IMG/VR virus record: IMGVR_UViG_2681813261_000028
Strand: one strand, 5' to 3'
Source of the DNA: a virus
Taxonomy: Duplodnaviria > Heunggongvirae > Uroviricota > Caudoviricetes
DNA: 9,554 nt
In this document: positions 1 to 9,554 of the stretch, piece by piece
Numbering within the stretch: the first letter of the stretch is position 1
How the letters are laid out: each line of letters begins with the position of its first letter
Position numbers and translations under genes: made by a program
Notes under the pieces: generated by a model
The model's input: the letters and a program-made list of their open reading frames with translations, nothing else
Databases searched by the model: none
Told to the model about the DNA's origin: nothing

Positions 1-981
1 TTATAACGTCACTCCGCCTTTTAGTGGATTCAGAGCGACGGCATTTTGCAGATAGTCAGGCGCAAGGTGCGCATAGGCCATCGTCTGCTGAATGCTCGCA
101 TGTCCCAGAATCTGTTGCAGTGCGATTATATTGCCCCCATTCATCATGAAATGGCTTGCGAATGTATGCCGCAGGATGTGGGTTGCCTGATTGGGTGGTA
201 TATCAGGTTTCACTCTGCGTAAAATCCCGCAAAATTTCTCATAATCAACTTTGAATAATTTGGCGCTGGCCTCCTCTTTAACTTTTTTCTCCAGTTCCTC
301 AGAAATCGGCACGGTTCGCTTTTTACCGTTTTTGGTTTTCAGGAAGGTAACCCTGCAATTTGTAATCTGTGCTGGTTTTAGCGTGGCAACTTCCGTCCAT
401 CTTCCTCCAGTGCTCAGACATAAAAGCGCGACAAGTAAGTCATCACCAGCCAAAACATTTAACAGTTTTTCGATTTCTGCTTTTTCCAGGAACGTCATTT
501 CAGGGTTGGCCTCCGCCAGTGGCGGCAGTCCGTGAATTGGGTGTTGCCCGGAAAATTCATCCAATTGAATTAATTTTGTGAACATGCCGGATAATCTGTA
601 CATGTCACGGTTTATCGTTGCGGCACTGATACCATCACGTAGTCGCATGGAACGATAATCCATCAAAGCCCTTTTGCTCATCCTGCTCACTGGTATATCA
701 CCTATGCCGCTGATGGTTTTGAGTAGATGATTAAACTCTTTTGTTCCATGCTCGTGGTTTTGCCCGTGATATTTCCACCAGATGTCCAGCAACTCACTCA
801 AAGTCCGGCGGTCTGCTCGCTGGCCTCCCCATTCTTTCTGACTGGCATTGGCGATTGTGTATCGCTCAAATGCTAGTGCTTCAGCTTTTCTTTCGAATTT
901 CCTGCGGATGCGTTTTCCGTCGCGACCGCGAGGTCTAATGTCCACTTCATAGCGACCATCATCGAGCTTCTTAATTGCCAT
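1..981 (-). CDS. int: Tyrosine-type site-specific integrase (P2 Int-like)
   Basis: Minus-strand open frame ending at stop TAA (complement of 1..3). C-terminal catalytic region typical of tyrosine recombinases is visible (HILRHTFASHFMMNGG, ILGH, TMAYAHL). N-terminus MAIKKLDDGRYEV resembles P2/186-type integrases as recalled. ATG at 979..981 has GGAGGG 7 nt upstream; the ORF-track start at 1009..1011 (336 aa) has no Shine-Dalgarno, so 981 is preferred (326 aa). Confidence 0.9.
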   Translation of the reverse strand: MAIKKLDDGRYEVDIRPRGRDGKRIRRKFERKAEALAFERYTIANASQKEWGGQRADRRTLSELLDIWWKYHGQNHEHGTKEFNHLLKTISGIGDIPVSRMSKRALMDYRSMRLRDGISAATINRDMYRLSGMFTKLIQLDEFSGQHPIHGLPPLAEANPEMTFLEKAEIEKLLNVLAGDDLLVALLCLSTGGRWTEVATLKPAQITNCRVTFLKTKNGKKRTVPISEELEKKVKEEASAKLFKVDYEKFCGILRRVKPDIPPNQATHILRHTFASHFMMNGGNIIALQQILGHASIQQTMAYAHLAPDYLQNAVALNPLKGGVTL

Positions 982-1050
982 AAGAAAGCCCTCCGGCGCT
1001 GTATTCACCATCTTGGTAGCAAATGGTGAAAATGTAATCTTTATATAGAG

Positions 1051-1344
1051 TTAGCCAATCCTTTTCGCGGAGTGGTTGGACTCTGTTGACTCTGGCCCAA
1101 TGTGCGCGAGAGCCGGTGCGATTTGTCCTGCGTCCGGCGCGGTTTTATCTGTCATAAGCCATAGAGCATATTTTTGGAATGTGGGATGCATAGTGATTTT
1201 TAGCAAAGCTGTGCCACCGGGTTCAAAGTTTCCTCCTTCATATTTTTTAAGTGTGCTTAGCGGTAACTCTATGATTTCACAGAATTTTGATTGGCTTAGC
1301 CCTTCAGCCTCACGCAAGGCCTTAATCTTTTCGCTTAATTTCAT
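1051..1344 (-). CDS. C: Immunity repressor, small helix-turn-helix protein (P2 C-like)
   Basis: 97 aa minus-strand ORF, ATG at 1342..1344, stop TAA at 1051..1053. It lies directly upstream of int in the same orientation and divergent from the cox-like gene, as for C in P2. N-terminal HTH-like segment (SEKIKALREAEGLSQSKFCEI) and the segment LWLMTDKTAPDAGQIAPALAH resemble P2-family C repressors as recalled. No search run. Confidence 0.7.
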   Translation of the reverse strand: MKLSEKIKALREAEGLSQSKFCEIIELPLSTLKKYEGGNFEPGGTALLKITMHPTFQKYALWLMTDKTAPDAGQIAPALAHIGPESTESNHSAKRIG

Positions 1345-1465
1345 TTGACATGGTGCCTATATAGGGACTAAATTCCCTCAAAACTGGAACCTATATAGGT
1401 TCCATTGATTTGAGAATAAACCAGCGTCTAAACGGTTTTGAGTGGTTTAGAAAGGGCTGGATCCT
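1345..1465. promoter_or_regulatory. Divergent immunity switch region with palindromic putative operators
   Basis: 121 bp between divergent C and cox-like genes. Consensus -35 TTGACA at 1345..1350 with a weak -10 candidate TAAATT at 1369..1374 (18 bp spacer), oriented rightward. Palindromic 10-mer CCTATATAGG occurs twice (1356..1365 and 1390..1399); the second sits in a perfect 18-bp palindrome GGAACCTATATAGGTTCC (1386..1403). A further dyad AGGGA-CTAAAT-TCCCT lies at 1363..1378. Exact promoter and operator assignment is inference. Confidence 0.5.
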
Positions 1466-1753
1466 ATGAGGGTACCATATATGGACGCTGAAAATTATGT
1501 GATTCAGTATCCGCTTGATGCGGTTCATGTGGATAAATTTGCTGATTTATTAGGGAAGCCAAAGACAGCCGTCAGTGAAATGGTGAAGGCAAATAAATTA
1601 CCAATTATTGAATTGCGTGATCCTTGCAAACCGAAGGCTCGTGCCGGTGAAAAATGGGTTTTCATTCCTGAGTTTAATCGCGCTGTACGTGAGGCGTTTT
1701 ATAACCGACCGGTTGAACAGCGTGATGCATGGCTTTTGTGGATGGGGTTGTGA
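1466..1753 (+). CDS. cox: Cox-like excisionase/transcriptional regulator
   Basis: 95 aa plus-strand ORF, first gene of the rightward operon, divergent from C as in P2. Small size and C-terminal ...WLLWMGL resemble P2 Cox as recalled. Start is ambiguous: ATG 1466 (AAAGGG upstream) or ATG 1481 (GAGGG 8 nt upstream). Stop TGA at 1751..1753. Confidence 0.65.
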   Translation: MRVPYMDAENYVIQYPLDAVHVDKFADLLGKPKTAVSEMVKANKLPIIELRDPCKPKARAGEKWVFIPEFNRAVREAFYNRPVEQRDAWLLWMGL

Positions 1754-1755
1754 TT

Positions 1756-1926
1756 ATGAATGAGCCGCGTTGTATTGCTCAGTTATTGCGTAACGAAAGC
1801 CCTAGGGCGATTGACTTCACCATCACCCACGGGAAGGGTCGCAAGGGAATCATTATCCGCACCAAAAAACAGAGTCCGTTAAAAAAGGCTCTGACCTTTC
1901 TGAAAAGCCGGAGGGTCTGGAAATGA
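1756..1926 (+). CDS. Small basic hypothetical protein (position of P2 orf78)
   Basis: 56 aa from ATG 1756, 2 nt after the cox stop. Its stop TGA (1924..1926) overlaps the ATG of the next gene (ATGA at 1923..1926), suggesting translational coupling. The ORF track offers an alternative start at 1729 (65 aa). No recognisable motif. Confidence 0.4.
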   Translation: MNEPRCIAQLLRNESPRAIDFTITHGKGRKGIIIRTKKQSPLKKALTFLKSRRVWK

Positions 1927-2423
1927 CAGTGATGACGCTCAATCTCGTCGAAAAACAGCCAGCAGCTATGCGCCGGATAATTGGTAAGCATCTTGCCGTC
2001 CCTCGTTGGCAGGATACATGTGATTATTATAATCAGATGATGGAGCGCGAACGGCTAACAGTTTGCTTTCATGCGCAGTTAAAACAACGTCACGCAACGA
2101 TGCGTTTTGAAGAAATGAACGACGTCGAACGTGAACGGCTGGTTTGTGCAATTGATGAATTGCGTGGGGCATTCTCAAAACGCCGTCAGGTTGGCGCAAG
2201 TGAGTATGCATATATTAGTTTTTTAACAGTCAGTCAGCGTCGTACTTTATTTATGCATGCCGGATTGACTGAAAAAGAATTCAATCAGCCATACTGGCGA
2301 ATTAATGAAGAGTCATGTTACTGGCGTGATGCTTTATTCCGTGCATTACGTGAACTATTCAGTCTGTTTGAGTATGCACCGACAATTCTGACGTCGGTAA
2401 AACCAGAGCAATATTTGCATTAA
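1923..2423 (+). CDS. B: Replication protein B-like (P2 gpB family)
   Basis: 166 aa ORF, ATG 1923, stop TAA 2421..2423. Position between cox and A and the length match P2 gene B as recalled. No catalytic motif identifiable by eye; the call rests on synteny and size. Confidence 0.7.
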   Translation: MTVMTLNLVEKQPAAMRRIIGKHLAVPRWQDTCDYYNQMMERERLTVCFHAQLKQRHATMRFEEMNDVERERLVCAIDELRGAFSKRRQVGASEYAYISFLTVSQRRTLFMHAGLTEKEFNQPYWRINEESCYWRDALFRALRELFSLFEYAPTILTSVKPEQYLH

Positions 2424-2486
2424 ATAATTAACCAGAGTTTTTAACGCACTTAATTGTGCGGGGCTTCTTTTTGCCTGGAGAAAGTC

Positions 2487-2711
2487 ATGCATACAGTTTC
2501 TGAAAATCAGTGCGGTAAATACGCATTACTGCTGCAACAGGCCAGAACCGAAGCACAGGCCGACGCTGCGACGCGCTTTTCTTCTCATCTTGACGCCATG
2601 ATTCGCCATATCACAAAGGCGGAGTTATCCCGCGTGGAGATAGTCGAGCTGCTCAGTCAGGAGTCGGAAAAATTTCACAATATCGGATTGTCTCGCGGGG
2701 AGGTGCTTTGA
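2487..2711 (+). CDS. Hypothetical early-operon protein (position of P2 orf80)
   Basis: 74 aa from ATG 2487, with GGAG at 2477..2480 (6 nt spacer). The ORF-track start at 2454 is TTG with no Shine-Dalgarno. Stop TGA at 2709..2711 overlaps the next ATG (TGATG). Confidence 0.5.
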
Positions 2712-3010
2712 TGTCCTGTTCTCATTCAGTTGTATTACTGAATAACGCCTTAAAAATCGCCGTTATGAAAAATGGCGACTTGTCTCTTATTCAACTTTGT
2801 CTTGATAAAGAAAAACGCGACATCACTGAATCTGTTATCGCGATTTATCAGAATGAATTAAACCTCCTGTCTGATGTGGTCAATTTACTTGTTAAACGCG
2901 CTGTATTCCACAAGCAAATTTCCTCAGTGGATGAACTGACAAAATTAACGACAGAACTTGCCAGTTATTGCGCTGATGTATCCAGGAAACTTAACGATAA
3001 AAGGAGCTGA
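2711..3010 (+). CDS. Hypothetical early-operon protein (position of P2 orf81)
   Basis: 99 aa from ATG 2711..2713, overlapping the upstream stop. Stop TGA at 3008..3010. No recognisable domain by eye. Confidence 0.5.
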   Translation: MSCSHSVVLLNNALKIAVMKNGDLSLIQLCLDKEKRDITESVIAIYQNELNLLSDVVNLLVKRAVFHKQISSVDELTKLTTELASYCADVSRKLNDKRS

Positions 3011-3012
3011 TA

Positions 3013-3237
3013 ATGCCGGACAACATAGATTTTATTCAGGAACAACAGGCTGAATTACTGGAGCGCCAGATTAACGCGGCAAGGGTAAAACATTGCGGTG
3101 CTTCTGCGCTGGTTTGCGAAGAGTGTGACGCGCCAATTCCTGCTGCCCGTCGTGCGGCTTATCCGTCAGCCACGCGTTGTGTTTCCTGTCAGTCAGTCTT
3201 TGAAGCAAAAAACAAACATTACCGGAGAACGGCATGA
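3013..3237 (+). CDS. TraR/DksA-family C4 zinc-finger protein
   Basis: 74 aa. AAGGAG at 3001..3006, 6 nt before ATG 3013. Four cysteines in CxxC-(17)-CxxC arrangement (CEECDAPIPAARRAAYPSATRCVSC), typical of the DksA/TraR zinc finger. Its stop overlaps the next start (ATGA at 3234..3237). Confidence 0.75.
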   Translation: MPDNIDFIQEQQAELLERQINAARVKHCGASALVCEECDAPIPAARRAAYPSATRCVSCQSVFEAKNKHYRRTA

Positions 3238-3509
3238 GTATTCGTATTGAAATTGGCGAACGTTATGTCGTTACCAGTGACAGCTTCCAGTTTATTCTCC
3301 ACGAGAAAAAGAGAGCGGAAAGCGGTAAAAACGCCGGTCAGGAATGGCTGGCGGTGGTTGGTTATTACCCGAAATTAAGCCAGCTCGTTTCCGGCCTGAT
3401 GCATCACGATATTCTGACCGGAAGCGCAAAGTCTTTTGCTGATTTAAACGCGCAGGTTGAGCAACTCAGCAAGCGTTGTTCAGAGGCTTTTGGCTCATAT
3501 GGCCGTTAA
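3234..3509 (+). CDS. Hypothetical early-operon protein (position of P2 orf83)
   Basis: 91 aa, ATG 3234 with GGAG at 3224..3227. Stop TAA at 3507..3509, overlapping the start of gene A by 11 nt. Confidence 0.5.
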   Translation: MSIRIEIGERYVVTSDSFQFILHEKKRAESGKNAGQEWLAVVGYYPKLSQLVSGLMHHDILTGSAKSFADLNAQVEQLSKRCSEAFGSYGR

Positions 3510-5796
3510 AGCCTCCGGGCGTTTTGTCCCTCCGTCAGCATTTGCTGCAGGCACCGGTAAGGCGTTTACCGGTGCTTATGCATGGAACGCGCCACGCGAG
3601 GCTGTCGGGCGCGAAAGACCCCTTACACGTGACGAGATGCGTCAGGTGCAAGGTGTTTTATCCACGATTAACCGCCTGCCTTACTTTTTGCGCTCGCTGT
3701 TTACGTCACGCTATGACTACATCCGGCGCAATAAAAGCCCGGTGCACGGGTTTTATTTCCTCACATCCACTTTTCAGCGTCGTTTATGGCCGCGCATTGA
3801 GCGTGTGAATCAGCGCCATGAAATGAACACCGACGCGTCGATGCTGTTTCTGGCTGAGCGTGACCACTATGCGCGCCTGCCGGGAATGAATGACAAGGAG
3901 CTGAAAAAGTTTGCCGCCCGTATCTCATCGCAGCTTTTCATGATGTATGAGGAACTCAGCGATGCCTGGGTGGATGCGCATGGCGAAAAAGAATCGCTGT
4001 TTACGGATGAGGCGCAGGCTCACCTCTATGGTCATGTTGCTGGCGCTGCACGTGCTTTCAATATTTCCCCTCTCTACTGGAAAAAATACCGTAAAGGACA
4101 GATGACCACGAGGCAGGCATATTCTGCCATTGCCCGTCTGTTTAACGATGAGTGGTGGATTAGTCAGCTTAAAGGCCAGCGTATGCGCTGGCATGAGGCG
4201 TTACTGATTGCTGTCGGGGAGGTCAATAAAGACCGTTCTCCTTATGCCAGTAAACATGCCATTCGTGATGTGCGTGCACGCCGCCAGGCAAATCTGGAAT
4301 TTCTTAAATCGTGTGATCTCGAAAACAGGGAAACAGGCGAGCGCATCGACCTTATCAGTAAGGTGATGGGCAGTATTTCTAATCCTGAAATTCGCCGGAT
4401 GGAGCTGATGAACACCATTGCCGGTATTGAGCGTTACGCCGCCGCAGAAGGTGATGTGGGGATGTTTATCACGCTGACCGCGCCGTCAAAGTATCACCCG
4501 ACACGTCAGGTTGGAAAAGGCGAAAGTAAAACCGTCCAGCTAAATCACGGCTGGAACGATGAGGCATTTAATCCAAAGGATGCGCAGCGTTATCTCTGCC
4601 GTATCTGGAGCCTGATGCGCACGGCATTCAAGGATAATGATTTACAGGTCTACGGTTTGCGAGTCGTCGAGCCACACCACGACGGAACGCCGCACTGGCA
4701 TATGATGCTTTTTTGTAATCCACGCCAGCGTAACCAGATTATCGAAATCATGCGTCGCTACGCGCTCAAAGAGGATGGCGACGAAAGAGGAGCTGCGCGA
4801 AACCGTTTTCAGGCAAAACATCTTAATCGGGGCGGTGCTGCGGGGTATATCGCGAAATACATCTCAAAAAATATCGACGGCTATGCACTGGATGGGCAGC
4901 TCGATAACGATAGCGGCAGACCGCTGAAAGATACTGCCGCGGCTGTTACCGCATGGGCGTCAACGTGGCGCATTCCGCAATTTAAAACGGTTGGCCTGCC
5001 GACAATGGGGGCTTACCGTGAACTACGCAAATTGCCTCGCGGCGTCAGCATTGCTGATGAGTTTGACGAGCGCGTCGAGGCTGCACGCGCCGCCGCAGAC
5101 AGTGGTGATTTTGCGCTGTATATCAGCGCGCAGGGTGGGGCAAATGTCCCGCGCGATTGTCAGACTGTCAGGGTCGCCCGTAGTCCGTCGGATGAAGTTA
5201 ACGAGTACGAGGAAGAAGTCGAGAGAGTGGTCGGCATTTACGCGCCGCATCTCGGCGCGCGTCATATTCATATCACCAGAACGACGGACTGGCGCATTGT
5301 TCCGAAAGTGCCGGTCGTTGAGCCTTTGACTTTAAAAAGCGGCATCGCCGCGCCTCGGAGTCCTGTCAATAACTGTGGAAAGCTCACTGGTGGTGATACT
5401 TCGTTACCGGCTCCCACACCTTCTGAGCACGCCGCAGCAGTGCTTAATCTGGTAGATGACGGTGTTATCGAATGGAATGACCCGGAGGTTGTGAGGGCGC
5501 TCAGAGGTGCATTAAAACACGGACTGAGAAGACCAAACCGTCAGCAAAGAAACGGAAGCCCGTTAAAACCGCATGAAATAGCGCCATCGGCCAGACTGAC
5601 CCGGTCGGAACGAATGCAAATTACCCGTATCCGCGTTGACCTTGCTCAGAACGGTATCAGGCCGCAGCGATGGGAGCTTGAGGTGCTGGCGCGTGGGGCA
5701 ACCGTAAATTATGACGGGAAAAAATTCACTTACCCGCTCGCTGATGAGTGGTCGGGATTCTCAACAGTATTAGAGTCAAACTCAGTGAAGCGTTAA
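3499..5796 (+). CDS. A: Rolling-circle replication initiator / replication endonuclease (P2 gpA family, HUH superfamily)
   Basis: Long ORF, stop TAA 5794..5796. HUH metal-binding motif HWHMML at 4693..4710 and tandem-tyrosine motif YIAKY at 4846..4860, the two signatures of phiX174/P2-type initiators. ATG 3499 is preferred (765 aa) over the ORF-track TTG at 3457 (779 aa); the N-terminus then reads MAVKASGRFVPP. Confidence 0.9.
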   Translation: MAVKASGRFVPPSAFAAGTGKAFTGAYAWNAPREAVGRERPLTRDEMRQVQGVLSTINRLPYFLRSLFTSRYDYIRRNKSPVHGFYFLTSTFQRRLWPRIERVNQRHEMNTDASMLFLAERDHYARLPGMNDKELKKFAARISSQLFMMYEELSDAWVDAHGEKESLFTDEAQAHLYGHVAGAARAFNISPLYWKKYRKGQMTTRQAYSAIARLFNDEWWISQLKGQRMRWHEALLIAVGEVNKDRSPYASKHAIRDVRARRQANLEFLKSCDLENRETGERIDLISKVMGSISNPEIRRMELMNTIAGIERYAAAEGDVGMFITLTAPSKYHPTRQVGKGESKTVQLNHGWNDEAFNPKDAQRYLCRIWSLMRTAFKDNDLQVYGLRVVEPHHDGTPHWHMMLFCNPRQRNQIIEIMRRYALKEDGDERGAARNRFQAKHLNRGGAAGYIAKYISKNIDGYALDGQLDNDSGRPLKDTAAAVTAWASTWRIPQFKTVGLPTMGAYRELRKLPRGVSIADEFDERVEAARAAADSGDFALYISAQGGANVPRDCQTVRVARSPSDEVNEYEEEVERVVGIYAPHLGARHIHITRTTDWRIVPKVPVVEPLTLKSGIAAPRSPVNNCGKLTGGDTSLPAPTPSEHAAAVLNLVDDGVIEWNDPEVVRALRGALKHGLRRPNRQQRNGSPLKPHEIAPSARLTRSERMQITRIRVDLAQNGIRPQRWELEVLARGATVNYDGKKFTYPLADEWSGFSTVLESNSVKR

Positions 5797-5882
5797 CTCA
5801 ATAAATATGAGTTTATAAGTTAGGCCTCGAGATTTTGTAGAAAGGGATGTATACTGAGTATCGTATAGATTTGGAGTGAGTG

Positions 5883-6905
5883 ATGACTGTAAAGGTGATA
5901 GACCTTTTTTGTGGTGCTGGCGGATTAACTCATGGTTTGCAGCTTGCGGGGCTTGATGTCGTTGCAGGCATTGACCTTGAGGGGGAATGTAGGTTTCCCT
6001 ATGAAAGAAACAATAAATCTAAGTTTATTGAGCAAGATATCGCTAAAGTAACAAAAGAGGAACTGCTGAGGCTTTATGGTGATGCGTCTGTAAAAGTATT
6101 GGCAGGATGCGCACCTTGCCAACCTTTTTCAAAATATACTCAAGGAAAAGATAAGGCTGATGATAAAAAATGGCCTCTTCTTTATGAGTTCGAACGTTTA
6201 ATTCGCGAAGTATCTCCAGAAATCGTAACAATGGAGAACGTTCCTGATGTAACTAAACATAAAGTTTATAATGATTTTTATAATTCATTGTTAAAGTTGG
6301 GCTATTATGTTTGGGCGTCTAAGATTGATTGTGTCGAATATGGAATCCCACAAAACCGTTCCCGTCATGTATTGTTGGCCTCAAAATTGGGGGCGATTGA
6401 GTTAGTAAAACGTGACGATGTTATTTTGAAAACAGTTAGAGATGCAATAGGAAATCTTCCTCCATTAGAAGATGGCCAAACAGATCCAAATGATATATTA
6501 CATAGAGCCAGTAAATTAAATCCGATTAATAAAAAAAGAATTATACACTCTGTTCCTGGTGGTACATGGAAGGACTGGCCGAAAGAGTTGGTTGCCGCTT
6601 GTCATATGAAATCCAGCGGTAAAGGGTATGCTAGTGTATATGGGCGCATGTCTTGGGATAAGCCAAGTCCAACAATTACAACTCTTTGTTATGGTTTCGG
6701 GAATGGGCGTTTTGGACATCCAGAACAGCATAGAGCGATTTCTCTTAGAGAGGCTGCTTTATTGCAAACTTTCCCGATGGATTATATTTTTGTAGAAGAC
6801 AAAAACAAGTTTGTTATAAGAAGTATTGGGAAAATGATAGGTAATGCTGTTCCTGTGGAACTAGGAAAAGCAATTGGGCAATCAATCAAGAACCATTTAG
6901 AATGA
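5883..6905 (+). CDS. DNA (cytosine-5)-methyltransferase
   Basis: 340 aa from ATG 5883 (GGAG at 5873..5876); the ORF-track start 5880 is GTG. Canonical C5-MTase motifs are in order: motif I DLFCGAGG, motif IV catalytic GCAPCQPFS, motif VI TMENVPDV, motif VIII QNRSRHVLLA, motif X GNAVPVELG. The variable region between VIII and X is short, suggesting a short recognition site. Stop TGA at 6903..6905. Confidence 0.9.
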   Translation: MTVKVIDLFCGAGGLTHGLQLAGLDVVAGIDLEGECRFPYERNNKSKFIEQDIAKVTKEELLRLYGDASVKVLAGCAPCQPFSKYTQGKDKADDKKWPLLYEFERLIREVSPEIVTMENVPDVTKHKVYNDFYNSLLKLGYYVWASKIDCVEYGIPQNRSRHVLLASKLGAIELVKRDDVILKTVRDAIGNLPPLEDGQTDPNDILHRASKLNPINKKRIIHSVPGGTWKDWPKELVAACHMKSSGKGYASVYGRMSWDKPSPTITTLCYGFGNGRFGHPEQHRAISLREAALLQTFPMDYIFVEDKNKFVIRSIGKMIGNAVPVELGKAIGQSIKNHLE

Positions 6906-6909
6906 TAAA

Positions 6910-6930
6910 ATGGCCTGCTTTACAGGCCTT
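6910..6930. terminator. Putative bidirectional intrinsic terminator between convergent genes
   Basis: Perfect 6-bp stem GGCCTG (6912..6917) / CAGGCC (6923..6928) with 5-nt loop CTTTA. It sits in the 29-bp gap between the MTase stop (6905) and the minus-strand gene stop (6935), with A/T-rich flanks on both sides. The stem is short, so strength is uncertain. Confidence 0.45.
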
Positions 6931-6934
6931 ATAA

Positions 6935-7181
6935 CTATTGTTCTAAATATTCATTATTATTTATATAGTGCTCTATATTATTCACGATAGCATCAAGATA
7001 GGCGATTACTTCTAATGAAATATTCTCTAAGTCCTGATATGAAACATTTTTTCCAATCTCAGCAAATGATACATTGCCATGAGATAAATCATTACGATGT
7101 TGTTTAACAGTGGCTAATTTTTCACCATGTTTAGTGTGAGTGTAATCGGAATGTGTAGAAAAACCATATATTTTCGATTTT
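6935..7181 (-). CDS. C-terminal segment of a HEPN-like protein (Rx4H motif); start lost in N-run
   Basis: Minus-strand frame open from the N-run (7182) to stop TAG (complement of 6935..6937), 82 codons. Contains ...VKQHRNDLSHGNVSF... with R at 7094..7096 and H at 7079..7081, matching the HEPN RNase motif R-x4-H. This frame differs from the upstream segment 7215..7652, so both are probably one gene whose frame is hidden by the gap. Confidence 0.5.
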
Positions 7182-7652
7182 NNNNNNNNNNNNNNNNNNN
7201 NNNNNNNNNNNNNNTTTTTCTTTGATTTCCTCTCTATCAATATTTCCTGAGAATATTTTCTTTTTGTTGAACGTGCCATAAGATATACCGCAAGATATAC
7301 CTTTGGTAAGGTGATTAACTAAACTTTCAACATTTACAGATTCATTTTTTAATCTTTTTAATATTTCTGACCTGAGATTTTTCCTGAGTTTGTCAAATTC
7401 TACGTTTCTATCATAAATAGTCTCATGAATAAGGCAGATAGCTTCTCTCATTGTTGATTCAATGAGGTTATATAACAGTATATATACTGCTCCCTTTAGA
7501 GTTTTTCGTGATTGAGCAGTAATGGAGAACTTATGTTCTTTATCATCAGCTGATATCAGTTCTGCACCGGCATACTCAATAAATTTCAAAAGATCCAAAT
7601 AGGCCAAGATCTCTCCTGACCTTTCGTCAAAATCCTCACGAAAACGATCCAT
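7131..7652 (-). CDS. N-terminal segment of the DUF262-partner protein (same gene as 6935..7181 if the gap hides a frame change)
   Basis: ATG at 7650..7652 (complement) lies 1 nt after the DUF262 stop (TAAcATG), indicating an operon. Read literally through the 33 N it runs to a stop at 7131 (173 aa); only 7215..7652 is real sequence. The protein looks helical and charged, with no catalytic motif upstream of the gap. Confidence 0.6.
   Translation of the reverse strand: MDRFREDFDERSGEILAYLDLLKFIEYAGAELISADDKEHKFSITAQSRKTLKGAVYILLYNLIESTMREAICLIHETIYDRNVEFDKLRKNLRSEILKRLKNESVNVESLVNHLTKGISCGISYGTFNKKKIFSGNIDREEIKEKXXXXXXXXXXXKIENIWFFYTFRLHSH
7182..7214. other. Run of 33 N (assembly gap or masked bases)
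   Basis: 33 consecutive n characters seen directly in the sequence, inside the small minus-strand gene. Confidence 0.97.
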
Positions 7653-7653
7653 G

Positions 7654-8796
7654 TTAATCCTCTAATAATTTATCCCGAACATATTCAATTCGTTCAATTA
7701 CCTTCACGCGACTATTAGCTCCGTCGGAAGTGGTCAATCGTTTGAATTCTTCTGAGCTTAGCCAATCTAAGTTCTTGGGAACAAGGTCAGGGACTTCACG
7801 TAATGCAAGTGCTGCGCCAACAGCGAGAGATTCGAATCTAACTCGAGGTGTAGATTTTGCAGTAATAGTTTTCTTGAATCCTGCTGGGAAATAGTTTTCA
7901 ACAAAAGATAGAACATTAGCAAACTCTTGTTTCATTGAGTTTTGTTTAGTTTCGTCTATATCTCGATTTTCTGACATATAGTCATTTAGAAAATCCCGTA
8001 CGGAATGATCAAAGTTCTTGTACTTATCTACGTAGGCAAAGAATCTTAATGTAAATTCTAACCGTTCATCTCGTTTTTCTTTAGTCTGAGATAAAGGTGC
8101 TAATTCTTTAAATTTAGGTATTGTTGAGCATGGCTTAATAACCTGTGTATATAAATTTGTTGAACCAAGTTCTGATCCTTTACGGACTTCCATATCTTTC
8201 AATATATCGCTGCCAGAGTTAATACGCTCAAAAAGATCTCTACGGGTTTCTTCATTGCATTTAGAACTCAATTCTATAACGCGGACAGGAATTCTCATGA
8301 AACGACGTTGACGTGATAATGGTAAATCTTGGAATTTGAAACCATTAAGGACGTCTAAAGATTTCAGGTCTTGTAAAACTAATTCATTTTGGATAAAAGC
8401 GTGTATAGTCCTAACTCGTTGTGAGCCATCAACAATCTCAATTCGCCCATCTAAATCGGGATCTTCGGAGAGAACATCTGCTATAAATATATATGGTATA
8501 GGAAAACCCAAAATCAAAGACTCTATCAATTTTGATTGTCTTTTTTCACTCCAAACAAAATCCCTTTGATAATCAGGAACAAAGAGTTCGTTAGTATCAT
8601 CCTCTAATCCGTTATGATACTTATTAACTAATAACTCAACGGTAAATTCTTTGGTCTCAAAATCCACATCCTTTTGCTCAGCACGAATTTGCTCTTCAGC
8701 GTTTTGCTTTATCACCTCTAGCTGAGCAAGCAACTCTGCTCTTTTCTTGGCATTATCTTCATTTTCTAGTTGAGATTTTAAATCAATAATGTCCAT
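7654..8796 (-). CDS. DUF262-domain protein (ParB/Srx-like NTPase fold, GmrSD N-terminal-domain family) without a nuclease domain
   Basis: 380 aa from ATG 8794..8796 (AAGGGA 8 nt upstream on the minus strand); the ORF-track start 8814 is TTG. DUF262 signature motifs are present: VPDYQRDFVW and IVDGSQRVRTI (the DGQQR box). No HNH/DUF1524-type His-rich motif in the C-terminal third. Stop TAA at 7654..7656. Confidence 0.85.
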   Translation of the reverse strand: MDIIDLKSQLENEDNAKKRAELLAQLEVIKQNAEEQIRAEQKDVDFETKEFTVELLVNKYHNGLEDDTNELFVPDYQRDFVWSEKRQSKLIESLILGFPIPYIFIADVLSEDPDLDGRIEIVDGSQRVRTIHAFIQNELVLQDLKSLDVLNGFKFQDLPLSRQRRFMRIPVRVIELSSKCNEETRRDLFERINSGSDILKDMEVRKGSELGSTNLYTQVIKPCSTIPKFKELAPLSQTKEKRDERLEFTLRFFAYVDKYKNFDHSVRDFLNDYMSENRDIDETKQNSMKQEFANVLSFVENYFPAGFKKTITAKSTPRVRFESLAVGAALALREVPDLVPKNLDWLSSEEFKRLTTSDGANSRVKVIERIEYVRDKLLED

Positions 8797-8981
8797 GTCT
8801 AGTTCCCTTAACAAGTGTTAAAAATTGAAGCGGATAGCATACCGCATAGATCATGAAAAATGCCATCATGTGCATGGATTTGCATGCGTCAGAAGTCGCT
8901 TTTATTGTTAGTTATCACTAGCGCTGGCGTGCTCTTGGAGTGTTCATGCAACTGCATTAAAACCGCCCCATGAAGCGGGCG

Positions 8982-9000
8982 GGCGAGGCGGGGAAAGCAC
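8982..9000. other. Phage cohesive-end (cos) site, P2-type 19-mer
   Basis: GGCGAGGCGGGGAAAGCAC at 8982..9000 matches the 19-nt cohesive end of P2 as I recall it (from memory, not searched). It lies in a GC-rich non-coding stretch between the cargo island and the 3' end of the portal-like gene, where cos sits in a P2 prophage. Confidence 0.6.
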
Positions 9001-9140
9001 TGCGCGCTGGCGGTGGTGCTGATTTTATTTTCCAGCGTCTCAGCGCGTCGTGACGGCGCTTAGTCTGCCCGTTGGGCGTTGGTGTGTCTGCGGGATTTTT
9101 TGTGCGGTGATGAGCGTGTGAGGGCGTGATGGCGGGGTGT

Positions 9141-9162
9141 AAAAAAGCCGCCCGCAGGCGGC
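9141..9162 (-). terminator. Intrinsic terminator downstream of the portal-like gene
   Basis: On the minus strand, 5 nt after the stop at 9168..9170: stem GCCGCC/GGCGGC (9147..9152 and 9157..9162) with 4-nt loop, followed by a T6 tract (A6 on the plus strand at 9141..9146). Confidence 0.65.
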
Positions 9163-9167
9163 GATGT

Positions 9168-9554
9168 TCAGCCGTTGTCAGTGTCCAGTGAGTAGTTTTT
9201 AAAGCGGATGACCTCCTGACCGAGCCAGCCGTTTATCTCGCGGATCCTGTCCTGTAACGGGATAAGCTCATTGCGGACAAAGACCTTTGCCACTTTCTCA
9301 ATATCACCCAGCGACCCGACGTTCTCCGGCTTGCCCCCCATCAACTGAAAGGGGATGCGGTGCGCGTCCAGCAGGTCAGCGGCGCTGGCTTTTTTGATAT
9401 TAAAAAAATCGTCCTTCGTTGCCACTTCACTGAGCGGGATAATTTTAATGCCGTCGGCTTTCCCCTGTGGGGCATAGAGAAACAGATTTTTAAAGTTATT
9501 GCGGCCTTTGCAAAATGGCATCTGAATCGATCGCAGTTTGGCATTCGAATCGAT
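9168..9554 (-). CDS. Q: Portal-like capsid protein, C-terminal part (5' end outside the window)
   Basis: Minus-strand frame is open from the window edge (9554) to stop TGA (complement of 9168..9170); no stop between 9522 and 9554, so the ORF-track Met at 9521 is internal. Assignment to P2 gpQ rests on position (leftward gene with its 3' end next to cos) and is unverified. Confidence 0.55.
   Translation of the reverse strand: MDSNAKLRSIQMPFCKGRNNFKNLFLYAPQGKADGIKIIPLSEVATKDDFFNIKKASAADLLDAHRIPFQLMGGKPENVGSLGDIEKVAKVFVRNELIPLQDRIREINGWLGQEVIRFKNYSLDTDNG

Follow-up and report, generated by a model that had tools for sequence, protein, structure and literature searches.

The P2 hotspot of anti-phage cargo has been recorded in 18,150 occurrences and 1,650 gene arrangements, with loci of ~1-5 kb between gpA and gpQ (Rousset et al. 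2022, PMC9122126), and is known to house defense systems (PMC9122126; Vassallo et al. 2022, PMC9519451). In P2 itself, this place is taken by the old/tin locus (Odegrip 2006), which has A on its left and cos and Q on its right. Several described systems resemble the cargo considered here. PD-T4-2 of E. coli ECOR65, a pair of genes for a DUF262 protein and a small HEPN protein, confers protection against T4 as a cloned system and also in the strain it comes from, and K-12 tolerates it although no cognate methylase is present (PMC9519451). An operon of a MAE_28990 HEPN, a ParB and a DNA methylase gene was predicted by Anantharaman et al. 2013 (PMC3710099), who also describe HEPN domains as typically RNases. 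Further DUF262 proteins are found in Menshen (NsnABC; Millman 2022; PMC12065111) and among the DUF262-DUF1524 proteins GmrSD, BrxU and SspE; in SspE, the DUF262 domain reads a modification that is written by partner genes. Likewise, PrrC-EcoprrI, an HEPN anticodon nuclease within a restriction-modification (R-M) system, links an HEPN RNase to DNA modification.

Here, we describe a related locus in a 9,554-nt stretch of the Caudoviricetes record IMGVR_UViG_2681813261_000028 (the window). The window has the layout of a P2-like prophage, running from int to A, a cargo region, cos and Q (Table 1); its A gene is annotated as replication endonuclease in the comparison locus L001 and as A in P2, and Q is annotated as portal protein in relatives. 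P2 orf91, tin and old are without counterpart, and in their place stands a directly adjacent trio of genes for a C5 DNA cytosine methyltransferase (PF00145), an HEPN protein and a DUF262 protein (PF03235). This low-GC stretch is almost certainly a mobile three-gene cassette, acquired horizontally as hotspot cargo. The sequence-only reading had already taken it for acquired cargo that replaces tin and old in a variable slot, which is borne out by the conserved flanks, the swapped content and the rarity of the island.

Table 1. Features of the cassette and its flanks, in window coordinates
Feature	Position	Strand	Basis or remark
Gene A (replication endonuclease), conserved left flank	3457..5796	+	96.6% identity to P2 over 1755-5776
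Left cassette junction	5777..5784		homology ends of relatives versus start of the L002 match
Promoter-like site upstream of the methyltransferase gene (weak call)	5827..5855	+	TCGAGA-17-TATACT, consensus scan
C5 DNA cytosine methyltransferase, 340 aa	5883..6905	+	PF00145, TIGR00675
GC-rich hairpin, probable terminator	6912..6928		GGCCTGTAAAGCAGGCC, followed by a T-run
MAE_28990-type HEPN gene, two frames	6935..7652	-	PF18737; broken by TTTT and 33 N
N run, 33 N	7183..7215		with four extra T, 37 positions more than intact copies (alignment)
DUF262/ParB-Srx-type NTPase protein, 380 aa from ATG at 8796, NsnA-like	7654..8796	-	profile and fold matches
Upstream region of the DUF262-HEPN operon	8797..8870	-	common to P2-context cassette copies only
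TGCAT-N5-TGCAT element, start of the conserved cos-side flank	8871..8885	+	comparison of loci
Conserved cos-proximal block with 19-nt cohesive end GGCGAGGCGGGGAAAGCAC	8954..9000	+	invariant alignment columns
Portal gene Q, 3' part, conserved right flank	9168..9509	-	96.4% identity to P2 1-528

The borders of the cassette follow from comparison with its relatives. Aligned to P2 (NC_001895), the window shows a match that runs through A as far as 5776, is then interrupted, and sets in again at cos (8982), as had been expected from the sequence. Homology to P2, T22, 569R9, PhiR44 and 12474III stops at 5751-5776, and the last ~20 nt of A (5777-5796) are not P2-like, with C-terminal codons that differ from those of P2 in the alignment. 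In L002, a cassette copy in a different left context behind orf91-like and hypothetical genes, the match to the window begins at 5784. Since similarity to P2 stops at 5776 and that to L002 starts at 5784, the junction falls within A, 13-20 nt from its 3' end; the GC drop had first been placed right after the A stop, slightly downstream of this junction. On the right side, similarity to Klebsiella lambdoid prophages ends at 8796, L001 and L002 run on through 8797-8870, and T22 resumes at 8872. The stretch 8797-8870 is analogous in position to the start region of the old-tin mRNA in P2, and a consensus scan found no convincing promoter in it. The TGCAT-N5-TGCAT element adjoining it is present as a single copy in 8 of 8 P2-type loci, at a constant distance of 111-112 nt to the left of where cos is cleaved; the 17 other loci all lack it. 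The cohesive end (cosL) occupies 8982-9000, and window position 8982 aligns with P2 base 1. The island had been drawn up to 8981, which is indeed the last base before cosL, but its final ~110 nt belong to the conserved cos-side region from ~8870 and are not cargo. With a junction inside A and a cos-side flank from ~8870, the strict cargo therefore spans ~5777-8870 (3.1 kb).

Between the same flanks, we counted at least six different cargoes among relatives: tin/old in P2, cdtABC in the T22 phage, a DUF4209 protein in 569R9, Dcm and ParaMORC3 in PhiR44_1, a methyltransferase with two unrelated genes in 12474III, and a Fic-type VbhT in STYP1. The three genes are not at this position in all P2 relatives: of the 1,684 E. 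coli genomes that carry a P2-type A gene, 9 contain the island, and no near-identical island was found among the phage records of the collection searched. A diverged allele occupies the same slot in phage P24B2 (DUF262 45% and HEPN 30% at the amino acid level, methyltransferase ~70% at the nucleotide level). The position between A and cos/Q, flanks that are 96-97% identical to P2, swapped content and a size of ~3.1 kb all fit the hotspot. The old/tin locus has the same flanks, falls into the same size class (1-5 kb), likewise has leftward genes that begin near cos, and varies in content among close relatives. By contrast, the cassette has no sequence similarity to tin or old and includes a rightward methylase gene, and its junction deletes orf91 and rewrites the final codons of A. 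Table S5A of PMC9122126 already lists the cassette arrangement at the A-Q hotspot, with the same methyltransferase accession (WP_001697730, the 340-aa form found in L001). The finding is therefore correct but ordinary: it is a known kind of thing, catalogued in a slot that is a textbook phage defense hotspot, and says nothing new on genome organization. Its remaining value lies in the trio of DUF262, MAE_28990-HEPN and C5-methylase genes, which is seen again in distant phyla and is related to a validated two-gene system, PD-T4-2.

Outside the P2 context, the core of the cassette (5820-8796) turns up in phages with unrelated backbones and in further phyla. It is found at 76% nucleotide identity over its full length in Klebsiella lambdoid prophages, and the cassette is common in Enterobacterales prophages, with hundreds of Klebsiella and Salmonella contigs. 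The same trio was found in five other lineages: besides these Klebsiella prophages, its genes are linked in the Moraxella phage Mcat24, in Vibrio jasicida, where they lie beside a resolvase, in the cyanobacterium Brasilonema, and on a metagenome contig, where all three genes are co-directional. One cassette locus adjoins an XisA-type recombinase, and a distant locus (L018) has the DUF262 and HEPN genes with no adjacent methylase.

On the protein level, the methyltransferase, for which we used the ATG at 5883 (the open reading frame list starts at GTG 5880), matches PF00145 over its full length (3.4e-58) and TIGR00675 dcm (1.5e-37). Its translation contains FCGAGG, the catalytic PCQ (in PCQPFS), ENV, QxRxR (as QNRSR) and GNAVP, and the enzyme thus looks active. 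The promoter-like site upstream of it lies within the core shared with the Klebsiella lambdoid copy, in a consensus scan whose calls were overall not enriched over shuffles and no better than chance. Terminator-like sites were more frequent (7 observed versus 2.1 expected), and the hairpin behind the methyltransferase gene separates two convergent transcription units. The DUF262 protein is matched in full length by the PADLOC model NsnA (1.7e-54, residues 17-380), which outscores PD-T4-2_A (PDLC04027; 2.5e-35, residues 79-378, profile positions 55-356 of 363), and weakly by REase_II ('Type II restriction enzyme', 9.4e-06). It has the motifs QR, DG(Q/S)QR and FxxxN. A fold search points to ParB/Srx-type and helical matches only, with BrxU and SspE as the best structural matches, and neither profiles (DUF1524/HNH) nor the fold search revealed a nuclease domain. 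The two HEPN fragments match PF18737 with 1.6e-12 (profile 6-134) and 1.1e-12 (profile 138-211), compared to 3.2e-29 for an intact homolog. The Rx4H motif is intact (RNDLSH), PF18735 is matched as well (8.4e-09, above the cut-off), and no PADLOC model, PD-T4-2_B included, matched the HEPN protein even at E = 10.

These features place the cassette near several systems. With PD-T4-2 it shares the gene order (DUF262 first, then a small HEPN protein), the PD-T4-2_A match and a match to the Pfam family of the PD-T4-2 HEPN protein (PF18735). PD-T4-2, however, consists of two genes in ~1.54 kb and has no methylase, whereas the HEPN protein of the cassette (226 aa) fits PF18737 better and the DUF262 protein is nearer to NsnA; PF18735 is the sole link between the HEPN protein and PD-T4-2 B, and with no PADLOC match the two cannot be equated with confidence. 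The MAE_28990 operon has exactly the three components of the cassette, with a conserved Rx4-6H motif, but was described in a single line from comparative genomics, with neither phage context nor experiment (PMC3710099), while the trio appears here as cargo of several temperate phage families. NsnA of Menshen and the DUF262 protein of the cassette are built alike: a ParB-DUF262 domain is joined to a helical C-terminal half, and a nuclease domain is absent. The Menshen partners, the ABC ATPase NsnB and the effector NsnC, are replaced by HEPN and methylase: the HEPN gene is the sole gene downstream of DUF262, and no ATPase was found in the island. GmrSD, BrxU and SspE have an N-terminal DUF262 domain with the same three motifs, but carry a C-terminal DUF1524 His-Me (HNH) domain that the cassette protein lacks, its effector being a separate HEPN protein. 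GmrSD and BrxU attack modified DNA, which fits awkwardly with a co-encoded cytosine methylase. PrrC-EcoprrI, finally, likewise ties an HEPN RNase to DNA modification, but has no sequence relationship to the cassette and different partners.

Given its location, its domain content and the validated relative PD-T4-2, the cassette is probably an anti-phage defense system; no experiment on it was found in the literature searched. It may act as a modification-linked exclusion system that is expressed in the lysogen. The C5 methyltransferase, transcribed rightward from downstream of A, would mark resident DNA with 5-methylcytosine. DNA would be checked for its modification state by the DUF262 protein, a ParB/Srx-type NTPase whose helical half would bind DNA; this role is suggested by the likeness of the protein to its relatives in GmrSD/BrxU, SspE and Menshen NsnA. 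The HEPN protein, the only evident effector, would most likely be an RNase whose activity stops the phage from growing or leads to death of the infected cell. We propose this specific logic of writer, reader and HEPN effector tentatively. A more speculative version of it is a methylation-gated abortive infection system, R-M-like but with a 'restriction' arm that is not a DNase: the HEPN RNase would be switched on when the DUF262 protein finds DNA without the self mark, and the ~3-kb module would hop, across several phyla, among P2-like, lambdoid and Moraxella phages and mobile elements other than phages. Knowing what the methylase does would clarify how the modification sensing of DUF262 'reader' domains is coupled to effectors that are not DNases.

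Since L018 has no adjacent methylase and PD-T4-2 works without one, the methyltransferase may not be mechanistically required. The DUF262 and HEPN proteins could then form a PD-T4-2-like, modification-dependent (type IV-like) sensor of foreign hypermodified cytosines, next to an orphan methylase that protects the DNA of the phage or prophage against restriction by the host or modulates expression. In line with this, the two-gene PD-T4-2 acts against T4, whose DNA contains glucosyl-hmC, and GmrSD, BrxU and GrwAB use DUF262 to sense modified bases; moreover, the methylase gene is read from the other strand, in the direction of the early operon, and the PhiR44_1 and 12474III cargoes also open with a rightward methyltransferase gene. 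We nevertheless consider two independent functions doubtful, for the methylase is kept beside the pair in Enterobacterales, Moraxella, Vibrio, a cyanobacterium and a metagenome contig; this applies to both gene orders, the fully co-directional trio among them, and even to cases where only protein similarity is left. Such persistence is difficult to account for unless the genes are functionally coupled, and the association of the trio had also been noted independently in 2013 (Anantharaman et al., PMC3710099).

The genes could also constitute a classical R-M system with a backup, in which the DUF262 protein is a DNase on unmethylated DNA and the HEPN RNase is released upon restriction failure, as in PrrC/EcoprrI. 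Anantharaman et al. name the neighbor a 'ParB nuclease' and propose a multi-pronged logic for HEPN proteins in R-M operons (PMC3710099), and the weak REase_II match points in the same direction. This arrangement is unlikely, given that no nuclease domain was found in the DUF262 protein, that characterized relatives use DUF262 as an NTPase sensor and a separate domain to cut DNA, and that K-12 tolerates PD-T4-2 without a cognate methylase.

In the copy in the window, the HEPN gene is interrupted. Between codons 145 and 146, TTTT and the 33 N shift the two halves into different frames; if these 37 extra positions are real and not a gap artifact, this copy of the cassette is inactive and would be a decaying remnant. 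We regard this as quite unlikely and the N run as probably a scaffold gap. The halves are otherwise intact and 98% identical to the full protein; set against the unbroken 226-aa protein of L001 (...REEIKE|KSKIYGF...), whose gene is uninterrupted (681 bp), they meet with no residue missing. In addition, the TTTT overlap flanking the N run is what is expected of two contig ends joined by a scaffolder, and contig ends fall inside this gene (29-33% GC) in several independent assemblies.

Type II R-M systems are known to act as addiction modules. By analogy, loss of the methylase could free a DUF262-HEPN toxin and so stabilize the carrier element, with any anti-phage effect being secondary. The many unrelated carriers, namely P2-like, lambdoid and Moraxella phages, a resolvase-linked locus and an XisA-type recombinase locus, would suit a mainly selfish module of this kind, but the slot is dominated by validated anti-phage systems and the relative PD-T4-2 protects its native strain against T4, which makes it improbable as the main function when compared to defense.

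The AT-rich composition that first drew attention to the interval between A and cos was confirmed. In segments of the whole window, GC is 0.36 (0.359) in 5797-8866, 0.49 to its left and 0.54 to its right; it is 0.532 in gene A, 0.364 in 5797-8981 and 0.575 in 8867-9167, with 33 bases of the island being N (7183-7215). Sliding windows give 0.50-0.59 in gene A, 0.27-0.43 from ~5850 to ~8850 and 0.55-0.57 beyond 8850. GC3 falls as sharply, to 0.289 in the methyltransferase gene, 0.207 and 0.283 in the two HEPN fragments and 0.274 in the DUF262 gene, compared to 0.541 in A and 0.653 in Q, and nothing else in the window reaches the values of the island. Composition is accordingly not uniform: 100-nt windows inside and outside the island differ in GC (Mann-Whitney p = 1.2e-10), and a model with two breakpoints (5985 and 8920) gains 81 log-likelihood units over a uniform one. 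The initial hand counts had captured this contrast, with absolute values that were slightly off (whole-gene GC is 53% for A, not 48%, 36% for DUF262 and 39% for the methyltransferase). In 6 of 6 other contexts examined, the cassette is likewise richer in AT than its flanks; as this holds in every host examined, the contrast stems from the cassette itself and reflects its own make-up and horizontal movement rather than local mutation. The early region is also uneven in GC (0.447 in 1012-3456, with one ORF at 0.376). That AT-richness is the one point in favor of a local mutational or selective trait of the phage backbone with no foreign origin, a reading with next to no probability, which is refuted by the comparative data, as nearly all relatives lack the stretch and carry unrelated genes in its place, and the same DNA is found in the Klebsiella lambdoid prophages.

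The window belongs to a P2-like prophage (Peduovirus type), of which it covers the early half. Over positions 1-9509, it aligns at 97.3% identity with L001, a prophage inserted beside cpxP in Escherichia coli JNE120442, and many Peduovirus genomes align with it at 96-98%, one internal gap excepted. A scan of the whole window against Rfam gave no match. Between gene A and cos lies an island of three genes, for which the sequence-only reading had proposed that about 3.2 kb of low-GC DNA (5797-8981), replacing tin/old, were acquired as cargo in a variable phage slot. This interpretation is supported by the conserved flanks of the island and by the differing cargo that relatives carry.

Layout of the window and positions of the TGCAT-N5-TGCAT repeat in comparison loci
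Feature	Position	Strand	Remarks
int	1-1011	-	
repressor C, cox, B, small ORFs	between int and A		in this order
A	3457-5796	+	island, then cos, to its right
C5 cytosine methyltransferase	5883-6905	+	PF00145, 3.4e-58, full length
GC-rich hairpin	6912-6928		separates methylase and HEPN genes
MAE_28990-type HEPN gene	6935-7652	-	
DUF262/GmrSD_N gene	7654-8796	-	PF03235, 8.2e-26
TGCAT-N5-TGCAT direct repeat	8871-8885		elsewhere: L001 10038; L003 8465; L004 9202; L005 10350; L007 8271; L008 8680; L021 6432
cos (19 nt)	8982-9000		GGCGAGGCGGGGAAAGCAC
portal gene Q, 3' end	9168 onward	-	

In a sliding window, GC is 0.50-0.59 in A, falls to 0.27-0.43 over about 5850 to 8850 and reaches 0.55-0.57 beyond; by segment, A has 0.532, 5797-8866 has 0.359 and 8867-9167 has 0.575. 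The island genes likewise have a GC3 of 0.21-0.29, as against 0.54 for A and 0.65 for Q. In 100-nt windows, inside and outside of the island differ with p = 1.2e-10, and the log-likelihood is 81 units higher for a two-breakpoint model than for a uniform one. The drop, which had been noticed from hand counts that were right in their contrast but slightly off in their absolute values, is therefore real and far beyond chance. As the cassette is also AT-richer than its flanks in all six other contexts measured (cassette GC 0.29-0.41), its low GC belongs to the cassette itself and is not the fingerprint of one donor. Outside the island, the lowest GC is a local dip to 0.377 in 2701-3000, over ORF 2708-3010, a DUF5405/orf81-like gene.

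The edges of the island were placed by comparison with relatives. The alignment to P2 behaves as had been anticipated: similarity spans 1755-5776, ending 20 nt short of the A stop, and the match resumes at cos, where window position 8982 corresponds to base 1 of P2, the left cohesive end. The cos site is essentially invariant across all relatives, with a single-base deletion in one. On the left, a second copy of the island, 88% identical and found in E. coli GN04592 (L002), is preceded by orf91-like and hypothetical genes, not directly by A, and its match to the window starts at 5784; these two independent comparisons place the left junction at 5777-5784. On the right, the edge is gradual: homology resumes at 8872 in the cdt-carrying T22 phage, at 8941-8947 in three other phages and at about 8953 in P2. 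The TGCAT-N5-TGCAT repeat occurs once per locus in eight of eight fetched P2-type loci and is absent from 17 other loci; it lies always on the left side of the cos cut and 111-112 nt from it; the roughly 70 nt that separate it from the cos-proximal block are not conserved, despite the fixed spacing. Given its presence in all eight P2-type loci at a fixed distance from cos, the conserved right flank begins at about 8870, which confines the strict cargo to about 5777-8870. The repeat may serve as a site for terminase or a host factor, or be a piece of a leftward cargo promoter region.

Between the same flanks, related phages hold different genes, which bears out the proposed cargo swap: orf91-tin-old in P2, cdtABC in the T22 phage, a DUF4209 protein in 569R9, Dcm and ParaMORC3 in PhiR44_1, an MTase and two unrelated genes in 12474III, and a Fic-type protein in STYP1. 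No near-identical island was found among the phage records searched, and among the 5,426 complete genomes of E. coli, 1,684 carry a P2-type A gene but only nine carry the island (eight at 98% identity, one at 89%). In the same slot, phage P24B2 holds a far more diverged allele of the trio (DUF262 45% and HEPN 30% at the amino acid level, MTase about 70% at the nucleotide level), whose Pfam families match those of the window trio; the DUF262-HEPN-MTase type of system has thus come into the slot on more than one occasion. The 12474III cargo was considered as a diverged cassette copy and rejected: with neither sequence similarity nor a Pfam match, its likeness is one of layout. This layout, a rightward MTase with leftward effector genes, is common to the PhiR44_1 cargo (L004, 6021-9069) and the 12474III cargo (L005, 7237-10273; MTase, hypothetical gene and ParB-N protein), both unrelated in sequence to the window cassette, and may reflect a design that MTase-linked systems in the A-cos slot have used repeatedly.

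The translated methyltransferase shows the motifs FCGAGG, PCQ, ENV, QxRxR and GNAVP. Its matches to solved structures (M.HaeIII at 8e-22 across the catalytic half, as well as DNMT1 and M.HhaI) are all remote, and the attempt to derive a target from them was abandoned with no assignable specificity. In the DUF262 protein, the NTPase motifs QR, DG(S)QR and FxxxN are present, and they are invariant among 45 homologs; over its full length, it matches the PADLOC models NsnA (Menshen) at 1.7e-54 and PD-T4-2_A at 2.5e-35. Its single-sequence AlphaFold model was unusable (pLDDT 39.7), and a model from the 45-sequence alignment was used instead. For the HEPN protein, PADLOC gave no match even at a threshold of E = 10. 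Its homologs were collected via protein-cluster look-ups; a scan of the contig collection with the single HEPN protein gave 105 pattern matches, none of them confirmed by tblastn. A promoter scan yielded 8 matches, against 12.2 in shuffled sequence, and every promoter call is unreliable.

In the window, a run of 33 N (7183-7215) interrupts the HEPN gene. The gene is longer than intact copies by 37 positions (TTTT plus the N run), and its halves, which are 98% identical to the intact 226-aa protein and adjoin exactly in it (between REEIKE and KSKIYGF), lie in different frames. A scaffolding gap appears the likeliest explanation, since the sequences flanking the N run overlap by TTTT and contigs of several independent assemblies end inside this very AT-rich gene; a real insertion is possible. 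P0035, a 144-aa 'partial' HEPN protein from Salmonella, was rejected as a match for the break, as it is a C-terminal fragment whose contig ends elsewhere.

In Klebsiella pneumoniae lambdoid prophages, the trio is flanked by replication genes on one side and by the ninG/rusA/antiterminator region on the other. The contig collection indexes it there in 487 blocks, and its DNA is 76% identical to window 5820-8796, a span that we therefore take as the cassette core. The cassette appears to be much commoner in these prophages than in E. coli. In loci L022-L025 (6001-8886) of this species, it sits in the nin-like region, and the replication modules vary by strain (DnaC-like or lambda O/P). The trio is also found in Salmonella P2-like prophages and Moraxella catarrhalis phages, adjoins a resolvase in Vibrio jasicida and is co-directional in all three genes on a metagenome contig. 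In the cyanobacterium Brasilonema bromeliae (L016, 3910-8362), it adjoins an XisA-type recombinase gene and is flanked by two nitrogenase-family (Oxidored_nitro) gene fragments, which suggests a heterocyst-type excision element as its carrier. When both proteins are compared over the same set of taxa, DUF262 is throughout the better conserved one, ahead of HEPN (83% versus 70% in Morganella, 78% versus 68% in Gibbsiella).

The feature is of a known kind in a known place, and already catalogued. The A-Q locus is a published anti-phage hotspot with 18,150 occurrences and 1,650 arrangements; the same study lists the MTase accession WP_001697730, identical to that in the L001 annotation, which is absent from its table of tested systems (PMC9122126). 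Of the new systems that a functional screen uncovered, four map to this locus (PMC9519451). No experimental study of the three-gene form was found in the searchable literature. PD-T4-2, which protects against T4 both cloned and in its native strain (PMC9519451), is a DUF262-HEPN pair without a methylase, whereas the cassette has one. Membership in PD-T4-2, in Menshen and among GmrSD-type systems was in each case rejected on a defining feature.

As regards the mechanism of the cassette, its domain content, intact motifs, conserved three-gene linkage (drawn here from about ten loci) and defence-hotspot location are established. The methylase would mark resident DNA, and the DUF262 NTPase would read the modification state, as its relatives do: GmrSD reads glucosyl-hmC, BrxU several cytosine modifications and SspE the phosphorothioate written by partner genes. 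The HEPN protein would be the effector, probably an RNase; R-M-linked HEPN RNases have been proposed as a further line of defence (Anantharaman et al., PMC3710099). The mark may either inhibit or license this effector, and the methylase may or may not be required. A rival explanation is that two independent functions, the DUF262-HEPN pair and the methylase, lie side by side; one cyanobacterial-type contig carries the pair without a methylase. Alternatively, the cassette could be a classical R-M system in which the ParB-like protein acts as the DNase, or an addiction module. Finally, the copy in this genome could be dead; its HEPN gene is broken, and the catalytic RNDLSH motif is retained.

Three further observations concern the rest of the window. 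The int-C-cox region (1-1754) is unlike P2, with a sole match at 857-995 (80%) in contrast to 96.6% over 1755-5776, and matches prophages integrated beside cpxP; it forms a second mosaic segment, which would confer a different immunity and integration specificity. The last 45 bases (9510-9554, GCAAAATGGCATCTGAATCGATCGCAGTTTGGCATTCGAATCGAT) contain GAATCGAT twice and are unmatched by Q of L001 or of P2, both of which run on in frame; possible sources are junk at the contig end, a chimeric join and a Q-truncating rearrangement. In some relatives (L002, 2950-3957; phage P37), a PAPS-reductase-family gene lies directly upstream of A, which makes this site a further point of variable insertion within the early operon.

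What the first reader, a model, noticed from the sequence alone, without database searches (positions are those of the whole stretch)
5883..6905. Solitary C5 cytosine methyltransferase with no cognate endonuclease, convergent with the DUF262/HEPN pair
All canonical m5C-MTase motifs are present and the gene is intact, but no restriction endonuclease is recognisable in the window. It may be a phage self-protection (anti-restriction) methylase, or it may be functionally tied to the convergent DUF262/HEPN genes, for example by marking self DNA or the sensed modification. DUF262 proteins elsewhere act on modified DNA, so co-residence with a methylase in one 3 kb island is notable.
Basis: partly seen in the sequence, partly recalled or inferred. 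Interest (0 to 1): 0.6.

Follow-up and report, generated by a model that had tools for sequence, protein, structure and literature searches.

The report
Methylase partnered with DUF262–HEPN defence pair
The "lone" cytosine methylase in this P2-like prophage is one third of a conserved three-gene cassette (methylase, DUF262 DNA sensor, HEPN nuclease) that looks like a restriction-modification system with an unusual killing arm; it was noticed computationally in 2013 but has never been tested.

Summary
An intact 340-aa C5-cytosine methyltransferase lies at 5883-6905 (+) (Pfam E=3e-58, all catalytic motifs). It is convergent with a DUF262 gene (7654-8796, -) and a MAE_28990-type HEPN gene (6935-7652, -). 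All three sit in the gpA/cos defence hotspot of a P2-like prophage, and no canonical restriction endonuclease is present.

The label "solitary" does not hold. Starting from the HEPN protein, DUF262 lies immediately upstream in all 87 loci examined. An orthologous methylase is adjacent in 42 of them, across Proteobacteria, Cyanobacteria, Bacteroidota, Acidobacteriota and Planctomycetota. Three different gene orders occur, and the 3' ends usually overlap. Methylase and DUF262 divergence track each other (r=0.96). The methylase-less pairs found form derived cyanobacterial clades.

Starting from the methylase, close orthologues carry the pair. More distant members of the same lineage carry SNF2 helicase, MORC-like ATPase, Vsr or PLD modules in the same slot. 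DUF262+HEPN therefore occupies the restriction position of an R-M-like module.

The mechanism is inferred: m5C marks self, the DUF262 NTPase reads it (as DndI and SspE read phosphorothioate), and HEPN is the effector.

This neighbourhood was listed by Anantharaman et al. (2013), and I found no experimental work. It is a new variant of a known kind, of moderate interest. The HEPN gene in this window is broken by a 33-N run, probably an assembly gap.

The parts
5883..6905 (+). C5-cytosine DNA methyltransferase (340 aa). Proposed modification (self-marking) component.
   Evidence: PF00145 E=3.4e-58. PADLOC DrmMII E=1.2e-90 and MTase_II E=6.7e-89. Motifs I, IV, VI, VIII and X are intact and family-conserved. 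N-terminal half resembles M.HaeIII; residues 210-338 resemble the DNMT1 catalytic C-terminal region.
6912..6928 (.). 7-bp GC-rich hairpin (GGCCTGTAAAGCAGGCC) in the 29-nt spacer between the convergent MTase and HEPN stop codons. Terminator-like, possibly bidirectional.
   Evidence: Terminator scan; the region has 7 such sites against 2.1±1.7 expected. In 26 of 36 related convergent loci there is no spacer at all and the 3' ends overlap (median -4 nt).
6935..7652 (-). HEPN nuclease of the MAE_28990 family (226 aa when intact). Proposed effector. Broken in this window by the N-run.
7182..7214 (.). Run of 33 N inside the HEPN gene. Together with 4 duplicated T it forms a 37-nt insertion relative to intact homologues. 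Most likely a scaffold gap or mask, not biology.
   Evidence: Alignment with E. coli L001 and IMG/VR L093. Repair test.
7654..8796 (-). DUF262 (ParB-like NTPase) protein with a helical C-terminal domain and no nuclease domain (380 aa). Proposed DNA or modification sensor. Its stop codon lies 1 nt before the HEPN ATG, so the two form an operon.

Best explanation
The methylase is the modification component of a compact three-gene, restriction-modification-like defence (and probably addiction) cassette carried in the gpA/cos hotspot of a P2-like prophage. It is not an orphan.

Shown by comparative genomics: MTase, DUF262 and HEPN(MAE_28990) form one co-inherited module. DUF262+HEPN occupies the slot that, next to sister methylases, is filled by other restriction-type modules (SNF2 helicase, MORC-like ATPase, PLD).

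Inferred mechanism, in four steps. (1) The MTase places m5C at a still unknown short motif on host and prophage DNA. (2) The DUF262 protein (ParB-like NTPase plus helical DNA-binding domain, no nuclease domain) scans DNA. As in the phosphorothioate readers DndI and SspE, the modification tells it to hydrolyse NTP and let go of self DNA. (3) On unmodified incoming DNA it stays engaged and switches on the HEPN partner, which is co-translated from the same operon. (4) The HEPN Rx4H nuclease, an RNase by family precedent, cuts RNA (or possibly nucleic acid at the bound site) and stops phage growth, likely as an abortive-infection outcome.

A side effect is that loss of the cassette, or of the methylase alone, could be harmful, which would help stabilise the prophage.
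For: 1. Linkage from the HEPN side. There are 482 relatives in GTDB representative genomes. In the 80 best loci plus 7 others, DUF262 is immediately upstream in all 87. An orthologous m5C MTase is adjacent in 42: 39 convergent, 2 upstream co-directional, 1 downstream co-directional.
2. In the DUF262+HEPN tree, every proteobacterial, Bacteroidota, Acidobacteriota and Planctomycetota locus with enough flank has the MTase, as does one large cyanobacterial clade. The MTase-less loci in this sample (the 80 best of 482, mostly cyanobacteria) are derived cyanobacterial clades next to housekeeping genes.
3. Co-divergence. Pairwise identity of MTase against DUF262 gives r=0.96, and MTase against HEPN gives r=0.90.
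4. Non-phage contexts carry the same architecture: Vibrio jasicida, Brasilonema and Pseudomonas sp. OIL-1.
5. From the MTase side, 3 of 3 looked-up orthologues at 64-72% identity carry the pair, as do 11 of 13 IMG/VR orthologues and the Moraxella Mcat phages (Mcat30 locus checked). Three gene orders occur in metagenomes, including overlapping MT>DUF262>HEPN operons.
6. The 3' ends overlap in 26 of 36 convergent trios.
7. Slot equivalence. MTases nested inside the same clade are flanked instead by SNF2 helicase, MORC-like ATPase with or without Vsr, PLD or paraMORC3, including at the same P2 hotspot in phage PhiR44_1.
8. Catalytic motifs of all three proteins are conserved family-wide.
9. Structure. 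The HEPN fold matches RNase toxins. The DUF262 model matches BrxU, SspE and DndI without a nuclease domain.
10. Precedent. DndI and SspE are DUF262 proteins coupled to a host modification module; modification sensing stimulates the NTPase and spares self DNA (PMC11662687; PMC12707154).
11. Literature. [quoted passage not shown]
12. One PADLOC 'Type II REase' model (PDLC03418) hits the DUF262 domain at E=9e-6.
Against: There is no experimental evidence for any step.

The DUF262+HEPN pair can exist without an adjacent methylase. About half of the sampled loci, all cyanobacterial, lack it and mostly look intact. The validated two-gene relative PD-T4-2 protects E. coli K-12 when cloned without any methylase (PMC9519451, Table S2).

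Two loci show a damaged methylase next to intact partners: Peduovirus P24B2 has a frameshift and Dolichospermum L019 has only a remnant. This argues against strict lethality of the pair without the methylase, although sequencing errors or a second methylase elsewhere are possible.

From the methylase side, only 20-22 of about 62 judgeable metagenomic relatives at 52-61% identity carry the pair, so the methylase lineage is not exclusive to this system.

HEPN domains are usually RNases, so 'restriction' of unmethylated DNA cannot be the simple DNA cleavage of a Type II system.

In this very window the HEPN ORF is interrupted by Ns, so its integrity here is unproven.
Confidence: 0.6

Rival explanations
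1. Two-layer system of the PrrC/EcoprrI type, the model of Anantharaman et al. 2013. MTase plus DUF262 (taken as a ParB-fold DNase) form a conventional R-M pair that cuts unmethylated DNA. The HEPN RNase is a latent back-up held inactive by that complex, and it is released for suicidal RNA cleavage only when a phage anti-restriction factor disables the R-M layer.
For: The proposal is made explicitly for HEPN families linked to R-M genes (PMC3710099). DUF262 belongs to the ParB nuclease superfamily, and a PADLOC 'REase_II' model hits it. HEPN and DUF262 are translationally coupled, which is compatible with a complex. The linkage evidence for the three genes is the same as for the main model.
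Against: In every characterised DUF262 protein (GmrSD, BrxU, SspE, DndI) the DUF262 domain is the NTPase/sensor, and cleavage is done by a separate DUF1524 His-Me domain, which is absent here. The conserved motifs are the NTPase motifs. No DNase-type active site was identified in the C-terminal helical domain.
Confidence: 0.2
2. Independent neighbours. The methylase is a true orphan that protects P2 and host DNA from other restriction systems, or has an epigenetic role. DUF262+HEPN is a self-sufficient PD-T4-2-like defence pair. They sit together only because defence and anti-defence genes accumulate in the same hotspot and move together.
For: PD-T4-2 works without a methylase. Many cyanobacterial pairs lack an adjacent methylase. 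The methylase lineage combines with several other modules. P24B2 and L019 show damaged methylases beside intact partners. Menshen loci are also often next to methylases of unclear relevance (PMC12065111).
Against: Adjacency is kept across five phyla, in three gene orders, outside phages and outside P2 hotspots, usually with overlapping coding ends. Divergence of the methylase tracks that of DUF262 with r=0.96. All proteobacterial loci with enough flank keep the methylase. Random hotspot co-residence would not always bring the same methylase lineage.
Confidence: 0.13
3. Modification-dependent (Type IV-like) reading. DUF262/HEPN attacks DNA carrying a foreign cytosine modification (hmC, glc-hmC or another m5C pattern), as GmrSD and BrxU do. 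The methylase is unrelated to its targeting, or acts as an offensive 'marking' enzyme on incoming DNA (Pgl-like reverse R-M).
For: DUF262 proteins of the GmrSD/BrxU family restrict modified DNA, and BrxU also acts on m5C DNA in vitro (PMC12707154). PD-T4-2 was selected on T4, which has glc-hmC DNA. The best structural match is BrxU.
Against: A resident m5C methylase beside an m5C-dependent killer would be self-destructive unless the specificities differ, and stable co-inheritance of one methylase lineage would then be unexplained. Sister methylases pair with Vsr, SNF2, PLD and MORC modules, which is typical of modification-protects-self systems.
Confidence: 0.07

Closest known systems
MAE_28990-family HEPN / ParB nuclease / DNA methylase gene neighbourhood (Anantharaman, Makarova, Burroughs, Koonin, Aravind 2013, Biol Direct 8:15, Table 1)
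   Same: Same three components. HEPN matches PF18737, DUF262/ParB is adjacent, and a DNA methylase is adjacent. The window's cassette is a member of this computationally defined neighbourhood.
   Different: That description is one table line with no experiment, no named system and no phage context. This report adds the distribution, gene orders, co-divergence, the methylase-less subclade, the swappable partners of the methylase and the P2-hotspot location.
PD-T4-2 (Vassallo et al. 2022; E. coli ECOR65; DUF262 + HEPN; validated against T4)
   Same: A DUF262 protein of similar size followed by a HEPN gene. The PADLOC PD-T4-2_A model hits the window's DUF262 at E=2.5e-35.
   Different: PD-T4-2 spans only 1,540 bp for both genes and was cloned and is active without a methylase. 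Its HEPN is assigned to PF18735, and the PD-T4-2_B model does not hit the 226-aa MAE_28990 HEPN even at E<=1.
Menshen (NsnABC; Millman et al. 2022; Li et al. 2025, NAR gkaf357)
   Same: The DUF262 protein is NsnA-like over its full length (E=1.7e-54, ParB-DUF262 plus helical ParBDB-type domain). [quoted passage not shown] For the methylases that lack a nearby nuclease, the authors raise the possibility that DUF262 targets unmodified DNA.
   Different: There is no NsnB ABC-ATPase and no NsnC inPIN effector. Here a HEPN protein directly follows the sensor.
Phosphorothioate-sensing DUF262 systems: SspABCD-SspE and IscS-DndBCDE-DndI
   Different: The mark would be m5C made by a single methylase rather than a backbone phosphorothioate. 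The effector is a separate HEPN protein rather than a fused DUF1524 His-Me nickase.
GmrSD / BrxU Type IV restriction enzymes
   Different: No DUF1524 nuclease domain. These enzymes attack modified DNA and have no partner methylase.
PrrC-EcoprrI (HEPN anticodon nuclease guarded by a Type Ic R-M system)
   Same: A HEPN RNase is genetically embedded in a methylase-containing restriction locus, giving a possible link between DNA-level self/non-self discrimination and RNA cleavage.
   Different: No Type I HsdMSR subunits and no ABC-ATPase domain on the HEPN protein. The trigger is unknown.
Non-canonical m5C R-M-like modules: DISARM class 2 (DrmMII), Dcm+paraMORC3, Dcm+Vsr+MORC (Iyer et al. 2008)
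   Same: The same methylase lineage. The best PADLOC hit is DrmMII at E=1.2e-90. Sister methylases at 53-68% identity are flanked by SNF2 helicase, MORC-like ATPase, Vsr or PLD, and by paraMORC3 at the very same P2 hotspot.
   Different: The window contains none of these partner genes. DUF262+HEPN takes their place.
Classical Type II restriction-modification system
   Same: A convergent, tightly packed methylase/'killer' gene arrangement that is mobile and carried by a prophage.
   Different: No recognisable Type II endonuclease fold. The candidate killing arm is a two-protein NTPase plus HEPN module.

Membership tests
C5-cytosine DNA methyltransferase (PF00145 / TIGR00675) | Full-length profile match above the curated cutoff | tested here: met
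   PF00145 198 bits against cutoff 22. TIGR00675 130 bits against cutoff 100.65.
C5-cytosine DNA methyltransferase (PF00145 / TIGR00675) | Catalytic motifs I (FxGxG), IV (PCQ with catalytic Cys), VI (ENV), VIII (QxRxR) and X (GNAVP) | tested here: met
   DLFCGAGG, GCAPCQPFS, TMENVP, QNRSR and GNAVP are read in the sequence and are conserved in 38 orthologues.
C5-cytosine DNA methyltransferase (PF00145 / TIGR00675) | Methylation activity and a defined target motif | not testable with these tools
   No REBASE and no methylome data. The frequent Vsr partners of sister methylases suggest real m5C formation in the lineage.
Orphan (solitary) methyltransferase | No conserved, functionally linked partner genes | tested here: not met
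   DUF262+HEPN is adjacent in all close orthologues examined and in 11 of 13 IMG/VR orthologues. Conserved across phyla.
MAE_28990 HEPN / ParB / methylase neighbourhood (Anantharaman 2013) | HEPN protein of the MAE_28990 family with an intact Rx4-6H motif | tested here: met
MAE_28990 HEPN / ParB / methylase neighbourhood (Anantharaman 2013) | Adjacent ParB-superfamily (DUF262) gene and adjacent DNA methylase gene | tested here: met
   Window gene map. The same arrangement is found in 42 of 87 related loci.
PD-T4-2 | PD-T4-2_A (DUF262) homologue | tested here: met
   PADLOC PDLC04027, E=2.5e-35, residues 79-378.
PD-T4-2 | PD-T4-2_B (HEPN) homologue | tested here: not met
   No PADLOC model hits the intact 226-aa HEPN at E<=1.
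Menshen (NsnABC) | NsnA-like ParB-DUF262 + ParBDB protein | tested here: met
   PADLOC NsnA, E=1.7e-54, residues 17-380 against model positions 25-376 of 385.
Menshen (NsnABC) | NsnB ABC-ATPase and NsnC effector immediately downstream | tested here: not met
   Only the HEPN gene follows DUF262. No ATPase ORF lies between gpA and cos.
GmrSD / BrxU / SspE / DndI family | DUF262 N-terminal NTPase domain with the DGxQR motif | tested here: met
GmrSD / BrxU / SspE / DndI family | C-terminal DUF1524 His-Me nuclease domain | tested here: not met
Type II restriction-modification system | Recognisable restriction endonuclease next to the methylase | tested here: not met
   There are no REase Pfam, NCBIfam or PADLOC hits, apart from one weak REase_II model (PDLC03418, E=9e-6) that matches the DUF262 domain itself.
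DISARM class 2 | DrmMII-type methylase | tested here: met
   PADLOC PDLC02651, E=1.2e-90, full length.
DISARM class 2 | DrmA helicase, DrmB (DUF1998) and DrmC (PLD) genes | tested here: not met
   Absent from the window. SNF2 and PLD genes do flank sister methylases elsewhere.
P2-like prophage defence hotspot #1 (tin/old locus) | Cargo located between replication gene A and cos/portal gene Q | tested here: met
   gpA lies at 3457-5796 (PF05840, E=2e-123) and the portal C-terminus at 9168-9521. The same position is seen in annotated E. coli prophages. The hotspot is described in PMC9519451. GC drops from about 0.55 to 0.29-0.40.

The most novel reading that the evidence does not exclude
This would be an epigenetically gated abortive-infection system. 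A single m5C methylase writes the self mark. A ParB-like DUF262 NTPase reads the methylation state of DNA. Instead of cutting DNA, it licenses a HEPN RNase, so that 'restriction' of unmethylated invaders is carried out at the RNA level. It would be a cytosine-methylation counterpart of the phosphorothioate-sensing SspE and DndI systems. It would also be one example of a wider rule in which one methylase lineage serves interchangeable read-out modules (DUF262+HEPN, MORC, SNF2/PLD).
Probability: 0.35. Interest if true: 0.75.

Novelty: new variant of a known kind. Interest (0 to 1): 0.55.

Why it matters
If the model is right, this small cassette joins two ideas that are usually kept apart. One is restriction-modification, where a DNA mark discriminates self from non-self. 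The other is HEPN-type abortive infection, where RNA is cleaved. It would also extend the 'DUF262 reads a host modification' principle from phosphorothioate to ordinary 5-methylcytosine.

The cassette is only about 3 kb. It occurs in E. coli, Klebsiella, Salmonella, Yersinia, Moraxella, Vibrio and many cyanobacteria, and it rides on P2-like prophages, so it is easy to test in E. coli K-12.

The result has a practical consequence for annotation. Prophage 'orphan' Dcm-like methylases next to DUF262/HEPN, MORC or SNF2 genes should not be scored as solitary or anti-restriction methylases. PADLOC v2 has no model that hits this HEPN protein, so the three genes are unlikely to be called as one system.

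The methylase-less cyanobacterial clades and the validated methylase-less PD-T4-2 offer a natural comparison for asking what the methylase adds.

Tried and rejected
1. Target specificity of the methylase could not be determined. There is no REBASE access. PDB relatives (M.HaeIII, the DNMT1 catalytic C-terminal region, M.HhaI) are too distant in the target-recognition region. Source names are generic. Full-text searches for the RefSeq accessions and for MAE_289xx locus tags found nothing.
2. The promoter scan was not informative. It found 8 sites against 12.2±3.5 expected. A weak TCGAGA-17-TATACT lies at 5827-5855 upstream of the MTase.
3. Rfam found no RNA families in the window. Repeat search found only short chance-level repeats.
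4. NCBIfam has no model for the DUF262 or HEPN proteins. PHROGs places them in phrog_2598 and phrog_3846, both 'unknown function'.
5. A Tn-seq paper mentioning essential prophage methylases (PMC13566846) turned out to concern MvaI and SmaI systems, not this one. The Rousset 2022, DefensePredictor, HEC and WASA papers do not describe this trio.
6. I first thought the methylase lineage might be exclusive to the trio. The metagenome scan rejected this, because most 52-61% relatives have other partners, and I revised the idea to 'shared methylase, swappable partner'.
7. I tested whether 'methylase-less' cyanobacterial loci hide another methylase type next door. They do not; the neighbours are acnB, clpB, cobN, glyS and Uma2.
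8. I considered that the HEPN break in the window is a real pseudogene. A scaffold gap is more likely, because the flanks abut exactly with a 4-T overlap.
Full report
**Setting**

The window is the early-gene arm of a P2-like prophage. It carries integrase (1-1011, -), C-type repressor, cox, B and replication gene A (3457-5796, PF05840 E=2e-123). At the far end is the C-terminus of the portal gene Q (9168-9521, -). Annotated E. coli prophages with the same layout confirm these assignments.

Between gene A and the cos site (GGCGAGGCGGGGAAAGCAC at 8982-9000; the P2 cos sequence is from my own recollection) lies a 3-kb island. Its G+C falls from about 0.55 to 0.29-0.40. This is the tin/old position, described as P2 defence hotspot #1 (PMC9519451).

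**Checking the observation**

ORF 5883-6905 (+) encodes a 340-aa protein. It matches PF00145 end to end (E=3.4e-58) and TIGR00675 (E=1.5e-37). Motifs I, IV, VI, VIII and X are readable in the sequence and conserved in orthologues.

Two genes lie convergent to it.
- A DUF262/GmrSD_N protein at 7654-8796 (-). RefSeq uses the ATG at 8796. The NTPase motifs YQRDFVW, DGSQR and FERIN are intact.
- A HEPN protein of the MAE_28990 family at 6935-7652 (-), carrying the Rx4H motif HRNDLSHG.

The DUF262 stop codon lies 1 nt before the HEPN ATG, so these two genes form an operon. A 7-bp GC hairpin (6912-6928) sits in the 29-nt spacer between the MTase and HEPN stops. No classical restriction endonuclease is detectable in the window.

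One caveat concerns this copy. The HEPN ORF is split by 33 N (7182-7214) plus four extra T relative to E. coli and IMG/VR homologues. Deleting these 37 nt restores a 681-nt ORF that is 219/226 aa identical to the E. coli protein. Because the flanks abut exactly with a TTTT overlap, I read this as a scaffold gap or mask rather than a real disruption. It cannot be proven from the window.

**Is the methylase solitary? Evidence from the HEPN side**

I tested this by asking whether the three genes travel together elsewhere. The HEPN protein has 113 clustered homologues, down to 33% identity, in Enterobacterales, Vibrio and cyanobacteria.

- In Vibrio jasicida the cassette lies in a chromosomal island beside a resolvase. 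In Brasilonema it lies near a XisA element. Both show the same arrangement, DUF262 > HEPN > < MTase, with no phage genes around.
- A scan of one genome per GTDB species found 482 relatives.
- DUF262 is directly upstream of HEPN in all 87 loci.
- An m5C methylase is adjacent in 42. Of these, 39 are convergent, 2 are upstream and co-directional (Pyrinomonadaceae, Pirellulaceae) and 1 is downstream and co-directional (Bacteroidales).
- These methylases are all orthologous to the window's, with 47-97% pairwise identity (median 57%). Their divergence tracks that of DUF262 (r=0.96) and of HEPN (r=0.90). This correlation shows co-inheritance as a unit, not physical interaction.
- In the DUF262+HEPN tree, all non-cyanobacterial lineages and one large cyanobacterial clade carry the methylase. 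The methylase-less loci in this sample form derived cyanobacterial clades at fixed chromosomal positions next to acnB, clpB or cobN. Some have a truncated DUF262.
- In 26 of 36 convergent trios the MTase and HEPN coding regions overlap at their 3' ends (median -4 nt).

**Evidence from the methylase side**

Methylase orthologues chosen without reference to their neighbours also carry the pair.
- E. coli P0163 (71% identity, more than 160 contigs) sits in the P2 hotspot with the pair.
- Klebsiella P0148 (72% identity) sits in a P2/186-like hotspot with the pair.
- Pseudomonas sp. OIL-1 P0201 (64% identity) is chromosomal, with an Mrr-like gene about 4 kb away, and has the pair.
- In IMG/VR, 11 of 13 orthologues have the pair.
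- Among isolated phages, Peduovirus P24B2 and the Moraxella Mcat phage examined (Mcat30; Mcat24-32 carry the same MTase hit) have it.
- In complete E. coli genomes the cassette is rare: three sequence variants in 9, 4 and 3 of 5,426 genomes, always at this hotspot and always as a trio.

A metagenome scan gave an important correction. Among 80 relatives at 52-88% identity, 20 are trios and 2 are cut by contig ends. About 40 judgeable loci lack DUF262/HEPN. Their neighbours are SNF2-family helicases (19 loci), Vsr (17), MORC-like GHKL ATPases (13), a PLD nuclease and a NERD-helicase.

In a methylase tree, the MORC-, Vsr- and SNF2-partnered enzymes nest inside the trio clade. In the P2-like phage PhiR44_1, the same hotspot holds a 55%-identical 'Dcm' convergent with 'paraMORC3'.

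The metagenomic trios show three gene orders: the convergent one, an overlapping MT>DUF262>HEPN operon (10 loci), and DUF262>HEPN>MT.

The picture is one methylase lineage with interchangeable partner modules. DUF262+HEPN is one of those modules, and it sits in the slot that other restriction-type machinery occupies elsewhere. MORC and paraMORC proteins with cytosine methylases and Vsr were predicted to be R-M components in 2008 (PMC2292703). The best PADLOC hit for the window's methylase is DrmMII of DISARM.

**What the partner proteins are**

- **HEPN protein.** It models confidently (pLDDT 89.7). Its best structural neighbours are HEPN RNase toxins: SO_3166, TT1696, HEPN/MNT and Csm6. No PADLOC model recognises it. 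PHROGs lists both partner proteins as 'unknown function'.

**Mechanism**

What is shown is the genetic coupling and the domain identities. What follows is inference.

The closest working precedents are the phosphorothioate systems. SspE and DndI are DUF262 proteins coupled to a host modification module. For DndI, PT sensing stimulates the ATPase, changes the conformation and releases the protein from self DNA, while PT-free phage DNA is attacked (PMC11662687). SspE arrests growth without its modification module (PMC12707154).

By analogy I propose three roles. The methylase writes m5C on self DNA. The DUF262 NTPase reads it and disengages. On unmethylated DNA it activates the co-translated HEPN nuclease, most likely an RNase, giving an abortive or translation-arrest outcome. 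I put 0.6 on this module-level model. The bare claim that the three genes are functionally linked deserves about 0.85.

**Rival explanations**

- The main rival is the 2013 proposal (PMC3710099). There, ParB is the restriction DNase and HEPN is a PrrC-like back-up released when the R-M layer is inhibited (0.2).
- Independent co-residence (0.13) is kept alive by four facts: the validated methylase-less PD-T4-2 (1,540 bp, cloned alone), the intact methylase-less cyanobacterial pairs, the frameshifted methylase in P24B2, and the methylase remnant in L019.
- A Type IV-like reading (0.07) is hard to reconcile with stable co-inheritance of a resident m5C methylase.

**Comparison with known systems and novelty**

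The cassette meets every feature of the 'MAE_28990 HEPN / ParB / methylase' neighbourhood, which is listed in one table line by Anantharaman et al. (2013). It fails membership of the other candidates:
- PD-T4-2, because there is no PD-T4-2_B match and a methylase is present.
- Menshen, because there is no NsnB or NsnC.
- GmrSD, BrxU and SspE, because there is no DUF1524 domain.
- Type II R-M, because there is no REase.
- DISARM, because there is no DrmABC.

The only paper in the searchable library that names the HEPN family is that 2013 analysis. I found no experimental work on the trio. I therefore class it as a new variant of a known kind, namely DUF262-based and R-M-like defence. It has been predicted but not characterised.

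Interest is moderate (0.55). The locus is not strange in composition. However, an m5C-gated DUF262-to-HEPN pathway would be a new way to couple epigenetic self-marking to RNA-level immunity, and it is directly testable in E. coli.

Noticed in passing
window 7182-7214: A run of 33 N lies inside the HEPN gene. Together with 4 duplicated T it forms a 37-nt insertion relative to E. coli and IMG/VR homologues and breaks the reading frame. The flanks abut exactly, so it looks like a scaffold gap or mask.
   Followed up: yes
window 8982-9000 (and 8815-9167): The sequence GGCGAGGCGGGGAAAGCAC, which I recall as the P2 cohesive-end (cos) sequence, lies between the DUF262 gene and the portal gene. GC-rich terminator-like hairpins lie at 8963-8982 and 9147-9162. 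The low-GC island (0.29-0.40) is therefore inserted exactly between gene A and cos.
   Followed up: partly
L107 (Peduovirus P24B2, NC_049387) 3863-5045: In this isolated P2-like phage the orthologous methylase (73% identity) is split into two frames near profile position 230, while the HEPN and DUF262 genes are intact. It is either a sequencing error or a natural case of the pair surviving without its methylase.
   Followed up: partly
L109 (Escherichia phage PhiR44_1, PV340563) 4004-7052: The same gpA/portal hotspot holds a 55%-identical 'Dcm' methylase convergent with a 652-aa 'ParaMORC3' gene in place of DUF262+HEPN. The methylase lineage is the same and the partner module differs.
   Followed up: partly
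L103 6016-8569; L105 6059-9229; L110-L189 (metagenome loci): Sister methylases (52-61% identity) are flanked by SNF2-family helicases of about 1,100 aa (19 loci), Vsr (17), MORC-like HATPase_c_3 proteins (13), a PLD nuclease and a NERD-helicase. Two further neighbour families (446-aa and 186-aa representatives) have no Pfam match.
   Followed up: partly
L053, L070, L075, L076, L079 (Microcoleus / Oscillatoriales) about 5295-5870; L029-L031, L046, L058 etc.: Methylase-less DUF262+HEPN pairs in cyanobacteria sit at fixed positions next to housekeeping genes (clpB, acnB, cobN). In several Microcoleus/Oscillatoriales genomes the DUF262 ORF is reduced to about 190 codons while HEPN stays full length.
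   Followed up: partly
L019 6713-6988 (Dolichospermum MAG) versus L018: Only a 276-nt remnant of the methylase remains next to intact DUF262 and HEPN genes, and the sister genome (Aphanizomenon) has none. This may be a snapshot of methylase loss.
   Followed up: no
L132, L134, L157, L175, L189 (metagenome contigs): Co-directional MT>DUF262>HEPN operons are preceded, about 1.3 kb upstream, by a second m5C methylase homologue. This suggests two-methylase versions of the system.
   Followed up: no
L002 (E. coli GN04592) 3950-4957 and 7245-7909: The 89%-identical variant of the cassette sits in a P2-like prophage that also carries a PAPS-reductase-family gene upstream of gene A, and a DUF3850/ASCH gene plus a small ORF between gene A and the methylase. 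These genes are absent from the window.
   Followed up: no
L003 7846-8244 (Vibrio jasicida); L005 7944-9362 (Brasilonema): Outside phages the cassette lies next to site-specific recombinases: a resolvase in Vibrio and a XisA/XisC-type recombinase near nif genes in Brasilonema. This hints at other mobile carriers.
   Followed up: no

What the first reader, a model, noticed from the sequence alone, without database searches (positions are those of the whole stretch)
6935..8796. Two-gene DUF262 + HEPN-like operon in the P2 tin/old cargo slot: candidate undescribed defence module
The two minus-strand genes are translationally coupled (TAAcATG at 7650..7656). The first has the DUF262 motifs (PxYQRxxVW, DGSQR) but lacks the C-terminal HNH/DUF1524 nuclease found in GmrSD, SspE or BrxU. 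The second carries an R-N-x3-H HEPN-type RNase motif. A DUF262 sensor/NTPase with the nuclease supplied in trans as a HEPN RNase matches no named system I can recall. Its location, where P2 carries the exclusion genes tin and old, suggests an anti-phage or abortive-infection role.
Basis: partly seen in the sequence, partly recalled or inferred. Interest (0 to 1): 0.85.

Follow-up and report, generated by a model that had tools for sequence, protein, structure and literature searches.

The report
Methylase-linked DUF262–HEPN defence cassette in P2
The two genes are real, but they belong to a conserved three-gene cassette (DNA cytosine methylase, DUF262 DNA sensor, HEPN RNase) that was already catalogued in P2 prophages and is related to the validated anti-phage system PD-T4-2, so it is an untested variant of a known kind, not a new one.

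Summary
The observation largely holds. A 380-aa DUF262-only protein (7654-8796, minus strand) is followed after TAAcATG by a MAE_28990-family HEPN gene (6935-7652) with an RNDLSH motif. Both lie between P2 gene A and cos/portal.

First, in this window the HEPN gene is broken by 33 N plus a 4-nt duplication, whereas relatives identical on both sides carry an intact 226-aa gene. Second, the convergent C5 DNA methyltransferase (5883-6905) belongs to the unit. It accompanies the pair in 9 of 9 E. coli genomes, in P2-like and Moraxella phages, and in Vibrio, cyanobacteria, Bacteroidales and Acidobacteria, and it co-varies with DUF262.

"Undescribed" is not supported. This neighbourhood type was noted in 2013. 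The same arrangement (same protein accessions as a 98%-identical E. coli locus) is listed in Rousset 2022 Table S5A. PD-T4-2 is a validated DUF262+HEPN system. PADLOC matches NsnA and PD-T4-2_A for the DUF262 protein but has no model for this HEPN.

Best reading, inferred and not shown: methylation-gated defence in which a ParB-like NTPase sensor controls a HEPN RNase. I found no report that it was tested.

The parts
5883..6905 (+). C5 DNA cytosine methyltransferase (340 aa; the listed ORF starts at GTG 5880), convergent with the HEPN gene; proposed modification arm of the cassette
   Evidence: PF00145 E 3.4e-58, TIGR00675 dcm. Best solved relatives are M.HaeIII and M.HhaI. It is found in exactly the same 9 of 5426 E. 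coli genomes as the pair. An orthologue is adjacent in 37 of 80 GTDB loci and in phage loci. Its pairwise identities correlate with those of DUF262 at r=0.96.
6912..6928 (-). GC-rich hairpin followed by a T-run between the convergent methylase and HEPN genes; likely a terminator, possibly bidirectional
   Evidence: Terminator-like site GGCCTGTAAAGCAGGCC ATTTTATCAT. Pattern match only.
6935..7652 (-). MAE_28990-family HEPN gene (predicted RNase effector). In this window it is split into two frames by the N-run; it is 226 aa in relatives. The Rx4H motif RNDLSH is in the C-terminal part.
7182..7214 (.). Run of 33 N. Together with a duplicated AAAA it adds 37 nt relative to relatives and shifts the HEPN frame.
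   Evidence: L008 is 100% identical on both flanks, and the flanks overlap by 4 nt.
7654..8796 (-). DUF262-only (ParB/Srx-like NTPase domain plus helical C-terminal domain) NsnA-like protein, 380 aa; proposed DNA sensor and regulator
8982..9000 (+). P2-type cos cohesive-end sequence GGCGAGGCGGGGAAAGCAC, which marks the cargo as cos-proximal (right end of the linear phage genome)
   Evidence: Exact match, with 0 expected by chance. The sequence itself was recalled from memory. It is supported by phage L-413C, whose linear record ends exactly at window 9000. Rousset 2022 places the hotspot next to cos.

Best explanation
The finding is the 'restriction-like' arm of a mobile three-gene cassette carried in the cos-proximal cargo slot of a P2-like prophage. 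The cassette is a C5 DNA methyltransferase, an NsnA-like DUF262 protein and a MAE_28990-family HEPN protein. Proposed mechanism: the methyltransferase marks resident DNA. The DUF262 protein is a ParB/Srx-fold NTP-binding module with a helical DNA-binding C-terminal domain and no nuclease domain of its own; it surveys DNA and tells unmarked (incoming) DNA from marked DNA. It is made together with the HEPN protein, probably binds it, and controls it. Once released or activated, the HEPN protein cleaves RNA through its Rx4H site and stops translation, either aborting the infection or backing up a DNA-level block. Shown here: domain identities, conservation of the catalytic motifs, tight A-to-B gene coupling, and co-inheritance and co-variation with the methylase across phyla and across unrelated phages. 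Inferred: every functional step, namely the methylation target, what the sensor reads, complex formation, the RNA target and the defence phenotype. In this window the HEPN gene may be non-functional or simply mis-assembled.
For: Domains and motifs. Folds. DUF262 lies immediately upstream of HEPN in 80 of 80 GTDB loci, with stop/start overlap or gaps of 1-3 nt. The methylase is co-located in 9 of 9 E. coli genomes, in Peduovirus P24B2 and in nine Moraxella phages at only 43-45% (DUF262) and 29-32% (HEPN) identity, and in Vibrio, Brasilonema and metagenomic contigs. The link survives gene-order changes: the methylase is upstream and co-directional in L018, L072 and L096, and downstream and co-directional in L053. 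The methylase and DUF262 identity matrices correlate at r=0.96, Mantel p=0.001. Literature: the MAE_28990 HEPN + ParB + methylase neighbourhood and the PrrC-like 'second line' model; PD-T4-2 (DUF262+HEPN) gives real anti-T4 defence, including in its native strain; PD-lambda-5 (ParB/HEPN fusion plus methyltransferase) was interpreted as a compact RM+Abi system; Li 2025 raises the possibility that ParB-DUF262 targets non-modified genomes when it is linked to lone methylases.
Against: No experiment exists on this trio. About half of the GTDB loci (43 of 80) lack an adjacent methylase. Most of those are one Nostocales lineage fixed next to acnB, with no substitute methylase nearby, so the pair can persist without a linked methylase. 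PD-T4-2 works in K-12 when cloned as two genes only. Characterised DUF262 proteins (GmrSD, BrxU, SspE) sense modified DNA, not unmodified DNA. The identity-matrix correlation would also arise from simple co-inheritance. The HEPN gene is interrupted in this window.
Confidence: 0.5

Rival explanations
1. The pair is an autonomous PD-T4-2-like two-gene defence system. DUF262 senses a phage cue and HEPN is the effector, with no need for the methylase. The methylase is separate hotspot cargo, for example protecting phage DNA from restriction or serving other partners, and stays adjacent only through linkage.
For: PD-T4-2 protects as a two-gene clone. There are 43 of 80 loci without an adjacent methylase but with intact motifs. 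In Rousset Table S5B the same methylase cluster representative is paired with other modules (systems #2 and #17, 'RM-like system'), and a 'HEPN_RiboL-PSP | DUF262' pair is listed without a methylase (#131).
Against: The methylase is orthologous and adjacent in lineages as distant as Enterobacterales, Moraxella phages, Vibrio, Bacteroidales, Acidobacteria and many cyanobacteria. It stays linked when gene order changes. Co-occurrence is 9 of 9 in E. coli.
Confidence: 0.25
2. It is a Type IV-like, modification-dependent system. As in GmrSD, BrxU and SspE, the DUF262 domain recognises modified phage DNA (for example hmC or glucosyl-hmC), and a HEPN nuclease replaces the DUF1524 HNH domain.
For: The best structural matches of the DUF262 model are BrxU and SspE. 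PD-T4-2 was selected on T4, whose DNA is modified. Rousset Table S6 labels a Vibrio 'DUF262 + DUF262/DndB + HEPN_MAE_28990' locus 'Type-IV restriction'.
Against: A co-inherited cytosine methylase that modifies self DNA fits poorly with a modification-dependent nuclease, although 5mC need not be the mark that is recognised. HEPN domains are typically RNases, not DNases. No DUF1524 is present.
Confidence: 0.1
3. It is a toxin-antitoxin or addiction module that stabilises the prophage (HEPN toxin, with DUF262 and/or the methylase as antidote) and has no primary anti-phage role. Alternatively, in this genome it is a decaying remnant.
Against: The catalytic motifs are strongly conserved in both proteins across phyla. 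The locus sits in a hotspot that is rich in validated defence systems. A related pair has been validated as a defence system.
Confidence: 0.08

Closest known systems
PD-T4-2 (Vassallo et al. 2022, E. coli ECOR65)
   Same: A two-gene operon made of a DUF262-only protein followed by a small HEPN protein, in E. coli. The DUF262 protein matches the PADLOC PD-T4-2_A model over nearly its full length (E 2.4e-35). HHpred places PD-T4-2B in the same two Pfam families, PF18735 and PF18737, that the HEPN here hits.
   Different: The HEPN here is longer (226 aa, against a 168-position model) and does not hit PD-T4-2_B even at E<=10. The DUF262 protein scores better against NsnA. A cognate C5 methylase is attached here, whereas PD-T4-2 was cloned and is active without one. 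I could not obtain the PD-T4-2 sequences, so no direct alignment was made.
Menshen (NsnABC; Millman 2022, Li et al. 2025)
   Same: The DUF262 protein is NsnA-like: a ParB-DUF262 domain plus a helical C-terminal 'ParBDB'-type domain, with PADLOC NsnA E 1.6e-54 covering model positions 23-376 of 385. Li et al. propose it acts as a DNA sensor.
   Different: There is no NsnB ABC-ATPase and no NsnC inPIN effector. The next gene is a HEPN, and a methylase follows.
MAE_28990 HEPN neighbourhood of Anantharaman et al. 2013
   Same: [quoted passage not shown] They proposed PrrC-like 'multi-pronged' R-M plus RNase logic.
   Different: That work was computational and gave no phenotype. Here the ParB-like protein has no recognised nuclease domain, so it may be a sensor and not the DNase they assumed.
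PD-lambda-5 (Vassallo 2022)
   Same: A ParB-like domain, a HEPN and a DNA methyltransferase in one compact prophage-borne system, which the authors interpreted as RM+Abi.
   Different: There the ParB and HEPN are fused in one protein, and the methylase is a D12-class adenine enzyme. Neither protein here hits a PADLOC PD-Lambda-5 model. This is an analogy, not demonstrated homology.
GmrSD / BrxU / SspE (Type IV, modification-sensing)
   Same: They share the N-terminal DUF262 NTPase-type domain with a DGxQR motif, and they are the best structural matches.
   Different: The DUF1524/HNH nuclease is absent. The partner is a HEPN protein, and a methylase is linked.

Membership tests
PD-T4-2 | Component A: DUF262-only protein matching the PD-T4-2_A model | tested here: met
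   PADLOC PDLC04027 E 2.4e-35, residues 73-372 against model positions 55-356 of 363. NsnA scores higher.
PD-T4-2 | Component B: small HEPN protein matching the PD-T4-2_B model | tested here: not met
   The intact 226-aa homologue gives no PADLOC hit at E<=10, and neither do the two halves from the window. It does fall in the same Pfam families (PF18737/PF18735) that HHpred gave for PD-T4-2B.
PD-T4-2 | Adjacent co-directional A-then-B gene pair | tested here: met
   TAAcATG junction. The pair is adjacent in 80 of 80 related loci.
PD-T4-2 | Protection against T-even phages | not testable with these tools
   Needs plaque assays.
Menshen (NsnABC) | NsnA-like ParB-DUF262 + ParBDB protein | tested here: met
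   PADLOC NsnA E 1.6e-54 over nearly the full length. The AF2 model has a ParB-like N-terminal half and a helical C-terminal half.
Menshen (NsnABC) | NsnB ABC-ATPase (AAA_15 + DUF3696) directly downstream | tested here: not met
   The downstream gene is a HEPN. No ATPase lies between gene A and the portal gene.
Menshen (NsnABC) | NsnC effector (inPIN domain plus nuclease) | tested here: not met
   No such gene is present.
GmrSD/BrxU/SspE Type IV enzymes | C-terminal DUF1524 His-Me/HNH nuclease fused to DUF262 | tested here: not met
   PF03235 is the only significant Pfam hit. Residues 201-378 are all helical in the model.
HEPN superfamily, MAE_28990 family | Profile match above the Pfam gathering score | tested here: met
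   PF18737 scores 103 bits against a cut-off of 26.8 for the intact homologue, and 48.5 and 49.1 bits for the two halves in the window.
HEPN superfamily, MAE_28990 family | Rx4-6H catalytic motif | tested here: met
   RNDLSH is present. R174, N175 and H179 are invariant in 106 homologues, and RNDLAHG occurs in 75 of 80 GTDB loci.
HEPN superfamily, MAE_28990 family | HEPN helical-bundle fold | tested here: met
HEPN superfamily, MAE_28990 family | RNase activity | not testable with these tools
   Needs biochemistry.
MAE_28990 + ParB + methylase neighbourhood (Anantharaman 2013) | All three genes adjacent, and the association conserved across lineages | tested here: met
   Present in the window, in 9 of 9 E. 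coli genomes, in phages and in 37 of 80 GTDB loci spanning several phyla.
Classical Type II restriction-modification | Cognate methyltransferase | tested here: met
   PF00145 E 3.4e-58.
Classical Type II restriction-modification | Endonuclease with a recognised DNase catalytic domain (PD-(D/E)XK, HNH, GIY-YIG or PLD) | tested here: not met
   No such domain was found in either protein. There is only a weak hit to PADLOC REase_II PDLC03418 (E 9e-6), confined to the DUF262 region.
PD-lambda-5 | ParB-HEPN fusion protein plus D12-class methyltransferase | tested here: not met
   The ParB-like and HEPN parts are separate genes, and the methylase is a C5 enzyme. There are no PD-Lambda-5 model hits.

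The most novel reading that the evidence does not exclude
A restriction-modification-like system whose restriction arm is an RNase and not a DNase. 5-methylcytosine written by the linked methylase marks self DNA. An NsnA-like ParB/DUF262 NTPase reads unmethylated foreign DNA and switches on a HEPN RNase. Epigenetic self/non-self discrimination would then be coupled directly to translational shutdown or abortive infection.
Probability: 0.3. Interest if true: 0.7.

Novelty: new variant of a known kind. Interest (0 to 1): 0.4.

Why it matters
DUF262-only proteins paired with swappable effectors (PD-T4-2, Menshen, Dazbog) are validated defences whose triggers are unknown. This cassette keeps a cognate methylase next to the sensor-effector pair across phyla. 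That makes one hypothesis directly testable with standard host-controlled-modification experiments: a ParB-like DUF262 sensor reads DNA methylation state and gates a HEPN RNase. A positive result would give a mechanism for a widespread family (411 relatives confirmed among GTDB species genomes) and would link R-M logic to RNA-targeting abortive infection. A negative result would show that the methylase is bystander cargo in the P2 hotspot.

Tried and rejected
(1) I tried to obtain the PD-T4-2 sequences for a direct alignment. Only accession numbers are in the supplement. ECOR65 is a draft genome and is not in the searchable collections. tblastn against phages gave P24B2, the Moraxella phages and a Klebsiella Reipivirus locus (L100) whose DUF262 protein is NsnA-like with an unrelated 220-aa partner, but not PD-T4-2. 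The comparison with PD-T4-2 therefore rests on PADLOC and Pfam models.

(2) Sequence searches against PDB, with single sequences and with profiles, gave only marginal DUF262 N-terminal hits and nothing for the HEPN. Fold search was needed.

(3) NCBIfam has no model for either protein.

(4) I looked for a substitute methylase in the loci that lack one. The recurrent ~890-aa upstream ORF is aconitase B, and other neighbours are housekeeping genes such as SecA and CobN. This is vertical synteny, not a system component.

(5) I considered whether the N-run hides a mobile-element insertion with a 4-bp target duplication. I judged this less likely than a scaffold gap, because relatives identical on both flanks have no insertion and the window also ends inside an IS repeat, as draft scaffolds do. 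It is not excluded.

(6) The HEPN of Rousset system #131 shows no detectable similarity to this HEPN family (hhalign probability 0.1%). That entry is therefore a different effector paired with a DUF262 of the same cluster.

(7) The sigma-70 promoter scan found no convincing promoter between cos and the DUF262 start codon.

Full report
**What is in the window**

The window is the early/left arm of a P2-like prophage. In order it holds:
- integrase (1-1011, minus strand), a C-type repressor, cox and a B homologue;
- the replication endonuclease gene A (3457-5796);
- three low-GC cargo genes (31-39% GC, against 50-53% in the backbone);
- the P2 cos sequence (8982-9000);
- the 3' part of portal gene Q.

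The cargo genes are a C5 DNA methyltransferase (5883-6905, plus strand) and, convergent with it, the two genes of the finding.

**Checking the observation**

The first gene runs from ATG 8796 to TAA 7654 and encodes 380 aa. Its stop is separated by a single C from the ATG of the second gene (TAAcATG at 7650-7656), and a GAGGA lies 5 nt upstream of that ATG.
- Pfam gives only PF03235 (GmrSD_N/DUF262, E 7.7e-26).
- The PDYQRDFVW and DGSQR motifs are present and invariant among 81 homologues.

The second gene belongs to the MAE_28990 HEPN family.
- PF18737 scores about 1e-12 on each half in the window and 2.8e-29 on an intact homologue, which also passes PF18735.
- R174-N-D-L-S-H179-G is invariant in 106 homologues.

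A run of 33 N (7182-7214) plus a duplicated AAAA adds 37 nt relative to relatives, so the two halves are in different frames. The exact DUF262 protein is very common: 1248 index blocks and 798 contigs, in E. coli and Shigella sonnei. Next to it the HEPN gene is an intact 226-aa ORF. Locus L008 is 100% identical to the window on both sides of the gap, and its flanks overlap by 4 nt.

The window also ends (9510-9554) inside the end of a multicopy IS3-family element that cuts the portal gene. That is typical of a draft scaffold from an IS-rich genome. A scaffolding gap is therefore the most likely cause of the N-run, but a real inactivating insertion cannot be excluded.

- Among 5426 complete E. 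coli genomes, the pair and the methylase occur in the same nine genomes and nowhere else.
- Peduovirus P24B2 (45% and 29% identity for DUF262 and HEPN) and nine Moraxella phages (43% and 32%) have the same DUF262, HEPN and convergent C5-methylase layout.
- So do a Vibrio island, a Brasilonema element and a metagenomic contig.
- One locus places the methylase upstream in the same orientation.
- One scan of GTDB species genomes found 411 relatives. In the 80 loci kept, DUF262 is directly upstream of HEPN in all 80, and an orthologous methylase is adjacent in 37. These span Gammaproteobacteria, Bacteroidales, Acidobacteria and many cyanobacteria, and three more loci have a rearranged order.
- Pairwise identities of the methylase and DUF262 correlate at r=0.96 (Mantel p=0.001). 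This shows co-inheritance, and does not by itself prove a functional link.
- The loci without a methylase are mostly one Nostocales lineage fixed next to aconitase B, with no substitute methylase nearby. The pair can therefore persist without a linked methylase.

**Comparison with known systems**

PADLOC models:
- The DUF262 protein matches NsnA (Menshen, E 1.6e-54) and PD-T4-2_A (E 2.4e-35) over nearly their full lengths.
- The HEPN matches no PADLOC model, not even PD-T4-2_B at E<=10.
- No NsnB or NsnC gene is present.

PADLOC would therefore not call a complete system here, which explains why the locus looks unnamed.

The architecture is nonetheless described in the literature:
- Vassallo 2022 validated PD-T4-2, annotated 'DUF262, HEPN', against T4 and also by deletion in its native strain. 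HHpred places its B protein in PF18735 and PF18737.
- The same paper's PD-lambda-5 is a ParB/HEPN fusion plus a methyltransferase, which the authors read as a compact RM+Abi system.
- Rousset 2022 Table S5A lists this arrangement in the P2 A-Q hotspot as WP_000351260 + WP_001697730 + WP_000373633. These are the same accessions as the proteins of locus L001, which is about 97-98% identical to the window. It does not appear among the systems they tested (no 'DUF262' in Table S2).
- Their Table S5B also shows the same methylase cluster representative paired with other 'RM-like' modules, and a 'HEPN_RiboL-PSP | DUF262' pair annotated 'Likely a RNAse'. That HEPN is unrelated in sequence to the one here.
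- I found no paper reporting an experiment on this trio.

**Mechanism**

Best-supported reading (confidence about 0.5, all functional steps inferred): the cassette is a methylation-gated defence system. The methylase marks resident DNA. The NsnA-like DUF262 protein acts as an NTP-dependent DNA sensor. The co-translated HEPN protein is the RNase effector, either as the primary output or as a PrrC-like second line.

Rivals:
- An autonomous PD-T4-2-like pair with the methylase as bystander cargo (0.25). This is supported by the methylase-less clade and by PD-T4-2 working alone.
- A Type IV-like sensor of modified DNA (0.1).
- A TA/addiction module or a decaying remnant (0.08).

These can be separated by transformation tests with and without the methylase, by host-controlled-modification plaque assays, and by motif mutants.

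**Verdict**

The sequence features are real and conserved far beyond chance. The interpretation as a defence module is reasonable, but the module has three genes, is related to named systems and has already been catalogued. It is an untested variant of a known kind and of moderate interest. Its value is mainly as a tractable case for asking what DUF262-only sensors read.

Noticed in passing
window 7182-7214 (and 7215-7218): A 33-N run flanked by a 4-nt duplication (AAAA) inside the HEPN gene. Relatives identical on both flanks have no extra sequence, so this is probably a scaffold gap with overlapping contig ends, and it creates an apparent frameshift.
   Followed up: yes
window 9510-9554: The window departs from all related prophages inside portal gene Q. 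The 45-nt tail is the end of a multicopy IS3-family element (up to 35 copies per E. coli genome, also on plasmids). The prophage is therefore defective in this genome, and the source is probably an IS-rich Shigella or E. coli draft assembly.
   Followed up: partly
window 8982-9000: Exact P2-type cos cohesive-end sequence, 186 nt upstream of the DUF262 start codon. The cargo sits at the extreme right end of the linear phage genome.
   Followed up: yes
L014 (Brasilonema bromeliae QMEB01000152), 3910-8362: Here the three-gene cassette lies next to a XisA-type recombinase, between nitrogenase-like (Oxidored_nitro) gene fragments. It appears to ride on a heterocyst-excised nif-interrupting element.
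   Followed up: no
L040, L041, L049, L051, L057, L059, L061, L071, L073, L075 and others (Nostocales): A methylase-less two-gene version is fixed immediately downstream of aconitase B in many Nostocales. This looks like vertical inheritance of a 'domesticated' DUF262-HEPN pair.
   Followed up: partly
L063, L078, L083, L084, L087, L095 (Microcoleus): The DUF262 gene is reduced to a fragment of about 190 aa while the HEPN ORF remains. These loci have no methylase and may be decaying or remodelled.
   Followed up: no
L100 (Klebsiella phage ST16-OXA48phi5.4, NC_049450 28611-30514): Another P2-family (Reipivirus) phage carries an NsnA-like DUF262 protein (PADLOC NsnA E 1.5e-61) followed by a 220-aa protein with no PADLOC match, located between tail genes. 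This may be a further 'DUF262 sensor plus swapped effector' pair.
   Followed up: partly
L016 (ENA ERZ22147080 ctg71653l) 3006-4809: A second C5 methylase plus a Vsr mismatch endonuclease lie directly beside the cassette's own methylase.
   Followed up: no
L007 and L009 4825-5856; L008 2361-4668: In other genomes that carry the identical DUF262 protein, the portal side of the hotspot is disrupted by different IS elements (an IS630-family DDE_3 transposase, and IS21 istAB). IS insertion next to this cargo is recurrent.
   Followed up: no

Follow-up and report, generated by a model that had tools for sequence, protein, structure and literature searches.

Organization of the locus

The window (the whole 9,554-nt stretch of DNA analysed) is identical to the corresponding part of scaffold CXEK01000038.1 (28,750 bp; draft assembly GCA_001248175.1) and shares with it the same 33 N, hence the N's were not introduced when the window was cut out. 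It harbours three genes that are located in a P2-like prophage integrated next to cpxP-cpxRA and lie between its replication endonuclease gene (gpA) and its portal gene. The only cargo ORFs found between gpA and the portal gene are those coding for a methylase, a HEPN protein and a DUF262 protein. The features of the cassette referred to below are as follows:

5883..6905, plus strand: Dcm-type C5-cytosine DNA methyltransferase of 340 aa, encoded convergently to the HEPN gene
6912..6928, minus strand: hairpin GGCCTG-TAAAG-CAGGCC with a T-rich tail, terminator-like by a consensus-scan match only
6935..7652, minus strand: MAE_28990/MAE_18760-family HEPN gene, CDS complement(join(6935..7177,7215..7652)), 681 nt, 226 aa
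7079..7096, minus strand: Rx4H catalytic motif R174-N-D-L-S-H179 of the HEPN domain, from alignment and sequence
7160..7168, minus strand: Y150-G-F152 motif downstream of the gap, invariant in the alignment of HEPN homologues
7178..7181, no strand: TTTT with which the left flank ends, equal to 7215..7218 on the right flank and redundant, the contig ends overlapping
7182..7214, no strand: 33 consecutive N that stand for a scaffolding gap; its length is overestimated, as the flanks are really -4 bases apart
7242..7253, minus strand: F134-S-G-N137 motif upstream of the gap, invariant in the same alignment
7654..8796, minus strand: NsnA-like DUF262 gene (ParB-like, GmrSD_N), 380 aa from ATG at 8796, with the ORF open to TTG at 8814

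The GC content of the three cargo genes (5797..8814) is 31-39% versus 49-53% in the flanking P2-like backbone, which is consistent with a foreign origin of the cassette. Presumably, the P2-like prophage carries the cassette as cargo in its gpA-portal defence hotspot.

The product of the methylase gene matches PF00145 (3.4e-58), TIGR00675 (1.5e-37) and the PADLOC model MTase_II (6.7e-89). The DUF262 protein, in which the motifs YQRDFVW and DGSQR are found, matches PF03235 (GmrSD_N; 8.2e-26, residues 64-212) and, over its full length, the PADLOC model NsnA (1.7e-54, residues 17-380); it also matches PD-T4-2_A with a score below that of NsnA (2.5e-35, residues 79-378 on profile positions 55-356 of 363) and, weakly, the PADLOC REase_II model (9.4e-06). 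On the minus strand, the stop codon of the DUF262 gene and the start codon of the HEPN gene are separated by a single base (TAA-C-ATG, 7650..7656), an arrangement that suggests translational coupling of the two genes. The stop codons of the convergent methylase and HEPN genes are separated by a 29-base spacer (6906..6934) holding the hairpin at 6912..6928, which may be a bidirectional terminator; the two genes of many related loci, unlike those here, overlap by 3 bases.

Within the portal gene (gpQ), the window departs from the finished genome HE616528.1, with which it is otherwise identical, over its final 45 bases (9510..9554). These match the edge of an IS21-family element, which in a related locus (L008) is sited elsewhere in the portal gene; they include an internal repeat, TGGCATyyGAATCGAT, present twice. 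Since this element interrupts the portal gene, the prophage of the isolate is defective. Scaffold CXEK01000038.1 ends one base past the end of the window and includes 46 nt of the IS. No record of the chimeric portal/IS ORF (9168..9521) was found in the protein collection searched, and the portal-IS junction was not found in viral_contigs. As for the related prophages, IS630-type (DDE_3) insertions replace the portal side and the integrase side in L006 and L009 (GCA_031665775.1 and GCA_031665565.1), while in L005 a large deletion fuses gpA to the integrase gene; the cassette is retained in several lineages in which the prophage decays.

Literal reading of the sequence around the N run

The 33 bases at 7182..7214 are the sole N run of the window. 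When the sequence is read as it stands, the minus-strand ORF starting with ATG at 7652 crosses the N's as 11 X codons and continues for 16 codons (KIENIWFFYTFRLHSH) up to a stop at 7131..7133, while a second minus-strand frame, open from 7279 to 6935, contains RNDLSH, the Rx4H motif. Two ORFs, 7131..7652 and 6935..7279, are listed around the gap on this strand. The original prediction gave the position of the N's, the literal stop at 7131 and the extent of the Rx4H frame to 6935, and every one of these coordinates proved right.

The gene calls in CXEK01000038.1 likewise split the HEPN gene (1904..2621 of that record, our L092, equal to 6935..7652 of the window) into products of 173 aa and 81 aa, which is wrong according to the present analysis. 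The 173-aa product with its 11 X residues can be retrieved from the protein collection by its literal sequence; the artefact has therefore spread into databases.

Length of the gap

A megablast search with positions 6900..7700 against 5,426 complete E. coli genomes yielded matches in nine chromosomes, all of which carry an intact 681-nt CDS annotated as “MAE_28990/MAE_18760 family HEPN-like nuclease”; at the DNA level, the methylase gene of the cassette is carried, among complete E. coli genomes, by the same nine only. The matching span in these chromosomes is 764 bases as against 801 in the query, a difference of 37 and not 33. The left flank of the gap ends with CGATTTT and the right flank starts with TTTTTCTTTG, whereas the ungapped relatives read CGATTTTTCTTTG.

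Nine loci encoding the exact joined protein were retrieved for comparison. One of them, the finished genome HE616528.1 (L007), is identical to the window over positions 1..7181 (7181/7181) and 7215..9509 (2295/2295). In this genome the left alignment ends at 10435 and the right one starts at 10438, i.e. the flanks overlap by 4 bases (TTTT), and therefore the true length of the gap is -4, not +33. The junction point in the sequence of HE616528.1 lies between CGATTTTT and CTTTG, and the ungapped junction CGATTTTTCTTTG is also present in L001, L002 and the eight other loci encoding the exact protein.

The same value is reached by removing the N's together with 0 to 7 further bases in turn. Only the removal of 1, 4 or 7 additional bases opens a long frame. 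With 4, a 226-aa protein is obtained whose junction (EEIKEK/SKIYGF) is the one seen in the orthologues and which has an exact match in a collection of 15 billion proteins, where it is found in 678 contigs under the name [quoted passage not shown]; the protein obtained with 1 has no exact match in that collection. All gap models from N+0 to N+7 other than N+4 were rejected, N+4 being the only one that both agrees with the orthologues and is on record. The reading of the 33 N as 11 codons was rejected as well, the out-of-frame tail of 16 residues being present in no homologue.

The original prediction had offered, as one possibility, that the N length is arbitrary and that the gene is a single ORF of roughly 240 aa. 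Both the arbitrary length and the single ORF stand; the size does not, since with a true gap of -4 rather than +33 bases the protein has 226 aa. Nor can the gene still be regarded, as it was then, as the least certain part of the window, because the exact joined protein is a catalogued MULTISPECIES protein of Enterobacteriaceae.

Evidence for one intact HEPN gene

The joined HEPN protein matches PF18737 (HEPN_MAE_28990) with 5.8e-29 and 102.2 bits (cut-off 26.8), residues 5-223 being aligned to profile positions 6-211 of 211; a second Pfam match is to PF18735 (RiboL-PSP-HEPN; 8e-09, 36 bits). No PADLOC model, PD-T4-2_B included, was matched by this protein at E <= 0.1, and neither the HEPN nor the DUF262 protein matched any NCBIfam model. 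In an alignment of 25 HEPN homologues (A1), with identity down to 34%, residues R174, N175, D176, L177, H179 and G180 are nearly invariant, R174 and H179 being conserved in at least 90% of the sequences. The profile match and the alignment bear out the earlier description of the gene as HEPN-like and of its Rx4H motif.

The comparison with orthologues that the original prediction had called for gave a uniform picture. Among 112 homologues, the untruncated members (those neither annotated as truncated nor evidently so) are all single ORFs of 216-241 aa, which cover most or all of the joined protein. The spacing between the FSGN and YGF motifs, which bracket the gap, is constant across the 25 sequences of the alignment, with no indel between them; homologues with identities as low as 34% proved to be single ORFs of 216-232 aa, none having an indel at the junction. 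The dN/dS values calculated against three relatives in one frame are low on both sides of the junction (0.07-0.11 for codons 1-146 and 0.03-0.09 for codons 147-226). The joined protein has the alpha-helical fold of HEPN domains, and its AF2 model (pLDDT 90.4, pTM 0.86) is one compact domain, in which residues 146/147, where the two parts meet, lie within the helix formed by residues 140-150. Judged by identical and related genomes, the HEPN gene is to be regarded as intact and as a single ORF, and the alternative of a frameshifted or split gene, also raised originally, is rejected as far as comparison can show.

Origin of the apparent frameshift

The apparent frameshift is an ordinary assembly artefact and not a broken gene. 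The N run misstates the gap by 37 bases, a number not divisible by three; therefore the literal translation changes frame at the N's and the gene looks split. In the short-read draft represented by CXEK01000038.1, two contig ends overlapping by TTTT are joined through 33 N. Scaffolders use read pairs to estimate how many N's to put into a gap, whereas gap closers merge two ends only above a minimum overlap. Presumably, then, read pairs linked the contigs, with the size of the gap overestimated, while an overlap of 4 bases would have been left unmerged. The contig break itself probably resulted from poor coverage at the most AT-rich spot of the window, as judged by base composition: the GC minimum of the window coincides with the gap (27-28% in 300-base windows, 29% in the 120 flanking bases).

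Many “partial” fragments of the same gene are found in drafts of Salmonella, Shigella and Klebsiella (protein clusters of P0001/P0002; P0017, P0052 and P0067). Some of them end at residues 57, 61, 70, 72, 73, 82, 129, 152 and 218/219, others start at residues 87, 103 and 130, and two clusters led by such fragments comprise 102 and 63 member sequences. None of the partial fragments from other drafts is broken at codons 146/147 (their breaks fall at 57-82, 103, 129/130, 152 and 218/219). It thus seems that short-read assemblies often break within the AT-rich HEPN gene, at various codons.

The sole non-ordinary reading of the gap left is that the isolate truly carries an insertion inactivating the effector, which is unlikely. 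Such an insertion might be an IS element that entered the HEPN gene with a 4-bp target-site duplication (TTTT) and whose repeat was collapsed to N's, so that the effector is genuinely disrupted. The exact 4-base overlap of the flanks, as seen against the finished genome, is what a 4-bp duplication would give, an extra IS21-family copy absent from HE616528.1 lies only 2.3 kb away in the portal gene, and IS630-type and IS21-type insertions occur in the same prophage of related loci. However, no foreign base is present at either edge of the N run, the flanks matching HE616528.1 to the last base, whereas the scaffold end preserves 46 nt of a real IS junction, and hence true IS junctions in this assembly retain IS sequence at the contig edge. 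Furthermore, 33 N are far below the length of any IS, ordinary short-insert read pairs would not bridge an element of 0.8-2.5 kb and yield a gap estimate of 33, and the insertion would have to be at a site where none of the ungapped relatives examined has one. An IS in the HEPN gene is accordingly considered very improbable. Alternatively, the length of the gap might be about right, the N's concealing a real 37-base insertion, e.g. a tandem duplication, or another small indel that turned the gene into a pseudogene. The 33 bases are indeed hidden, as many as 34 different 37-base tandem duplications fit the visible flanks, and the site falls within a T-rich tract; yet HE616528.1 shows 100% identity to the remainder of the 9.5 kb, the FSGN-YGF spacing is the same in all aligned homologues, and the part downstream of the gap is under strong purifying selection. 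In addition, a duplication of 37 bases, being shorter than the usual assembly k-mers, would not by itself break an assembly, and the odds are heavily against a small insertion of this kind.

The remaining alternative, i.e. two genes, one encoding an N-terminal protein of 146-173 aa and the other an independent C-terminal protein of ~81-114 aa with the HEPN motif, follows from the annotation of the source record and from the two listed ORFs. The comparative data refute it, and its probability is close to nil: the 173-aa product consists in its last part of 11 X and a tail for which the homologues have no counterpart, PF18737 covers the joined protein in one stretch, the full-length homologues are all single ORFs and the AF2 model shows no division into two domains. 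The best explanation of the locus as a whole is therefore a mis-sized scaffolding gap in an intact HEPN gene, the product of which would be the RNase effector of a DUF262 two-gene module; a probability of about 0.88 is assigned to this reading.

The result is above all a point of data quality: a gap mis-sized by 37 bases gave an intact gene the appearance of a frameshift, and two bogus products, one of 173 aa with 11 X and one of 81 aa, are now in the protein databases. Any count of intact versus decayed defence genes in IS-rich lineages available as drafts only would get this HEPN gene wrong.

Distribution of the DUF262-HEPN pair

A scan of species-representative genomes revealed 446 stretches encoding a relative of the HEPN protein, mostly in cyanobacteria and Gammaproteobacteria, and the best 80 of these loci were examined. 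All 80 have, immediately upstream of the HEPN gene and on the same strand, a DUF262 gene, the spacing between the two usually being -3 to +7 bases. A Dcm-type methylase gene is found in 37 of the 80, being convergent with and abutting the HEPN gene in 34 and lying 1.1-2.2 kb off in 3, while the other 43 of these best 80 loci have no linked methylase of this type; the neighbours sampled in methylase-less loci are housekeeping genes (those for aconitase B, SecA, ClpB, CobN and CarB). When mapped on the HEPN tree, methylase linkage requires 8 Fitch changes, while 500 shuffles gave a mean of 27 and a minimum of 18. The linkage is clade-bound and stable within clades, and the HEPN protein of the window falls in a methylase-linked clade.

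Within one cyanobacterial clade lacking the methylase, the DUF262-HEPN pair is preceded on the same strand by an ORF of ~876-976 aa (loci L031, L038, L039, L041, L044, L050, L053, L063, L066, L070-L072 and L084). Pfam scans of three of these loci (L031, L038 and L053) identified the product of this ORF as aconitase B, and the aconitase B-DUF262-HEPN arrangement seems to occupy a conserved site in the chromosome and not to be part of a mobile island.

Proposed function and comparison with known systems

Judging by domain content and gene order, the HEPN protein would act as the RNase effector of a two-gene module, and its upstream partner, an NsnA-like DUF262 protein (ParB-type NTPase, DNA-binding), may serve as an NTP-dependent DNA sensor. 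Such a role of DUF262 has been proposed for NsnA and shown for GmrSD, BrxU and SspE (PMC12065111, PMC10952713). In the methylase-linked clade, m5C marking of resident (self) DNA could plausibly silence the DUF262-HEPN pair on self. It is tentatively suggested, though with considerable doubt, that the pairs of this clade constitute a restriction-modification-like defence in which DUF262 reads the m5C status of DNA and licenses a HEPN RNase instead of a DNase, i.e. a methylation-gated form of abortive infection. This reading stands independently of the gap. The cassette is a reasonable, though not new, experimental target, the mechanism being a proposal only.

The MAE_28990 HEPN family was described by Anantharaman et al. 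(2013) as sharing an operon with genes for a ParB/DUF262 protein and a DNA methylase (PMC3710099, Table 1). The cassette has this very composition: it shares with the family the full-length PF18737 domain, the Rx4H motif, the upstream DUF262 gene and the adjacent C5 methylase gene, and is a member of it. In the literature searched, no activity has been shown for the HEPN_MAE_28990 family, which is described computationally only.

A cassette with the same three domains at the same P2-like site, between the replication endonuclease and portal genes, was listed by Rousset et al. (2022), including the methylase WP_001697730, which differs from that of the window at 3 aa (PMC9122126, supplementary file 6). 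The prophage analysed here differs in being defective, its portal gene carrying an IS21-family element. The cassette does not figure among the 83 most abundant hotspot systems, nor does that study list a test of it (PMC9122126); it is not mentioned in a 2026 paper on P2/P4 hotspots either (PMC13586616). The methylase sequence printed for systems #17 and #40 (“HATPase_c_3” with “DNA_methylase”, and EcoT38I) in supplementary file 6 of PMC9122126 is identical to WP_001697730. The printed sequence is that of an MMseqs2 cluster representative and not the true sequence of these systems, and is therefore easily misread as a shared methylase; a methylase common to EcoT38I and the RM-like HATPase_c_3 system was thus rejected. 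The m5C methylase, NsnA-like DUF262 and MAE_28990 HEPN cassette of the P2 gpA-portal hotspot is, in other words, already described and catalogued.

As in type II restriction-modification systems, a methyltransferase is present. With Menshen (NsnABC; Millman et al., 2022; PMC12065111) the cassette shares a DUF262 protein that is NsnA-like over its full length, and the logic of a sensor combined with an RNase effector fits; however, it has neither the NsnB ABC ATPase nor NsnC, and a small HEPN gene directly follows the DUF262 gene instead. Membership in Menshen was rejected, NsnB and NsnC being absent between gpA and the portal gene. The type IV-like enzymes GmrSD, BrxU and SspE resemble the DUF262 protein in having, at the N-terminus, a DUF262 (GmrSD_N) domain in which QR and DGxQR motifs occur, but the DUF1524 His-Me nuclease domain of these enzymes is replaced here by a separate HEPN protein, and a linked cytosine methylase would be unusual for modification-dependent enzymes. 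Pfam searches revealed no DUF1524 in the DUF262 protein or in the locus, and assignment to GmrSD was likewise rejected.

The closest resemblance among tested systems is to PD-T4-2, described by Vassallo et al. (2022) as “DUF262, HEPN”, a system of two CDS from E. coli which protects against T4 (PMC9519451). Both are two-gene modules with DUF262 followed by HEPN, and the DUF262 protein of the cassette matches PD-T4-2_A over nearly the full length. The HEPN proteins differ: that of PD-T4-2 is assigned to PF18735, whereas that of the cassette belongs primarily to PF18737 (102 bits, as against 36 bits for PF18735 in second place) and has no match to PD-T4-2_B. The ORFs of PD-T4-2 span 1.54 kb, compared to 1.83 kb for the DUF262-HEPN pair of the cassette, and its two components include no methylase, in contrast to the linked m5C methylase found here. 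The cassette is a known relative of PD-T4-2, which is the nearest tested system.
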